64,000 nucleotides of DNA from an uncultured Gammaproteobacteria bacterium (GTDB taxonomy: Bacteria; Patescibacteriota; Microgenomatia; CAYQLK01): positions 3,494-67,493 of the forward strand of contig CAYOLO010000002.1 of assembly GCA_964404855.1 (NCBI GenBank), given 5' to 3'. Shown in pieces: positions 1 to 64,000 of the stretch (within the stretch, counting starts at the first letter, position 1; each line of letters begins with the position of its first letter). The translations under genes and the position numbers were made by a program. Below the pieces are notes generated by a model. It saw only the letters and a list, made by a program, of their open reading frames with translations. It was not told the origin of the DNA and made no database searches.

Positions 1-1485
1 TTTGTCACCATCTGTTTTGATGTCTTGAGTAACTGTTTGTTGAATATAAAGGTTGCTTTTGGCGCCAGCGAAGTTGCTGTCGACGACTGATAAATAGTCA
101 CTTTCTGATTGTTTAATTTTGCCAGCATAACCTAGTTTTTCAGAAGCAACTTGGGTTTTTTCATCTTTAAAATTAAGCATTACATCTTTTTGTGCAAGAA
201 GTTTGAGTCCAAGCTCGATTAATTTTGGAAGCGTATCTTTGTTCGCACTCAAACTCTTATCCATGATTGCGTTCATCAAAACACCAATTAAGGCTTTTCT
301 TTCCTCAACAATAAAACCTCTTGGCTGTCCTGAACTTTCAAGTAGAGCGTAAACTATTTGCGGACAATCACAGGCAGGCACAATATCGTTGGTGTATTTA
401 ACACCTTCAATCTCGATTGGCCCTAGGACACTTAAAACATCAGAAAGTGCTCTAGTATTAACCGTGAAATACCCATCGACTGGCTGATACTGAGGTGATA
501 GTTTGTATAAATCTTCAAAAGCTAGTAGCGAAGTTGGAAGATCTGGTGAAAGGTTCGAATCGCGAAGGTTAAACGAATCTACTAAAGGTAGATATTTGAT
601 AATTGCTTCAGGTGCAGAAGGTTTATTGGTTATGGTGTCATCAAGATCGTAAATATTGTCAGACCCTTCGGCTTTAACCAAAGCTTTGTCGATGTTTAAG
701 TATGCATAAGCTGTAATAAATCCACCACCAGGTCTTAGTTCTTTGTCGTTAAGAAAAAGAACCATATATTTTTTAGCCCGATCGTCACCCATAATACTTG
801 GCAAAACCTCTAAAAGGGGCTTGGTTTCGGTCAAGACTTTTTCACCTTGAACGAGATAACTTTTGGCGAGGTTAATATTTGTTTTGGGTTTACCTGGAAT
901 AAAATCTGGATATCTGTTGGCGTTAATTTGCGCCATTTCCTTATTGGCCTTGGATAATTTTTCGTTTACTTTATCCAGTTCTGGCGTAATTTTTGATAAG
1001 GTTTGGATGGCTTTTTGCATTCTATCCTGGGCGGTTCCACCCAAAAAGTCGCCACTGCCAAGCCCAAGAAGGTCTGCGTATGGTTCAATAGATTCAGTAA
1101 TAATTAGACCAGCTTCTACACCTTGAACACCGGCTGACAGAGCGTGCTCAAGATCCGAAGGATATGACCCAATTAGAGGAATAAAGGTTAATGGCTTGTA
1201 AACAAGAGAGGCTGCTTGAGCTTTTTGCAAATCCCCTTTAGCCGAAGCTAGTTTTGATTTTGTTTCAGGTAAATTACCAGATCTTAGCGATACAACTGAA
1301 GCACTCAGGTTGTTTTTGGCATTTTTGAGGCTAGATCCAATAGCAAAAGCAGGAATACCTATATAAAGACCAAAAATTACAAAAATGCCGAGAATAATAA
1401 TAATTCGCTTTAATGACCTTTTTTTTTGTTTATTGCGATAAACATGGCTATTGTGAGATTGGTAGTTCGTTGAAAATTTAAGCAT
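1..1485 (-). CDS. DUF4012-family protein; N-terminal ~495 aa only, gene runs off the window start
   Basis: No stop codon reading the minus strand from the ATG at ~1485 down to position 1. The translation begins MLKFSTNYQ, followed by a TM segment, and contains LNDKELRPGGGFITAYAYLNIDKA, which resembles the DUF4012 signature (N-x-E-L-R-x-GG-x-I). It is absent from the ORF track because it has no in-window stop. Confidence 0.55.
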   Translation of the reverse strand, partial: MLKFSTNYQSHNSHVYRNKQKKRSLKRIIIILGIFVIFGLYIGIPAFAIGSSLKNAKNNLSASVVSLRSGNLPETKSKLASAKGDLQKAQAASLVYKPLTFIPLIGSYPSDLEHALSAGVQGVEAGLIITESIEPYADLLGLGSGDFLGGTAQDRMQKAIQTLSKITPELDKVNEKLSKANKEMAQINANRYPDFIPGKPKTNINLAKSYLVQGEKVLTETKPLLEVLPSIMGDDRAKKYMVLFLNDKELRPGGGFITAYAYLNIDKALVKAEGSDNIYDLDDTITNKPSAPEAIIKYLPLVDSFNLRDSNLSPDLPTSLLAFEDLYKLSPQYQPVDGYFTVNTRALSDVLSVLGPIEIEGVKYTNDIVPACDCPQIVYALLESSGQPRGFIVEERKALIGVLMNAIMDKSLSANKDTLPKLIELGLKLLAQKDVMLNFKDEKTQVASEKLGYAGKIKQSESDYLSVVDSNFAGAKSNLYIQQTVTQDIKTDGDK

Positions 1486-1522
1486 ATTTTATCTGAATAA
1501 TCTAAATAAAGTAAGAAAATTA

Positions 1523-2161
1523 TTAGACAGCGCCTTTTTGAGAAAGTAGAGCAGGAACTGTGAGGATTATAATCTTTAAATCATACAAGATTGAGCGCTT
1601 TTTTGCATAATCCGCATCCAATTTGACCCTTTTTTCGAACGAAATATCGCTCCTACCAGAAACTTGCCAAGGACCAGTTAAGCCTGGTTTGGCAGTTAGG
1701 AGTGTTTTGACGTATTTTTTGGTTTCTGGGAAGGCTTTTTGCTGATTAATTAACTCGTCTGGATAATACGCTCTTGGCCCAACAAGACTCATTTCTCCTT
1801 TTAGAACATTAATAAATTGTGGCAACTCATCAATGCTTGTTTTGCGTATAAAATGCCCTAAGGGAGTGACTCTGGGGTCGTGTGATAGTTTGTAGGAATT
1901 TTTCTTGTATTCCTCATAAAGTTTCTTGAATTTTGGGTCACTTTGTAACAAAAGATGAGCATCTTTTATCATTGAACGGAACTTATACATTTTGAACGAC
2001 TTACCGTCTTTACCGCTTCTTTTAGGCACGTCGGCAAACACAGGTCCTGGGCTTGATCTTTTGATCGCGATTGCAATTACAGGAAAAATTAAACACAGAA
2101 TAGACATCCCAACCAGTGAACCGACTATATCGATTGTGCGTTTTGCGAAATCGTAAAACAT
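1523..2161 (-). CDS. Small bacterial sugar transferase (polyprenyl-phosphate hexose-1-phosphate transferase, WbaP/PglC-like initiating enzyme)
   Basis: 212 aa. N-terminal TM helix, then KMYKFRSM...[20 protein letters not shown], the classic PF02397 motifs. Confidence 0.85.
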
Positions 2162-2164
2162 TAT

Positions 2165-3268
2165 TTAAAGATAATCTTCGTGCCCTTCCTCTTTAAGTTT
2201 AATCACAGCATCTTTAACCTTTCCACTAGCATCTTTGGCGACGACTAATAGAGCGTCTTGTGTGTCAACAATTATTAGTCCCTTAACACCAACCGCAACG
2301 AGCATTTTATTGCCGTTGGTCGAAAAGAGTAAATTATCGCTGGATTCAACCGTAATTGATTTACCGGTCGACACGTTATCTTCAGGTAATTCGCCAAGCT
2401 CGTCTTTTAGCACATCCCATGTTCCCACATCACTCCAACCCAAATCAGCAGAAATTACTAGCCGTTCTGTTGGGCCGAGTTTTTCGAGAATTGCGAGATC
2501 AATTGAGGTTTTTTCGATTGTGGCAAATAAGTCTTTTACGGCTTTACTTGAGCTGTCTCCGTTTTTGACTAATTCTGAAATTTTTTGAAGTGTTTTGTAA
2601 GTCGTAGGCGCGAATTCTTCGTAGTAACCAAGGAGTGTTTTGGTTGACCAGACTGAGTAACCTAAGTGCCAAAGGTATTCCCAAGACTCAAGAAATTCTT
2701 GAGCTTTTTCTAGGCTAGGTTTTTCAATTTGGGCGATGAATTCGAATAAACCTAAATCTTCGATTTTTTCGATCATCTTGCCTGTTTTTATGTATCCTAG
2801 CTGGGTGCTTGGAAATGTTGCTCTGACACCAAGCTCAACAATTTTTGAGGTTTTGGCGCTGACCTCTGCGGCTTTACGCAAAGACTTCAAGAAATTCTTT
2901 TCATTTTTAATTAAATGATCACTCCAAAGACTGATAACGGTCGGGTTATTGAATTTGGTATCTAACATCATGGCGGCAAAACCAATAGCAGCCATGGTAT
3001 CTCTACCTTCGGGTTCGATAATAATATTTTCTAATGGAATATGCGGAGCCTGAGAAACGATATGGCCAACAAACTCCCTTCTGGCTACGGGGAAGATATT
3101 TACAGATCCAAACTCTTTTTCAAGGCTAGCAACTAATTTTTCGAATGTACTCTTGCCACCGATTAGTGGCTGAAACTGTTTTGGTTTGTCTGATCTGGAA
3201 GCAGGCCACATTCTTGAACCGCTACCTCCACAAAAAATTGCAATTTTTATCGATTGGTCTTTTGTCAT
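2165..3268 (-). CDS. manC: Mannose-1-phosphate guanylyltransferase
   Basis: IAIFCGGSGSRMWPASR...KPKQF nucleotidyltransferase P-loop typical of ManC/GMP. 367 aa, with no C-terminal isomerase domain. Confidence 0.75.
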   Translation of the reverse strand: MTKDQSIKIAIFCGGSGSRMWPASRSDKPKQFQPLIGGKSTFEKLVASLEKEFGSVNIFPVARREFVGHIVSQAPHIPLENIIIEPEGRDTMAAIGFAAMMLDTKFNNPTVISLWSDHLIKNEKNFLKSLRKAAEVSAKTSKIVELGVRATFPSTQLGYIKTGKMIEKIEDLGLFEFIAQIEKPSLEKAQEFLESWEYLWHLGYSVWSTKTLLGYYEEFAPTTYKTLQKISELVKNGDSSSKAVKDLFATIEKTSIDLAILEKLGPTERLVISADLGWSDVGTWDVLKDELGELPEDNVSTGKSITVESSDNLLFSTNGNKMLVAVGVKGLIIVDTQDALLVVAKDASGKVKDAVIKLKEEGHEDYL

Positions 3269-4341
3269 AGATATTTTGCTATATTTTGGATAAATTGACT
3301 CTGGCGGTATTTTAGCGCATTTTGATAGAGTTTGTCAGCTTTGAAGCTTGTCTTTTCAAAAACTTTAATTGCATTTATTAGTGACTGGGGTGTTTGTTTC
3401 TCGTAAAGTATTCCGGTTTCACCATTTATAACTGTTTCTTTGGCGCCTCCACTGTTTAGTGCAATTACTGGAGTGGAAAGTGCTTGCGATTCAACAGCGG
3501 TGATGCCAAAATCTTCGTCTTGAGGCATAATCATTGCTCGTGATTGAGAAACAATATCTGCGACTTTTGAATCATTGATCCAACCTGTAAACATAACATT
3601 GTCCCCTGCAATTTTTTTTAGCCGAGACATATCACTGCCTGTACCTATAATTATTAATTTTCTATCAGGTAGATTATTGAATGCTTGAATAGCGTAATCG
3701 ATTCTTTTCCATTTTTCTAAACGAGAAACTATGACATATTGATTGGGGGTTTTTGAAATAATTCTTTTCTTGAAATAGCTATCGTCTGCAAAAGGATAGA
3801 CCACCTGACTATCAAGACTATATATATTTTTTATTTTTTGTTGGATATTTTGCGAATTGGCTATCAATATGTCTGGGCGTCTAGTTGCCAAAGAATCGTA
3901 AAATTTTAACCACTTAAAAATTGGCGAAACAAGATGCTGAAGAAAACTATTGTTTATATATCTTTTCAAATTTTGTTCGGAATACAAAAATCTGGGTGGT
4001 GAGTTGATATAGCCAATATGAAACGTTTCTGGCCTAGTAATTACAGCTTTTGCAAACAATGTAGTAAGTGAAATTATTCGATCATAATTTGAGAGATCAA
4101 AGGATTCATAGGCTATCGGGAAGAATGCCAAATATGGCTTGGGATTTTGCGCAGCTCTGGGAAATTTTTGCAACCAAGAACATACAATTCTTGTTTTAAA
4201 TCGCTCAGGGACTAATTCAGGATTATAGATTACGGTGTATATTTTTGATTCTGGATACTCATCAGCCAGACACCAAAGTAATTTTTCTGCCCCTCCTGAT
4301 TGGGTAATGGGATCAAATATTAATGCTATTTTCATACACAA
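3265..4341 (-). CDS. Glycosyltransferase family 4 (GT-B, retaining)
   Basis: C-terminal EDFGITAVESQALSTPVIALNSGGAKE motif (E-x7-E GT4 signature). Confidence 0.8.
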   Translation of the reverse strand: MCMKIALIFDPITQSGGAEKLLWCLADEYPESKIYTVIYNPELVPERFKTRIVCSWLQKFPRAAQNPKPYLAFFPIAYESFDLSNYDRIISLTTLFAKAVITRPETFHIGYINSPPRFLYSEQNLKRYINNSFLQHLVSPIFKWLKFYDSLATRRPDILIANSQNIQQKIKNIYSLDSQVVYPFADDSYFKKRIISKTPNQYVIVSRLEKWKRIDYAIQAFNNLPDRKLIIIGTGSDMSRLKKIAGDNVMFTGWINDSKVADIVSQSRAMIMPQDEDFGITAVESQALSTPVIALNSGGAKETVINGETGILYEKQTPQSLINAIKVFEKTSFKADKLYQNALKYRQSQFIQNIAKYL

Positions 4342-5416
4342 AAAGTGTTTGTTCGGCGGTTTTGCACCAGGAATATTTTTTTAGTTGTTTAGTACCTAGG
4401 TCTACTAGCCGATTTTTTTCTTTTTTATAGTTTTTTAGTAAAAATCTAATTTTTTCTTCTAAATCATCTACACTTTCGGGATTAAAATATATTGCAGCAT
4501 CCCCATATATTTCTGGAAGTGGACCAGCATCAGAACAGACTACAGGGGTTTTCATTGCCATAGCTTCTAACCCCGGAACGCCAAAACCCTCAGATTTTGA
4601 GGGGAACAAAAAAAACATCGAACCTTGATAAAGTGAAGCTATTTCTGCATCTTCAAGATTCTCTAAAAAAACAAATTGCTTACTGCTATATGTTAGGTTC
4701 TTGATATCGTTTAGATTCTTGTTGAATTTGCTAACAATCACAAACTGAAGTTCAGGAATTTTTTTGATGGCGTCGACAGCAAGTGTCAGATTTTTGTAAG
4801 GATAGCTATTACCTATATATAAACAATAATTGTCCTTAATTGAGTATTTTTTGTAGTCGAACACTTTTTTTACTCTAATGTTTTCAAACTGATCAGCACC
4901 TTCGTAAATTGCGGTTATTTTTTGACTGGAACAAGCTGGATAAGCAGACAAAATACGAGTCTTTGAATAGTTTGAGGGAGTGATAACGGATATCGACTTA
5001 TTAATGGCGTGATTAATAACTTTTTGATAAACAAAGTGTTTTAACTCGTATATAACCCTTGTTCTAGTTGAGGCCGAAAAATCCTTAAATTCGCTTTTAA
5101 TTAAATCGTGAATTGTAACGACAAAAGGTTTGTTGTAAAAAATTGGATGATTAAAGTGGGTAAAATGAACTAAATCTGGTTTTTGTGAATTAATTAATTG
5201 AATTAGTTTAAGTTGTTCGCTAAATCCATAATGGCCAATTTTTGTTTTGATAACTAATAAATTTTTTTGGCTTTGGATTTGAGCTGAATCATGAGTAATT
5301 AAAATAAACTGATGTTGTGGTGCGAGTTTGACAAGGTTGTTTACTAAGTTTTGGCTATATCTTCCAATTCCTGTGTGCTTGGGGCCAAAAAGTCTTGCAT
5401 CAATTAATACTCGCAT
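4313..5416 (-). CDS. Glycosyltransferase family 4
   Basis: SEGFGVPGLEAMAMKTPVVCSDAGPLPE motif. N-terminal GT4 domain present. Confidence 0.8.
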   Translation of the reverse strand: MRVLIDARLFGPKHTGIGRYSQNLVNNLVKLAPQHQFILITHDSAQIQSQKNLLVIKTKIGHYGFSEQLKLIQLINSQKPDLVHFTHFNHPIFYNKPFVVTIHDLIKSEFKDFSASTRTRVIYELKHFVYQKVINHAINKSISVITPSNYSKTRILSAYPACSSQKITAIYEGADQFENIRVKKVFDYKKYSIKDNYCLYIGNSYPYKNLTLAVDAIKKIPELQFVIVSKFNKNLNDIKNLTYSSKQFVFLENLEDAEIASLYQGSMFFLFPSKSEGFGVPGLEAMAMKTPVVCSDAGPLPEIYGDAAIYFNPESVDDLEEKIRFLLKNYKKEKNRLVDLGTKQLKKYSWCKTAEQTLFVYENSINI

Positions 5417-5418
5417 TA

Positions 5419-6330
5419 TTATAAATACTTCAACTGAAATATTTTAATATTTTTTTTAATATCAATAAAAAGAAAAATTAATATTTCAAGTAATTTGGGA
5501 TATTGCTGACTGTAATGTTTATGGTAGAAAATTTTCATTGTTTCATAAAAATGTTTCGAGGTCCGAAGTCTGGTTTCGATGCTTGCTTTAGATTTTTTTT
5601 CTGAGTGTTTTTTAATACCAGAGGAAATGCCTTTTGTGTGCAAAACAATTGAAGAAGGGTTATAAAAAATCTGAAAGCCTGCTTTTTTTGCCCTGTAGCT
5701 GAAGTCAATATCTTCGGCGTACATAAAAAAATCTTCATCCAGTAATCCGATTTTATTGATAACTTCTTTTTTTATTAACATAAATGCGCCAGATGGAGAG
5801 TCAATTTCGTGAACCTTATCCATTGATTTGTACCACATATGATATTGACTAAATTTTGGATTAGAAGGAAAAAACTTTTCAAGACCAATAAAATAGCTAA
5901 AGGATACCCAAGGCGTCGGAAATCCTCGGTGAGAGGCTGGATCAATCTGGCCATTTGATAAAACTAATTTCGGAGTTACAATCCCAGCTTTTGGGTGAAT
6001 ACTAAGAAAGTCGACCATTTTAACAATTGTGTCTTTTGAAACTTTGGTATCAGGATTAAGAAGAAGCACATAACTTCCTTTGGATTTTTTGATACCAATA
6101 TTACATCCTGCGGCGAACCCGACATTTTCTGGATGATTAATGATAGTGAGCCAAGGAAGCTTAAGATGTTTAATTTGTGAAATACTGTCATCACTTGAGG
6201 CGTTATCGACAACAATACAATTTAATTTAAAATTTGATTTCAGGCTTGCCTTTAAGCTAAAAATGCAGTTTTTAAGATAAATACCGGCGTTGTAATTAAC
6301 AATGACTATATCGACTGTAGGTTTAACCAT
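5419..6330 (-). CDS. Glycosyltransferase family 2 (GT-A)
   Basis: DIVIVNYNAG...VVDNASSDDS...NPDT motif series. Confidence 0.8.
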   Translation of the reverse strand: MVKPTVDIVIVNYNAGIYLKNCIFSLKASLKSNFKLNCIVVDNASSDDSISQIKHLKLPWLTIINHPENVGFAAGCNIGIKKSKGSYVLLLNPDTKVSKDTIVKMVDFLSIHPKAGIVTPKLVLSNGQIDPASHRGFPTPWVSFSYFIGLEKFFPSNPKFSQYHMWYKSMDKVHEIDSPSGAFMLIKKEVINKIGLLDEDFFMYAEDIDFSYRAKKAGFQIFYNPSSIVLHTKGISSGIKKHSEKKSKASIETRLRTSKHFYETMKIFYHKHYSQQYPKLLEILIFLFIDIKKNIKIFQLKYL

Positions 6331-6332
6331 AA

Positions 6333-7571
6333 TTATTTTTTAGTTAAGTCTCTATATATTCCATCAAGCTTGTTACCTATTACTTCCCACTCATAAACAT
6401 TCTCTACCAACTTACGAGCGTTTTTTGAAACTTTTTCTCGAAGTGGTTTGTTTTTTAGCAGTTTTACTACCATATCGGCTACCTGCTGAGGCGTCTCACC
6501 AACTAAAACACTGCTGTTATTTATTGCTTCAATCCCTTCTATGCCAACAGGAGTAGCTACGACGGGAGTACCGATTGCCATAGACTCTAAGATCTTTAAT
6601 TTTGTCCCTGAACCAATCCTAATTGGAGCAACTGACAGCCATGATTTGGTTAATATTTCTTTTTTGATTTCTTCTTCGACAAATCCGGTTACGGTAATGT
6701 TTTCGGAGTTTAATTTTGCTACATCATTACTTAGCATTCTTTGTATTCCTTTTGGAAGCAATGGTCCAACAATATAAAGATGAGCATCAATTTGACTGGT
6801 AACTAATGGCCAAATATTTTTTACGAAAAAAAACGCCGCATCAGTATTAGCAAAATACCTAAAGTTTCCCAGGAAAACAACCGTTGGTTTTGGATATTTT
6901 TTGGTTTTTGTTGGAACATAATGTTTTGTATCCACTCCGTTAGGAATTAAATCAGTAGCAACATTTATTTTTCTCTTTTTAAGATAGGATGTTAGTAGTA
7001 TTCTGTCTATTTCACTTGCAAATGTGACCTTGTCAAAATATTGGCAAACTTGGACTTCATAATTAAGCATTTTTCTGGCATCTATGTATCCAACCAGTTT
7101 GAGTAATGGATTCTTTTTTTGTTGAGCATTTCTAAAATAAACTTGAGCTTCCACGTCAACTTTGGCGAGTAAAATTGGGATTTTTATCTTATCTCTAACA
7201 GCCAGTAAGCTCTGTGCCATATAAAAAGTTTCAAGATGAATAAGATCTGGTTTTTCTTTTTTAATAACTTCAAGAATTAAATTCTCCGTTTCAGACGAAA
7301 AGTTATTTACTACTGTAAGGAATGAATATTTTGTAAGTAAAGTTCTGACTAGATTTTGTGCCGACCACGCCTTTCTCCTCAGTACTGGATAAATCTTAAA
7401 TCCTTGCTTTTCCAAAATCTTAACATCTTTAAATTCATCAGTGTTTTTTAGAAGACAGATTAAAACTATTTCGTGTTTTTTGCTTAGTTTTTTTAGAAAG
7501 TTGTAAACTCTAACTTTTCCACCCGTAATTGGTGGATAAGGAATATATGGTGATATTAGTAATACTTTCAT
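6333..7571 (-). CDS. Glycosyltransferase family 4
   Basis: MKVLLISPYIPYPPITGGK N-terminus. C-terminal GSGTKLKILESMAIGTPVVATPVGIEG. Confidence 0.8.
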   Translation of the reverse strand: MKVLLISPYIPYPPITGGKVRVYNFLKKLSKKHEIVLICLLKNTDEFKDVKILEKQGFKIYPVLRRKAWSAQNLVRTLLTKYSFLTVVNNFSSETENLILEVIKKEKPDLIHLETFYMAQSLLAVRDKIKIPILLAKVDVEAQVYFRNAQQKKNPLLKLVGYIDARKMLNYEVQVCQYFDKVTFASEIDRILLTSYLKKRKINVATDLIPNGVDTKHYVPTKTKKYPKPTVVFLGNFRYFANTDAAFFFVKNIWPLVTSQIDAHLYIVGPLLPKGIQRMLSNDVAKLNSENITVTGFVEEEIKKEILTKSWLSVAPIRIGSGTKLKILESMAIGTPVVATPVGIEGIEAINNSSVLVGETPQQVADMVVKLLKNKPLREKVSKNARKLVENVYEWEVIGNKLDGIYRDLTKK

Positions 7572-8998
7572 TTATTTAGGGAAATAATTATATATTTATT
7601 TGTACGATATAAAACCTTGTTTTCTTTAGCAAGTTTTTCTATTCCTTCATCAAATTTTAGCGAAACAACGGCTGTGGCGCCTTGGTCTTTAAATACCGAC
7701 ATTTCCTCATAAAATTCTGCCCATCCTGGTCGATTCACATAGTACAGTAGCGATAAATCACCAGCTAGAGGTGCAATAACTTTGTCGTTGGCGTTTAACA
7801 GCTCATCAGCCTTTTTACCTGCCTCTACAATATCATTATTTGTTAAATAGTAACCTTTTACTTCGTAATACCCAAATGCAATTGAAATAATGATAAGAAA
7901 AACCGCAACAGAAACACTAATTGATTTTTCAATAAGGGACTGTCCAGTTTTCAGAAGATGGTCAATACCAAGTGCAACAAATACTGCTAATACTGGCATA
8001 TAAATATATTGATAGTAATCGTGACGAACGTTCGAAGAAGCAAAGATTACGAAATACAAAATCATTGAAAATAACCAAACAAAATAAAAATAATTCTCTT
8101 TATTCTGTCTTCTGGCTACCAGTCCAAAAAACATTAAAACAAAGCCACCTGTACCTAAAATTAATTTAGCAAGTCTTTCAAAAATTAACCATCTAAAAAA
8201 TGCTCCAGTGAATCGGATATCTCCATAATTTAAATACCAATTTGAGCCAATTTGAGCCTCGGGATAATTTGCTCCCCATGCCCGCCATAGGACCAAAGGA
8301 ACAAAAGAAATTAACAAAAAACCGTAATATTTTAAGGAATAGTAAAACAAACCATCTTTTATTAAGGCAAGGTAGATTATTGGAATGAGCCAGAAAACAA
8401 CATAAGGGTAACTGAGGCTTGCTAAGGCAAATAATATACTTGAAAGAAAAAAGGATATTTTAGAATTATTAAAATAATACCTACTAAATAACCATAGTGA
8501 AGCCAAGCCTAAGCAAACCATTGTTGAATTAGGCATTATGACTCTTCCGTAATAAATACTGTATGGCATAAGCGCAAATACTAGGGCGGCTATAATTGCT
8601 ACTCTGGAATTGGAAAACTTTCTGACTAATAAAAACAGGAAAACAGCCGAAAACGAGGCAAATATTGCAGAAACGAGTCTTGCGCTCGACTCATTAATAC
8701 CAAAAATATCCCAAACAAAACCAACAATTAGTGTGTAGATTGGAAACTCCAAGAAGGTTAAACCTTGTGGGTTTGGTTTTTTACTATCAGAAATAGCAAG
8801 AATATTATCGGTTCTAGGACGCAAAATATTAAACCCTTCATCAGCAAAATTCCTAGCCACCATCGCAGTATCTGCTTGTCTAAAGGAGTGCCAGTCTGTA
8901 ATTGAATTATCGATTTTGTAGAGCCTTGGCAGTAAAGTTATAAAAAAAATAACCCCAAGCAATATTAAAGATAGAAATATCTTTTTATATATCTTCAT
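7568..8998 (-). CDS. GT-C fold polytopic membrane glycosyltransferase, ArnT/PMT_2-like
   Basis: ~11 predicted TM helices. First extracytoplasmic loop has WHSFRQADTAMVARNFADEG (the ArnT-family FRQADTA/DE-type motif). C-terminal soluble domain of ~110 aa. Confidence 0.55.
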   Translation of the reverse strand: MKIYKKIFLSLILLGVIFFITLLPRLYKIDNSITDWHSFRQADTAMVARNFADEGFNILRPRTDNILAISDSKKPNPQGLTFLEFPIYTLIVGFVWDIFGINESSARLVSAIFASFSAVFLFLLVRKFSNSRVAIIAALVFALMPYSIYYGRVIMPNSTMVCLGLASLWLFSRYYFNNSKISFFLSSILFALASLSYPYVVFWLIPIIYLALIKDGLFYYSLKYYGFLLISFVPLVLWRAWGANYPEAQIGSNWYLNYGDIRFTGAFFRWLIFERLAKLILGTGGFVLMFFGLVARRQNKENYFYFVWLFSMILYFVIFASSNVRHDYYQYIYMPVLAVFVALGIDHLLKTGQSLIEKSISVSVAVFLIIISIAFGYYEVKGYYLTNNDIVEAGKKADELLNANDKVIAPLAGDLSLLYYVNRPGWAEFYEEMSVFKDQGATAVVSLKFDEGIEKLAKENKVLYRTNKYIIISLNK

Positions 8999-9018
8999 AT
9001 TGGCAATAAATAAATTAA

Positions 9019-10608
9019 TTATTTTTTCTTACTACTAGTTTTTGATGGCATCGCGTCAATAAATTTGGTTGCCGCCATAAGAATTGCAACTAAACCCCAA
9101 AGTGTAAATGCGACTTTTGATGCCTCAAAAATATCAATATATATTGCGTTAGCAAGCAAACCAATAACAGCACAGCTGATTCCAATGACTATCCCTGCAA
9201 TTGTGGGGTCAGTAATTTTTCTAATTGATTTGAAGCTCGCGTATATAACGTAAGCAATTATTCCAAAGAATGAAATAAAACCTGCTAGGCCAGTTTCACC
9301 CAATGATCGTAAATAGTCATTATCGGTCGATTCAGCCTCTGTGAATTCGTATTTTGTAGATTTGGTTAATGTCGAGTATCCTGATCCAAAAATTGGATTT
9401 GCCTTAAAACCGCTAATTGCTTGTGGCCATAACTTATCTAACCTAATTGCTGTAGATAAATCGTATTTAAGGGCGTTATCAGAATATTGTCTTGGTACAG
9501 CAGTCAAGGTTGATTCGCCTGCAGCATTGGTCGCGATGACGTAAATTGGCTGGTCGTTGGTAACATCACTAGGTTTTGTAGAAACAGGTTGTTGATCAGA
9601 CGCAGCTAGAGGACTATCTGGATTGTTTTCCAAAAACGCGGCTTTTTCAGTCGGTTTTTTTGCAAATGGATTTTGGGCTTTTTCAATTAAAGCTGTGAGT
9701 TGATCGTTTTTTATTAATCCGCTAAATCTTGAAGACAAGTCCCCAAACGACAACATAATTACAAGAGAAAACATCATAACAACTGTAAAACTAACGACTG
9801 CCTTGATTTTTTTTCTGTCCCAATAATAAACTCCCGCGACTGCTAAGGAAATTGCGCCCAAATACGCTAGAAACGAAATTCTCGAAGCGGTAAGAATTAA
9901 AATCCAGAAACTAAACACATACAAAACTATTAATCCGAGCTGAATAAGCTTTTTCTTTATCGTTAAAATAAAGCTTAATAGCAGTGTTAATGACATCATT
10001 AAATAGGCAGCCAAATCATAATGACCGCCAAATGTTGACAGCACTCTTGCATGTTCGGTTAAGTAAAGCGCCCAACCTTTCGAAAACTCTCTATTCATTG
10101 TAGAAAAGGCGGGAAAATACATATATTTTTGCGCAAAACCGTACACAGAAATAATCAGTAAAACAATAAAGGCAACGTAAATATATTTTTTAATTTGTTC
10201 TAAAGATTTGATTGACGCAAAAACAATAAAAAACATCGAAAAATACTCCAAACGCCTAAAGTAATGCAAAAACATTTTGCCAATATGATTGGCCTCAGGT
10301 GGAACTGACTGAGTAATAAATATTGCAGACAAACAGGATAACAAGCCGACAACTGCATAAATTATTATTGGCCATGTAAGTGGATTGTTTTTTAAACTAA
10401 CTTTTCCTCGAATTAAATAGATGCCAAAAGTGATAAATGCCAAAAATATCAAAATATCTTCTAAGCGAGCACGAACAATATAACCTGGGAGAATATCGAA
10501 TAAGGGAAATTTTGGATAAACAGGAATAAAAACTATTAGAAAAATAGCTATAAATTCTAAAAGGTGGTTGTCGACAAAATTTAGTATTGCTTTCACTGAT
10601 TTTACCAA
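9019..10608 (-). CDS. Wzy_C-superfamily membrane protein (O-antigen ligase / polymerase / O-oligosaccharyltransferase family)
   Basis: Polytopic. Large loop near the C-terminus has RLDKLWPQAISGFKANPIFGSGYS...DNDYLRSLGETGLAGFISFF, resembling the WaaL/Wzy_C motif R...G.G...HN.YL...E.G..G (with D in place of H). Confidence 0.55.
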   Translation of the reverse strand: MVKSVKAILNFVDNHLLEFIAIFLIVFIPVYPKFPLFDILPGYIVRARLEDILIFLAFITFGIYLIRGKVSLKNNPLTWPIIIYAVVGLLSCLSAIFITQSVPPEANHIGKMFLHYFRRLEYFSMFFIVFASIKSLEQIKKYIYVAFIVLLIISVYGFAQKYMYFPAFSTMNREFSKGWALYLTEHARVLSTFGGHYDLAAYLMMSLTLLLSFILTIKKKLIQLGLIVLYVFSFWILILTASRISFLAYLGAISLAVAGVYYWDRKKIKAVVSFTVVMMFSLVIMLSFGDLSSRFSGLIKNDQLTALIEKAQNPFAKKPTEKAAFLENNPDSPLAASDQQPVSTKPSDVTNDQPIYVIATNAAGESTLTAVPRQYSDNALKYDLSTAIRLDKLWPQAISGFKANPIFGSGYSTLTKSTKYEFTEAESTDNDYLRSLGETGLAGFISFFGIIAYVIYASFKSIRKITDPTIAGIVIGISCAVIGLLANAIYIDIFEASKVAFTLWGLVAILMAATKFIDAMPSKTSSKKK

Positions 10609-11507
10609 ATGGTTTTAATTACTTGTTTGTATATCTGCTTTTTCTGTGTGCTTCTAAGGATTATCCCAAAGATAACAAGTCTTAGCAATGAGCCTATGGT
10701 CAATATTAATTTGATAAGCCAATATTTTATGGGATTAAAGTTTGTTTTTGAAACAAACAACAACCCTTTTACCTCTCCTATTAAGGCATTATCCGTCAAG
10801 CCTTTTGAGCTTTGTTGTCCAACATGAATAACTCGCACATCTGGAGAAAAATATGTTTTAAAACTATTTTTTTTGGCTCTAAGGCAAATATCAATATCCT
10901 CAGCGTATAAAAATATTTTAGGATTAAACCCTCCAAGTTTTCTGAATGTGTTTCTTTTAAAAATCATCATTGCTCCAGTTACCCATCCAGTTTTTTTAGT
11001 TTTTTTATAGTAAGAGTAGGATTTTTTGTGAAGCGAGGGAATAATTTTGTTTAATAATGGAATGTCGTCAACAAAAAACATCCAGAAAAAAATCGATAAT
11101 ACGCCTGGAAGACTACCGTGCGATTGTTGAAGTTCGTAATTAGGATAAAGAATCTTTGTTCCTAAAATTGAAATCTTTTTGTTCGAATCAAAAGTTTTCT
11201 TGATTTTTGGAAGAATTTCTTCGACTTCGTAAGCATCAGAGTTAAAAATCACAAAAAATCGACCTTTAGCTTTTTCTAATCCAAGGTTGTTTGCTCGGCC
11301 AAATCCTAGATTCTCAGGAGCAACTATAAACTTAACACTTTTGGGAAGATTTTTTGACAAATACGCCAGACTACCGTCCTCAGAGTTGTTGTCTACGACA
11401 ATAATTTCGTATTTTGCTTTTTTCTCATGAGAAATTATTGACTTAACTGCTTCGAGCGTTAGTTTTGGCGTGCGAAAATTTACAATAATGTAGCTGAAAT
11501 CAATCAT
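10602..11507 (-). CDS. Glycosyltransferase family 2
   Basis: YIIVNFRTPKLT...IIVVDNNSEDGS...FNSDA motifs. Confidence 0.8.
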   Translation of the reverse strand: MIDFSYIIVNFRTPKLTLEAVKSIISHEKKAKYEIIVVDNNSEDGSLAYLSKNLPKSVKFIVAPENLGFGRANNLGLEKAKGRFFVIFNSDAYEVEEILPKIKKTFDSNKKISILGTKILYPNYELQQSHGSLPGVLSIFFWMFFVDDIPLLNKIIPSLHKKSYSYYKKTKKTGWVTGAMMIFKRNTFRKLGGFNPKIFLYAEDIDICLRAKKNSFKTYFSPDVRVIHVGQQSSKGLTDNALIGEVKGLLFVSKTNFNPIKYWLIKLILTIGSLLRLVIFGIILRSTQKKQIYKQVIKTIW

Positions 11508-11510
11508 TGT

Positions 11511-12113
11511 TTACTGAAATAATTTTGGTCTACCCAATCTGTATTTGTACTCTTTCAGGTTTCTATCTTTTATGTATTTTGCCGGCACACCACCAACCAA
11601 GGTTGACGCGTCAACATCCTTAACAACCACAGACCCAGCAGCAACAACTGCGCCCTTGCCGATAGTTACTCCCGGCAATATTGTTACTCTTGGACCAATA
11701 AAAACATAATCTTCAATGTTTACTGGTGCATTTGTTGCAATAAAATCATTGCTTTCTATATCGTGTTCGGAATTATAGATTCTAACCTCTGAGGCTATAT
11801 CTACATTGTTTCCAATTTTTACTGGTGCTCTTCCGTCAATAAAGGCGTGATCACCAATAATTGTTCCATTACCAATGGTAATATTCATAGGCATATAGAA
11901 CCTGGCCCCATAATGAATGTACGACTTTGAGCCAATTTTTATTCCTGAGGCTTTATAGAATAGATTTCTAATGCTATGTGATGGAACTACACTAATAAAA
12001 TTGAGAATCATTAACCAAAAATCTAACAAATAACTATTTATCCTGATTATAATTTTGATAATTATTTCTGAACTACTTAGAGATTGTCCGTTTTTGTCAG
12101 TTATTCCAATCAT
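11511..12113 (-). CDS. Hexapeptide-repeat (LbH) sugar O-acetyltransferase, WcaF/maltose-acetyltransferase-like
   Basis: Repeated [LIV]-G-x-x-x-x-[LIV] hexapeptides: [15 protein letters not shown]...[13 protein letters not shown]...[25 protein letters not shown]. Confidence 0.8.
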
Positions 12114-12117
12114 ATAT

Positions 12118-13224
12118 TTAGTCTACAATACTTGAGATAAACTCGTAAGTTTGTTTTGCATTTTCTTGCCATGAAAATTTTAAAATCTGTTTTTGAGCAT
12201 TATTAATTAAATTATTTTTAATTTTTTTGTCATTTTGTAAGATAGAAATTTTTTCCGCAATATCTTTTGGGTTATGGGGGTCGACAAATAATCCCGCATT
12301 ACCTGCCGCCTCAGAAAGGCTCGAATTTTTCGAAACTATGACCGGACATCCGCATGCTAAAGCCTCAACCACAGGAATACCAAATCCTTCATAAAATGAC
12401 GGAAGAATTAGGCTGTCTGCCAATGAAATAATTACCGGTAAATCTTCGTCGGGTACATAATCAGTAAATGTTATTCTGTTTCTAAAATTCTTCGCGTTTT
12501 CAAAAATCGGGTCAAAAAGCCAACCTTTTTTGCCAACTACAACCAAATTAAAATCGTGATTGAACTTCATTGCGGAAATAACTCCTTGAATATTCTTCCT
12601 CGGTTGTACAGTTCCTACAAATACTGTGAAATTTTTCGGCAAAGCGTATTTTTTAATCACAGACTCCTTGGATTTTATATTTGTAATTTTTTTAAAAATA
12701 TCGGTGTTGTACCCTGGATATATCACTTTTATTGGTTTATTTAAGTCTGGGTAATATTTCTGAATGTCGTTGCGTGTTGAGTTAGAAATAGTAATTATTC
12801 CATCGCAAGCTTTCAGTGAAATATTTGTCCATTTTTTTAACTGGATAAGATCTTTTTTGGCAAAATGTTCAGGGAACTTCAAATATGCCAAATCAAAAAT
12901 AACAATTATTTTTTTAACTCCCTCAATGTTTGGCGTATAGTGGCCAGGCGTAAACAAAACCGAAATTTTTGGTTTTTTGAATTTAATCCTTAATGGTAGT
13001 GCAAAACGCGTCCACAACTTTTGTGGACCAAATACTTCATATTCAATATTATCCCCATGCGGCATGTGTGGTAGCGGTTGGGACTTGAGCAGTATTTTAA
13101 ATTTTTTTTCTGGATAAGATTTAGTTAAGTTAATAATTATTTGTAAAGCGTAGTGATTACTCCCAACTGGTCGAGCTATGTTTGCCTCATTCCCGTCGAT
13201 TGCGATGAACTTAGACTCTTTCAT
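12118..13224 (-). CDS. Glycosyltransferase family 4
   Basis: [32 protein letters not shown] motif. Tandem paralog of the next gene. Confidence 0.8.
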
Positions 13225-14305
13225 AAATTGATATTAACTTTTTGGCTGAGTTATTCCAAGAAAAACTTTCCGCTTGTTCTTGAGATTTTAATTTTACGAT
13301 TTTAATTGAGTTTGTTGTTAAAGATAAAAATTTTATAATTTTATGAACCAAGTCATTTTCATCTTTTGGGTCAAAATACATAGCTGCCTGACCACCAGCT
13401 TCTGGCATTGAGGACGTATTAGACGCAATAACTGGCGTACCAAATCTCATTGCTTCAATTATTGGCAGTCCAAACCCTTCATATAAAGAAGGGTAAATAA
13501 ATAAGGCGGAATTTCTATATACAGAAACCAACTCACCGTCTGAAACAAAACCTGTCTGAGTAATATTGTCACTTGTGGGTAAATTGATATTACCCCAACC
13601 TTTTGGTCCGACTATAACTAGTTGATATTTTTTATCAAGATTTATTTTATTGAAAGCGTTAACTAATAAATTAAGATTTTTTCTGGGCTGTAATGTTGAA
13701 ACACTTAAAAAATAAGGTTTAGTTATTTTAAATTTTTTTGAGACATCGTTAAAACTGCTGGATTTTTTATTTTGTATTTTAGTACTTGGGTAAACAATCT
13801 CTGTTTTATTAATATCGAATTCAAAATATCTAAAGAAGTCGTCTCGGCACGACTTTGATAAGAATGTAATAAAAGATGCATACTTTACTGCTCTCTCCAT
13901 ACGCGTTTGGTGCACTCTTACAGTCTTTACCGTATGATCTTCTGGCATAATTTTTGTTGTTAAGTCGTAAATAGGCACAATAATCTTTGCTTTTTTTGAT
14001 CTTGGGGTTAGCCAATCAGAACAAACAAAAACATTAATGCCGGAACAAAAATAATCTATAGGAACATTAAACTTGTGAAAAATTAACTCAAATACTGAAA
14101 CAGGAAAGGGGTATATTTTTGTTTTAGCTTGGGGATAATTTGAACAGAATTTCTTTAGTTTAAAATACCCTCTTAAACTTGTTCCAAATAATACGTATGT
14201 GTTTTTTTTATCTAGACTAATTACTGACTCGACCAAGTCAGCCGTTAAGTTCGAAACACCTGTACCATAAATAATTTGTGAAACATCGATAGCTATTTTT
14301 TTCAT
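13211..14305 (-). CDS. Glycosyltransferase family 4
   Basis: [32 protein letters not shown] motif. Confidence 0.8.
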
Positions 14306-15738
14306 TTTTTAATAAAAATCTTTACGCTGCCTATTTTATTGAAACTATAACCAGTTATTTCAGAATAATATGTTTTCAAAAAATTTTCTGTAATTAAGCT
14401 TGGATCAGTCAAATCTGAAAGATAGCTGTAATAAATAATATGATCATATTTTAGTAAAATTTGCTGTTTTTCAGTTGGAATTTTATTCATTATGAACTCA
14501 TCCCCTGCCCCAACGGCCTTACTCGTATTATAGTAATAATAAATATCGTACGGCACCTTAGTTGAAAAAACTGTCATTGCATTGGGGTATTTGGAACTTA
14601 AAAAATCGGAATATACTTTTGCCCCTTTCCAATCTTCTCTCCAAAATATCGGGTTAGCAAAATAAAGAAAAATAAAAATAAAATTGGAAACAAGAATAAA
14701 ATAAAACCCATTTTTAATAATTTGAGGATTGATTTTGAGACTTATTATAATCAAATAAATAAATGGAATTAAAAATAGCAATCTAAAGTACGAATATATT
14801 GGTAGAAAAGCTGCAATTGTCGTAACAAGCATAAAAGTGCTTAAAAAAATTATTAAAACAGGATTAAATTGCCTTTTTACCAAAAAATATACTATTGCCA
14901 ATAAATAGACAGCAGTATTTAGTAGCGCAACTATTGATATATACACTGAATAATTAAAATCAACTAAGCCAGTAGAAGTTTTTATAAAAAATTGAAAAAA
15001 GTTTTTTAAAAAGTTATTACTGCCAATTACATTTTGCCAGCCACTAAATGATGAAGAGATATTGCTTCCAGAAACTAGTTGAGTCTTAAAGATTGGAAAC
15101 ATTAAACTTGAAATAATTACAGAGATAATTGAAATCGAAAATATATAAGTAAGATTCTTTTTTTTATTCTTCCATAAAATATATCCCATATATATCGATG
15201 AGCTAAAAACATACAAATAAGCAATGTAGTTTAGATAGATGATTAAAATATTTGTAATAAAAAATAAGGTGCAGTATTTTTTTGAAAACTTTTTTCTCAC
15301 TAGTAATAAAAAATATAGATTTAAAATCACGATTAATCCCGTAAGAGAATATGGTCTTGCTTCAAATGAATAAGTAATTAAGATCGGTGAAGTCGCAACA
15401 AGTATTGAAGGCCAAAGCTGAAAATTTTTATTTTTAATAACTTCTTTAGAAATTAAATATGTAACTAAAACTGTTAATACACCAGCAATAAGTGCGGGCA
15501 AACGAAAAACATATTCATCTGACCCTAAAAGGAAATAAAAAAGTTTTTGAATTATGAAATATAATGGCGGATGAAAATCGCCCAATAAAAAGACATTAAA
15601 ATATTCCTTAATGCTAAAATTAATCGCAGTCTGAGCAGCAATTCCTTCATCTAACCAAAAACTCTGATTCCAACTAAGAACTCTAAGAATAAGAGCAAAT
15701 ACGAGAACAATAATTATTGGTTTGTTTATTTTTTTCAT
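14302..15738 (-). CDS. GT-C fold membrane glycosyltransferase, ArnT/PMT_2 (GT39/GT83-like)
   Basis: SFWLDEGIAAQTA...DFHPPLYF...FRLPALIAG are the canonical DE, HPPL and R-L-P motifs. Start chosen at the internal MKKINKP, making a 4-bp ATGA overlap with the upstream gene. The ORF-track start at 15843 is probably too long. Confidence 0.7.
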   Translation of the reverse strand: MKKINKPIIIVLVFALILRVLSWNQSFWLDEGIAAQTAINFSIKEYFNVFLLGDFHPPLYFIIQKLFYFLLGSDEYVFRLPALIAGVLTVLVTYLISKEVIKNKNFQLWPSILVATSPILITYSFEARPYSLTGLIVILNLYFLLLVRKKFSKKYCTLFFITNILIIYLNYIAYLYVFSSSIYMGYILWKNKKKNLTYIFSISIISVIISSLMFPIFKTQLVSGSNISSSFSGWQNVIGSNNFLKNFFQFFIKTSTGLVDFNYSVYISIVALLNTAVYLLAIVYFLVKRQFNPVLIIFLSTFMLVTTIAAFLPIYSYFRLLFLIPFIYLIIISLKINPQIIKNGFYFILVSNFIFIFLYFANPIFWREDWKGAKVYSDFLSSKYPNAMTVFSTKVPYDIYYYYNTSKAVGAGDEFIMNKIPTEKQQILLKYDHIIYYSYLSDLTDPSLITENFLKTYYSEITGYSFNKIGSVKIFIKK

Positions 15739-16865
15739 GATACAAAGGTTCCTGAGACAAACAGTGATAGAAAAAATATTTGAAGCAATATAAACAAAAC
15801 AAGGAGCGGGTAAATAAATATTGGCTTTAGGTAGGCAATACAAATAAATACTGGGAATGCTGTAAGCGCGTACCTCGGCATCGAACTAAATGTTCCCGTT
15901 AGCGGCGGCACCAATACTACCAGTAGTGTATATACGATTAATGGTTTTGGAAGTTTTTTTATAAACAGCATTGGAATAGCTAAGAAGCTAAGTGTAATAA
16001 AAATTTCCGTTAGAGCCAAAACAAATGCGTTCGATGTAAGTGAAACCGTAATTAGTATTTTGAAATAACGAAAAATAACTTGTGGCAGTAGTACAAAATC
16101 ACTGCTTCTTGAGTTACCAAAATAATTTTGGGCATGAATAAAATATAAAAAGTCACCGTATTTAATCTGTAGAAATATCATGTAGCTGACAAGACCAAGT
16201 GGAATTAAAAAAACAGGTAAAATTGTTTTCTTTTGTTTATAAAAATAGGTAATCATTAGTGCGGGTAATATAAAAATGCCTGCAAGGCGAGTTGCTGTTG
16301 CAAAAACACCAAAACCAACAGATAGAAATATTCGGTTAATAAAAAAATAGTAAAAAGATGCTGTTGTCAGCATTAAAAATAACCCTTCGTTATATACAGA
16401 ATTAAAAAAGAAAGAAAATGGATAACAAAGTATTAAAAGAATCACAATTTTGTATTCGATTTGGATAAAATATTTTTTTACAATTTTTTGTATGTAAATT
16501 AATGAAACAAGTAAACAGATATTGTTTATCGCAATACCTATGAATAATTTGGGGGTCACACCAAAAGACAAAATATTAATTAACAATGGATAAAATGGAA
16601 AAAATGCTTGTGTATATTGATTTGCATAGCCATCCGAAGCAATATTTAGATAATGAACACCATCAAATCCACCCCAAACATAAGATGATAATAATCCGTA
16701 TTCCCTTACAAGATTTTCAAAATATGGATAGGTTGGATTAAACTCTAAAATCTTTGCGAGATAAACGCCTAATACTGTTAATACTAGCTTCCATAATATA
16801 AATACAAAAAATACAAATCTATATTCTTTGTATTTTTTTTTAATGAACGATTTGTTGATAAACAT
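15735..16865 (-). CDS. Polytopic membrane glycosyltransferase, GT87/DUF2029 or PIG-V-like mannosyltransferase family
   Basis: GGFDGVHYLNIASDGYANQYTQAFFPFYPLL matches the D..HY..IA..GY...AFFPLYP motif of PIG-V/DUF2029-type mannosyltransferases. ~10 TM helices. Confidence 0.45.
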   Translation of the reverse strand: MFINKSFIKKKYKEYRFVFFVFILWKLVLTVLGVYLAKILEFNPTYPYFENLVREYGLLSSYVWGGFDGVHYLNIASDGYANQYTQAFFPFYPLLINILSFGVTPKLFIGIAINNICLLVSLIYIQKIVKKYFIQIEYKIVILLILCYPFSFFFNSVYNEGLFLMLTTASFYYFFINRIFLSVGFGVFATATRLAGIFILPALMITYFYKQKKTILPVFLIPLGLVSYMIFLQIKYGDFLYFIHAQNYFGNSRSSDFVLLPQVIFRYFKILITVSLTSNAFVLALTEIFITLSFLAIPMLFIKKLPKPLIVYTLLVVLVPPLTGTFSSMPRYALTAFPVFICIAYLKPIFIYPLLVLFILLQIFFLSLFVSGTFVS

Positions 16866-17859
16866 CAGAAGTTAATTTTGCCGTTTTTTCCCATGTAAAT
16901 TTTTGATTATTTTTAATTGAATCGTTTGATAACTGATCATATTCCGATTTATTAAGTGTAGTTATTTGATTTATGGTATCAATAATACTTTTTTTCGAAT
17001 ATGGATCGAAATATCTTGCAGCAGTACCACCTACTTCAGGCAGACAAGATATGTTCGATGTGGCAACTGGTGTACCACACGCCATTGATTCAAGAATTGG
17101 AAAACCAAACCCTTCATCCCAAGAAGGAACAACTGTTAGGTGTGCTAAATTGTAAATATCTACAAGGTCGTTTGCTGACTCGATTTCGCCAATAATTTGA
17201 GAATTTTTTGAATTTGCAACCATTTTTTTAATCTTAATTACTTCTGCTGAATGACCACTAAATGGCCTACCGGCTAAAAACAGTCTGATTTTAAAACTCT
17301 CAGCGGCTTGAATTAGGCGGATAACGTTTTTGTTGGGATTAATATCGCCTAGGTAAAGTACAAATTTATCAGGAAGTTTATATTTTTTTTGGGTTTGAAT
17401 TAATTCTTTTTTTTGTTTTTTTACAAAAATTGGATCAGCCGCTAGTGGAATAGAATATATTTTTTGAGGATTAATACCTGTAAGGACTGAAATACGCTTT
17501 TTTGAATGCAAACTGTCTGTAATTATTGCATCGGCTTTTTTTAATTTTTGTTTTTGAATTTGCCATTTAATTGCACCTTTTATTCCTTTTGGGAAAATTT
17601 TTGGATAATCAATGGGAATTAGATCATGGACAGTAATAACGGTGGGGCGAGTAAACCTACTAGGCAACGTTAAAAAAAATGGATCAAAATATGGATAATG
17701 CACCACATCTGGTTCGTCGCTGTAACTATCAACTAATCTGACAAGACTTTCCGACTTAAGCGAATTAACTAGGTTATTAATATAAGTTCCAGATCCTCTG
17801 GCTTTATGCCCAGTAATCAAGCGGGTCTGGTCGATCAATACTTTGGTTTTTTGACTCAT
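16840..17859 (-). CDS. Glycosyltransferase family 4
   Basis: WDEGFGFPILESMACGTPVATSNISCLPEVGG motif. Confidence 0.8.
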   Translation of the reverse strand: MSQKTKVLIDQTRLITGHKARGSGTYINNLVNSLKSESLVRLVDSYSDEPDVVHYPYFDPFFLTLPSRFTRPTVITVHDLIPIDYPKIFPKGIKGAIKWQIQKQKLKKADAIITDSLHSKKRISVLTGINPQKIYSIPLAADPIFVKKQKKELIQTQKKYKLPDKFVLYLGDINPNKNVIRLIQAAESFKIRLFLAGRPFSGHSAEVIKIKKMVANSKNSQIIGEIESANDLVDIYNLAHLTVVPSWDEGFGFPILESMACGTPVATSNISCLPEVGGTAARYFDPYSKKSIIDTINQITTLNKSEYDQLSNDSIKNNQKFTWEKTAKLTSDVYQQIVH

Positions 17860-18622
17860 AATATTTTAAGTACGTAGAAATATAATGGAATCCAGAATAA
17901 AGCGAAAACGCAAAACCTGCCATACCATCCCGAAATCCTTGATGACGAAAATATAGTAAAAAAAATGTTTTTATAGGATAAAAAAATAAATACTTAACAG
18001 AAAAACCAAAGGTTATTTTTGTCTCAGCTGCCTTAAGATATCTGGCGTCCATACTACTGTATCTATTTGAACGAATTAGATATCTAGTAAAACTTACATC
18101 TCCATAATGCAGCATGTCGTTTTTTACCCAACCTATTTCTCCATCAATTTCAATCTGTTCGTGTGTGGCTTTGGCTGGAACCCTGCCTTTCCCTTTTTTA
18201 AACAATCTAATGACTGGGTCCGGATAGTTTGCAGTTTTTTTCATCCAGTGAGCTAAAAAATAATTTTTTCTGGGAATGTAATATCCTGCATACTTACTGC
18301 CATTTAAAATAATTTTTGAAATTTCTTCTTTTAAGTCTGATGTTAACTCTTCGTCAGCATCTAACTGAAAAATCCAATCTCCTTGACAGATGTCGATTGC
18401 TTTTTGCTTATTAACATGAAAGTGTGGTGGATTATCCACAACAAAAACTTTGGCTCCTAATTTTTTGGCTAATTTAACTGTGTTATCGGAGGATGATCCG
18501 TCAAAAATTACAATTTCATCTGCCCAACCCTTTACAGAATTAAGCGAGTGTTCAATATTTTTTTCTTCGTTGTACGTTGCCATCGCAATCGACAACTTAA
18601 TAGCTTTATTTTTTACAGTCAT
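17804..18622 (-). CDS. Glycosyltransferase family 2 (WaaE/KdtX-like subfamily)
   Basis: LSIAMATYNEEKNI...FDGSSSDNT...QLDADEE. Paralog of 26097..26906. Confidence 0.8.
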   Translation of the reverse strand: MTVKNKAIKLSIAMATYNEEKNIEHSLNSVKGWADEIVIFDGSSSDNTVKLAKKLGAKVFVVDNPPHFHVNKQKAIDICQGDWIFQLDADEELTSDLKEEISKIILNGSKYAGYYIPRKNYFLAHWMKKTANYPDPVIRLFKKGKGRVPAKATHEQIEIDGEIGWVKNDMLHYGDVSFTRYLIRSNRYSSMDARYLKAAETKITFGFSVKYLFFYPIKTFFLLYFRHQGFRDGMAGFAFSLYSGFHYISTYLKYYESKNQSIDRPDPLDYWA

Positions 18623-20246
18623 TGGAATTAATCATAACAAACTTCGGTCGATTGAAGCTATCAAAAATGACCTCACGATTATTGATTCCCCTGAACTCGC
18701 TAGGTGTGCCAATCAACAAATCTGCACTATTCGAATCCGCACATGACAATGTGGGCTTAAATGAAATATTTGAAAATCCATGTACACTCCACAGACCAGA
18801 TGGTTCTGAATTAGCCTTTCGAGTTTTGATGTAATCTTCAGGACTATACTGCCAGTAATATAAAAGATTAGCGTAAGCTCGACCATATTCGTCAGTTACT
18901 AAAATCTTTGGATATTTATCTTTAACTTTTTTTAAACTTTCAGACATTTGCCTGTAACCATCCTGCCAGCTATCTGCAAATTTTTTAGGATAAAAATAAA
19001 TATAATCTGAGTAAAATATTAAAAATTGAAATAATAAAAGAAACAGAAAGGTGGTTAATAAAATTTTTTTTAGCTTGGCCTTTTTTACCTGCTCAAATAG
19101 ATATATCATTCCATACGAGCTAGTAAGAATTAATGCTGGTAACATGTGAAGTGTTCTTAGGGCGTGGGGAGTTTCTCTGGCTACGCTTGCAGCAATCGGA
19201 GAAAGTAAAATCCAAAACAAAATAAAATAAAAAAACTTCCTTTTGTTTTTGAATAGATATATTAATCCTATAAAAATAAGTATTATTTCAATCAAATATA
19301 GTTGCCCCATTTTTTGTGAAGAGAAGCGGGGATTTACATCTCCTGTTAAAAATAAATATTGATGTGAAAAGTGGTCCAAATAGTGATCAAAATAATTTTG
19401 TGCATGAAATACTCGGCGGTTATAAATTATTTTTGAAATTAATGAATTGTTATTTCGAAGTTGTAACGAATTTGATTTGCTGACTGGCTCAGGATCAGAA
19501 AAAATATTAACTTCATTAAACCTTAATTGTCCGGAGTTTGTTAATCCAAATGAGATTAATGGAATAATTAATATTATTCCTAATATCATTGACACGATTA
19601 GATATTTTGCGTAATTTATTGAGATTTTTTTGTTAAATAATTGCCATAATCCAAGAAAAAATATCCAAATTGGGAGAAAATACCGGGTACCATTGAATGC
19701 ATACATTGACCCGACAAAAAATATTACTGATAAAAATATTAACCTTGACTTAATTGTTGATTTAACAAAAAATAATGTACCAGCAGTAGCTAAAGTTGTC
19801 GCAAGGTTAGCTTCAAATGCTGCTCTGGATAATTGTATGCTCCAAGGTGAAATACAAATAAAGAGTGCGGCAAGGAGCGGATATTTTTTGTTTTTTGGAG
19901 TAATCTCTTTGGCTAAAAGATAAATTAATAATATTAATATAGTCCCTGAAATTATTGACGTTAATCTAACTGTTAGATAGTTCAGGCCAAATAATTTAAC
20001 AAGTGGAGCAGTTAGATAGATATATAGCGGTGCTTTATAGTCGCCGTATGCTGTGAATGCTTGAACTGGCAACAAGTTGCCATGTTCGTCTTTTAGTGTT
20101 TCAGCAATTGAATAACTATTGTAACCAATTGATACTTCATCCCAATATAGGGATGGAGGGGAATTAAAAATATTAAAGATTCTTAAAAAAAATCCAAAAA
20201 ATAATATTAAAATTAGGTATTTATTATTACTTATTAATTTTTTCAT
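18606..20246 (-). CDS. GT-C fold membrane glycosyltransferase, ArnT/PMT_2-like (tandem paralog A)
   Basis: LYWDEVSIGYNSYSIAETLKDEHGNLLP...YKAPLYIYL...VRLTSIISG. ~12 TM helices plus a C-terminal soluble domain. Confidence 0.7.
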   Translation of the reverse strand: MKKLISNNKYLILILFFGFFLRIFNIFNSPPSLYWDEVSIGYNSYSIAETLKDEHGNLLPVQAFTAYGDYKAPLYIYLTAPLVKLFGLNYLTVRLTSIISGTILILLIYLLAKEITPKNKKYPLLAALFICISPWSIQLSRAAFEANLATTLATAGTLFFVKSTIKSRLIFLSVIFFVGSMYAFNGTRYFLPIWIFFLGLWQLFNKKISINYAKYLIVSMILGIILIIPLISFGLTNSGQLRFNEVNIFSDPEPVSKSNSLQLRNNNSLISKIIYNRRVFHAQNYFDHYLDHFSHQYLFLTGDVNPRFSSQKMGQLYLIEIILIFIGLIYLFKNKRKFFYFILFWILLSPIAASVARETPHALRTLHMLPALILTSSYGMIYLFEQVKKAKLKKILLTTFLFLLLFQFLIFYSDYIYFYPKKFADSWQDGYRQMSESLKKVKDKYPKILVTDEYGRAYANLLYYWQYSPEDYIKTRKANSEPSGLWSVHGFSNISFKPTLSCADSNSADLLIGTPSEFRGINNREVIFDSFNRPKFVMINSNDCKK

Positions 20247-21924
20247 ATTGAGCTGAGTCTGTTATATCGATAGCTGTATCCTTATTAGGGGATAATATTT
20301 GTTTTATCGGCTCCGCTAAAAATTCGTCTTTTTCTCCAATTAATAATATTTTCTTATCTTTTGTAATGGTTTTGGGGTTAATGTTTATAAAACGATATTT
20401 TCCCAAAGCATTTCCTTCAAAACCTTCATACCCTGCTTTTGTTCCACCTTGGCTTAGATATATTTCTGGGTTCACTTTCAAATATAGTAGCCAATAAATG
20501 TAAGATTGTTCTAATTTATTTGATATCCATATTTCATCGTACTGATTCTCAACCTCATTACTATATTCTACTGCCTCTTTCCTTCCAAACTGCCAGTCCT
20601 GTGATGTTTCAAATTTGTAGTGACTAATGTATTGATGATAATAAAAATAAAAGTTAACCAAAGTAAAAATAATTAATAATCCAAATATTACTCTTTGTAG
20701 TTGATTTTTTTTCTTACTCAGCCAACTAATTCCCAAACCTCCTAGTATTGATAAAGGTATCATTAAAACTGATGCCCTGATCGAATGTGGAGCCTCAAAT
20801 GTCAGTGCTGACGCCATTGGTGAAATAAGTAGAAGTGACAATACAAGAACTTTTTCCTTGTTAAATTTTTTCTTTTTTACTAATACCCATGTGCCTAAAA
20901 TAATAAATGCCGATTGCGACAACAAAACTAAACCAACTCTTGTTGCGTGATGTCTTGGATTATCTTGTGTATAAATTAAAAATTCTGGTGAAAAATGCGA
21001 TAAGTAGTTAGAAAATAAGAGATCTAGCTGGTAAAAACTCCTATTGTGAAATAGTTTTGATGGCAAATTGTTGCCATTTTCAATGTCAAATAATTTTCTG
21101 GCTGGATCAATCTGGTCGATATTTTTTTTAGAAAAAATACTCGTGTCTTCAAAACGGTTTTGTGCTCCTGAAAAAAATATCGAATATGTGAGAGGAGCTA
21201 TTAGGATTAAGCTTAATAAAACGGAAAAAATAATTTGTTTTCTTGCTAAGCTAAAAATTTGTTTCCAGTAAAGAATTACTAGAATTGCAACAATAAGTGG
21301 AATAATTAATTTTGCAGAATGGTACGCATACATCCCAATAGCAAAGAAAACAATCGATATATTAATATTGTTATGTTTTCCATTAACAAATTTATAGAAA
21401 AAATATAATCCAAAGATAATAAAAAATACTAAAATATTTCCCTCAAAAGCCACTCTAGAAAAATGAATGGACCACGGAAGAAGTGCCAAAAATAAAGATG
21501 TATATATTGCAATCTTTCTTTTTTTAAACAATTGAAAAGTTAACAAATATATTCCCAAAACACTAAATAAGCCCAAAATCAAACTAGGCAATCTCACTAC
21601 ATTACCAACCGGTCCAAATATTGCTACGAATGGTACTGTCAAATAAATATATAACGGCGATTTGTAATCATCAAACGATCTAAACACCAGTGGAAGTGTT
21701 TCTCCGTACTCATCCTTGCCTGTTTCCAGTAGAGACCATGCATTGTAAGTAATTGATACTTCGTCCCAATTTAACGAAGTTGCTGACTTTTCAAAAGCGT
21801 AAGTCCGTACAAAAACAGCAATAAATAAAACACTTAAGATTAAGATATGTTTTTTACATTTACCCAGCATTTCCAAAATTATTGATGATTTCTTTGTCCG
21901 ATAGTTTGTAGTATTTTGTTTCAT
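20227..21924 (-). CDS. GT-C fold membrane glycosyltransferase, ArnT/PMT_2-like (tandem paralog B)
   Basis: LNWDEVSITYNAWSLLETGKDEYGETLP...YKSPLYIYL...VRLPSLILG is clearly paralogous to 18606..20246. The true start is possibly the internal MLGKCKK (~21870). Confidence 0.7.
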   Translation of the reverse strand: MKQNTTNYRTKKSSIILEMLGKCKKHILILSVLFIAVFVRTYAFEKSATSLNWDEVSITYNAWSLLETGKDEYGETLPLVFRSFDDYKSPLYIYLTVPFVAIFGPVGNVVRLPSLILGLFSVLGIYLLTFQLFKKRKIAIYTSLFLALLPWSIHFSRVAFEGNILVFFIIFGLYFFYKFVNGKHNNINISIVFFAIGMYAYHSAKLIIPLIVAILVILYWKQIFSLARKQIIFSVLLSLILIAPLTYSIFFSGAQNRFEDTSIFSKKNIDQIDPARKLFDIENGNNLPSKLFHNRSFYQLDLLFSNYLSHFSPEFLIYTQDNPRHHATRVGLVLLSQSAFIILGTWVLVKKKKFNKEKVLVLSLLLISPMASALTFEAPHSIRASVLMIPLSILGGLGISWLSKKKNQLQRVIFGLLIIFTLVNFYFYYHQYISHYKFETSQDWQFGRKEAVEYSNEVENQYDEIWISNKLEQSYIYWLLYLKVNPEIYLSQGGTKAGYEGFEGNALGKYRFININPKTITKDKKILLIGEKDEFLAEPIKQILSPNKDTAIDITDSAQYEKINK

Positions 21925-22783
21925 TATTTCGACTTGTGATAATTTTAGGATACTTTAATAAAAACCACATAATTGAACTTAACATGTTTGTGTCCATTTT
22001 AATGAGTGATTTAATTGTTAACTGAATCAAAGTAATATAAAAACTTAACAATATTTTTTTATCAGTAATATTTTTAGCAGAAAAAATTAACATATTTCTA
22101 GCGGCTATTTTTGTAATTCTGTCGGCGGAATGGTGTTTTCTAATTGAACCAATTTCGTGAAAATGATCAACCACAATCTCAGGTGCAAATAAAATTTCCC
22201 ATCCAGACTTAATTGCCCGGTAAGATAAGTCAATGTCCTCCCAATAAAATGGATTATATATTTCATTAAATCCACCAAGCTTTTTAAATTTTTCTAAACT
22301 AACTGCGCAACTACCTCCTGAAATCCAAAGCGTCCTACCAAATTCATTCTTTCCTTTTGCGTGATTAAGTAGACCTTTTTTAAAGATACCGACTCCTCTA
22401 CCCCTTAACACAATGTTTTTGTCTTCAAAACTTCGATCCTGAAAACCAATACCAAAAAGATTCTCGTTTTCAAAATAACTTTCAATTTGCCTTGTGTAAT
22501 CTTTGTTTACAGCTACATCTGTGTTAAGCAAAACAACGATTGGAGTTTTTGCTTTTTTTACCCCACTATTAACATTTGATGAAAAGCCTTTATTTATTTT
22601 ATTTGTTATTATTTCAACATTTGGAAAATTATTAGCCAAAAAACTTAAACTATCATCGCTTGAGTTATCGTCAGATATTATTATTTGTGAATCTGGAAAA
22701 TTTTTGATTATGTTTGGAAGATTACGTCTAAGCAATTTCGAACCGTTGTAGTTAGGTATAACGACTGTAATTTTTTTACTCAT
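21860..22783 (-). CDS. Glycosyltransferase family 2
   Basis: ITVVIPNYNGSKLL...IIISDDNSSDDS...LNTD. Confidence 0.8.
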   Translation of the reverse strand: MSKKITVVIPNYNGSKLLRRNLPNIIKNFPDSQIIISDDNSSDDSLSFLANNFPNVEIITNKINKGFSSNVNSGVKKAKTPIVVLLNTDVAVNKDYTRQIESYFENENLFGIGFQDRSFEDKNIVLRGRGVGIFKKGLLNHAKGKNEFGRTLWISGGSCAVSLEKFKKLGGFNEIYNPFYWEDIDLSYRAIKSGWEILFAPEIVVDHFHEIGSIRKHHSADRITKIAARNMLIFSAKNITDKKILLSFYITLIQLTIKSLIKMDTNMLSSIMWFLLKYPKIITSRNNETKYYKLSDKEIINNFGNAG

Positions 22784-25079
22784 TTTTTTTAATTTTAAAA
22801 ATAAACAAAGACATTAGTATTATAGATGTCAAAGAGACTAGCGCACCAACCCTAAATGAGTTGGGCTTGTATTCAAAAATAATTTCATTTTCTCCCGATG
22901 GAACGTAAATGCCGCGAAAAGTATGATTGGTTCTATATATTTTCGTGTCGATATTATTTACTTTGGCTTTCCAGCCAGGAAAATAATTATCTAGCAAAAC
23001 TAAGAATGAGTTGTTCGTGGTTTTGGTTTTTATTTTGACAGTATTAGATTCATAACTAGTAATATTGACAATACTCTCTGCATTTGTAGTTTGAGGAATA
23101 TTGTCACTCGTACCACCCATAACAACGGCTTGCGATCTGGGATCGAAATCTTTATCGAGCAAAGATTGTTTGCTTTCAATATCAGAATTAACATTAATAA
23201 TATTCTGAACAAAATAGGCACGCTCAAGATACTTTTGGTTAATGAATACGTTTGTAACTCCTTCACTAAAAATTGGTTTTGTATTATTTAATTCATTATC
23301 AAAGCTCAAAATATATTTTGCGTTAATTAAGGGATATAAATTTGAATTAATATTCTTAGGTCTGACAATACGGTTAAACTTTACTTGTTCAAGATTAGAA
23401 GATTCAATTAGTCCAATAAGTTCAGCATATGTTTTGGGATACAACGGATCGTAACCTTCAGGTGATTGAATTCCATACACGGCTGAAATGTTGGGTGGAA
23501 AAATTCGATCATCATTAGTTGAAACACGAAAAACAGAATTGTCGTGATTAATAAATTCGGTTATTTTGGTTGTGGGATAAAACAAAGGCTTGGTCGAATA
23601 GGGTAAAAACTTATTTGCATAAAATGCCAATTCTGCTAGAGAAATAATTGTAAGGCATATAAGACATAATTTAAGAGGAATAAGTTTTAATCGTGACAAA
23701 GATACAAACATTAATACGAGTAAAAATACAAACAAAGGAAAAATAAGATTTCGTTTTGCTGTTATTTGGTTTTTTAGGAAATCTTCAGGTAAGAAAATAT
23801 TGAAATTAAAATATGTTAAATAAATTAAAAGTCCAAATACTAAAGTCAATATTATAAAAACTGAAATCAACTTAAATTTAGTAATTTTAAGCTTATACAT
23901 TTCATCCACACCAAAAGCAGCTAGACAGCATAAAGCAAAAATTACGATAAATATTAAACGACTGGGTTGAGCAGAAGAAATAAATGGAATTTGATTTGCA
24001 TAAATTATCTGTGAAAGTAAATTGTTTGTTGAAAAAACTAAGGCAATAATTAAAAGAATTAAAAAGAAAATATTAATTTTTCTTTTTTTAATTCCTAGTA
24101 ATGAAAAAAATAATGCCGCTACAGAAAAGCTTAAATTAAATTCTAAATGATTCCATACGCCCCAATAATTTTGCCTTGCAGGAGAACCAAAAAAGTCTGG
24201 AGATATTAAAGAAATAAAATGTTTCAATGGAATAAACCAATCCTCCTGACCAAAATAGGATATGTCGACAGACCTGAATGAATTTTTTATTAATTCTAAA
24301 GTTGGAAAAATCTGAATCGAAACCGTAAGAATCGATAAAATTAAAATAATTAAAAGTTGAGGTACTCTGCTTATTAATCTACTGTTAAAAAAAATAACTA
24401 TGACAAAAAATACGATAACTAGATATGCATAAAAAGTAAATTGTAAATGTCCTGATATTGGAATTAATATTAGACTAGCGTAAAATAAAAATATATTTTT
24501 TCGGCTAAAACTTTGTTCTAAGCCTAAGACGAAATACAGAGCTAGTGGTAAAAAAGCAAAAATAAAGACAATATTTCCCCATTCTAGCCACCCGATTGAA
24601 AAACCTGACAAGGCATAGCAAACACTTGAAAAGGTAGCACTAATTTTTGAAACTGAAAGTTTTCTAAGAAAAAGAAACATTGAAAAAAAAGTGATTGGAA
24701 TCTGAATAAAAATAAATAAATGCCACGAGTCTAACCCTGAAGATAAAAGCATTATGTTCAAAGGAAAAAAGACACCAGACTGAAAATTTGCCAGTAGTGG
24801 ATAACCAGAAAAAGAATAAGGATTCCAGAGTGGAAGGCTAAAATTTTTGATTGCCTCGACAGTTAGATACTTCCATGGAAATATTTGCAAAAACGGGTCA
24901 GTAATTAGAGCATTTTTGAACGGATATCCAGCAGGGTAAATATTTAAAAATAAATCTCTAAAAGGATGGTATAGTCCGACCAAGTTATCACCAGGGAAAA
25001 GTTTTTTTGGCCACAAAATAATTAGGGTAGATAAAAAAATAATTACCGAAAATATTTTAAGAAAATATTTTTTCAACAT
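22776..25079 (-). CDS. YfhO-family polytopic membrane protein (GT-C, extracytoplasmic glycosyltransferase)
   Basis: 767 aa. N-terminal WNPYSFSGYPLLANFQSGVFFP. Many TM helices. C-terminal beta-rich domain with DNYFPGWKAKVNNIDTKIYRTNHTFRGIYVPSGENEIIFEYKP, as in YfhO (Y..GWkA.VdG...I...n..f.gv.v.aG.h.i...Y.P). Confidence 0.55.
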   Translation of the reverse strand: MLKKYFLKIFSVIIFLSTLIILWPKKLFPGDNLVGLYHPFRDLFLNIYPAGYPFKNALITDPFLQIFPWKYLTVEAIKNFSLPLWNPYSFSGYPLLANFQSGVFFPLNIMLLSSGLDSWHLFIFIQIPITFFSMFLFLRKLSVSKISATFSSVCYALSGFSIGWLEWGNIVFIFAFLPLALYFVLGLEQSFSRKNIFLFYASLILIPISGHLQFTFYAYLVIVFFVIVIFFNSRLISRVPQLLIILILSILTVSIQIFPTLELIKNSFRSVDISYFGQEDWFIPLKHFISLISPDFFGSPARQNYWGVWNHLEFNLSFSVAALFFSLLGIKKRKINIFFLILLIIALVFSTNNLLSQIIYANQIPFISSAQPSRLIFIVIFALCCLAAFGVDEMYKLKITKFKLISVFIILTLVFGLLIYLTYFNFNIFLPEDFLKNQITAKRNLIFPLFVFLLVLMFVSLSRLKLIPLKLCLICLTIISLAELAFYANKFLPYSTKPLFYPTTKITEFINHDNSVFRVSTNDDRIFPPNISAVYGIQSPEGYDPLYPKTYAELIGLIESSNLEQVKFNRIVRPKNINSNLYPLINAKYILSFDNELNNTKPIFSEGVTNVFINQKYLERAYFVQNIINVNSDIESKQSLLDKDFDPRSQAVVMGGTSDNIPQTTNAESIVNITSYESNTVKIKTKTTNNSFLVLLDNYFPGWKAKVNNIDTKIYRTNHTFRGIYVPSGENEIIFEYKPNSFRVGALVSLTSIILMSLFIFKIKKNE

Positions 25080-26100
25080 TTTTATTAAATTCTGATACTG
25101 AATATTTTTTTGCAGTAGTTTGTGCTGATTTCGACATTTGTGAAAATAGTTTGGGGTTACTAATTAATTCTAAAGTTTTTATTGCTAACATTTCAGCCGT
25201 AGTAAAAAATAATCCATTATTTTTTTCTAAAATATACTCTTTTGGTCCACCACCATCATAGACAATTGGTACTGATCCTGAGGAAGAGGCTTCAAGTATG
25301 GAAATACCAAAATGTTCAAAATATTCTGGATCAGACTCTTTACACTCAAATCCTGTTGCGTGCCAATAAACTTTTGACTCAGAAATAAGCTTCGATAGTT
25401 CCGTAAAACTTAGATTAGGAAAAAACTTTATTTTATAACCCTTTGCTTTGGACTTAAGTTGATCCAAATGCATCAAGTCTATATCTGAGATTCCTCCGAT
25501 TAAATACAAACTAAAATGTTTATTTTTTTTGCTTAGAATTTTGAATGCCTCAATTAATATATCCTGTCTTTTACTATTGAGTACGGCATCAAATCGGCCA
25601 ATAGAAATAATAATATTTTTTTTGTTTGATTTTTTAAAAAGAGTAACTGGAGGATAGAGAACTTCAGAATTTACTGAATATGTATTGTCAATTACTTTTT
25701 TTGTGAACTTAGAGTTAACAATCACGGAGTCAAACAATTTAAGCTTAATTTTATCTATTATTGTTGGTTTTATCTTACTGAATGGAACTTGAAAATGAAT
25801 ATAATTTTTTGAGGACATTGGTATTGGAATAGATCCATCAGACAAGTGAAGATAGTGGTCGTATTTTCTTAAAAATTGATACTTTGCCAACAAACCAAGA
25901 GAGTTGAGATTTATTTTGACCAAACTAAGTCCTTCTAGTGGTAGATTAAACCTTTTTTTAATATCTAATAAATTTATATCCTTATCAAATAGAATATCAA
26001 CTGAGTGTCCATTTTTTAGATAATTACTGCAGATCGCTAATATATATTTTTCCCCACCACCCAAGGTGTCAAGATATGGATCATATACTGCGACTCTCAT
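25057..26100 (-). CDS. Glycosyltransferase family 4
   Basis: EHFGISILEASSSGSVPIVYDGGGPKE motif. Confidence 0.75.
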   Translation of the reverse strand: MRVAVYDPYLDTLGGGEKYILAICSNYLKNGHSVDILFDKDINLLDIKKRFNLPLEGLSLVKINLNSLGLLAKYQFLRKYDHYLHLSDGSIPIPMSSKNYIHFQVPFSKIKPTIIDKIKLKLFDSVIVNSKFTKKVIDNTYSVNSEVLYPPVTLFKKSNKKNIIISIGRFDAVLNSKRQDILIEAFKILSKKNKHFSLYLIGGISDIDLMHLDQLKSKAKGYKIKFFPNLSFTELSKLISESKVYWHATGFECKESDPEYFEHFGISILEASSSGSVPIVYDGGGPKEYILEKNNGLFFTTAEMLAIKTLELISNPKLFSQMSKSAQTTAKKYSVSEFNKNVEKIFS

Positions 26101-26906
26101 TTGCTTGACTCTTTTTCCAACTGATCTTCAATTAAATCGTATCGCTCCTTAATACTTGGAGTCTGTTGTCGCTCCCAGAGTTTAAAATAAGTAATCATTA
26201 CGCTAAACACTTGCATAAACGACTCAATTACACCTCTTATGCCATTTTTATAGTTTTCATCACTGATATATTTTTTAAAAAATTGTGTAAGAAACAGCTT
26301 AAATAACCTTACCGACGTAATCTTAGGATGGTTAATATTGAAGAGGTTCTCAGCCTCGATTTCTGACCAAGAATTTGTTTTTTCTATCATTGCCGCAACA
26401 CTTCTATGTGTTAAGTGAACGATGTTTGATTTTAGATTTGACTCCTTTCCTTCAAAATTAACCCCTTCATGTATATGTCCTGTCCAGCCTTTAAATTTTT
26501 TAAGCCTAAATAGTCTGGGTTGGGCGTCTGGATACCAAGTTTTGCTATCCAACTCTTTGCCTAATATATAATTTTTTCTATTAACCCAATAAGCAGAACT
26601 TGGATTTTTCGAGGTGATAACTGATTTTATTTCCTCAGCAAGCTTTTTTGTAATCCTCTCATCCGCGTCTAAATAAAATATCCATTCTGTCTTTAGCTCA
26701 TTTAATATGGCGTTTCGCTTTTGTGAAAAATTTAAATTTTTCTCTAATTTGATTACTTGAGCGCCAAGACTACTGGAAATTTTTGTTGTAGAATCGGTAG
26801 ATGAATCGTCTAAAAGGACAATATCATTAGTTAGTAATTTAAGGCTTTTAATAGCATTACCTATTAATTCTTCTTCATTTTTGGCAATAATTACTGCAGT
26901 TATCAT
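26097..26906 (-). CDS. Glycosyltransferase family 2 (WaaE/KdtX-like subfamily)
   Basis: ITAVIIAKNEEELI...LDDSSTDST...YLDADER. Paralog of 17804..18622. Confidence 0.8.
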   Translation of the reverse strand: MITAVIIAKNEEELIGNAIKSLKLLTNDIVLLDDSSTDSTTKISSSLGAQVIKLEKNLNFSQKRNAILNELKTEWIFYLDADERITKKLAEEIKSVITSKNPSSAYWVNRKNYILGKELDSKTWYPDAQPRLFRLKKFKGWTGHIHEGVNFEGKESNLKSNIVHLTHRSVAAMIEKTNSWSEIEAENLFNINHPKITSVRLFKLFLTQFFKKYISDENYKNGIRGVIESFMQVFSVMITYFKLWERQQTPSIKERYDLIEDQLEKESSK

Positions 26907-27778
26907 ATTTTTTTAAATATACTCCCTGTATACATTTTAAACATTAAAAAATCTTGAACGGCAATTTTTTGTGCCTTACGGCCGTTAATTAAAAAAACTA
27001 AGGATTGCCGAAAAACAGCAATTTTTGTTCTAATTGGTGAGTAAATAAGGGCAAAATACATTCGATTGCGCGTAATATAGTAATCTTGAATTGGAGAACC
27101 TACACTTGATGATTTGGCGTTATGATGAAACATGCTCGAAATAGGAATATATTTAATTTTGAACCCATTTTTTTTGGCTCTTAAACTAAAATCTAAATCT
27201 TCTAAATATAAAAAGTATTTTTCGTTCATAAAGCCAACCTTTTCAAAAACTTTTCTGCTTATTAATTCTCCGCAACCTGTTGAGTAATCAATTTCTTTAA
27301 TTTGATCGTATTGTCCACGATCCTCTTCATCAACTCCGATGTGCGTGCCATAACAATTATCCCAATCTATCTTTCCTCCTGCGTACCAGATAACTTTTGG
27401 ATTATCGGTAAAATATATTTTTGGCGACAGAATGTCAGCTTCCCCTCTATTTTTGAATAAATTAAGGATCGTATCTTTTTTTATAAGAGTATCGGGGTTT
27501 AATATAAAAAAATAGTCTGAATCAGATTCCAGTCCTTTTTTAATTGCTATATTAATTCCGCCGGCAAACCCAGTATTATTTTTGTTTGTAATTATTTTGG
27601 CTTTTACGTAATTTTTTGAGATTAAACTAACAGTATCGTCTTTTGAGGCATTGTCTGAAATAATTACTTCAAGGCTAAAACCTTCTAGTTTAGATTGATA
27701 GACGGATTTTAGACAGTCTAATATGTAATCCATACTATTGTAAGTTACTATCAATACAGAAATTTTTGAGTTGTTCAT
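26903..27778 (-). CDS. Glycosyltransferase family 2 (rhamnosyltransferase-like)
   Basis: ISVLIVTYNSMDYILDCL...IISDNASKDDT...LNPDT. Confidence 0.8.
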   Translation of the reverse strand: MNNSKISVLIVTYNSMDYILDCLKSVYQSKLEGFSLEVIISDNASKDDTVSLISKNYVKAKIITNKNNTGFAGGINIAIKKGLESDSDYFFILNPDTLIKKDTILNLFKNRGEADILSPKIYFTDNPKVIWYAGGKIDWDNCYGTHIGVDEEDRGQYDQIKEIDYSTGCGELISRKVFEKVGFMNEKYFLYLEDLDFSLRAKKNGFKIKYIPISSMFHHNAKSSSVGSPIQDYYITRNRMYFALIYSPIRTKIAVFRQSLVFLINGRKAQKIAVQDFLMFKMYTGSIFKKI

Positions 27779-29247
27779 TTTATTGATGATCTAAATATTG
27801 TAATATTTTTTATTAATCTATCTTTTGCTGTTAAAAAGCTAGTTATTAAATAAACAACGATTCCACAAGATAATATTCCAAAAACGGTAAATATATTGCT
27901 TGGTTCAACGGTTGCGAATAAAAATTTTAAAACTAATATTAAAACAAGTGTGGAAACTATTGGAGAAAATAATACTTTTACAGCGTTAATTTTTAGTTCT
28001 TTGTATCCGATATAGAATGCAAGCAAACTCGACGCTGTAACGATTAACCACGCTATAGCAACCCCGAGGCTCTCAAATTTTGATGCTAATGGAATGCTTA
28101 GTATCCAAGTAAGACTTGTCCATAATAGCATTAGTTTTAAGGTGGTTTTTATTTTACCGACCGCATTAAGTGCGTTTGTAATTATGATTGTTACAGAGCT
28201 AACATACGATCCAAGTATGTAAATTTGAAGTAGGCTATAAGCAGGCAACCATTTTTCATAATTTGGAATAATCCCGATTAAACTACTTGAAGACATTAAT
28301 AATGATGTAAGAATTGGGAAGGTAAGCAAAGCTGAAATAAAGATTGCTTCTTCAATCGCACGACTTAATGCTTGTTTGTCTGATTGAAGCCTTGAAAAGG
28401 CAGGAAAGGTTACTTTTATAACATTATCCATAATTACTCTTAAAGGAAGATATGCCCATTTTTGTGCCCAACCTAAATATCCAATTTGAGTAACATTTAG
28501 TAATTTTCCTAATATTATTGTCATAAAATCGTCCTTAATTAATGCCAAAATACTGTTTAATTGAAACAATACACCGAAGTTAATCAATTTTTTTGCTGAT
28601 TGTTTATCAATGCCAAGACTAGGCTTCCAAGGAGAAACAAAATACATGGTAATTACACCAAAAATTGACCTTAATATCACTGCATATGTAAAGCTATTTA
28701 GTCCGTGCCCTTGCCATGCAAGATATAGAACCGAAATTGAAAAGATTAAATTTTCGACGATTTGAGGGATAATAAATTTTTCAAAGGCTAATTTACGTTC
28801 AAGTAATATTGAAGGAATCGTTTTTAAGGATGATAGAAACAGTGAAATTATTAAGACTCGAAGCAACCAAACGCCCTTTTGATCAAGATTAAAAATACTA
28901 CCTGCCCAAATAGAAAATATTAAACCACTTATTACTAATATTCCAACTAAAGACTGTTGAATTGTAAATGTTGTTACTAAATCCTTTCTTGAGACAGCCT
29001 CCTTTTTTTGTATTAAGGCGGCAGCTAGTCCAATATCTGAAAGATATGTTAAAAAGCCGGTAATTGCCGATACTAAAATAAAAATTCCATATTCCTTGGG
29101 TGCCAGTAGAATCGTTAAACCTAAATTAGATATAAAACTAATAACTTGAATGAAGATTGTCCGTCCAACCAAAGAAAAAACACCCTTAATCGAGCGTTTT
29201 TTAACTGCAGCTATATCTAGCTCAATTGATGAATCTAGGTCTGACAT
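27775..29247 (-). CDS. Oligo/polysaccharide flippase, MOP/PST family (Wzx-like)
   Basis: 490 aa with ~14 TM helices. N-terminal KKRSIKGVFSLVGRTIFIQVISFISNLGLTILLAPKEYGIFILVSAI is typical of PF01943. Confidence 0.75.
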   Translation of the reverse strand: MSDLDSSIELDIAAVKKRSIKGVFSLVGRTIFIQVISFISNLGLTILLAPKEYGIFILVSAITGFLTYLSDIGLAAALIQKKEAVSRKDLVTTFTIQQSLVGILVISGLIFSIWAGSIFNLDQKGVWLLRVLIISLFLSSLKTIPSILLERKLAFEKFIIPQIVENLIFSISVLYLAWQGHGLNSFTYAVILRSIFGVITMYFVSPWKPSLGIDKQSAKKLINFGVLFQLNSILALIKDDFMTIILGKLLNVTQIGYLGWAQKWAYLPLRVIMDNVIKVTFPAFSRLQSDKQALSRAIEEAIFISALLTFPILTSLLMSSSSLIGIIPNYEKWLPAYSLLQIYILGSYVSSVTIIITNALNAVGKIKTTLKLMLLWTSLTWILSIPLASKFESLGVAIAWLIVTASSLLAFYIGYKELKINAVKVLFSPIVSTLVLILVLKFLFATVEPSNIFTVFGILSCGIVVYLITSFLTAKDRLIKNITIFRSSIK

Positions 29248-30940
29248 TCTTGATTTTTTTTAGAAATAATAGACAAATAATTATTGATAAACTAACAAGG
29301 CTAATTATCTCACTAATTAACCTGATTGGAGTACGGGAAAAATTAAGTTCAATTATGGATTCTCCTTGAGGAATCATCACTGTTATTAACTTTAGCCGAT
29401 TAACATTATCTACTTTTGTTTTTTGACCATTTATTTTGACTTCCCACCCAGGAAAATCAAATGTGTTGAATTGTACTTTTCCATTTGTCGAAAGGGCTGC
29501 TCGATATTTTTGATTTCCTGAATTAAACTCTATATTTTCTATAATCCCTTCCCCTTCAAGTATTTCGAATTGGCTTTGAGGTAAGTCAATTTCATCGATA
29601 TCAGGAATGGTTGTAAAATCTTTAGAGACTTTGGTTGCAACACCTTTTGGAATATATTCGAACGAAGACCTGCTGGTCGCCCAATCAAGTCTTTGTTTTG
29701 ATAAGTAATCAGAATCAGAAAACTGCTTAAATGACTCTGGAGAAAACCTACCGAATAACTCAAAAATTGTTATTGCAAATACAATCGTTAAAAATAAATA
29801 TGAATATTTTTTATTTTTTTTACTTGTTTCATTGCATAAAAATGCGAAAACAAATGGTGCAAATAAGGTTACGAAGGTTAAAAATCTCCATGGAAATTGC
29901 AAATAAGCAATTGGCTCAAATGCTAACCAAATAGGTTTGGAATATTTTAGCGTCATAAATAATGGCAGCAAAATAAACAATGGAAGTAGCTGATTTAAAA
30001 CTATTTTTTTATTTTTTATTACATTGTAAGTAATAATTCCAAGGCTCACCATTATTCCAATTAATAATACTTTTCCAACCTCAAACGACATTCCATCGTT
30101 TAATTCAGGTAATGAGCCTCCGTATCCCCAAGCAGAGTCCCAAAGTTGCCGAATATATACAAAATGAATTCTATAGTCAGCTAGTTCAGTAAGAAGTATT
30201 CCGTCAACAAGCGTAAATTTTTTTTCAATGATGGATGGGATAGACGAAAAAGCGGAAAGTCCTCCTCCAAGCCCTAATGAAACAACCGTTATAACTATTT
30301 TTCTAACCGACCGTGTTTGTATATAAAGTACAAAAACCCAGACCAATATAATTAACAAAAATCCAAGTGCTGTAAGCGTGTGAGTAAGAATAAGCCCTGC
30401 AAAAGCTAAAGATAAAAATACAAAACTTTTTATTAGATTTTTAGATTTTTTATCAAAAATATTATAAATATTTAATAAAATTAGAGGTAAAAATACAAAG
30501 GAAAATGCTTCTGATAATGCACCCCTTACGTACACATCTAGCGCCCTATAGCTGGTTAATACATAAAACGATGAACAGATTGCTGATATATTTTTTGAAT
30601 AAAACTTATTTAATAAAAAATACATCGAAACCATTGATCCTAAAAACGAGATAAAAATTATTAGTTTTACTGACAGAATTAAGGATGCCCCCATTAAATA
30701 AAATACTGAACCAATATAATAAATTAATGGCGGGTAAAAAATAAATAATGGATATCCAAAACCAAATCCTAAATGATTAACCCACCTAACTGGAAATTGT
30801 CCAGATTTTAAGGCTTCTGTAAGTAAATAAATTCGAGCAACTTGCTGGTCATCATGAACACTAAAAAACTGATTATTTAGTATTGAATAACTAACATAAA
30901 TTAACGCAACTAATGGAATTAAAATAATAATTTTTTTCAT
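29222..30940 (-). CDS. Polytopic membrane protein, YfhO-like / GT-C candidate (tandem paralog A)
   Basis: N-terminal FFSVHDDQQVARIYLL...FPVRWVNHLGFGFGYPLFIFYPPL. C-terminal domain FDFPGWEVKINGQKTKVDN shares the PGW[KE]xxxNG motif with the YfhO-like 22776..25079. Confidence 0.45.
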   Translation of the reverse strand: MKKIIILIPLVALIYVSYSILNNQFFSVHDDQQVARIYLLTEALKSGQFPVRWVNHLGFGFGYPLFIFYPPLIYYIGSVFYLMGASLILSVKLIIFISFLGSMVSMYFLLNKFYSKNISAICSSFYVLTSYRALDVYVRGALSEAFSFVFLPLILLNIYNIFDKKSKNLIKSFVFLSLAFAGLILTHTLTALGFLLIILVWVFVLYIQTRSVRKIVITVVSLGLGGGLSAFSSIPSIIEKKFTLVDGILLTELADYRIHFVYIRQLWDSAWGYGGSLPELNDGMSFEVGKVLLIGIMVSLGIITYNVIKNKKIVLNQLLPLFILLPLFMTLKYSKPIWLAFEPIAYLQFPWRFLTFVTLFAPFVFAFLCNETSKKNKKYSYLFLTIVFAITIFELFGRFSPESFKQFSDSDYLSKQRLDWATSRSSFEYIPKGVATKVSKDFTTIPDIDEIDLPQSQFEILEGEGIIENIEFNSGNQKYRAALSTNGKVQFNTFDFPGWEVKINGQKTKVDNVNRLKLITVMIPQGESIIELNFSRTPIRLISEIISLVSLSIIICLLFLKKIKNVRPRFIN

Positions 30941-32571
30941 CGTTTTTTTTGAAGTTTAATGAAATAGATAATTATTACTAAACAGCCAAGAATACTTAAA
31001 ACATTTGAAACCGTTCTTATTTTTGTATCAACAAACTCGAGTTTAACATCACTTCTGCCATTTAATATTTTGAAGTTAATTAATCCATCGGTTTGATAAT
31101 TAATTTCAGATTCGCTTCCATTTATAAATAACTTCCATCCCGGATAATACATTTTATTGACCGTTATAAAAGCGGCATCATCAGAGACTGTGGTAAATGA
31201 AATTAATTGAGTTTTCTGACTTAGATTCTCAACTATTACTGATTGAGGTGATGTAATTAAACTATTTGGTCTTAATTTTAATTCCTTATTAAACCAAATC
31301 GTTGATAATTCTGACTGATTTACTGTTGTTGAATCATTAGTTAGATAGTATTCGTCTGGATAGTTATTTTTTTCTACTTGAATTTGTGGAAAATATAAAA
31401 AGATTGTAAGACCAATTATTAGTATTAAATATATATTTTTAATCTTTTTAAAATAAGTTAAAACCAAAATAAGAATTAATGTACTTGAGAAGGTAGTTAG
31501 TGACAAAAATCTCCAAGGAAACTGAACTAATTTGTCGATACTAAATATTTCCCAAATTTTTGCTGAAATTGGAGTAATGAAAAAAATTGAAATACAAAAC
31601 AAGCTGAATGCAGATAAAAATTTTATTCTCCAGTTTTTATTGTGATGATCTAAAAAGAAAATAATTAATCCTAACAAAGAAAATATTATTGCGACAGTAG
31701 ATATTGGATATGATTTTTCACCGGAACTTGAAATATTGGTAATAAATGGTAGATCAATTAGCAAACTGAACACGCTGGGATAATGTTCCGCGTAACGAGC
31801 AATTAATATTTGAGGCTGTAAAGTATAAGCCCTTTCAAAAAGAGCAGGTGTCCAAAAGCTCGCTGAGACTAACAATGAGAGTAAAAATATCTTAATTAAA
31901 GATAAAATATTTTTGTATGACCAAGTTGTAAAAATAAGTCCGGCTAAATATGTAGCCGGAAGAAGAATTAATGCCAAAGTATTATGACCAATAATTACCA
32001 TTACCGAGGCGACAACAGAAGTAATAAAGGCTAGTTTTCTTTTGTTTTGCAAATAGCCGATTATTCCTAATGTGATAAATGGAACAAAAGCAAAAACAAA
32101 AATCTCTCCAAACGATCCCCTTTTATAAAGATCAATTATTTTGTATGGAGCAAATATATAAAACGTTGTGACGGTTAATGAAATAAGCGAATTTTTTGAA
32201 AATTTGCTTGAAAGTAAATAAATACCAGCAGATCCAATTAGTCCAAGAGCAAAAATTGATATTTTTACCGAGGTTTGTAATCCAAATCCAAATAAATGAA
32301 AAAACTCGCTTAAATAAAAAAAGCCCGGATAAAAAAAATTAAATATTGGATATCCATACCCATAATTTAGGTTATCTGCAATTCGAACAGGAATATGAAA
32401 ATCTGAAAAGCTTTTAAAAAATGCACCAACCCTAATTAACATTAAATTTCCATCATCGGTGCTAAAAAAACCAGCACTCAATAATGGCCAACTAAATATA
32501 ATATTAATAAATAGAATAAATAAAAAACCACAAATTATTTCGCGGTTTTTATTAAACGCCTTTTTGAGCAT
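30937..32571 (-). CDS. Polytopic membrane protein, YfhO-like / GT-C candidate (tandem paralog B)
   Basis: FFSTDDGNLMLIRVGAF...IPVRIADNLNYGYGYPIFNFFYPGF and the C-terminal KMYYPGWKLFINGSE. Clear paralog of 29222..30940. Confidence 0.45.
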   Translation of the reverse strand: MLKKAFNKNREIICGFLFILFINIIFSWPLLSAGFFSTDDGNLMLIRVGAFFKSFSDFHIPVRIADNLNYGYGYPIFNFFYPGFFYLSEFFHLFGFGLQTSVKISIFALGLIGSAGIYLLSSKFSKNSLISLTVTTFYIFAPYKIIDLYKRGSFGEIFVFAFVPFITLGIIGYLQNKRKLAFITSVVASVMVIIGHNTLALILLPATYLAGLIFTTWSYKNILSLIKIFLLSLLVSASFWTPALFERAYTLQPQILIARYAEHYPSVFSLLIDLPFITNISSSGEKSYPISTVAIIFSLLGLIIFFLDHHNKNWRIKFLSAFSLFCISIFFITPISAKIWEIFSIDKLVQFPWRFLSLTTFSSTLILILVLTYFKKIKNIYLILIIGLTIFLYFPQIQVEKNNYPDEYYLTNDSTTVNQSELSTIWFNKELKLRPNSLITSPQSVIVENLSQKTQLISFTTVSDDAAFITVNKMYYPGWKLFINGSESEINYQTDGLINFKILNGRSDVKLEFVDTKIRTVSNVLSILGCLVIIIYFIKLQKKR

Positions 32572-32572
32572 A

Positions 32573-34090
32573 TTATTTGACTTCGAAAATTCTTAAATAG
32601 GTATTTGAATTACCCTTTGCATACTTGCCCAATTCCAATATATTTTGATTTTTAAATAATTCTTCATCCTGTGTTAGGTTATAGATAAAAAAAGTTTTCT
32701 GGGTTTTTGATTTTTCTAACACTTCGACCGGAATGGTTTTTACAGGGTAGTATCCTTTTATTTCAACATTTGGATTTTTAATCAATTCAATTTCTAACGC
32801 ATAAGGAAGAAGGCCAAATGTTCCTTCGGTTCCAACAAAAATCTTTTCAGCTAGAGACGCGTTGTTAATTATTTCAACAGCTTCTTCTATTCCACCCCCT
32901 GCTGGCCAATCATTAAATAGTTGATTTTTATCGTTTTCAGGAATAATGGAGTTTGTTGGATTAATTATAATTGACATTATTCCCAATATTGGCCAAATTA
33001 AAATAATTGAAATTGTAAAAAGTTTTAATTTTAGTGATTTAATTTTTTCAATTTTTTCGACCACAAAATATGAACTTACAACAAAAATTATTGGAACCAA
33101 ATAGAGTAGATATCTTGGATAAATTATTTTTCCAAAAAAAGCAGTAGTAAAAAATGGCACCATTACCCAGATAAGTAAGAAAATTATTTTAAAGTTTAGC
33201 TTGAATCCGTAATAAATGGCAGACAAAATAAATAGAAAAAATGGAATTGGGGTTAAGTATTGAAACATCCAACTAATCAAGGCTGGCGTATTACCAAAGA
33301 CTAAGTAAAATGGGTTTTGAATAAATTCTTTGTTCGTGAGAATAAAAGTATGATTTTTCTCATCTATCATATTGAATAACGGGAAAAGCCTTAGCGAATT
33401 AAACATTGAATAAGCAATAAAGGTTGAAAGTAAAAATAATCCAATCAGCTTAAAAACAGTGGTTTTATTAAAACTAAATTTGTTTCTAATTTGAAGTAGT
33501 AAACTAAACGGAAGCAAATATATAAAAAAGTTTGCAGAAGACTTAGTCAAAAGTCCAAGACCGATTGTGAAACCTAATAAAAGTGACAAGTCAACTCTTG
33601 GTTTTTTTACCAAAAGCACTGTAAATAACACACTATAAATGCTTATCATTGAGATTAAACTTTCGTATATTGCTAATCGGTTATATACAAAAAAGAATGG
33701 ACTGGTTAAAAACAAACTTGCAGCAATAAGTCCTGTAAGCGAATTTTTTAGAACTCTACCTAAAAAATATATTCCAATGATTGAAACCAAGCCATAAAGA
33801 ACTGATAGTAATCTTACTGCCAGTAAGGAGTCATTTAATAACTTAACTGGAATCATTGCTATCCAAATAAATAATGGTTGTTTCCCGTCAAGAAGCGAAA
33901 TATATCTTAAAGATGCATCATTGGCAGCAATTTGAGCCCATCGTACATAGATCGCCTCATCTGTAAAAATTGGAGTCTTGTTAATAAAAACAAGATTGAT
34001 TAGTAAATAGATAATGATAATTCCAAAAAGTATGAATAGTTGATTAAGAGGAATTACTTTATTTATTTTCACAATAATTTTCGATGCCAT
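32573..34090 (-). CDS. GT-C fold membrane glycosyltransferase, ArnT/PMT_2-like
   Basis: PIFTDEAIYVRWAQ...KQPLFIW...AVRLLSVLYG (DE / PL / RL motifs). ~12 TM helices plus a C-terminal soluble domain. Confidence 0.65.
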   Translation of the reverse strand: MASKIIVKINKVIPLNQLFILFGIIIIYLLINLVFINKTPIFTDEAIYVRWAQIAANDASLRYISLLDGKQPLFIWIAMIPVKLLNDSLLAVRLLSVLYGLVSIIGIYFLGRVLKNSLTGLIAASLFLTSPFFFVYNRLAIYESLISMISIYSVLFTVLLVKKPRVDLSLLLGFTIGLGLLTKSSANFFIYLLPFSLLLQIRNKFSFNKTTVFKLIGLFLLSTFIAYSMFNSLRLFPLFNMIDEKNHTFILTNKEFIQNPFYLVFGNTPALISWMFQYLTPIPFFLFILSAIYYGFKLNFKIIFLLIWVMVPFFTTAFFGKIIYPRYLLYLVPIIFVVSSYFVVEKIEKIKSLKLKLFTISIILIWPILGIMSIIINPTNSIIPENDKNQLFNDWPAGGGIEEAVEIINNASLAEKIFVGTEGTFGLLPYALEIELIKNPNVEIKGYYPVKTIPVEVLEKSKTQKTFFIYNLTQDEELFKNQNILELGKYAKGNSNTYLRIFEVK

Positions 34091-35169
34091 TTGTATAGTA
34101 TAAAGCTTAACGGAAGACTAGATATGATAATTATATATTTTAGATAGAATGACAATCCTTCATATGAGCCAGATTGTATATATGGAATATGGGAAAAAGG
34201 TAAAAGTAGACTGATTAAAATAATACAATCTCTTGTGTAGCTACCCTTTGGAGAAATATAGGCGAGTGGAAGGACCCAAATTATGTACCAAATTTGAAAC
34301 TCTGTTCTAAAGGAAGCAATAAAAATTGAGAGTAAAGTTAAAAATAATAATGAGCTTGAAAAATATTTTGGAGTAAATTTTTTAATAATTAATGAAGGTA
34401 TCATAAAAAAGTTCGCGTATTTAATAAGCCCGCCAATAATTAAGGAAAAATAACTGATTTTTGTGTTTGCGACATAAACAACACTAATAATTAACGCTAA
34501 GGCGACATAAATGTCATTGTGGTTCCCGATTAATACCTCAGTAATTATTAACGGATTAAATAAAAATAGAAGGTTTTTATTGTCTGATTTTGAATTTAAT
34601 AACTTACTCGCAATAATTGCTGATATTATCGCAATTATTTTGAACAAAAATATTTGTATAAGTAGTTTAGTGGATATTAATGTGACTATTATTCCTGGTA
34701 TCAACCACAAAGGTCCGTATGGATACGTTCTATGTGTCCATCGCATAAAGTGAACCATGGGGTTGTTTGGGAAGTCGAGAGCTGAAAAATTATATGGATT
34801 CCCCCCATATTGAGTAATTATTTTTGAATCAAAAATGTAATTAAAAATGTCATAAGAAAGTAAAGCAGAATACGAAAAGGTTAATGGAAAAACTAATACA
34901 AATATTAATGATTTTTTGTTTATGTCGGCTAAATTTTTTTGGAAACTTAAAACCAAATAGATAATAATCCAAACAACTAAAAGTGAAGCAAAAACTAAGC
35001 TTGAAAGATTGCGATGATAGAAACCTAGATTTTGTAAACTATGTTGAAAAGACAAAACAAAAGTATTTTGTGAAAGCGTTAGATTTAGATCTGTAAGCGA
35101 GTATGAATAAACTGTTGTAGTTATTGATACTAAAAAAATGAGCAACAATATTAGCTTGGAACGATTCAC
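34069..35169 (-). CDS. Polytopic membrane glycosyltransferase, GT87/PIG-M/DUF2029-like (mannosyltransferase-like)
   Basis: SYDIFNYIFDSKIITQYGGNPYNFSAL...HRTYPYGPLWL matches the PIG-M/GT87 pattern D-x-D-Y-x-V-F-x-D-A...G-x-S-P-Y...Y-x-Y-T-P-L-L. Confidence 0.45.
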   Translation of the reverse strand: MNRSKLILLLIFLVSITTTVYSYSLTDLNLTLSQNTFVLSFQHSLQNLGFYHRNLSSLVFASLLVVWIIIYLVLSFQKNLADINKKSLIFVLVFPLTFSYSALLSYDIFNYIFDSKIITQYGGNPYNFSALDFPNNPMVHFMRWTHRTYPYGPLWLIPGIIVTLISTKLLIQIFLFKIIAIISAIIASKLLNSKSDNKNLLFLFNPLIITEVLIGNHNDIYVALALIISVVYVANTKISYFSLIIGGLIKYANFFMIPSLIIKKFTPKYFSSSLLFLTLLSIFIASFRTEFQIWYIIWVLPLAYISPKGSYTRDCIILISLLLPFSHIPYIQSGSYEGLSFYLKYIIIISSLPLSFILYKWHRKLL

Positions 35170-35176
35170 AAAAGAT

Positions 35177-35905
35177 TTATGCTTTTATCCAGTGATGTTT
35201 GAGCCAGATCTTTGCAAGACTGGTGAGTGTCATAATGGCATTTTTAGCTGTAACATGCATTCTTGTTTCACCGCCATAATTCCATTCGACAGGAACTTCA
35301 GCAACTTTATATTTCAACTTTCTAGCCATATATAAGATTTCTACATCGAAAATGATATTTTCTATTATTTGTCTTGAAAAAAGATCCTTAGCAGAATCAT
35401 GACTAAACATTTTAAATCCAGTTTGTGAATCTTTAATCCCTCTAACTAAAAATTCGCGAATGAAAGTAAACATTTTACCTAATACTCTTCTGTATAGAGG
35501 TTGTGATGCTCGCAAGTCTTTTCCTGTTGACTGTATCCTTGAACCGATTGCGATATCGGCTCCGTTGTTAATAGCTAGAATAAGTTTGTCTGCTTCTGTA
35601 ATTGGTGTTGCCATATCTGCGTCGGCAAAAATAATATATTTACCTTTTGCCTCAAGCATCCCTTTTTTGACTGGATATCCCTTAAAGTAGTTCTTTGGTG
35701 ATTTTAGAATTTTTAAATTACTTTGACTTTTGATTAAATCTTCAACAATCTGGACAGTGTTATCTTTGGAAAAATCATCAGAAACAATGATTTCGCCAGA
35801 TATTTTTTTTGAATCAAAGTATTCTTGAACTGATTTTATTGAAGAAGCTATTCTTTCCGACTCGTTATAAGTAGGGATTACGACTGATAAATATATTTCT
35901 AACAT
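35177..35905 (-). CDS. Polyprenol-phosphate sugar synthase, GT2 Dpm1/CsbB/GtrB-like
   Basis: LSVVIPTYNESERI...IIVSDDFSKDNT...FADADMATP...DSQTGFKMFS, the Dpm1-type motifs. 242 aa soluble form. Confidence 0.75.
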   Translation of the reverse strand: MLEIYLSVVIPTYNESERIASSIKSVQEYFDSKKISGEIIVSDDFSKDNTVQIVEDLIKSQSNLKILKSPKNYFKGYPVKKGMLEAKGKYIIFADADMATPITEADKLILAINNGADIAIGSRIQSTGKDLRASQPLYRRVLGKMFTFIREFLVRGIKDSQTGFKMFSHDSAKDLFSRQIIENIIFDVEILYMARKLKYKVAEVPVEWNYGGETRMHVTAKNAIMTLTSLAKIWLKHHWIKA

Positions 35906-35930
35906 AGGTTAATTTTACTTGTATTCTTTT

Positions 35931-37448
35931 TTATTTACTAGGCTCGTGAATTAGACGGAATATTTTAATATGCCCAGGAATAAAATCAAGCTCCTGATCA
36001 AGCTGTCTTGGCCCAAAAGATAAAATTTGAGGCATAGGACTTAGATTGTAACGACAATCCTTTTCTTCACATACAACAATTAACTGGTCGGTTATTTGAT
36101 TTTCAATTGGTGTAGGAGCAAGATTACTCTTTTCTAAAAAGAACCGGTACGCGTAATCTGTGTTACCGCTTGCCATAAGGGCAAAATTGTATGGCTTACC
36201 ACCAGCCAACTCTAGTACTTTATTTGAGACACTTTTAGCTGTCTTTAACTGATTTGATTCTTGTTTAAAAATAATATTCTTTGGTAAAAGATATGCAATA
36301 AGGGCAAATGTACAGACAATTAATATTATGGAGACAATTTTTTGTTTTTTAAAAGTAAAAAAGATTAACGAAAGTAATAAAAATGGCACAGGAAACAAAA
36401 AAGAAAAATAGTAGTTGTACAACTCGCCATTATAAAATGCTAAACCTAAAATTCCTGATAATGCCCAAATAATAACGACTAAATAAAAATCGTTAATTTT
36501 TTTGGATTTAAAAAATCCTACAGAAATTACTGCAAGCAACAAAGTAGCCAGACCTACAAATAATGCGGCCTCTGAGTTAGTTATAGATAATGTTTCTCTA
36601 AACAAACGACTAATTGCCGATAATACATTATCACCGAATTGAAATTCCCGAATGCCAACTGCGCCGGATGGTTTCGTTACAAATTCAATAATCGTCGAAG
36701 TGTTTTTAAATCCATGCCTTAATTCGAACAAAAAGTATGGTGAAAATGTAAATAAAAAGCCTGAGAAGGTAATTAGATATATTTTTATTAATCTAGATAT
36801 ATTATCGATTGAAAAAATAGTTGTAATTATAAAGATAGGCAATGCAAGTATTAAGCCTAAATAGTGTGATTGAATTGCTAAACCAAAAATAGCTCCAACT
36901 GCAAAACTAAAAACTAACTTATTTTTTTCTTTTGATAACAACAAAAATACAAATATTAACAACGACAAAAACGGTAAAATATTAGGATTCCAGCTTGATC
37001 TTGAAAACATAACCACTACTGGAGACACAGAATAAAGTAGGGCAGCAAGAAATGCAGGTAAAAACCCTAAATATTTTTTAATAACTAAATACAGAATAAT
37101 TACTGTAACAAAACCAAGGACTGCAACCTCAAATGCCATTCCAACTGGAGACATACCAAAAAGCAAAAAACCAGGAATTACCAAGTAATAATATGCAGGG
37201 CCAAGAAAAAACCCTCCAACTGAAGCAGATGGGCCTAATAAAGTAAGTTTTCCTTCCTGAAAAATATTTAATAAAACTAAGGCGTCTCTTCCTTCATCAC
37301 CGAGAAATGTCATATGCCCTTCAATATTCCAAAACCTTAGAATTGAAGCAATTATTACTAAAACTAATAAAAAAAAGAATTCAAGCTTTTGATTTTTGGC
37401 ATACAAAAAAAGTTTTTTTTGGTATTGAGACAATAATTTATTTAACAT
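35931..37448 (-). CDS. GT-C fold membrane glycosyltransferase, ArnT/PMT_2-like (divergent)
   Basis: RFWNIEGHMTFLGDEGRDALVLLN...LGPSAS...GMAFEVAVLG. ~12 TM helices plus a C-terminal soluble domain. Confidence 0.55.
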   Translation of the reverse strand: MLNKLLSQYQKKLFLYAKNQKLEFFFLLVLVIIASILRFWNIEGHMTFLGDEGRDALVLLNIFQEGKLTLLGPSASVGGFFLGPAYYYLVIPGFLLFGMSPVGMAFEVAVLGFVTVIILYLVIKKYLGFLPAFLAALLYSVSPVVVMFSRSSWNPNILPFLSLLIFVFLLLSKEKNKLVFSFAVGAIFGLAIQSHYLGLILALPIFIITTIFSIDNISRLIKIYLITFSGFLFTFSPYFLFELRHGFKNTSTIIEFVTKPSGAVGIREFQFGDNVLSAISRLFRETLSITNSEAALFVGLATLLLAVISVGFFKSKKINDFYLVVIIWALSGILGLAFYNGELYNYYFSFLFPVPFLLLSLIFFTFKKQKIVSIILIVCTFALIAYLLPKNIIFKQESNQLKTAKSVSNKVLELAGGKPYNFALMASGNTDYAYRFFLEKSNLAPTPIENQITDQLIVVCEEKDCRYNLSPMPQILSFGPRQLDQELDFIPGHIKIFRLIHEPSK

Positions 37449-37462
37449 ATTTCGACCCTAAG

Positions 37463-38614
37463 CTATGAAGATTTTTTTCGCCAAATTACTTTTGTATTTA
37501 AAATCCAGTTTAGAGCCAAGCCCAAAATCACACCGATTGCCAAAGAAATTTGCTTGTGAATTCCGAAATAAGGAGTGAGAGTGTTAATAACTAAAATTTG
37601 AATTAATGGTGAGCCGAGTGCAGTTATATTAAATTTAATAAAACGGGTAAATATTGATCCGCCAACCTTTCGATATCTAAATGTCCAAAAATTATTTATT
37701 AGAAAAATAGTAACAATCGACATCTCACCCGAAAGCAATGTCGCCATAAACAATGGTGTATCTTTGATCGCTGAAATCAGCCCAGATAATCCATCCACAG
37801 AGTGAGTGGACCTAAAAATTGTTGTTGCAACCGATAATGTAATTGCATTAACCAAATAACCGACAACTCCTGTAATTAAAAATTTAATTAATTCAGAGTG
37901 ATATTTAACAGAAACCAAAATTACTACCCTAAGCGAGTCAATTATTTCGTTTTTTTGAATCTTGGAATGACCTTTTTCTCTGTCGATAAATTCAATTGGG
38001 ACTTCTTTAATTTTTGCTCCACTTTTGTATAGGGCATAAAATAAATGAATTTTGTATGAGAAACGATTAGATAACAGATTATGATAGTCAATTTTTTTGA
38101 GATACTCTGTTTTTGTTGCTCTAAATCCAGTAGTCATATCGTGAAACTGTGGAGCAAGCAAAATAACTCTTGCGACAATATTTCCTAATGCAGATTGAAT
38201 TTTACGATGAATACCCCAGTCGGAAGGAATTGAACCACCTTTTATATACCTTGTACCAACTGCGACATCTGCACCATTTTTGATTGCTGATACCATAGCT
38301 GATACATACTGAGGTTTATGAGAACCATCTGCATCCATCTCAAAAACGACTTCGGCATTTAGCTCATTAATTGCATAATCAAACCCTCTAACATAAGCAG
38401 CACCTAACCCATTCTTCTTACCGGAAATAAGGAATATATTTTTATTTTTTTTCTGTAAAGTTTTTATAACTTCTGCGGTTCCATCTGGCGACTCGTCGTC
38501 AACAAAAAGAATTTTTAAATCAATATCTTTAGGATTGTATTTAGTTATTTCTGAATAGATATACTCAATGTTATCCTTTTCGTTGTAAGTTGGGATTATG
38601 ATAACTACTTTCAT
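37463..38614 (-). CDS. Dpm1-like GT2 polyprenol-phosphate sugar synthase fused to a C-terminal GtrA-family membrane domain
   Basis: N-terminus VVIIIPTYNEKDNI...VDDESPDGT...EMDADGSH...TTGFRATK (Dpm1 motifs). C-terminal ~130 aa with 4 TM helices and NNFWTFRYRK (GtrA PF04138 hallmark). Confidence 0.75.
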   Translation of the reverse strand: MKVVIIIPTYNEKDNIEYIYSEITKYNPKDIDLKILFVDDESPDGTAEVIKTLQKKNKNIFLISGKKNGLGAAYVRGFDYAINELNAEVVFEMDADGSHKPQYVSAMVSAIKNGADVAVGTRYIKGGSIPSDWGIHRKIQSALGNIVARVILLAPQFHDMTTGFRATKTEYLKKIDYHNLLSNRFSYKIHLFYALYKSGAKIKEVPIEFIDREKGHSKIQKNEIIDSLRVVILVSVKYHSELIKFLITGVVGYLVNAITLSVATTIFRSTHSVDGLSGLISAIKDTPLFMATLLSGEMSIVTIFLINNFWTFRYRKVGGSIFTRFIKFNITALGSPLIQILVINTLTPYFGIHKQISLAIGVILGLALNWILNTKVIWRKKSS

Positions 38615-39630
38615 TAAGTGTTTTGGGCAGCTTTAACTACTTTGCGATATTTTTCCATATCGGCATCGACCATCATCTTGACTAGTTCAGAAAATGTAGT
38701 TTTTGGTGTCCAACCAAGTTTTTCTTTTGCTTTGGTTGCGTCCCCTTTTAGAAAATCGACCTCAGCGGGGCGCATAAATTTTTCATCAAGCCCAATATGG
38801 TTTTGCCAATTATCAATACCGACGTGTTTGAATGCTTCTACTATAAAATCTTTAATTGTGTGAGTTTCACCTGTAGCAATAACAAAATCCTCTGGTTGGT
38901 CTTGTTGCAACATTAACCACATTGCCTCTACATAATCTCCAGCAAAACCCCAGTCACGGGCAGCATCGAGGTTACCAAAATCAACCTTGTCAATAAGTCC
39001 AAGCTTAACTCTTGCAGCTGCGTCGGTAACTTTTCTAGTTACAAACTCGATACCTCGTCTTGGCGACTCGTGGTTGAAAAGTATTCCTGAAACGGCAAAC
39101 ATATCATATGACTCCCTATAATTAATTGTCATCCAGTGCCCATAAAGCTTGGCAACTCCGTAAGGGCTTCTGGGATAGAATGGTGTTTTTTCTGTTTGAG
39201 GAGTTTCTTGAACTTTGCCAAACATTTCTGAAGAGGAAGCCTGGTAAAATTTTGCGTCTGGCTTGACGTGCTTTAATGCGTCAAGCATTCTAGTGACACC
39301 CATACCAGTAAGTTCACCAGTAAGTACGGCTTGATTCCATGAAGTCTTAACAAAAGACTGGGCGGCTAAGTTATATACCTCGTCCGGCTGACTTAAGTCG
39401 ATTGCGGAAATTAACGACTGTTCATCATAAAGGTCACCTTCAACTAAATGTAGTTGAGGTAAAATAGACTCTATTCTTTCGGTGTTTGGTGTTGATAAAC
39501 GTCTAACGACACCATAAACATCGTAACCTTTTTCTAGTAGCAATTCAGCTAAATACGAGCCGTCCTGACCAGTAATTCCTGTAATAAGTGCGGTCTTTGA
39601 TTTTGTTTCTTTCATAGTATTTATCCTCAA
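38614..39630 (-). CDS. gmd: GDP-mannose 4,6-dehydratase
   Basis: [33 protein letters not shown]...TERI and downstream GMD-specific blocks. 338 aa. Confidence 0.9.
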
Positions 39631-40541
39631 GAAATTTTAGCAGATTTTGAATTAATCTGTGCTTTTAAGATTTTAATAGCTTCTACGTTTGTTAAAACAG
39701 GTACACCTAACGACTCAATTTTTTTAACGATTAAGCCTCCATTGATTGGCCGTTTGGCTTTGTCAGGAAAATTTTGTCTAAATAAATAAATCGATCCTCT
39801 TTCTATAGGATAATTAAACTCAAAAACCTGATTAATTATTTGTCCAAAACTGTAAGGGGTGACAACATCTGAATTTGCCAAGTGATAGACACCACCTAAT
39901 GATTTTTCAAGACTAAGGTTAATAAAATCGGCAAGGCAGTCAATAAAAGTGGGGGTCAGAAATTGATCATTAAAAAGTGGATATAACGATTGATTCTCCA
40001 TCTTGGAAATAAGATCGCGAGCAAAATCCCCTTTTGTAAAACTAGATCTGAATGGATAAGCAATTCTGATAATTTGATGCTTGTCGGAGTCATTTAATAT
40101 GTTGTCCTCTGCGAGCTTTTTGGTCCAACCGTACCAGCTAAGATTCTCTTGGGAGCTGGTTGGGTCAGTCTCTGTATATGGACCTTTATTCCCGTCAAAA
40201 ACAAAATCTGTAGAAATAAAAACCACTTTTGCGTTATGGGACGCGGCAGCGTTAAGAACATTTTGAGTCACATTTACATTTGTCTGATAGCAAAGACCTT
40301 CAATGTCACCCTTCTGATTTTCCGCCTCGTCTACAGCTGTGTAGCCAGCAAAATGAAGAATTATTTCGAAATCCAAGTTATCTAATGTTTTTTTAAGCTG
40401 TGACAAATCATTTAAGTCAGATTGAATATCGGCTCGCCCTATCTCTCTAGAAATTGTCGTGATTGTGTGTTTATCTCTTAGAAGCTCATAGACTCTACTT
40501 CCGACGAGTCCCGTCGAACCGGTAAATAATATTTTTGACAT
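39627..40541 (-). CDS. RmlD-family NAD(P)H sugar-nucleotide 4-ketoreductase (dTDP-4-dehydrorhamnose reductase-like)
   Basis: [14 protein letters not shown] Rossmann motif. [38 protein letters not shown] matches the RmlD substrate-binding domain pattern STDYVFDG..Y.E.D...P...YG.SK..GE. Confidence 0.65.
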
Positions 40542-40553
40542 AATATTTAAAAA

Positions 40554-41423
40554 TTAACTACTATTCTCAGCTACAGACATTAAATATTTTCCGTATCCGC
40601 TTTTTAATAAAGGCTCAGCCAAATCAATCAGTTGAGCTTTAGTGATAAATCCTTTTTGAAAAGCCGTTTCTTCAATACATCCAATCTTAACTCCTTGTCG
40701 TTGTTCAATTACTTGCACGAATTGTGAAGCTTGCATCATTGAATCAAAGGTGCCGGTATCAAGCCAAGCCGTGCCTTGTTCTAGTATTGCTACTTTGAGT
40801 TTATTCTCTTTTAGATAGTAAGCGTTTACGTCTGTAATCTCATATTCACCGCGCTCACTAGGTTTGATGTTTTTTGCAATTTCAATAACATTGTTGTCGT
40901 AAAAATATAAGCCAGTAACAGCATAGTTTGATTTTGGTTTAGAGGGTTTTTCTTCAATCGATACCGCGATATTATCCTTATCAAATTCAACGACTCCATA
41001 TCTTTCTGGGTCAGAAACTCGATATGCAAAAACTTTACCTCCTTCGATTGAATCAGTTTGTGGAAGCACATCATCGAGCGAAGAACCATAAAAAATATTG
41101 TCACCCAATATCATCGCAACTGAATCCGAGCCGATAAAAGATTCCCCAATAACGAAAGCTTGCGCCAATCCGTTAGGGATTTCTTGAATAGCGTAATTAA
41201 AACTACACCCATACTTACTTCCATCACCAAGAAGTTTTTGAAATCCTGGAAGATCCTGTGGAGTAGAAATAATTAATACCTCATTAATTCCAGCTTTTAG
41301 TAGAATAGACAAAGGATAGTAAATCATTGGCTTGTCGTAGACAGGCATGATTTGTTTACTGATTGCGTAAGTAATTGGGTAAAGTCTGGTTCCGGAACCT
41401 CCGGCGAGTATTATTCCTTTCAC
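40554..41423 (-). CDS. rfbA: Glucose-1-phosphate thymidylyltransferase
   Basis: [39 protein letters not shown] is a near-canonical RmlA N-terminus. 289 aa. Confidence 0.9.
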
Positions 41424-41438
41424 AAGATATATAGTAGC

Positions 41439-41705
41439 TTAACGACTTAAAAACATCAAATATGCTATTACAACAATTAAAAATGATAATCCTAAATATT
41501 CTAGGACCGTATGAGGGTGTTTTTTGGTAACAGCAAAGTAATGAATTACTCCCCAAAAAAAATAAAAAACTGCAAATATGAGTGAGATTAAAAATTGCGT
41601 CATTTGGTTTGACTGAAACAACATAATACTGCCAAATGCAAGTCCAATTGCAAAAAACAACATTCCCCAATGAAAGTGTAAGTGGGTTATTTTTTTACTA
41701 CTCAT
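41439..41705 (-). CDS. Small hypothetical membrane protein (3 TM)
   Basis: 88 aa with three hydrophobic helices and no recognisable motif. The overlapping ORF 41356..41670 in another frame is probably spurious. Confidence 0.4.
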   Translation of the reverse strand: MSSKKITHLHFHWGMLFFAIGLAFGSIMLFQSNQMTQFLISLIFAVFYFFWGVIHYFAVTKKHPHTVLEYLGLSFLIVVIAYLMFLSR

Positions 41706-41707
41706 AT

Positions 41708-42643
41708 TTATAGAATTGATCCCGAACTAATAAATGTAATTACAATGGCAAACAAGCTAAATACAAATAAATGAGCAAAATTGTGATGTAGCGCACGGTT
41801 TATTCTATTTCTGCGAACGTAGATGATATCAAGTGTAATTAATAGGACCAGTAGAGAAGAAATTATCAAGCTAACTGTTTTAATAATTAAATACGGATTG
41901 AGTGGATAATTTACCTGAACTTGCGACGCTTCTCCTTGGACTGCTTCTGTGCTTACCGGCGTTCCACCTGTTTCCGAGGTGTCTGAGTTAGTTGTCCCAA
42001 CTATTGTAGCTGATGAAGTAGCAGGTTGGCTGTTAGTTGTTTGGGCGGGTGTTGGTGTCTCAACTTGCTGAGCTGGAGCTGGATTGGCTGGAGAAGCAAA
42101 CATCTGCACAACTAAAGAACCGTTTACTCCATTGAGATTGCCTTCGGTTACAGCTACTCCTATTTCTGTAAAACTACCATCCAACAAATTTTGCTTATGT
42201 GAAGGCGAGTTCATCCAGGCAACAACTACAGAGTTTGCGTTGTCAAAATCCCTTGCTAAGTTTTCGCCGGCAACAGAATATTTATAACCAGACTGGCTAA
42301 TAAATTGCCAAGGAGTTTTTCCATCGGGAGCAAAATGAGCCCAGTAGTTTTGGTTTAACATGTCTTGAGCTTTGGCAGCAGCTGCTTGAGACAAAAGTTG
42401 GTTTTCTTTAACTGGTCGTACGCCTTGAGAAATTCTTCTTTCGTTAGTAAGGCTAATTATGTCTGTGGTAGAAATATTTGTTGAAATACCTAATACATTA
42501 GAACCAGGAATTGAAAATATTTTCAAAAATACTTGGAGGAGTATTAAAAAAATAACATATGAAAAAATCGCTGGTGCTTTTACAGCGTGAGCCCTATGAT
42601 TGTTCTTGTGGTGAGGTAAAAAAAACTTAACTATTGATGTCAT
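41708..42643 (-). CDS. CAP/SCP/PR-1 domain protein with Thr/Pro-rich stalk and C-terminal membrane anchor
   Basis: N-terminal TM/signal anchor. CAP domain motifs HFAPDGKTPWQFI...GENLARDF...VVVAWMNSPSHKQNLLDGSFTEIGVAV. Then a T/S/P-rich low-complexity region and a terminal TM helix. Confidence 0.7.
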   Translation of the reverse strand: MTSIVKFFLPHHKNNHRAHAVKAPAIFSYVIFLILLQVFLKIFSIPGSNVLGISTNISTTDIISLTNERRISQGVRPVKENQLLSQAAAAKAQDMLNQNYWAHFAPDGKTPWQFISQSGYKYSVAGENLARDFDNANSVVVAWMNSPSHKQNLLDGSFTEIGVAVTEGNLNGVNGSLVVQMFASPANPAPAQQVETPTPAQTTNSQPATSSATIVGTTNSDTSETGGTPVSTEAVQGEASQVQVNYPLNPYLIIKTVSLIISSLLVLLITLDIIYVRRNRINRALHHNFAHLFVFSLFAIVITFISSGSIL

Positions 42644-42963
42644 TAGGAATACTTTGAGTCTTCATACTTAACTTTAACATAGCTACCGACCTTAAGATTA
42701 TTGACAGGAATTTTTAAACTAAACGCCAATGCATTTGCAACTGAAACCCCAACTCTAGTACCAGTAAATGAGCCTGGACCTGAGTTGACAAAAATTCTGC
42801 CGACTTTTTTTATTGGAAATTTTTCAAAAATTTTATTCAAGTGCGGAATTAGTGTTTCCGATCCAACACCTTGAAAGGCTTGAGAAAAGACATTAGAACC
42901 ATCCTTTTCAAGGATTTTTATAATTGTCTGATTCGGTTTTATGGTGTCAATATATAGATCCAT
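42643..42963 (-). CDS. tsaB: tRNA t6A37 biosynthesis protein TsaB (YeaZ), N-terminal subdomain only (106 aa)
   Basis: VNSGPGSFTGTRVGVSVANALAFSL matches the TsaB GPGSFTG-R-G motif. The ORF stops after ~106 aa, where canonical TsaB is ~230 aa. Confidence 0.55.
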   Translation of the reverse strand: MDLYIDTIKPNQTIIKILEKDGSNVFSQAFQGVGSETLIPHLNKIFEKFPIKKVGRIFVNSGPGSFTGTRVGVSVANALAFSLKIPVNNLKVGSYVKVKYEDSKYS

Positions 42964-42965
42964 AA

Positions 42966-43550
42966 CTATATTTTAACTGCCCCATCTCTTAATATCACTA
43001 AGTTTTCGTTTTCAAAAGTTATGACAGTCGACTCTTTGCCAAACCCATCTACTGAGCTAAAAACAGCATCCACAAGTTTAAGAAGATTTGGATCAAGTTG
43101 AGAAATAGTTTGGGGTGGAGTTTGCCCCGCAAAATTGGCCGAGGGTCCAAGAATCGGCCTATCTAATATTTTTAGAACCTCCAATAATTTTTGATGATTA
43201 GGAATTCTAACCCCAACCTTTTTAGTTGTTGAGACAAAACTTTTATCTTCTATTTCTTTTTTGGCCGACAATACGACCGTCAGAGCACCTGGCCAATATT
43301 TATTCAATATTTTTTTTGCAGTAGGGTTAATGATTGCCAACTTATTTACCCAGCTGGTATTTGGAATAAGAAGTGAGGTTGGTTTATCAGGCAGGCGGTT
43401 TTTGATTGAGTAGAGTCTTTTGATTGCTTGATCATCATCATAAACACAACCTATTCCCCATACTGTATCAGTTGGAAAAATAACTATCCCCCCTTTTGCA
43501 AAAACCTTAGCTATGACCTGAGGATCACTCGATTGTAATAATTCTTTCAT
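42966..43550 (-). CDS. tsaC: L-threonylcarbamoyladenylate synthase, YrdC/TsaC type (single domain)
   Basis: VIFPTDTVWGIGCV...KNRLPDKPTSLLI...YWPGALTVVL...VGVRIPNH...LGPSANFAGQ are YrdC family blocks. 194 aa, no Sua5 C-terminal domain. Confidence 0.85.
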   Translation of the reverse strand: MKELLQSSDPQVIAKVFAKGGIVIFPTDTVWGIGCVYDDDQAIKRLYSIKNRLPDKPTSLLIPNTSWVNKLAIINPTAKKILNKYWPGALTVVLSAKKEIEDKSFVSTTKKVGVRIPNHQKLLEVLKILDRPILGPSANFAGQTPPQTISQLDPNLLKLVDAVFSSVDGFGKESTVITFENENLVILRDGAVKI

Positions 43551-43935
43551 TGTCTGATTTGGTTTTTAGAAATGTAATTTTTTTAGCAAAAATATTGTTT
43601 AAATTAGCTTTGTCTGGCCACTCAATAATAAATATTTTTTTAGGGTCCGATTCGATAATTTCTCTTACACCTAACATTTCAAACTGACTTGGATTCTCGA
43701 GTCTATATAGATCAAGATGATAAAGCCTGTCATAAATTTTGAGAAACACAAAAGTTGGGCTTGAAATTGTCCTAGTAATACCCAGACCTTTGGCGAAACC
43801 TCTAACAAACGCCGTTTTGCCCGCACCTAAATCGCCAGTTAGAAAAATAACTCCTCCAGAATATAAATACTCTTGAGCTAAATCTTGACCTATTTTTTCA
43901 GTTTCGATTTGATTTTTTGAGATAATTTGTTCCAT
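43525..43935 (-). CDS. tsaE: tRNA t6A37 ATPase TsaE (YjeE)
   Basis: IFLTGDLGAGKTAFVRGFAKGLGI...SPTFVFLKIY...LYHLDLYRL matches TsaE Walker A and signature blocks. Confidence 0.85.
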   Translation of the reverse strand: MEQIISKNQIETEKIGQDLAQEYLYSGGVIFLTGDLGAGKTAFVRGFAKGLGITRTISSPTFVFLKIYDRLYHLDLYRLENPSQFEMLGVREIIESDPKKIFIIEWPDKANLNNIFAKKITFLKTKSDNERIITIE

Positions 43936-44255
43936 GTGATGACTGCAGTTATGCTTCCGAGTGAATCAATAATAACATCTCTGCCTCTTGGCTCACGACC
44001 TGGGATAAATGATTGATGAAACTCATCTGAAATAGCATATGTAATACAAAATATAATACTAATCCAAATATTTTTTGTGGCACGATAAACCAAAACCCCA
44101 AGAATAAAATATTCAATGAAGTGTGCAAGTTTTTTGAGGGCAAAGTCAATTGCATAAGAGTCGACTGTCGAGATTGTTGGCCGGTTACTTACAGCAAAAA
44201 TTAGTCCACACCAAATGATAACTGGAACGTATAGAAATATTGTTTGTTTAGTCAC
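43890..44255 (-). CDS. VanZ-family membrane protein
   Basis: Four TM helices. DEFHQSFIPGREPRGRDVIIDSLGSI matches the VanZ motif. Confidence 0.7.
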   Translation of the reverse strand: MTKQTIFLYVPVIIWCGLIFAVSNRPTISTVDSYAIDFALKKLAHFIEYFILGVLVYRATKNIWISIIFCITYAISDEFHQSFIPGREPRGRDVIIDSLGSITAVITWNKLSQKIKSKLKK

Positions 44256-44264
44256 TGGAAAAAA

Positions 44265-44588
44265 TTATGAATGGTTCTTTAAAATATGAAACCGATCTTT
44301 ATAGGTGATACCTTGGATTATTCCACCTAAGCACAAGCTTTTGACTAATATTAAATGGTTAAAACTCGTTGTGGTGAGAATAAGAACAACAAAAACTAGT
44401 GAGAGGGTCATCCAGTGATGAATGTGAATCTTCCACTTGCTAGTTTGAATAAGTAGATTCGGCATTATTTCAACTCGCTTAATACCAAGTTTCGGTAAAC
44501 GATTAGGTTTAATGTGAATAGGTTTGGAAAGGAAGTGCGAAATAAAATATCCGACCACTAGCCCGACACCAGTAAAAACTATATCCAT
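44265..44588 (-). CDS. Small hypothetical membrane protein (2 TM)
   Basis: 107 aa with two hydrophobic segments and no recognisable motif. Confidence 0.4.
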   Translation of the reverse strand: MDIVFTGVGLVVGYFISHFLSKPIHIKPNRLPKLGIKRVEIMPNLLIQTSKWKIHIHHWMTLSLVFVVLILTTTSFNHLILVKSLCLGGIIQGITYKDRFHILKNHS

Positions 44589-44597
44589 ACTATTATT

Positions 44598-45815
44598 CTA
44601 TACAATTTTTAGTATAGATTTAAGTTTTTTGAAGACTTTGCTCTTTTTTATTTTTTTATTTATCTTTTTTTTGTTAGAAAAATAAACTGTATGTACCAAA
44701 AAGCCTAATGTAATTAGAGCAGTTGAAATATAAAACGGAATAAAATTGTCTGTTTTTGTTATCTCTTCAACTTGATTTTGTTTTTTGACTGCCGAAGCTG
44801 AGGATGATGTTTTGGCTCCAAGAACTTTTTTAGGAGTAGGAGTTTTAGTTATTTTTGGCGTTGGCGTTGGTTTAGTAGTTGGAGTTGGTTTTACGGTCGG
44901 CGTAGCTGTAGGGGTTGGTGTAATAATTGCGACAATTGAGTTGACTTCACCAGGTGTAGGATCTGTAGTTTTTTGCCAATTACCAGAAGCGTCAATAGCA
45001 AATGAAACGCCTTTGGTGGAAGCTGGATATGAATAACTATTAATTACTTGATCATTGTATAAAATTCTTCCACTGTCTCCACCGTTGTTAAATATTGAAC
45101 TTGTGTAAAAGACAAAATATTGTAATGGTTCGAGCGTATACTTTGGCAAGTTATTTGGTTTTGAGCCACCATCAATATCATCGATTTGAAAATTGCTTAA
45201 TTCAATCGCAAGCTCCATAGGGTTGTAAATTTCTATCCATTCGTCGCCATCAAGAGGGTCGGGCAGAATTTCTGTAATTATTAAAGTGTTTACTGAAAAA
45301 TTTGTTTGATTTTGCGACCCTCCCACTGCTTGTGGGGTTGGTGTAGCAGTTACATCAGGACACGGTTCGCCACCGACAAAATTAAGTGAGTCTTTGGTGT
45401 TGTTTTCAAAAACTTTCCAACTATTTCCTCCATCAACTTCCAAACCCACTGACTGATTCTCCGATGAAGTAGTAACATCCGGCATGGGAATTGTAATTTG
45501 CGAATAAGGATCATTTGTATTTTCTGGGGAGAAAAGCCGAATACTGTCAGGAGTTGAATTGTTTAAAAATGTCATATCAAAAGATATAACCCCCCTGGGA
45601 GAAATCGAGCCAGATAAAGTTTTAAACTGACTTTCAGTCGAGTCTCTAACCTTCCAACCTTCTAAGCTAACACTGGTACACTCTGAATTGTATAACTCTA
45701 CCCAATCAGAGCTTGATTGGTAAGAAAATTCATTAATGAAAATTGAGGCAAAAGTGCCTGATGAATTGGTAACGGATAATATTATAGATAATAAAAAAGC
45801 TAAAAATATTTTCAC
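44598..45815 (-). CDS. Surface protein with two lamin-tail domains (LTD), Pro/Thr-rich stalk and C-terminal TM anchor
   Basis: FINEFSYQSSSDWVELYNSECTSVSLEGWKV and LIITEILPDPLDGDEWIEIYNPME match the LTD pattern (INE...DWVELYN...L.GW). PT-rich linker TPTPTATPTVKPTPTTKPTPTPKITKTPTPKK, then a TM helix and a K-rich tail. Apparent GTG start with a signal peptide. Confidence 0.65.
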   Translation of the reverse strand: MKIFLAFLLSIILSVTNSSGTFASIFINEFSYQSSSDWVELYNSECTSVSLEGWKVRDSTESQFKTLSGSISPRGVISFDMTFLNNSTPDSIRLFSPENTNDPYSQITIPMPDVTTSSENQSVGLEVDGGNSWKVFENNTKDSLNFVGGEPCPDVTATPTPQAVGGSQNQTNFSVNTLIITEILPDPLDGDEWIEIYNPMELAIELSNFQIDDIDGGSKPNNLPKYTLEPLQYFVFYTSSIFNNGGDSGRILYNDQVINSYSYPASTKGVSFAIDASGNWQKTTDPTPGEVNSIVAIITPTPTATPTVKPTPTTKPTPTPKITKTPTPKKVLGAKTSSSASAVKKQNQVEEITKTDNFIPFYISTALITLGFLVHTVYFSNKKKINKKIKKSKVFKKLKSILKIV

Positions 45816-45901
45816 TGCCCTTAATTAATTCTTTTAAGGCAGGAGACTAAAAATTTATCACTTTCGGGTTAGTTTCGCAATAGATAGTTTTTACTAGAAG
45901 A

Positions 45902-47059
45902 CTACTGCGGATAAATATGGAGATAATAGGTTTCTAATCCGTCATTGTGTACGACCTTGGCAAAAGTCAGAGTACCTGGGTAAGCTCCTCCGCAGGTATA
46001 AGACCCTCCGTATAATTTGCCTTCCTTAACGGCTTTAACTGTACTTCCTCCTCCGTCCATATCGATACCTGCGTGAACACCACCATTGTAGCGTTGTGCA
46101 TAATAATGTGAGCTCCCATAACCTTGGTTTATACTAATTGGATTATTAACCGGCCACTCAAATGGACCATCTGGATAGATAGTGCCATAATCGTCATACT
46201 TATCAGGTGGATAATTATAAGAGAAAGACGTTTTTTTTAGATAATTATTTGGATTCTCAACACTGCCGTTTTTATGAACTTCGAAATGAAGATGGGCTCC
46301 ACTAGAACAACCTGAGGCACCATTGATAATGTTTCCAATTGTGTCTCCAGTTTTGACATCTCTAATCAAAGTAAGCTTTCCATAAGAAATGGCTGCCTGT
46401 TCAGCTCGAGCTTGAGCAAGCTGGGCTTGATAGGTTCGCTCGTCGTTTTTGGTGATGACCAAAAGACTCTCTTTTTCTTTTTTCTGTCGAGTCAGAGTCG
46501 ACTGAAGTGCATCTAGTGAAACCTTAAGCTTTTCTGCCTCAAGCTTTTTGTCTTCTAAGGTTTCTTTTTGATTGGTGTAGGAGCTTTTGGTGGTTTGGAG
46601 TTGGCCAAGAATTTTACGGTCGCTTTGTTGGATGGTTTTGAGGTATTTGTAACGCGCTAGAAGCTTGCCAAAGTCGTTACTTGAGAGGAATAGGTCCAAT
46701 GGCGAGATACGGCCATTCTTGTACGTGTTAGTGATGCGAATGAGGACTTTATCTGACTGTGTTGTTAAAGTCCCTCTAATCCTATCAATACGGCCTCCTA
46801 GTACACCGATTTCTTCCTCTAGCTTGGCTAGGTCTAATTCAGTCTGGGCGATTCTTAGTGTAGTCAACTCAACTTGATCATCAAGTTTAGTAATTTCACT
46901 TTTTAGGCTTTTGGCCATTGTTTGTGTTTGGGCTAGCTTTTGCTCTAACTCCTCAATTTTGGATTTATCTGCATCAACGATAGTTACCGGAAAAAGACCC
47001 AGCAGCAAGACAAACACCAAGCAAACTTGAATTATTTTAGTAAGGTTAAAAATTTTCAT
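45902..47059 (-). CDS. Coiled-coil peptidase M23 family protein (EnvC/PcsB-like, putative FtsEX-regulated peptidoglycan hydrolase)
   Basis: Signal peptide, ~200 aa heptad-rich coiled coil, then M23 motifs GASGCSSGAHLHFEVHKNGSVENP and later YNGGVHAGIDMDGG...TYYLH. Lies immediately downstream of ftsE-ftsX. Confidence 0.75.
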   Translation of the reverse strand: MKIFNLTKIIQVCLVFVLLLGLFPVTIVDADKSKIEELEQKLAQTQTMAKSLKSEITKLDDQVELTTLRIAQTELDLAKLEEEIGVLGGRIDRIRGTLTTQSDKVLIRITNTYKNGRISPLDLFLSSNDFGKLLARYKYLKTIQQSDRKILGQLQTTKSSYTNQKETLEDKKLEAEKLKVSLDALQSTLTRQKKEKESLLVITKNDERTYQAQLAQARAEQAAISYGKLTLIRDVKTGDTIGNIINGASGCSSGAHLHFEVHKNGSVENPNNYLKKTSFSYNYPPDKYDDYGTIYPDGPFEWPVNNPISINQGYGSSHYYAQRYNGGVHAGIDMDGGGSTVKAVKEGKLYGGSYTCGGAYPGTLTFAKVVHNDGLETYYLHIYPQ

Positions 47060-47133
47060 AGCTAAAAATTGCCTTTTTTTGTTTCAGGCTTAATCTTTTT
47101 ATTATAAACTCGACAAAGACTTATTAGAAAATT

Positions 47134-48003
47134 TTAGATTCGCAAATATCTTCTTAGAGAAATTTGCGCCCCGATTGCTCCAATTAATGCACCAGCTAAT
47201 GATTGGCCGCCAATTAGTAGTAAAAATACACTAATTGGAATTGGAAAAATAGGAATTCCTGTAAAAAATGGTGAAATTTCTGGAGAGAAATACAAAACAA
47301 GCATAGTAATAACAAGGCTAGAAATCAACGCACCTACAACACCATAAAGAATACCTTCAAAAATAAATGGTGCTTTAATATACCAATTCGAGGCACCAAT
47401 TAGCCTCATAATTTTGATTTCCTCTCTTCTGATGGCAATTCTCATACCAATAACCATAAAAACAATTAATACTGAAACAGTAGTTAAAAACGCCACGAGC
47501 GCTACACCGCCGACTCTTAAAATTCTGGTCCAATTGGTTAATTTTTCAACCACATCCTTTTGGTATACAACCTCATCAATTATTTCTTCTTTTACCAGTA
47601 TCTCTGAAATTTTTTCTAAGTCGGATGCGTTGTATGTTGAAATATCTAAGGATGCAGGAAGAATGTTGGCCGTAACCAACTCAAGAAGGAGTGGATCGTT
47701 TTTGTTTTGATCTTGATAGATTTTTAAGGCGTCTTCTTTGGAAATGAACTTAACTTCGCTGGTTAGATTCGTGTCAGTTATGGTTTTTTGTAAAGCAAAT
47801 ATCTGATCATTTTGTGCAGTATCTTTAAAAAAGGCTGAAATCTGAGGTCTTGCTTCGAAATATTTAATTACCTCATTACTTCCGACAGCCACCAGAACGA
47901 ACAGTCCAGAGATAAAAAAGGTGGCAGCCATAACAACAAAAGCTGCTAGAGCTTGGTATGGTGATCTGCGAATATATCTTGCGGTAGTTTTAATCTTTGC
48001 CAT
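47134..48003 (-). CDS. ftsX: Cell-division ABC transporter permease FtsX
   Basis: 289 aa. N-terminal cytoplasmic RRSPYQALAAFVVMAATFFISGLF, one extracellular domain, and a C-terminal 3-TM bundle, which is FtsX topology. Follows ftsE with overlap. Confidence 0.8.
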   Translation of the reverse strand: MAKIKTTARYIRRSPYQALAAFVVMAATFFISGLFVLVAVGSNEVIKYFEARPQISAFFKDTAQNDQIFALQKTITDTNLTSEVKFISKEDALKIYQDQNKNDPLLLELVTANILPASLDISTYNASDLEKISEILVKEEIIDEVVYQKDVVEKLTNWTRILRVGGVALVAFLTTVSVLIVFMVIGMRIAIRREEIKIMRLIGASNWYIKAPFIFEGILYGVVGALISSLVITMLVLYFSPEISPFFTGIPIFPIPISVFLLLIGGQSLAGALIGAIGAQISLRRYLRI

Positions 48004-48691
48004 ATTTACCTTTGTTTTTGTCTGATAATATTTTGCCTTTTTCTAAGTGAATCACACGCCTTTGACGTTTATCAACAATTGGGACGTCGTGTGTCGCTAC
48101 GATCACTGTTGTTCCGAGCTCTTTATTAATGTTTTCGAGCAAATCGATAATAAGATCTGAATTACCAGGATCGAGATCACCAGTTGGTTCATCGGCGAGT
48201 AGTATTGATGGCTTGGCAATAATTGCCCTAGCAATACTGGTCCTTTGGACTTCACCGCCAGATAATTGAGAAGGGAAATGCTTAGCCTTGTCTGCGATCC
48301 CGACCATATCCAAGGTTTCCATGACTTGCTGTCTAATTTTGGAGTCTTTTTCTCCAATAACTTGAAGAGCAATTGCCACATTCTCAGCAACAGTTCGATC
48401 GTTTAACAGTTTGAAATCTTGAAAGACCATACCAATATCTCGTCTTAGTTTGGGAACTTTTGATCTTTTGAGCTTAGATAGATTAAAATCGTTGACTTTA
48501 ATCTCGCCCGAAGAAAAATTTAGCTCTTTGTTGATTAACTTAAGAATCGTCGATTTACCTGCACCTGACTTGCCTATCAGGAAAACGAAATCTTTGTCGG
48601 GTATTTCGAGTGTGATTTCCTCAAGCCCAATTGAACCATCAGGGAATTTTTTACTAACTTGGTCAAAAATAATCATAAAGGCAGTTAACAA
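47990..48691 (-). CDS. ftsE: Cell-division ABC transporter ATP-binding protein FtsE
   Basis: Walker A GKSGAGKST, signature LSGGEVQRTSIARAI, Walker B ILLADEPTGDLD. The true start is probably the internal MIIFDQVSKKF. Confidence 0.85.
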   Translation of the reverse strand: MLTAFMIIFDQVSKKFPDGSIGLEEITLEIPDKDFVFLIGKSGAGKSTILKLINKELNFSSGEIKVNDFNLSKLKRSKVPKLRRDIGMVFQDFKLLNDRTVAENVAIALQVIGEKDSKIRQQVMETLDMVGIADKAKHFPSQLSGGEVQRTSIARAIIAKPSILLADEPTGDLDPGNSDLIIDLLENINKELGTTVIVATHDVPIVDKRQRRVIHLEKGKILSDKNKGKYGKD

Positions 48692-48753
48692 TACTTACTA
48701 AGTAGGGATTTTACCAAATGTATTAAAAAGATTCGACCCTAGAAATGAAACTT

Positions 48754-49161
48754 TTACTGCGAAGCCTCAACTCGACCAACATCCATAAGCCATCCGACCT
48801 GACTTGAAGAGAAGGTCTCCCCATAGACGGTAACTTTTTGCCCAACATATTCATTGAGATCTAATACCGAGGATGTAAGGTATGCAGTTTGACTTTCATC
48901 ACCTCGGATTAGTTTGTGAGTACCACTCGCAAAATTTTCCCCATCAGACACATCGTTTTTCTCAATTACACCTTCGGCTTTATCTCGAAAAGAAGCTGCG
49001 TCTTTTTGTTGAACTTGTTCAGTATGTTCAGATACAGACCCCTCTTCCTTTGCGGAAAGCGAAGAAGCAGATTTGGATGGTGTTGCTTGAGCGAGAACAA
49101 ATCCTGTGCCAACTCCAAGGATTATTGAGATAATAGGAACGATAATGAATGCGAGTTTCAT
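48754..49161 (-). CDS. Small secreted/anchored hypothetical protein
   Basis: 135 aa. N-terminal signal/TM segment MKLAFIIVPIISIILGVGTGFVLAQA, then an acidic Ser-rich region. No known motif. Confidence 0.4.
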   Translation of the reverse strand: MKLAFIIVPIISIILGVGTGFVLAQATPSKSASSLSAKEEGSVSEHTEQVQQKDAASFRDKAEGVIEKNDVSDGENFASGTHKLIRGDESQTAYLTSSVLDLNEYVGQKVTVYGETFSSSQVGWLMDVGRVEASQ

Positions 49162-49201
49162 CTAAATATTATTAGAACTAATATAACTTAGATTGTAGCA
49201 G

Positions 49202-50320
49202 TTAATTTTTGACATTGTCTAGGTCAGACTTAAGCTCAGCAAGAATAAAGTTTTCTATATGTCCTTCTAAAACCGATTCTGCGTTTGTATCTTCGTATCC
49301 AGTTCTTATGTCTTTGACAAGTTTATAAGGGTGTAATACGTAAGATCTTATTTGGTTACCCCAACCAGCCATAGTCAAACCACTTTTTAGTTTTTGATTC
49401 TCAACATCCGCTTGATCTTTTTGTCTTTGAAACAATTTTGCTCTCAACAGTTTCATGGCATTTTCCTTGTTTTGAGCTTGATATCTTTGGGTTTGTGATG
49501 CCACGACAATACCCGTAGGCAGATGTTTAATCCTGACAGCAGTTTCGACTTTATTGACGTTTTGCCCACCAGCACCCGCTGAACGGTAAGTGTCGACTTC
49601 AATATCTTCAGGTCTGATTTCTATGTCAGGATTATCGTCCATTTCTGGCATAACTTCGACGAGAGCAAAAGAAGTTTGCCTTAGTTGATCAGCATTAAAT
49701 GGTGATTGTCTCACGAGTCGATGGACGCCCATTTCCCTTTTTAAATAACCATAAGCATAATCTCCAGATATTAGAATCGACACCTCTTTTACTCCTGCCT
49801 CCTCGCCTTCTACCTCGTTTATTACCTCGCTTTTCCAACCTTGTTTTGTTTCTGCATATCGTTGATACATTCTTGACAACATCGCAGCCCAGTCCATGGC
49901 CTCAGTTCCACCTTGTCCAGAATGGACAGACACTATTGCGTTTGCTTGGTCATGAGGACCAGAAAGAAAGACTAGTATTTCTAGAGCGGCAATTTGATTT
50001 TTTAAGTCCTGATATTCTAAGTTGAGCGAGTTCTCAGTTTTTTCATCAATTTCTAAATTGTCCTCTTTTGCATAATTTAACACGTCAATATTCTCATTGA
50101 TTTTTTGCTGAAGACTTATAACAGTTGCTATTTCTTTTTCGATTAGTGAAATTTCTTTCATCACTTTTTGAGCAGTAATATTGTCAGACCAAAAATTAGG
50201 ATCTTTAGTAAGTAAATTAAGCTCTTCAAGTTTCTTTTTTTTCTCGGGAATATTTAACCTGTTGGTAATAATTTCTAAATTTGAAAGTAATTCTTGATAA
50301 TTTGTTACGAGAGAATCCAT
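49202..50320 (-). CDS. prfB: Peptide chain release factor 2
   Basis: SPF tripeptide (RQSPFNA) and GGQ motif ([11 protein letters not shown]). 372 aa in a single uninterrupted frame. Confidence 0.9.
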
Positions 50321-50353
50321 ATATTATTTTTTAACCAGTTAAAATTGATGACT

Positions 50354-51184
50354 TTATGAAACCAAGCCTAACAGAAACAAGAATATTATTAAAAATCCAA
50401 ATGCATATCTGTAAACAACGAAGGATATAAGAGTAAATTTTGTTAAGAAATGCATCATAAATTTAATGGCTAAAAATCCAGATATAGCTGCTGCGACAAT
50501 ACCAACAATAAAAGATAGTTGTAGGTCTTTTGGAAAAGATGATGGATTTATAATAAATGGCCAAAGTTGCTTTAATGCTGCACCGGCAATAGTCGGAACC
50601 GCCATTAAAAATGCGAACCGAGCAGCTTCAACTCTTTTTAACCCTAAAACCATTCCTGAAGAAATAATAATTCCCGATCTGCTCGTACCTGGAATTAGCG
50701 AGATTGCTTGCGCTACCCCCAAAACCAAAGCATCTGTAAAACTTAATGAAGAAAGACTTCTGTTGTGTTTGGCTCTTCGTTCGGAATATATGAAATATAA
50801 AGAAACAGAAAATAACATTAGAGCAACTAACATTGGTGAGCGAAACGCAGAGTCAACAATATCTTCGAACAAAAATCCAACTATACCTGCTGGTATGGCT
50901 GAGATTAAAACAAGCCATCCTAATTTTTGTTCTTGCGACTTAATGCTAAAAAAATAAAACGACTTTAGTATTCCAATAAATACCCGCCTAAGATCGTTAA
51001 AAAAATAAATAATTACTGCCAGAAGTGTACCCAGGTGTAATGCCACATCAAAAACTAGCCCAAATTCTGCTGAAGATACATGAAAAAGAGATTCAAAGAC
51101 GATTAAATGTCCTGTTGAAGAAATTGGTAAAAATTCTGTTGCGCCCTGAATAATACCTAAAAAAATAAATGCCAAAATTCCCAT
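50354..51184 (-). CDS. uppP: Undecaprenyl-diphosphate phosphatase
   Basis: LGIIQGATEFLPISSTGHL and PGTSRSG blocks characteristic of UppP/BacA. 276 aa, 8 TM helices. Confidence 0.9.
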   Translation of the reverse strand: MGILAFIFLGIIQGATEFLPISSTGHLIVFESLFHVSSAEFGLVFDVALHLGTLLAVIIYFFNDLRRVFIGILKSFYFFSIKSQEQKLGWLVLISAIPAGIVGFLFEDIVDSAFRSPMLVALMLFSVSLYFIYSERRAKHNRSLSSLSFTDALVLGVAQAISLIPGTSRSGIIISSGMVLGLKRVEAARFAFLMAVPTIAGAALKQLWPFIINPSSFPKDLQLSFIVGIVAAAISGFLAIKFMMHFLTKFTLISFVVYRYAFGFLIIFLFLLGLVS

Positions 51185-51198
51185 ACCTAATTATTATA

Positions 51199-51864
51199 TT
51201 ACTTTGTCATTTTAATCCAATTTTTAAATGAATTAATTTGTAATAACAAAGGGAAAACCACTAAGACTAGAACTGAAAAAAGGCTAATAATCGCGAGAGT
51301 TTGAGTAGAATAAATTATTTCATTAATAAAGTAAAAGATTAAAAATATGTAAATTACAGTAGGAATCATTGTTGCAATTAGATATTTTTTGTAGGACAAG
51401 TTGGAAATTCCACTTGCGTAACTAACTAAACCAAAGCTAACCCCTGGAAGTGATCTGAAAATTAATACCGACCGTGTGTTTATGTATTCAGAAAATGAAT
51501 TTATTTGGCTTCGATCGTTTTTCGTGGTTAAAAGTTTTAAAACCTTCTCCGTAAAGTATCTTCCAATATAAAAATTAATCGTAGCGGAAATAAAAAAGGC
51601 AATAATTGTTGAAATAACTCCAACAAAAAAAGGAAATGACACTCCTCCAGCTAAAATAAATGGAACATCTGGAAGAGGAGGAATTAAAATTGCAAAACTA
51701 ACTATAAATATATAAACAATTGGCGACAATGCACCGTAATTCGATATTGAAGACTTTGTTGATTCTATTAATTTTAACAAGTCAGGGTTATTACTGAACC
51801 CGAACCCAAGCGTTAAAATAAAAGCTAAATATATTAAATAGTAAAAAACAAATGTCTTATTCAA
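51199..51864 (-). CDS. DedA/TVP38/SNARE-associated family membrane protein
   Basis: 221 aa. PLPDVPFILAGGVSFPF...IGRYFTEKV...FRSLPGVSFGLVSYASGISNLSYKKY fits PF09335 re-entrant helix motifs. Confidence 0.65.
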   Translation of the reverse strand: MNKTFVFYYLIYLAFILTLGFGFSNNPDLLKLIESTKSSISNYGALSPIVYIFIVSFAILIPPLPDVPFILAGGVSFPFFVGVISTIIAFFISATINFYIGRYFTEKVLKLLTTKNDRSQINSFSEYINTRSVLIFRSLPGVSFGLVSYASGISNLSYKKYLIATMIPTVIYIFLIFYFINEIIYSTQTLAIISLFSVLVLVVFPLLLQINSFKNWIKMTK

Positions 51865-51924
51865 AAACGGAAATAATCTTTGATAATCGACTTGATTCTA
51901 ACAAAAAAATGAAAACTTTGTTCT

Positions 51925-53439
51925 TTACTTGGCACCAAGTATAACTACCACATCGGCTGAAGTCTTAACATCAGTTGGTAGCTTAGATCCCTTATCAGTT
52001 GCTGTATAGCCAGCGGTTTTGAGCTCAGCTATTAACGCTTTAATAAAATCATCTGAGGCTTTGCCAACATTGTATATCTCCGTTGCAGTGTAATCTTCAG
52101 TGGGAGCGTTAGTTGCAGAAACAGTATCGAAGTCTGCAGAATCTAAGGCCTTACTTACAACACCTGCGGCACCAGCCTTACCTGAACCGTTTTGAACCTG
52201 TACTGAAAATTCGTCTTTTTTAATATTAGCTGAAGGTGAAGATTCAACAGGAGTTGGCGTAGCTTGAATTATTGGTGCAGGGGTGGGTGTTGGAGTAAGT
52301 GTTGTTTGGCTAACAACAGCGGGTGAAAAGAATGGAACATTGAATGGAAGATAGCCTGCTCTTGCGAGAACACCAACAACCAAAAACAGCACAACTAAAA
52401 TAATAATTACACCTACAAGCCAAGCTTTCCAACTGGTGGTTTCCTCATCGTAATAACGATAATCTCTACTATCGTTTAATCTACGAAGTGTGTCTTCGTT
52501 TTCGTTTTCGTTAGTATATTCCTCTGACATAGCAGTTTTGTCTTTTTCTTCTAGTAATTGATGGGCAGATGTTTTGGCCGAAGAAGATTCTTCTTTTTTC
52601 TCTTCTTCGTTATTCTCGTGGGCAATTTCTTGCGGTAGGTCTTTCACAACAAGCCGAGCAGATATTATTGAATCTAAGTATAACGACTTGGTATTATCTG
52701 TCAAGTTTTTTATTGTAATAGGCTTTCTTGCCAGAGTAATTTTTGAAGGGAGTTTGATTTCGGGTGTTTTTGGAAAACCAATGAGCGCGACTTTTTTGAT
52801 GTTTAGTCCATATTCTTTTTTATTTTGAACGAACTCAATTGCCTTTGAAACACGTGTAACTAGTTCAACTGGATCTGGACTGTTAATTGTTTCGGTGTAA
52901 TACACGGCCGAATCTTTAACTGCAGCTAAAATGTATTGATCAGCGGTTTTGAGGGCAATTAGCGCTTCTTTTTCTTTTGCAAATTTTTCCATACCCAAAA
53001 TCACGGGAGCGAAACCGAGGAATTCCATATTTAACTCTTGAGAATATTTGAGATAGAGCTCTTTAGTTTCCGTGGGGTAAACTGTAACTTGAGTTCTTTG
53101 GTCGTCAATATTGTAATGAACAGCCTCGATTTCCTGACTGGTCAACGAATATTTATCTTTTACTTTTTGTGTAATTTCTTTATCTGACAAACCAGAAACA
53201 TCTGTTAGTACTGTAGTTAAGGTTTTGTACTCTGGCCAGACTGCGAAAAGCTTGGTAGGTAGATCTGGGTTGGCAGTTTTAATATCACGTAAGGCTTTTT
53301 GAATATGCTTATGATCTCTTTGGTCGCTTACTTTCTCTGAAATATTTTTTATAAATGCAACTTTTGAACCGTCTACCTCAAAAATACAGATTTTAATCCC
53401 TTCTGGGTCAATTAGTAGTGTTGCAAAACTGTTATTCAT
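51925..53439 (-). CDS. Membrane protein with a PilM-like(?) N-terminal cytoplasmic domain, single TM helix, and an extracellular C-terminal LytR_C domain
   Basis: N-terminal ~270 aa (LLIDPEGIKICIFEVDGSKV...) is paralogous to the N-domain of 54044..55144. Then an acidic linker, the TM segment WLVGVIIILVVLFLVVGVLA, and a PT-rich linker. The C-terminus FSVQVQNGSGKAGAAGVVSKAL...ATEIYNVG matches the LytR_C pattern V.V.NG.g..GlA. Confidence 0.45.
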   Translation of the reverse strand: MNNSFATLLIDPEGIKICIFEVDGSKVAFIKNISEKVSDQRDHKHIQKALRDIKTANPDLPTKLFAVWPEYKTLTTVLTDVSGLSDKEITQKVKDKYSLTSQEIEAVHYNIDDQRTQVTVYPTETKELYLKYSQELNMEFLGFAPVILGMEKFAKEKEALIALKTADQYILAAVKDSAVYYTETINSPDPVELVTRVSKAIEFVQNKKEYGLNIKKVALIGFPKTPEIKLPSKITLARKPITIKNLTDNTKSLYLDSIISARLVVKDLPQEIAHENNEEEKKEESSSAKTSAHQLLEEKDKTAMSEEYTNENENEDTLRRLNDSRDYRYYDEETTSWKAWLVGVIIILVVLFLVVGVLARAGYLPFNVPFFSPAVVSQTTLTPTPTPAPIIQATPTPVESSPSANIKKDEFSVQVQNGSGKAGAAGVVSKALDSADFDTVSATNAPTEDYTATEIYNVGKASDDFIKALIAELKTAGYTATDKGSKLPTDVKTSADVVVILGAK

Positions 53440-53523
53440 ATCTCAAAGACATTTATTTAATAGCTAATACATCCATATTAAATAGATACTCAATATTTTG
53501 CTATAGCCTTATTTTTTGAAAAA

Positions 53524-54036
53524 TTATCTAGTGACCGTAATTGTCTCACCAAGTTCTGCAGAAGGAGCGGTAACAGTAATGCGATCGTCGGTCGTTACCA
53601 CGACTGTATAACCAGTTTGATAGGCAGTACAATCTGTAAATGAACCATCCTGAGGATCGATTGGAACCGAGGCAATATACTCTGGAGTAACATCATCACA
53701 AATATTTGCCATTGCAGGAATTGAGGTAGTAGAAGAGCCGATTTCTCTTTCTGTCGAGTCAACGCCGCTTGGGAAACCTGCAGAGTTATTAATATAATAC
53801 TGTTGGATCGCGTTTAAGATTGCATTAATATCAGATTTTCTTTGGGTGTTTCTTGCCTGAGCAAACTGTCTTGCAGGGTTAAGTGCAACTAAAACAATCG
53901 CAAAAAGTACACCAATGATTGCAATTACAACTAGAAGTTCAATAAGGGTAAATCCTCTGGGAGACTTAATATTTTTGGGCAGATTCATATTTAACTGATT
54001 TAACTTAATATTAGGTATTAGTATTTGGCTTGTCAA
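53524..54036 (-). CDS. Type IV pilin (probable major pilin)
   Basis: Class III signal KSPRG|FTLIELLVVIAIIGVLFAIVL with Glu at +5. C-terminal Cys pair (ANICDD...TDCTAY) suggests a D-region disulfide. The true start is probably the internal MNLPKN (~53988). Confidence 0.85.
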   Translation of the reverse strand: MTSQILIPNIKLNQLNMNLPKNIKSPRGFTLIELLVVIAIIGVLFAIVLVALNPARQFAQARNTQRKSDINAILNAIQQYYINNSAGFPSGVDSTEREIGSSTTSIPAMANICDDVTPEYIASVPIDPQDGSFTDCTAYQTGYTVVVTTDDRITVTAPSAELGETITVTR

Positions 54037-54043
54037 GAAGATT

Positions 54044-55144
54044 TTATTGTTGTTGAGCGCTTTCTGTTGAGGGTACTACTAAAATTTGAGGAGAACTTTT
54101 CGGTTGAGAAAATTTTTGTGAGGGAATTATGGTTGGCTCGGTTTTGGCTGCAGGAGCAACAGTACCATTTTTTCGGATATTTTTTGATTTTGTTGATTGG
54201 AATTGCATATATACGACTATTCCCAAAACTACTAAAAGAGTTGCCAATATTAAAATAGTAGCAATGATTTTTGGTGAAGGTTTTTTGGATTGTGTATTTT
54301 CGGTAGTTTCCAACTTATTTGTTTCTTTTTCAGATGGAGAATTTGCTTCAATTTTTTTGATCTGCTCAGCAGAAATTATTTCGGGCGATTTGGTTTTGGA
54401 AAAATTTGAAATAATTAATTCATCAAAACTTCCTGTAACCTGTGGAATCTTCAATAAACTGATTTTTTCAATTGTTACCGCTTTGTCCGAATCTGTTATT
54501 ACTGTATCAATTTCAAGACTAAAATCTTGGTCAGTTTTGTAAAACCTTATTAACTCTGGAAGAATTTTTTCACTATCTACCTGTTTATATATTTGGTAAT
54601 CTACTACCCGCTCCTTGTGATTTAGTATTACAATTAAGCCATTTTTGCTGTTAAGACAAGTTAATATTGTTTTTGATTTTTTAGGGATATTAGCTAATAA
54701 GTTTGGGGAAAATAGTAAAACTAATGGATAACTTTTAACAATACTAATCTTGTCTGCAAAGCATTTAAAAAGCAAATTCTTAATCGGATTTGGGGAAGCA
54801 AAAATTGTACTGATTTCATCGCCTTTTATAATAAAAAAATCCGCCTCATCAGCTGAATAGGGCAAAATCTGGTCGGCTAATGATAATAGCTCCGTTGGTG
54901 TTTTTTTGGTTGAATTAATAAATGACATGTCTGAAGCGAAAATAATTTCGACTTCTTGGCTTTTTTTGGATTTTGGATCAAGAGGGATTGCTTTTTTAAC
55001 GGCGTTTACTAGAGAATTTATATCTTGCGAAAAACTGATATTTTTGCCTTCGATGCCTACTTTTTCATAGACAGTTAAGCTACTCCTTGAAACTAAAATT
55101 TTTAAATTATTATTAGGCAGTATAGACATTATATTTCTCTCCAA
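54044..55144 (-). CDS. Putative T4P inner-membrane assembly protein (PilM-like N-domain + C-terminal TM anchor)
   Basis: 366 aa. N-terminal ~300 aa soluble domain (LKILVSRSSLTVYEKVGIEGKNISF...) resembles the start of actin-like PilM. TM helix IIATILILATLLVVLGIVVY near the C-terminus. Paralogous to the N-domain of 51925..53439. Confidence 0.3.
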   Translation of the reverse strand: MERNIMSILPNNNLKILVSRSSLTVYEKVGIEGKNISFSQDINSLVNAVKKAIPLDPKSKKSQEVEIIFASDMSFINSTKKTPTELLSLADQILPYSADEADFFIIKGDEISTIFASPNPIKNLLFKCFADKISIVKSYPLVLLFSPNLLANIPKKSKTILTCLNSKNGLIVILNHKERVVDYQIYKQVDSEKILPELIRFYKTDQDFSLEIDTVITDSDKAVTIEKISLLKIPQVTGSFDELIISNFSKTKSPEIISAEQIKKIEANSPSEKETNKLETTENTQSKKPSPKIIATILILATLLVVLGIVVYMQFQSTKSKNIRKNGTVAPAAKTEPTIIPSQKFSQPKSSPQILVVPSTESAQQQ

Positions 55145-55506
55145 GAACTAATTTGTAAATTATTTTCGGTTGATAATACTATTACTTCAATTGTCCTTTT
55201 TGTATTGTTAAATTCAACGGACGAAGTTATAGTTTTTGGATTAGTACCAGTTACATTAATTGTAATATTGCTACCGTTTACAGTTAGCGTATTTCCTGAA
55301 TAAGTCTGGTTTCTAAGTAAATTAAGAATAGCATCTTCAATCCCTGATTCGGCAAGTAAATATGCTTTTGTTGTATTTGACGAAGTATTTGATTGAATTA
55401 ATTGTCCAAGCAATGAAGTCGAGGCTGATGTAAAAATAACTGTTGCTATTGCAGAAATTACTATGACAGCCAGTAGTGCAGAACCATTATTTTTTTTCTG
55501 CTTCAT
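55129..55506 (-). CDS. Minor pilin-like / pseudopilin (atypical)
   Basis: 125 aa. N-terminal KKNNG|SALLAVIVISAIATVIF hydrophobic helix, but no Glu+5. Embedded among pilin genes. Confidence 0.4.
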   Translation of the reverse strand: MKQKKNNGSALLAVIVISAIATVIFTSASTSLLGQLIQSNTSSNTTKAYLLAESGIEDAILNLLRNQTYSGNTLTVNGSNITINVTGTNPKTITSSVEFNNTKRTIEVIVLSTENNLQISSWREI

Positions 55507-56009
55507 TGCCTTTTGTTTACAGTGAAACTTATATTGATTTGATCAACACTACTGGAAACGGTTCGAGACTGAAGTACGATATCAAAATTTAACGTCGCTG
55601 ATCCCGACTCGTAGCTAGAATTTTTTACACTAAAACTATTAACATACGTTTGGTTCGAATTGATTCTATATGTGCCGTTAGGGTCAGTGATTTGGAGCGC
55701 ACCATCAGCTAGTGTATAAGAGTAATTCTCAGTGTCAAAAACAAAATGTAATTCATCAGCCGTTTCTCCAACAATAGCTGGAGTAGAAATACTGGCAGCT
55801 CTGCGAATATCATTACGTAATTTCGTACTAATAAATCTTGCATCAGAATCCAAATAAGAGATATTTCTCGATTCGATCATAAATGAAAGTGTCTGCAAGA
55901 TAATATCGGTGATAAAAATAATAACAATTGAGAGCAATGCTATATATAACAATACTTCGACAAAAGTGGTGCCTTTTGGTTTTGGTTTTTTAAAAAAAAT
56001 ATTTTTCAT
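55503..56009 (-). CDS. Minor type IV pilin-like protein
   Basis: KPKG|TTFVEVLLYIALLSIVIIF prepilin-type N-terminus with Glu at +5. 168 aa. Confidence 0.6.
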   Translation of the reverse strand: MKNIFFKKPKPKGTTFVEVLLYIALLSIVIIFITDIILQTLSFMIESRNISYLDSDARFISTKLRNDIRRAASISTPAIVGETADELHFVFDTENYSYTLADGALQITDPNGTYRINSNQTYVNSFSVKNSSYESGSATLNFDIVLQSRTVSSSVDQINISFTVNKRQ

Positions 56010-57859
56010 TGAATATATGTAATTCTAAAGTTGTTTACGGTTGGCGTCACAATACCATCACCAGTGAGTAATATTTTTGCTCTAATATACTGTCCATCAG
56101 AACCAGTTAAGGGATAGGCACCATTTGATGTGTAGTAGGTCGTAGGAGTACCATCAGGTCCAAGAAATTCAAACCCATACCCCAAAGAATTTACTGCAAC
56201 CTGAAACTTGAGCTCTGTTCCATTAGGAACGTCTGCGTCCCAGTTAACAGATTGAACAGAGGTGAACCCATTATTTGTGTTAAAAGTTTGTGAATATAAT
56301 TCCCCATAAGTAACGTAGTTAGAACCACCGCCATTAACCACAATTAATTCTCTTGAATTTGACTGGGTTAAAGCATATGCATACGAACCAACTGTTAACA
56401 CCGCTTGAGAGTTGGCCCCGATTGAGTGTGTGCCAATAGGAGATGGCGTGGCAGGATCAGAAAGATCATAAATATACAGACCAAGACCAGAAATATTGTC
56501 AACAAAAAATCCTTTATTATCTGCAATATACATATCTCCTATGTTATTAATGCTAAACTGCGACAATTCACTGATTGAAGCTGGGGTTGCTGCAGAGAGA
56601 ATGAATATTTTGTTTTGTGCAGAAGACAGATAGATATTAGGATATTGGAAAAAAATTGAAGTTGCATTTTCACTGCCACTTATATCGTATGTGGCTGCAA
56701 TATTGTTGGTTGGATATTCAATTAATAAATCAACAACAACAACTTCTTGATTATCTATGTGAGTTGATAGGTATATATACCGCCCATCTAAATAAATATC
56801 ACTTATTGTATCGCTAAAATCTTGAGACGATATTAGGGTGGGGCTGGCTGGGTTCGCAATATTTACCGTATTAAATTCTTTTTCTGTACCATCTAAAGCT
56901 CTAATTACATAAAGCCTATTCCCAGAAACTGTTAGATTTGTAGCATCTACTGAGCCTGAAAGATTAATATTGCTCGTAGGCAATGGGGCAGTAGGATCGG
57001 TGATGTTATAAATTTTAACCTCCTGATTATCATCAGAAGTTGCAACGAATGCGTAACCGCCACTGACAAATATTTTCTTTCCATTTGAACCTAATTCTGT
57101 AGCAGAAATTAGTGATGGGCTGGCGGGGTTAGCAAGACTATAAATCAAAAACTCTTGCCCTCCTGGGTCATTATCTTTAACTATAAACAACCTACCATCA
57201 TCAACCGCAAAACTATTGACTGTCTGCGAATTAGTTATATTTATGTTCCCAACTCTTCCGGCAGCACCCCAACCTGGACCAGTGTTAGACTCTAAAACAA
57301 TTTCTCCATCATCTGATGTAGTTATAGAAGTATTATTTCTATCTCCACTATTAAAATCGGTACTAGTAGTTTGATTCCAAAATCCGTTTCCAGCATACCT
57401 TGTTATTAGTTGAGTGGTAGATAGAGATCCGCTTACTGGACTAGTCCAAGAAATATCAACTATTATTTGTTTTGAATCAGGATCAATGGTTCCATCTGGA
57501 CAATCAACAATAAGCAAATTTGAATCCCGACAAACATTATCTATTTGAACAGCTCTTGTAAATTGAGTGCCAGCGATTGCTTCGTCGCCAGACGCCAAGG
57601 TCCACTGATCGCCGGACATTACGGGATGGTACACACCTTCAAGAGACAAGGTGTCCCAACTTGATTCTTTAATTGAGCGAATAATATCAACCGAACTATC
57701 CAACAGATCTCTTGAGACATATTTAATATTAGAAGCTAAAAAAGAAGACCTAACCAACACCATTACTTGAATAGCTAAACCAATAATTACCGAAGATATG
57801 GCAATCGCAATTAGTAGCTCTATTAATGCAATACCTTTATTGGATTGTGATTGCTCCAT
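56006..57859 (-). CDS. Large minor pilin: prepilin N-terminus fused to an LVIVD-repeat beta-propeller domain
   Basis: Start taken at the internal MEQSQSNKG|IALIELLIAIAISSVIIGLAI (prepilin motif, Glu+5). The body contains about six repeats of the ...GYAFVA...EVKIYNITDPTAPLP / IYDLSDPATPSPI type, which is the LVIVD repeat (PF08309) pattern. Confidence 0.6.
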   Translation of the reverse strand: MEQSQSNKGIALIELLIAIAISSVIIGLAIQVMVLVRSSFLASNIKYVSRDLLDSSVDIIRSIKESSWDTLSLEGVYHPVMSGDQWTLASGDEAIAGTQFTRAVQIDNVCRDSNLLIVDCPDGTIDPDSKQIIVDISWTSPVSGSLSTTQLITRYAGNGFWNQTTSTDFNSGDRNNTSITTSDDGEIVLESNTGPGWGAAGRVGNINITNSQTVNSFAVDDGRLFIVKDNDPGGQEFLIYSLANPASPSLISATELGSNGKKIFVSGGYAFVATSDDNQEVKIYNITDPTAPLPTSNINLSGSVDATNLTVSGNRLYVIRALDGTEKEFNTVNIANPASPTLISSQDFSDTISDIYLDGRYIYLSTHIDNQEVVVVDLLIEYPTNNIAATYDISGSENATSIFFQYPNIYLSSAQNKIFILSAATPASISELSQFSINNIGDMYIADNKGFFVDNISGLGLYIYDLSDPATPSPIGTHSIGANSQAVLTVGSYAYALTQSNSRELIVVNGGGSNYVTYGELYSQTFNTNNGFTSVQSVNWDADVPNGTELKFQVAVNSLGYGFEFLGPDGTPTTYYTSNGAYPLTGSDGQYIRAKILLTGDGIVTPTVNNFRITYIQ

Positions 57860-58310
57860 ATGGATTAATTGTGACTGTTTTAGTGACATTGTCGAATGAG
57901 GAAAAAACCAAAGTGTTTTGTACATCTGAATATGCAGTCAGTTTGCCTGTGAGGCGGTCAAAAATTAATTGAGAATTAGGAAGATTAATCTGAGATAAGG
58001 TAATACCAGATGAAAAGTTCACCACAAAGTTTGTGGAATTATTTGAAGAATAATTATTACCTTTAAAAACAGTATATGAAGTTGAGGTAAAGTAAACTCC
58101 GTAGTTGTCGTCCCCAGATGCATCTTGGGATTGTGAAACTGATTTGTTTTGTGATTCTCTAATTGCGGAATTAACTTCGAGAATTGTGCTTTCTAGGCTT
58201 GTTTGATTTTGTTGATTCGTAAAAACAACCGAACTAAAAACAACTACCAATCCCAAAATTGTAACAACTAATATTAACTCAACTAAAGTAAATCCTTTTT
58301 TTATAAACAT
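57837..58310 (-). CDS. Type IV pilin-like protein (minor pilin)
   Basis: MFIKKG|FTLVELILVVTILGLVVVF is a canonical prepilin leader and N-terminal helix. 157 aa. Confidence 0.8.
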   Translation of the reverse strand: MFIKKGFTLVELILVVTILGLVVVFSSVVFTNQQNQTSLESTILEVNSAIRESQNKSVSQSQDASGDDNYGVYFTSTSYTVFKGNNYSSNNSTNFVVNFSSGITLSQINLPNSQLIFDRLTGKLTAYSDVQNTLVFSSFDNVTKTVTINPYGAITIQ

Positions 58311-58317
58311 ATAAATA

Positions 58318-59397
58318 TTAAACCGCCTTATTCAAAGATCCAATTAGTTCATAAACTGGACCAATAAATGAAATAATTAATCCTCCAACTCCCAATGCGA
58401 TAATTACCAAAATGACTGGTTCAATAATTACTGAAATATTTTTTAACTTATCGGAAACTGAAGTGGAATAATATTCAAAAACTTGAGCCATTGAAGATTC
58501 CAGAGTTCCAGATTTTTCTCCTGTAGCTAATATTCTTCGAAAAGTAGATGGGTAGATTCTTCGGTGCTTTTCAAAAGCTGCTTCTAGGGTGGAACCTGCA
58601 GCAAGGTCTCTGGAAATCTGTATCATAGTTTTTTTAACATCAGGAAGAATTAAAGTGTCTTTCGTTAAATCAAGCACTTCGAGTATCGGAATTCCCGAGG
58701 TAAGAAGTGAGGAAAAAATTGTAGACACCCTAGCCAAGTCAATTTCTAACATGATTTTTCTGGTGACAGGGATATGCGACAAAATAAAAATGAAAGTTTT
58801 TTTACCAATACTACTGCGGATAAAAAGGATGATTAATATCGCGATTAAAATTATTCCAATTATCGATAAAGCCTGATTCTTTTGTAAGAAAAGTGACAAC
58901 TCGATTAATATGCGTGTCGGCAATGGAATTTTTACATTTAATCTTAAAAATGTTTCTCCAAGTCTTGGAATCACAAAAAGGATTAGAACCGTTGACACAA
59001 CAGCCATAACCCCCATTACCATCCCAGGATAAGTCATTGCAGATTTAATAGATTTTTTAATAAATTCCTGTTCTTTTAGTGTCCTCACTAGAATCTTTAA
59101 GGATTCTGTTAATGTGCCTCCAACTTCGCCTGCTTTTACAACAGAAATTTCTGAACGAGAAAAAAATAAAGGAAAGGTTGCCATGCCTTCATTTAATGAT
59201 TTACCTGATTCAAGTGTTTTTACTAGTGAATTAAATATATTATTTTTTGACGACTTATCAGAATCTTCAACGATTGACGCGATTGCCTGATCAATCGGAA
59301 TACCTGCGTCTATCATTGTGGCAAGGTTTTGAAAAAACTCAATCTTGGTTTTGGTTGGAATTGGATTTGGATTAAATATGGGCAGAGTTATGTTCAT
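58318..59397 (-). CDS. pilC: Type IV pilus platform protein PilC (GspF family)
   Basis: Two T2SSF repeats with 3 TM helices: LLTSGIPILEVL.../...EPVILVIIALGVGGLIISFIGPVYELIGSL. 359 aa. Confidence 0.8.
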   Translation of the reverse strand: MNITLPIFNPNPIPTKTKIEFFQNLATMIDAGIPIDQAIASIVEDSDKSSKNNIFNSLVKTLESGKSLNEGMATFPLFFSRSEISVVKAGEVGGTLTESLKILVRTLKEQEFIKKSIKSAMTYPGMVMGVMAVVSTVLILFVIPRLGETFLRLNVKIPLPTRILIELSLFLQKNQALSIIGIILIAILIILFIRSSIGKKTFIFILSHIPVTRKIMLEIDLARVSTIFSSLLTSGIPILEVLDLTKDTLILPDVKKTMIQISRDLAAGSTLEAAFEKHRRIYPSTFRRILATGEKSGTLESSMAQVFEYYSTSVSDKLKNISVIIEPVILVIIALGVGGLIISFIGPVYELIGSLNKAV

Positions 59398-61118
59398 TTT
59401 GTTGGCTGAGTTTTTACTGAATCTTCATAATCAACACTTTCTGATACCGCATCTAAGACCTCTTCAAGTGTTGTCAGCCCAGCGGCTGCTTTATCGATAC
59501 CATCTTCAAGCATTGTTGTAAAACCTTCAAGTCTTGCTTGCGAAGTAAGCTGCTCAAGTGAGGCTTTGTTTTGAATCAATTCGCGGATTTTTGGGGTGAT
59601 TTTTAAGATTTCAAAAACAGCAATCCTTCCTATAAATACCTCATCGGGGTCCAAATCTTGTTTTGGTCTATAAAAACTAGTTTTTGTTAATAATCCAGTT
59701 GCCGTTTCTTTACCTAGATATTGTGAAAATCTTTCTATAATTGCTTCAGGGACTTGGTAATTTTCTATTTTATTCGGATCGAGTCGTCTAACTAGTCTTT
59801 GCGCCATAACCACAGATAGAGTGGATGCTAAGAGAAAAGGTTCAACACCTAAATCCTCGAATCTTGGAATGGCCGTAGGGGCATCATTGGTGTGTAGTGT
59901 TGATAAAACTAGATGGCCAGTTAAGGCTGAGTGAATTGCGATATCAGCTGTTTCTGAGTCTCGAATTTCTCCAACCAAGATTATATCTGGATCATGCCTA
60001 AGAATTGACCTTAGTCCAGAAGCAAAAGTAAGACCAGTTACTGTATTTACTTGAATCTGATTAACGCGATCGATAGTGTACTCGACTGGGTCCTCGATAG
60101 TAATAATATTAACGTCTTCTTTGTTGAGGATTTTTAGTAAATTATAAAGAGTTGTGGTCTTTCCCGAACCTGTTGGTCCGGTTGAAAGTATCATTCCTTG
60201 AGGCTTATCAAGTTCAAGTCGCATTAATTCAAGATTTTTCCCTCGTAGTCCAATTTCTTCCAAACTTTTGGGTGCTGACGAATCAGATAGCAATCTTAAT
60301 ACTGCGTCTTCACCAGTAGATAAAGGTAAAATTGATACACGTACAGAATATTGTTCGGTCAGATAATCGAATCTAAAACGCCCGTCTTGTGGAACCCTAT
60401 GTTCGTCAATTTTTAGTGACGATAAAATTTTAATTCTAGCTATTAGTCCAGATTGAATATTTTTTGGTAACTCAAGGATATCCCTAAGCCTCCCATTAAT
60501 TCTAAACCTTATAATTACTCTAGTCTGATAACCGACAATATGGATATCTGACGCGTTTTTGGCTGCAGCAAACTGAAGAATTTTGTCAAAAGTTTTAACA
60601 ACGTTAATATTTTCACCAACATTGATTCCTTTTGCACCAGCAGCAAGTGAGGCAGTTTTGGTAATTTCTGATTTAAACCCTTCAACTACATCTTGTCTGT
60701 ACTGACCCATAGCCTTATTTAGTATTGAAGGTAGCGTAAAGTATAGTTTGACTGCCTTGTGTGTTTTTTGGCTAATTTGATTAAACGCTGTCTGATTATT
60801 TGGGTCTGATGTAGCGACCGAAACCTCGTTTGCGTTAGCTTCAAAAATTAGACATCTATTTTTGTTGGCGAACCCTGGTGGAATCAAATTAAGGATTTTT
60901 GAATCAATTTTTGATCTTAAAGCAGTAAAGGGAAATCCTGAAGTTTTTGACAAGATCTCACCTAATGTTTCTTCCTGTATTAAACCTCTAGAAAGAATTA
61001 CTTCTATGATTGGCTGCTTAAACATTCTTGAGGCGTTTAAAGCGTCCTCATATTGTGCCTCATCTACATAGCCTGATTCTAGTAATGATTTTTTTAGATC
61101 TTCGTTGGGCAGAAGCAT
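59394..61118 (-). CDS. pilB: Type IV pilus assembly ATPase PilB (GspE family) with N-terminal T2SSE_N domain
   Basis: N1 domain (ETLGEILSKTSGFPFTAL). Walker A GPTGSGKTTTLY. Asp box, Walker B IILVGEIRD and His box TGHLVLSTLHTNDA. Confidence 0.85.
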   Translation of the reverse strand: MLLPNEDLKKSLLESGYVDEAQYEDALNASRMFKQPIIEVILSRGLIQEETLGEILSKTSGFPFTALRSKIDSKILNLIPPGFANKNRCLIFEANANEVSVATSDPNNQTAFNQISQKTHKAVKLYFTLPSILNKAMGQYRQDVVEGFKSEITKTASLAAGAKGINVGENINVVKTFDKILQFAAAKNASDIHIVGYQTRVIIRFRINGRLRDILELPKNIQSGLIARIKILSSLKIDEHRVPQDGRFRFDYLTEQYSVRVSILPLSTGEDAVLRLLSDSSAPKSLEEIGLRGKNLELMRLELDKPQGMILSTGPTGSGKTTTLYNLLKILNKEDVNIITIEDPVEYTIDRVNQIQVNTVTGLTFASGLRSILRHDPDIILVGEIRDSETADIAIHSALTGHLVLSTLHTNDAPTAIPRFEDLGVEPFLLASTLSVVMAQRLVRRLDPNKIENYQVPEAIIERFSQYLGKETATGLLTKTSFYRPKQDLDPDEVFIGRIAVFEILKITPKIRELIQNKASLEQLTSQARLEGFTTMLEDGIDKAAAGLTTLEEVLDAVSESVDYEDSVKTQPTK

Positions 61119-61123
61119 TTTTG

Positions 61124-61642
61124 TCAGAGATGTTTTTGGATCGCGCTAACCACGTCCTGTGGTGTAATATCCGCTTTAATTAAAAAATCGACTGCGCCCA
61201 ATGATTTGGCTCGAGTCTTGTCTGTTTCTTGGCTTAAATTGGTCAAAATAAGAACTGGTGTGTTACCAATAATTGATTTTGCTTGTTCTAAAAACCCAAA
61301 ACCGTCCAGTTTAGGCAACATCAAATCTAGCAGGATTATGTCTGGATGAAAAGTTTTTAGTGCCACGAGTGCCTCTTCACCATTTAATGCCTCTTTAACC
61401 ATATAGCCAGAGTTATTCAGTTTGGTGCTGTACATACGAAGAATGACAGGGTCGTCCTCAATCAAAAGTATATTTTTAGAGTTTGTGTTAGTTGTTGGTT
61501 GTGGCGAAACAGGGACACTTTCAATAGGCACAGAAGTTGAATTAGTTTGAATATTTTGCGGCATTTCTGGAGAGGATTCAGTCGCGACGTCTGGCTGATT
61601 TGGCAGTGGTTTAGGTTGGGTTTGGTTTAATACATCATCCAT
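61124..61642 (-). CDS. Single-domain response regulator (CheY-like receiver) with ~55-aa Pro/Gln/Thr-rich N-terminal extension
   Basis: Receiver motifs ILLIEDDPVI...ILLDLMLPKLDG...VLILTNL...K and no output domain. The N-terminus PKPLPNQPDVATESSPEMPQNIQTNSTSVPIESVPVSPQPTTN is low complexity. Confidence 0.8.
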   Translation of the reverse strand: MDDVLNQTQPKPLPNQPDVATESSPEMPQNIQTNSTSVPIESVPVSPQPTTNTNSKNILLIEDDPVILRMYSTKLNNSGYMVKEALNGEEALVALKTFHPDIILLDLMLPKLDGFGFLEQAKSIIGNTPVLILTNLSQETDKTRAKSLGAVDFLIKADITPQDVVSAIQKHL

Positions 61643-61689
61643 AGATATAATTATACTGAAATTTCCACAAACATTTAGCTACTAACAAC

Positions 61690-63762
61690 TTAAGAAAACT
61701 GGGTATCCCTATGTAAAGGAGTTTTGTTCTCTTTATTTATAGGTATAGAGAAAGAGAATGTAGAACCTTTTCCAACTTCTGAATGTACGAAAACTTTCCC
61801 GTGCATTTTTTCAATTAGATCCTTGGCAATATATAAACCTAGACCACTGCCCTCTTGGCTCCTTGAGCGTGAATTGTCGATTCGATAAAATCTTTGGAAA
61901 ATTTTAGGAATTTCTGTACTTTCAATTCCGACACCAGTATCTTGAATCGATACATAAACAAAGTTTTCATCGTTTTTCAAAAACAATGAAACTGTACCCT
62001 TTTCAGTATATTTGAAAGCGTTGGAAATAAAATTATTTAATACTTCAATTACCTTATCTGAATCGACTAACACCCTGGGGATCTCTACAGCAGAAGGGTG
62101 AAATATTAAATCAATTGGCTTATCGCCCGATAATACTTTCCAAGAAGGCAAATTGTCGGATATTAGTTTGGTTATATCAACAGGTTGTAAATTAAACTGT
62201 AATGCTCGGTTTTGCAGTTTGGAGACAGTCAAAATATTGTTAACTAGAGAAGTTAGTCTGTTCACACTCTTGTAGACTTCTGTAAGGTATTGTTTAATTT
62301 CTGAATTTATTTCACCTGCGTCTCCATTTAAGATCATATCTACATATCCTTTAATCGTGGTCATTGGAGTTCTAAGTTCGTGCGAAGTAACAGACAAAAA
62401 CTCGTCTTTTTGTTTGTCCATATTCATAAGTTCTAAGTTAACTCTTTTGAGATTATCTGCTAATTTCGCTTCTTCAGTTAAATCAGTTAATACAACAAGT
62501 ATTTCATCCTGACCGTCTTCATGCCTAATCGGTATTGACACCATTTTTATCTGTTTTTTGATATTAGAAACCTCAATTGTTAATTCTTCGGAGGTTTCAG
62601 TTTTATGTGAAATTAGTGTCTGATTGTATGGCATTAATCTGAGATCAAAATTTACCCCATCTTTTGTTTGAGGTTTAACACCACTAATTATTTCGTTGAT
62701 TGTTGAAACAGAATCAAGGTCTGATCCTAAAAATTCTGTGATTTTTTGGTTGTAAAAAATTAATTTCTGATCAGAAATTCTAATCGCCATGATACCGACA
62801 GGGGTATTATTGATAATCTTTTTGATTTTTTCTTCTTCGACTGTAATGAGTTTGTTTTTTTCTGAAATTTCAGCTGTCCTTTCTGATACTTTCTTTTCCA
62901 ACTCGTGAGTTTGAGACATGAATATCATTAAAATTGCCACTGCCAGAGTTTGTATGGCAATTATTGAAGCATAGACAATCTGTATCGCAATTTGACCTGA
63001 CTCGGTTATAAAGTTTTTCGGGAAAAACTGTAGATTAAAAATAACTTTTCCAAATTCTGAAACAATGCCTACTTGATGAATTTTTTGTGTTTCTGCGGCC
63101 TCATATGGAATTAAATTCTTACTATTGACGTCAACAGAAATATTGAATTTTTCTGCGTTACTAGATGAAAATACGTTTCTAGATAATCTATTAATATCTA
63201 CAACGCCAAATGCTAGGATAGTTGGTCCATTTACTACCTCTATGGGTTTAAAAATTACAAATAATGTTCGTTTGCTAGGAAGAGTTATTGGTCCTCCAAC
63301 AAATTCTTCCTTATATATAATATTGGATTTAATTGATTCTTCTATTTCAGGGATAACAATAAAATCGTTAATAAAGTCTTTGTTTGGGATAGAACTGTCG
63401 GAAGAAACAATTGAATAAAGATTTGCATCAACAAGTCCAATTTGGTTAAAAATGCTTTTAGATGTAATCAAACTCTGGGCGTAATTTTTTAAATTATCGT
63501 TCTCGACTGTTGCATTACTTGAGTAATAATTTCCAAGACTTGATAAATCGGAATAATGTCTGTCTATTTCCGAATTAAATTTTGAGAGGACAACCTCAGC
63601 TTGAGACCTATTTGATTTGTCTAGTTCTCTATCTAGACTTGAAACAAGTGCGCTTTTAATAAAAAGATGAGCAGATATATTAGCAACTGTAAAAAGCACT
63701 AAAGCCAACAATAGAATTATCGTGCGAAGATTTGCAGAGAATATTTTTGGGGCAGGAGTCAT
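61690..63762 (-). CDS. Sensor histidine kinase: two TM helices flanking a ~250-aa extracytoplasmic sensor domain, then PAS, HisKA and HATPase_c
   Basis: H-box SVTSHELRTPMTTIKGY, N-box NNFISNAFKYTE, G-boxes IQDTGVGI and GSGLGLYIAKDL. PAS-like region between TM2 and HisKA. Confidence 0.85.
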   Translation of the reverse strand: MTPAPKIFSANLRTIILLLALVLFTVANISAHLFIKSALVSSLDRELDKSNRSQAEVVLSKFNSEIDRHYSDLSSLGNYYSSNATVENDNLKNYAQSLITSKSIFNQIGLVDANLYSIVSSDSSIPNKDFINDFIVIPEIEESIKSNIIYKEEFVGGPITLPSKRTLFVIFKPIEVVNGPTILAFGVVDINRLSRNVFSSSNAEKFNISVDVNSKNLIPYEAAETQKIHQVGIVSEFGKVIFNLQFFPKNFITESGQIAIQIVYASIIAIQTLAVAILMIFMSQTHELEKKVSERTAEISEKNKLITVEEEKIKKIINNTPVGIMAIRISDQKLIFYNQKITEFLGSDLDSVSTINEIISGVKPQTKDGVNFDLRLMPYNQTLISHKTETSEELTIEVSNIKKQIKMVSIPIRHEDGQDEILVVLTDLTEEAKLADNLKRVNLELMNMDKQKDEFLSVTSHELRTPMTTIKGYVDMILNGDAGEINSEIKQYLTEVYKSVNRLTSLVNNILTVSKLQNRALQFNLQPVDITKLISDNLPSWKVLSGDKPIDLIFHPSAVEIPRVLVDSDKVIEVLNNFISNAFKYTEKGTVSLFLKNDENFVYVSIQDTGVGIESTEIPKIFQRFYRIDNSRSRSQEGSGLGLYIAKDLIEKMHGKVFVHSEVGKGSTFSFSIPINKENKTPLHRDTQFS

Positions 63763-63835
63763 TAGTGATATTTTTATTATTGTAACCTACCTGAGTAGTG
63801 GTTATTCATTTCTTAATAATTTAATAAGCCTAAGC

Positions 63836-64000
63836 TTATTTTCCATGGCATTTTTTGAATTTTTTCCCAGAGCCGCAAGGGCAGGGGTCGTTTCTACCTA
63901 CTTTAGGGTTATCATTTTTAGAAATCTTATTGGTAATAGGTTGATCCGTAGAGTCGGGAGCTCCAATGGCTTCTGCGGTTAGAGGGTCAATCTCTGGTAG
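63836..64000 (-). CDS. secA: 3' end of secA (C-terminal zinc-binding tail); the rest of the gene lies beyond the window end
   Basis: Minus-strand translation from the window edge: ...[24 protein letters not shown] is the SecA C-terminal SEC-C zinc-finger ([21 protein letters not shown] in E. coli). Only ~54 codons are in the window. Confidence 0.7.

What the first reader, a model, noticed from the sequence alone, without database searches (positions are those of the whole stretch)
45902..47059. FtsEX-coupled coiled-coil M23 peptidase whose catalytic motifs appear circularly permuted
Arrangement: ftsE -> ftsX -> this gene, the classic EnvC/PcsB/RipC arrangement of an FtsEX-activated hydrolase. 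The protein has a signal peptide, a ~200-aa coiled coil and an M23 region. However, the segment that is normally C-terminal in M23 (TGDTIGNIINGASGCSSGAHLHFEVHKNGSVENP, the G-x-[ST]-G-x-[ST]-G-x-HLHFE block) comes first. About 50 residues later comes the normally N-terminal block (PISINQGYG...YNGGVHAGIDMDGGGSTVKAVKEGKL...TYYLH, the H-x-G-I-D zinc-ligand block and Y-x-H-L block). The protein ends there. This order is the reverse of LytM/lysostaphin and suggests a circular permutation of the domain, or two partial degenerate copies. I am not aware of a described permuted M23, so this is worth structural verification.
Basis: seen in the sequence. Interest (0 to 1): 0.6.

Follow-up and report, generated by a model that had tools for sequence, protein, structure and literature searches.

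The report
Circularly permuted M23 peptidase beside FtsEX
A cell-wall-cutting enzyme encoded next to the cell-division genes ftsE and ftsX has the two halves of its catalytic (M23) domain in swapped order along the chain, and a large group of uncultured ultra-small (CPR) bacteria share this rearrangement, which I could not find described for this enzyme family.

Summary
The 385-aa ORF at 45902-47059 (minus strand) lies directly downstream of ftsE-ftsX. It has a signal peptide or membrane anchor, an EnvC/PcsB-type coiled-coil hairpin (aa 29-224) and one M23 domain whose halves are swapped. Residues 230-275 match the C-terminal third of M23 (HxH); residues 300-385 match the N-terminal two-thirds (HxxxD...YxH).

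- **Permutation test:** re-joining the halves in silico turns two out-of-order profile hits (E about 1e-21 each) into one collinear 116-column match (E 2.4e-41). It also gives single-stretch matches to the sequences of solved lysostaphin and LytM structures.
- **Fold:** AlphaFold2 folds the region as one compact domain (pLDDT 94).
- **Catalytic residues:** all five are conserved, and a cysteine pair linking the two halves covaries.
- **Distribution:** the same order, the same cut point (mostly 2-4 residues after the catalytic His) and the prfB-orf-ftsE-ftsX-M23 gene order recur in 80 inspected Microgenomates/WWE3 genomes. Parcubacterial relatives keep the canonical order.
- **Literature:** no paper in the searched library describes a permuted M23.

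Verdict: a genuine, ancient circular permutation, and a new variant of a known kind.

The parts
45902..47059 (-). Whole gene: 385-aa coiled-coil protein carrying a circularly permuted M23 domain (stop codon included)
   Evidence: ORF list. Pfam Peptidase_M23 scores 37.2 bits against a cut-off of 28.7, but only through partial stretches.
46970..47059 (-). aa 1-30: N-terminal signal peptide or membrane anchor (MKIFNLTKIIQVCLVFVLLLGLFPVTIVDA)
   Evidence: Hydrophobic helix 2-20 in the AF2 model. The sequence was read directly. The cleavage site is inferred.
46388..46975 (-). aa 29-224: antiparallel coiled-coil hairpin (helices 29-115 and 130-224, with short helix 120-126 at the tip), homologous to the FtsX-binding domain of EnvC/PcsB/RipC
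   Evidence: phmmer to EnvC, query 35-224 to EnvC 47-236. Profile E 3.2e-13 to 8hd0_E. Foldseek top hits are 8tzl_E, 6tpi_A, 6ewy, 4cgk and 8idc_E. Secondary structure.
46616..46756 (-). aa 102-148: hairpin tip, the predicted FtsX-binding region
   Evidence: Aligns with EnvC 114-160, which holds the two FtsX-binding sites 114-127 and 142-160 (alignment; sites from PMC7668044). Pfam CC_PcsB hits aa 108-160. Binding itself is inferred.
46235..46372 (-). aa 230-275, block A: the part that is C-terminal in canonical M23 (V-x-x-G-D...G-x-x-G-C-S-S-G-x-HLHFE...NP-x-x-YL)
   Evidence: Pfam model positions 62-96 of 96. Aligns to lysostaphin 89-137. hhalign to canonical template 99-140.
46286..46294 (-). 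H256-L-H258: the HxH motif. By homology to LytM, H258 is a zinc ligand and H256 is catalytic.
   Evidence: Invariant in a 59-sequence alignment. Translation checked. The residue roles come from knowledge of LytM and lysostaphin.
46163..46234 (-). aa 276-299: conserved Tyr-rich connector that joins the ancestral C-terminus to the ancestral N-terminus. It has no counterpart in canonical M23.
   Evidence: Falls between the two hhalign hits. pLDDT is 95-98, with a strand and a short helix. G292, P296 and G298 are invariant. Length varies from 5 to 31 residues across the family.
45905..46162 (-). aa 300-385, block B: the part that is N-terminal in canonical M23 (WP...NQGYG...HAGID...VKAVKEGKL...YYLH). 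The protein ends 4 residues after the catalytic His.
   Evidence: Aligns to lysostaphin 16-84. hhalign to canonical template 16-92. HMM positions 9-90.
46061..46075 (-). H329-A-G-I-D333: the HxxxD zinc-ligand motif
   Evidence: Invariant. Translation checked.
45917..45919 (-). H381: catalytic histidine of the Y-x-H strand, which is now the last strand of the protein
   Evidence: His in 288 of 288 permuted sequences, although it was not used to select them. 275 of 288 proteins end 2-4 residues after it.
46307..46309 (-). C251: first half of a covarying cysteine pair (in block A)
   Evidence: Invariant with C356 in the 59-sequence alignment. Across 288 sequences: 253 Cys/Cys, 30 neither, 5 mixed. 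A disulfide is inferred.
45992..45994 (-). C356: second half of the covarying cysteine pair (in block B)
47134..48003 (-). ftsX (289 aa), 74 bp upstream of the peptidase gene
   Evidence: Pfam FtsX_ECD 5.1e-15 and FtsX 2.1e-10. No convincing terminator in the gap.
47990..48691 (-). ftsE (233 aa), overlapping ftsX by 14 bp
   Evidence: Pfam ABC_tran 3.7e-33.

Best explanation
The gene encodes an exported protein built like EnvC or PcsB: an N-terminal signal or anchor, a long coiled-coil hairpin, then a catalytic domain.

The catalytic domain is one complete M23 (LytM/lysostaphin-type) zinc peptidase domain in a circularly permuted chain order. The chain path is:
1. It enters the domain at the strand that normally follows the Y-x-H catalytic histidine.
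2. It runs through the G-x-x-G...HxH block to the ancestral C-terminus.
3. It crosses a conserved 24-residue Tyr-rich connector to the ancestral N-terminus.
4. It runs through WP...HxxxD...Y-x-H and stops 4 residues after that histidine.

The order of the blocks is shown. The rest is inferred:
- All five catalytic residues (H329, D333, H381, H256, H258) are retained, so the protein is most likely an active peptidoglycan endopeptidase rather than an EnvC-type inactive activator.
- The gene always follows ftsE-ftsX and the hairpin is homologous to the FtsX-binding hairpins of EnvC, PcsB and RipC. So the enzyme is most likely held and switched by the FtsEX ATPase at the division septum and cuts peptide cross-links so that daughter cells can separate.
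- The permutation is old, probably arose once, and most plausibly came from a tandem duplication of the domain followed by loss of the outer halves. It is fixed in the Microgenomates/WWE3 part of the Candidate Phyla Radiation.
For: **Order of blocks:**. The de-permuted profile matches 24 sequences of solved M23 structures (E up to 1e-5), 22 of them through one reported collinear stretch. Examples are lysostaphin 17-139 (E 6.7e-15) and LytM 2b0p 21-133 (E 4e-7).

**One compact domain:** AF2 pLDDT 93.8 and pTM 0.90 for aa 222-385.

**Catalytic residues:** invariant in 59 diverse homologues. H381 is His in 288 of 288.

**Contact between the two blocks:** the Cys251/Cys356 pair covaries, with 253 both, 30 neither and 5 mixed.

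**Fixed cut point:** 275 of 288 proteins end 2-4 residues after the catalytic His.

**Conservation:**
- 120 of 120 best hits are permuted.
- 93 of the best 150 clusters at 50% identity are permuted.
- 80 inspected species-representative genomes carry it, among at least 320 tblastn-confirmed relatives. Named ones are Curtiss-, Levy-, Gottesman-, Woese-, Ames-, Collier- and Roizmanbacteria and WWE3.

**Gene order:** prfB - small ORF - ftsE - ftsX - peptidase occurs in every locus with enough flank.

**Coiled coil:** homologous to EnvC. The full-length model is closest to EnvC in FtsEX complexes, and also to RipA, PcsB and RipC.

**Probably a single origin:** 83 of 84 permuted cores fall in one clan of a neighbour-joining tree that contains no canonical sequence.

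**Duplication route is plausible:** natural tandem M23 proteins exist, and the permuted query aligns collinearly across their repeat junction (P0207, P0219, P0238, P0253). In a short-linker subfamily only 5-7 residues join the ancestral termini, so those termini must lie close together.
Against: **No direct 3-D comparison with a solved M23 structure:**
- Foldseek with the confident domain model found no M23 chain in the PDB (best E 0.86) and only weak hits in BFVD.
- I attribute this to Foldseek depending on chain order, but that is my reasoning, not a test.
- Model coordinates cannot be read, so the zinc-site geometry was not checked.

**Activity, zinc binding and FtsX binding are inferred only.**

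**The full-length model is uncertain:**
- The relative position of the two domains is not reliable (pTM 0.49).
- Confidence is low at the base of the hairpin and at the junction (pLDDT 56-66 for aa 201-230).

**The ancestral state of this locus is unknown.** The canonical-order coiled-coil M23 genes of Parcubacteria (P0368, P0370) lie after gltX, not after ftsX.

**No direct evolutionary intermediate was found** (a coiled coil followed by tandem M23 domains).
Confidence: 0.75

Rival explanations
1. The protein is a non-catalytic activator like E. coli EnvC. Its M23-like domain would bind and switch on separate amidases instead of cutting peptidoglycan itself.
For: - NCBI names several homologues 'murein hydrolase activator EnvC family protein'.
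- The coiled coil is homologous to that of EnvC.
- The gene order matches that of envC-type systems.
Against: - EnvC's LytM domain lacks the catalytic residues (PMC7668044). Here all five are invariant across very divergent homologues, which is hard to explain without catalysis.
- The 57-residue restraining arm of EnvC (residues 222-278) is absent. Only 5 residues separate helix II from the first strand.
- The NCBIfam EnvC model scores 40.8 bits against a cut-off of 270.
- No amidase gene is visible in the window, but the rest of the genome was not seen.
Confidence: 0.1
2. The enzyme is mainly a weapon or docking tool used against the cell wall of a host bacterium, since CPR bacteria are often episymbionts. 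It would not be a housekeeping division hydrolase.
For: - Between this window and its closest relative (L008), flanking genes are about 90-97% identical in DNA but the catalytic-domain segment is only 62-64%.
- At conserved amino acids, codons are identical only 41% of the time in that segment against 75-83% in the flanking housekeeping genes prfB, ftsE, ftsX, tsaE and sua5. This is the pattern of an exchanged or fast-turning-over surface module.
- The permuted domain also occurs at the end of very large secreted proteins and fused to a nuclease domain (P0184, P0266, P0267).
Against: - The strict prfB-orf-ftsE-ftsX-peptidase gene order across about 70 loci at only 32-50% protein identity points to a core division function.
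- The architecture is that of the known FtsEX-controlled division hydrolases.
- The local divergence was seen in one pair of genomes only.
Confidence: 0.1
3. The region holds two partial, decayed M23 copies (the remains of a tandem) that do not form one functional domain.
For: - Pfam reports only partial matches to its model.
- Tandem M23 proteins exist in nature.
- Foldseek did not recognise the model as M23.
Against: - The two blocks are complementary and do not overlap (template positions 16-92 and 99-140 of 141). Their scores add up to that of one full domain: 126 + 121 against 236 after re-joining.
- Every motif is present once and is invariant.
- AF2 gives one compact domain at pLDDT 94.
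- The arrangement is under strong purifying selection across hundreds of genomes.
Confidence: 0.03
4. The swapped order is an artefact of assembly, a frameshift or ORF calling in this one contig.
For: None found.
Against: - It is a single uninterrupted ORF.
- The same order occurs in 120 of 120 best homologues from NCBI, ENA, JGI and Logan assemblies and in 80 genome loci.
Confidence: 0.01

Closest known systems
EnvC (E. coli / V. cholerae murein hydrolase activator; PDB 6tpi, 8hd0, 8tzl)
   Same: - It has a signal peptide, a homologous coiled-coil hairpin (query 35-224 aligns with EnvC 47-236) and a C-terminal M23/LytM-type domain.
- It is encoded with, or acts with, FtsEX.
- It is the best structural match of the full-length model.
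   Different: - EnvC's LytM domain is in canonical order and catalytically dead; it activates amidases.
- A 57-residue 'restraining arm' helix blocks its groove (PMC7668044).
- Here the domain is permuted, keeps all catalytic residues, and follows the coiled coil after 5 residues with no arm.
PcsB (S. pneumoniae), RipC/RipA (mycobacteria), CwlO (B. subtilis): FtsEX-controlled hydrolases
   Same: - A coiled-coil hairpin is followed by a domain that cuts peptidoglycan itself. This is the working model I propose here.
- Foldseek hits 4cgk, 8idc_E, 6ewy and 9hmx.
- Pfam CC_PcsB hits aa 108-160.
   Different: - Their catalytic domains are CHAP or NlpC/P60 cysteine peptidases, not M23 zinc peptidases.
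- None of them is reported as permuted in this context.
LytM / lysostaphin catalytic domains (PDB 2b0p, 4qp5): canonical M23
   Same: - The same motifs are present (HxxxD, Y-x-H, HxH, G-x-x-G-x-S-T-G).
- After in-silico re-joining, the whole domain aligns collinearly.
   Different: - The chain order differs. The canonical order is HxxxD ... YxH ... HxH; here it is HxH ... connector ... HxxxD ... YxH-end.
- There is an extra conserved Tyr-rich connector.
- There is an extra covarying cysteine pair.
Coiled-coil M23 proteins of Parcubacteria (P0368 'Candidatus Moranbacteria', P0370 'Candidatus Paceibacterota')
   Same: - They are CPR proteins of the same length and architecture, matching over 90-91% of the length of the permuted relative P0254 used as query.
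- Their catalytic motifs are intact.
   Different: - They have the canonical motif order.
- They are encoded after gltX and not next to ftsEX.
Circularly permuted NlpC/P60 families (YaeF/poxvirus G6R and LRAT-like)
   Same: They are a precedent for a natural circular permutation of the catalytic domain within a cell-wall hydrolase superfamily (PMC6403190).
   Different: They have a different fold and chemistry (papain-like Cys peptidase). They are unrelated to M23.
Barrel-sandwich hybrid ('HABAS') domain topologies
   Same: M23 is listed among domains of this fold class, whose topological variants are related by circular permutation (PMC11515920). The fold therefore tolerates permutation.
   Different: That paper compares distant superfamily members (NusG, RNAP insertions). 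It does not describe an M23 peptidase with permuted catalytic motifs.

Membership tests
Peptidase family M23 (Pfam PF01551; LytM/lysostaphin type) | HxxxD zinc-ligand motif | tested here: met
   H329-A-G-I-D333 is invariant in 59 homologues. Translation checked.
Peptidase family M23 (Pfam PF01551; LytM/lysostaphin type) | HxH motif (third zinc ligand plus a catalytic His) | tested here: met
   H256-L-H258 is invariant.
Peptidase family M23 (Pfam PF01551; LytM/lysostaphin type) | Catalytic His in the Y-x-H strand | tested here: met
   H381 is His in 288 of 288 sequences, and this residue was not used to select them.
Peptidase family M23 (Pfam PF01551; LytM/lysostaphin type) | Score above Pfam's gathering threshold | tested here: met
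   37.2 bits against a cut-off of 28.7, reached only by adding two partial stretches. The best stretch covers model positions 62-96 of 96.
Peptidase family M23 (Pfam PF01551; LytM/lysostaphin type) | Motif order along the chain: HxxxD, then YxH, then HxH (collinear with the family model) | tested here: not met
   The order here is HxH (256), HxxxD (329), YxH (381). This is shown. It is the one defining feature that fails, and the failure is by circular permutation.
Peptidase family M23 (Pfam PF01551; LytM/lysostaphin type) | M23 three-dimensional fold with the three ligands around one zinc | tested here: inconclusive
Peptidase family M23 (Pfam PF01551; LytM/lysostaphin type) | Zinc-dependent cleavage of peptidoglycan peptides | not testable with these tools
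   Needs purified protein.
EnvC (murein hydrolase activator; NCBIfam NF008644) | Coiled-coil hairpin homologous to EnvC's FtsX-binding domain | tested here: met
   Profile E 3.2e-13 to 8hd0_E over positions 21-226. Foldseek E 1.2e-5 to 8tzl_E.
EnvC (murein hydrolase activator; NCBIfam NF008644) | Score above the NCBIfam equivalog cut-off | tested here: not met
   40.8 bits against a cut-off of 270, and the match covers the coiled coil only.
EnvC (murein hydrolase activator; NCBIfam NF008644) | Degenerate LytM domain without catalytic residues | tested here: not met
   All five catalytic residues are present and conserved. The EnvC feature is taken from PMC7668044.
EnvC (murein hydrolase activator; NCBIfam NF008644) | Restraining-arm helix (EnvC 222-278) between the coiled coil and the LytM domain | tested here: not met
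   Helix II ends at aa 224 and the first strand starts at aa 230. Query residue 224 aligns with EnvC 236.
EnvC (murein hydrolase activator; NCBIfam NF008644) | Works with FtsEX | tested here: inconclusive
   Adjacency to ftsE-ftsX is met here and in all loci with enough flank. Physical interaction is not testable here.
PcsB/CwlO/RipC-type FtsEX-activated hydrolases | PcsB-type coiled-coil domain (Pfam PF24568) | tested here: inconclusive
   25.8 bits against a cut-off of 27 in this protein. The family is listed in the precomputed hits of most homologues.
PcsB/CwlO/RipC-type FtsEX-activated hydrolases | Catalytic domain of the CHAP or NlpC/P60 type | tested here: not met
   The only catalytic domain found is M23.

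The most novel reading that the evidence does not exclude
The permutation may be more than a neutral rearrangement: it may rewire how FtsEX controls the enzyme.
- The chain ends now sit at the hairpin next to the catalytic His381. The FtsEX-driven coiled coil is therefore fused, with no restraining arm, directly to the strand that pairs with the catalytic-histidine strand.
- ATP-driven movement of the coiled coil could then switch catalysis by assembling or distorting the active site itself, rather than by unplugging a blocked groove as in EnvC.
- The free four-residue C-terminal tail and the Tyr-rich connector could act as the latch.
Probability: 0.2. Interest if true: 0.8.

Novelty: new variant of a known kind. 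Interest (0 to 1): 0.58.

Why it matters
M23/LytM peptidases are among the best-studied cell-wall enzymes. They include lysostaphin and the division regulators EnvC, NlpD and DipM. The 2022 family review I searched does not contain the string "permut" at all.

Why a natural, ancient and strictly conserved permutation matters:
- **Fold tolerance.** It shows the fold tolerates moving its chain ends to the catalytic hairpin. That is useful for engineering lysostaphin-type enzybiotics and for fusing domains at new positions.
- **FtsEX signalling.** It provides a natural experiment on how FtsEX transmits force, because the lever is attached at a different point and the known autoinhibitory arm is missing.
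- **Annotation.** It explains why this core division protein of Microgenomates/WWE3 is only weakly and partially recognised by Pfam ('faint' precomputed hits). It also explains the inconsistent names: EnvC activator, CwlO-like, hypothetical.
- **Evolutionary marker.** It gives a clean shared derived character for a large part of the CPR radiation.

Tried and rejected
**Structure searches that gave nothing useful**
- Foldseek of the domain model against the PDB found no M23 hit; the best E was 0.86 and the hits were noise.
- Against viral structures there were only two weak hits: an unnamed entry, A0A510E7V3_3 (E 4e-3), and a cyanophage internal virion protein (E 1.4e-2).
- I do not read this as evidence against the fold. 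Foldseek alignment is order-dependent, and its structural alphabet uses the sequence separation of spatial neighbours (my knowledge of the method).
- I tried to fold an in-silico de-permuted alignment (A2) so that Foldseek could recognise it.
- Model coordinates are not exposed to the script tool, so zinc-site and Cys-Cys distances could not be measured.

**Searches for origin and spread**
- Tandem M23 proteins exist, but they carry BlaR1/M56 or no extra domain, never the coiled coil. P0242 ('CNC') is just a truncated tandem. No evolutionary intermediate was found.
- A search with the LysM-linked permuted protein P0220 returned only canonical-order M23 proteins. That variant remains a singleton, and I cannot say whether the permutation exists outside CPR.
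- The canonical-order Parcubacterial relatives are not at the ftsEX locus, so no in-place ancestor was identified.
- The exact-sequence look-up of the window protein's contig failed. Cluster look-ups gave no organism names.

**Other negatives**
- Literature searches for permut* with M23, LytM, lysostaphin, EnvC, FtsEX or PcsB found only the NlpC/P60 permutation and fold-level remarks.
- The promoter and terminator scan of the operon found no more sites than shuffled sequence gives.
Full report
**1. What is at the coordinates**

The finding corresponds to one uninterrupted ORF, 45902..47059 on the minus strand. It starts with ATG and encodes 385 aa.

Immediately upstream on the same strand lie ftsX (47134..48003; Pfam FtsX_ECD 5e-15, FtsX 2e-10) and ftsE (47990..48691; ABC_tran 4e-33). 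The gap between ftsX and the peptidase gene is 74 bp and has no convincing terminator. All three genes are probably co-transcribed; this is an inference.

The window has about 29-40% G+C. 53 of its 54 ORFs of at least 150 aa are on one strand. The closest named homologues come from Gottesman-, Curtiss- and Levybacteria. The organism is therefore an unnamed member of the Microgenomates group of the Candidate Phyla Radiation (CPR).

**2. Is the swapped order real?**

Yes, by four independent sequence tests.

- **Pfam.** Pfam's M23 model matches only partially; its best stretch is model positions 62-96 at aa 234-270.
- **Comparison with solved structures' sequences.** phmmer aligns lysostaphin residues 16-84 to query 311-382, and lysostaphin 89-137 to query 235-275. 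A 59-sequence family profile gives the same picture.
- **Re-joining the halves.** I joined aa 296-385 to aa 234-295 in silico. The Smith-Waterman score against lysostaphin rose from 81 (z = 7 against shuffles) to 146 (z = 17). The artificial junction YYLHIYPQ|DVKTGD aligned without a gap to lysostaphin's WYMHLSKYNVKVGD.
- **Profile against profile.** I used 288 permuted sequences against 61 canonical M23 domains. The native order gives two out-of-order hits (query 2-45 to template 99-140, E 1.1e-21; query 66-153 to template 16-92, E 8.2e-21). The de-permuted alignment gives one hit of 116 columns, E 2.4e-41. Its score (236) is about the sum of the two partial scores.

The de-permuted profile also matches 24 sequences of solved M23 structures (E up to 1e-5), 22 of them through one reported collinear stretch. 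These include lysostaphin 17-139 (E 6.7e-15) and LytM 2b0p 21-133 (E 4e-7).

The two blocks are complementary and non-overlapping, and each motif occurs once. This is a clean circular permutation, not two decayed copies. A canonical-M23 HMM finds no other M23 gene in the window.

**3. Anatomy**

- **aa 1-30:** hydrophobic signal peptide or anchor.
- **aa 29-224:** two long antiparallel helices (29-115 and 130-224) with a short helix at the tip.
- **aa 225-229:** a five-residue junction.
- **aa 230-275 (block A):** the ancestral C-terminal third, containing G-C-S-S-G-A-H256-L-H258-F-E and NP-x-x-YL.
- **aa 276-299:** a Tyr-rich connector with no counterpart in canonical M23. It is nevertheless conserved (G292, P296 and G298 invariant) and confidently modelled.
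- **aa 300-385 (block B):** the ancestral N-terminal two-thirds, containing W302-P303, N-Q-G-Y-G, H329-x-x-x-D333 and Y379-x-H381.

AlphaFold2 with a 59-sequence alignment folds aa 222-385 as one compact all-beta domain (mean pLDDT 93.8, pTM 0.90).

H256, H258, H329, D333 and H381 are invariant in the 59-sequence alignment. H381 is histidine in 288 of 288 sequences, although it was not used to select them.

Two cysteines, one in each block (C251, C356), covary almost perfectly: 253 sequences have both, 30 have neither and 5 are mixed. This fits a contact, probably a disulfide, between the blocks; that is an inference.

The cut point is fixed: 275 of 288 proteins end 2-4 residues after the catalytic histidine. 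The connector varies from 5 to 31 residues. In a short-linker subfamily, 5-7 residues are enough to join the ancestral ends, so those ends must lie close together in the fold.

**4. What could not be shown**

- Foldseek with the confident domain model found no M23 chain in the PDB (best E 0.86) and only two weak hits among viral models.
- Model coordinates are not readable.

I attribute the Foldseek result to its dependence on chain order (my knowledge of the method), but this remains untested. The 3-D identity with M23 therefore rests on sequence homology plus a confident single-domain model, not on a superposition.

**5. Distribution and history**

- All 120 best database hits have HxH before HxxxD.
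- In an exhaustive HMMER search of 1.84 billion cluster representatives, 93 of the best 150 clusters at 50% identity are permuted. They are typically about 390-aa proteins matched in a single stretch at their C-terminus. Canonical M23 proteins appear only below E of about 1e-9, as two-stretch matches.
- A scan of one genome per species found at least 320 relatives. The 80 loci fetched all match collinearly. Those carrying organism names are Curtiss-, Levy-, Gottesman-, Woese-, Ames-, Collier- and Roizmanbacteria, WWE3, and two MAGs labelled Paceibacterota.
- The gene order prfB - small ORF - ftsE - ftsX - peptidase is present in every locus with enough flank, down to 32% protein identity.
- More distant permuted subfamilies (P0221, P0254, P0252, P0208, P0250) share the same architecture and the same C-terminal ...Y-[WL]-H-x-[QKR] end.
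- In contrast, coiled-coil M23 proteins labelled Moranbacteria and Paceibacterota (P0368, P0370, P0372) have the canonical order. They sit after gltX, not after ftsX.
- In a rough neighbour-joining tree of re-joined cores, 83 of 84 permuted sequences form one clan with no canonical member. This fits a single origin.
- Natural tandem M23 proteins exist, and the permuted query aligns collinearly across their repeat junction (P0207, P0219, P0238, P0253). The textbook route of duplication followed by trimming of the outer halves is therefore plausible. No intermediate carrying the coiled coil was found.
- The permuted domain has also been recruited into other proteins: two LysM repeats (P0220), a nuclease-family domain (P0266), and very large proteins (P0184, P0267).

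**6. How it most likely works**

*Shown.* The N-terminal hairpin is homologous to EnvC's: query 35-224 aligns with EnvC 47-236, with profile E 3e-13. The full-length model is closest to EnvC in FtsEX-EnvC complexes (8tzl_E, 6tpi_A). It is also close to the RipA N-domain, PcsB, and RipC in FtsEX-RipC.

*Inferred.*
- The hairpin tip (aa 102-148, equivalent to the EnvC FtsX-binding sites 114-127 and 142-160; PMC7668044) binds the FtsX extracellular domain.
- FtsE ATPase cycles move the coiled coil.
- The M23 domain, which keeps every catalytic residue, cuts peptide cross-links in septal peptidoglycan. In this it resembles the directly acting PcsB/RipC/CwlO systems, not the inactive activator EnvC.

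*How it differs from EnvC.* The 57-residue restraining arm that plugs EnvC's groove (residues 222-278) has no room here. Helix II ends at 224 and the first strand starts at 230.

Because of the permutation, the coiled coil is attached to the strand that in canonical M23 immediately follows the catalytic Y-x-H strand. The other end of that hairpin is now the free C-terminus. Control by FtsEX, if it exists, must therefore use a different route. It could act directly on the active-site hairpin, or it could use the Tyr-rich connector or the C-terminal tail as a latch. This is speculation.

The base of the hairpin and the junction are modelled with low confidence (pLDDT 55-69 for aa 21-50 and 56-66 for aa 201-230). 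That is compatible with a mobile switch region but proves nothing.

**7. Comparison with what is known**

The protein passes the motif and score criteria of family M23. It fails one defining feature, the order of the motifs along the chain.

It is not an EnvC equivalog:
- NCBIfam scores 40.8 bits against a cut-off of 270.
- The catalytic residues are intact.
- There is no restraining arm.

It works most like PcsB, RipC or CwlO but with a different catalytic fold.

Circular permutation has a precedent in cell-wall hydrolases only for NlpC/P60 families (PMC6403190). Permuted topologies have been noted for the wider barrel-sandwich hybrid fold class that includes M23 (PMC11515920).

Searches combining permut* with M23, LytM, lysostaphin, EnvC, FtsEX or PcsB found no description of a permuted M23. 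The 2022 M23 family review does not contain the string 'permut'. The library covers open-access papers and bioRxiv only, so an earlier mention elsewhere cannot be excluded.

Database names for these proteins are inconsistent: 'EnvC family', 'CwlO-like', 'DD-metalloendopeptidase', 'hypothetical'.

**8. Verdict**

It is a new variant of a known kind: the enzyme family and the FtsEX-hydrolase arrangement are known, but the permuted topology and the missing restraining arm are, as far as I could find, not described.

I score interest at 0.58.
- In favour: this is a clear and surprising structural-evolution finding in a well-studied family. It is fixed in a major bacterial radiation and bears directly on how FtsEX transmits its signal.
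- Against: function and regulation are still inferred, and the decisive 3-D superposition is a simple computation that remains to be done.

Noticed in passing
window 45900-46450 compared with locus L008 (CAYQLK010000001.1): Against the closest relative, DNA identity is about 0.90-0.97 over 8.4 kb but drops to 0.62-0.64 exactly over the permuted catalytic domain. At conserved amino acids only 41% of codons are identical there, against 75-83% in the flanking housekeeping genes prfB, ftsE, ftsX, tsaE and sua5. This suggests the segment was replaced by recombination with a more distant allele, not merely that it evolves fast.
   Followed up: partly
window 48754-49161 (minus strand): A 135-aa ORF with an N-terminal membrane helix and no Pfam match sits between prfB and ftsE. 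It is conserved at that position in nearly all of the 80 related loci. It could be an undescribed partner of FtsEX in these bacteria.
   Followed up: partly
window 44598-45815 (minus strand): The gene directly downstream encodes a 405-aa surface-type protein. It has a signal peptide, two lamin-tail (LTD) domains (4e-25), a Pro/Thr-rich spacer and a C-terminal membrane helix. An LTD protein follows the peptidase in about a quarter of related loci.
   Followed up: partly
window 14000-37500: This is a low-G+C block (0.29-0.32 against 0.35-0.39 elsewhere). It is packed with paralogous membrane glycosyltransferases of the PMT_2 type (at least five), a YfhO-like protein, a PTPS-related membrane protein and a polysaccharide flippase. 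It looks like a large surface-glycan or protein-glycosylation island.
   Followed up: partly
whole window: 53 of the 54 ORFs of at least 150 aa are on the minus strand. There are no tRNA genes and no Rfam match at gathering score in 64 kb.
   Followed up: no
window 42643-43935 (minus strand): Three small genes of the t6A tRNA-modification pathway lie just downstream: a TsaE-like gene (43525-43935), a Sua5/YrdC-like gene (42966-43550) and a short 106-aa TsaB-like gene (42643-42963). The same set follows the peptidase/LTD genes in locus L001 (Pfam labels; window ORFs).
   Followed up: no
proteins P0360 and P0361: These are EnvC-like coiled-coil proteins of similar length whose C-terminal domain is a PF13529 (C39-like cysteine peptidase) domain instead of M23. 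The catalytic module on this scaffold has therefore been swapped more than once.
   Followed up: no
proteins P0220, P0266/P0271, P0184, P0267: The permuted M23 domain also occurs outside the coiled-coil architecture. It is found after two LysM repeats (380 aa), after an endonuclease/exonuclease/phosphatase domain (894 aa, with a 2492-aa cluster member), and at the end of 1256-aa and 2174-aa proteins. A follow-up search with the LysM form found only canonical-order relatives.
   Followed up: partly
loci L003-L082, record titles: Many of the third-party MAG records that carry this CPR-type operon are titled 'uncultured Gammaproteobacteria bacterium'. One of them (L008) is 88.5% identical in DNA to this window over 8.4 kb. 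The titles look like placeholder or wrong taxonomy.
   Followed up: no
PDB 9m7n_A 'Gp16' and BFVD L0CQF1: A 915-aa phage protein Gp16 has a canonical M23 domain at residues 775-910 that is among the closest solved relatives of the re-joined domain (E 8.8e-12). A Synechococcus phage P60 internal virion protein was one of the two weak Foldseek hits for the native model.
   Followed up: no
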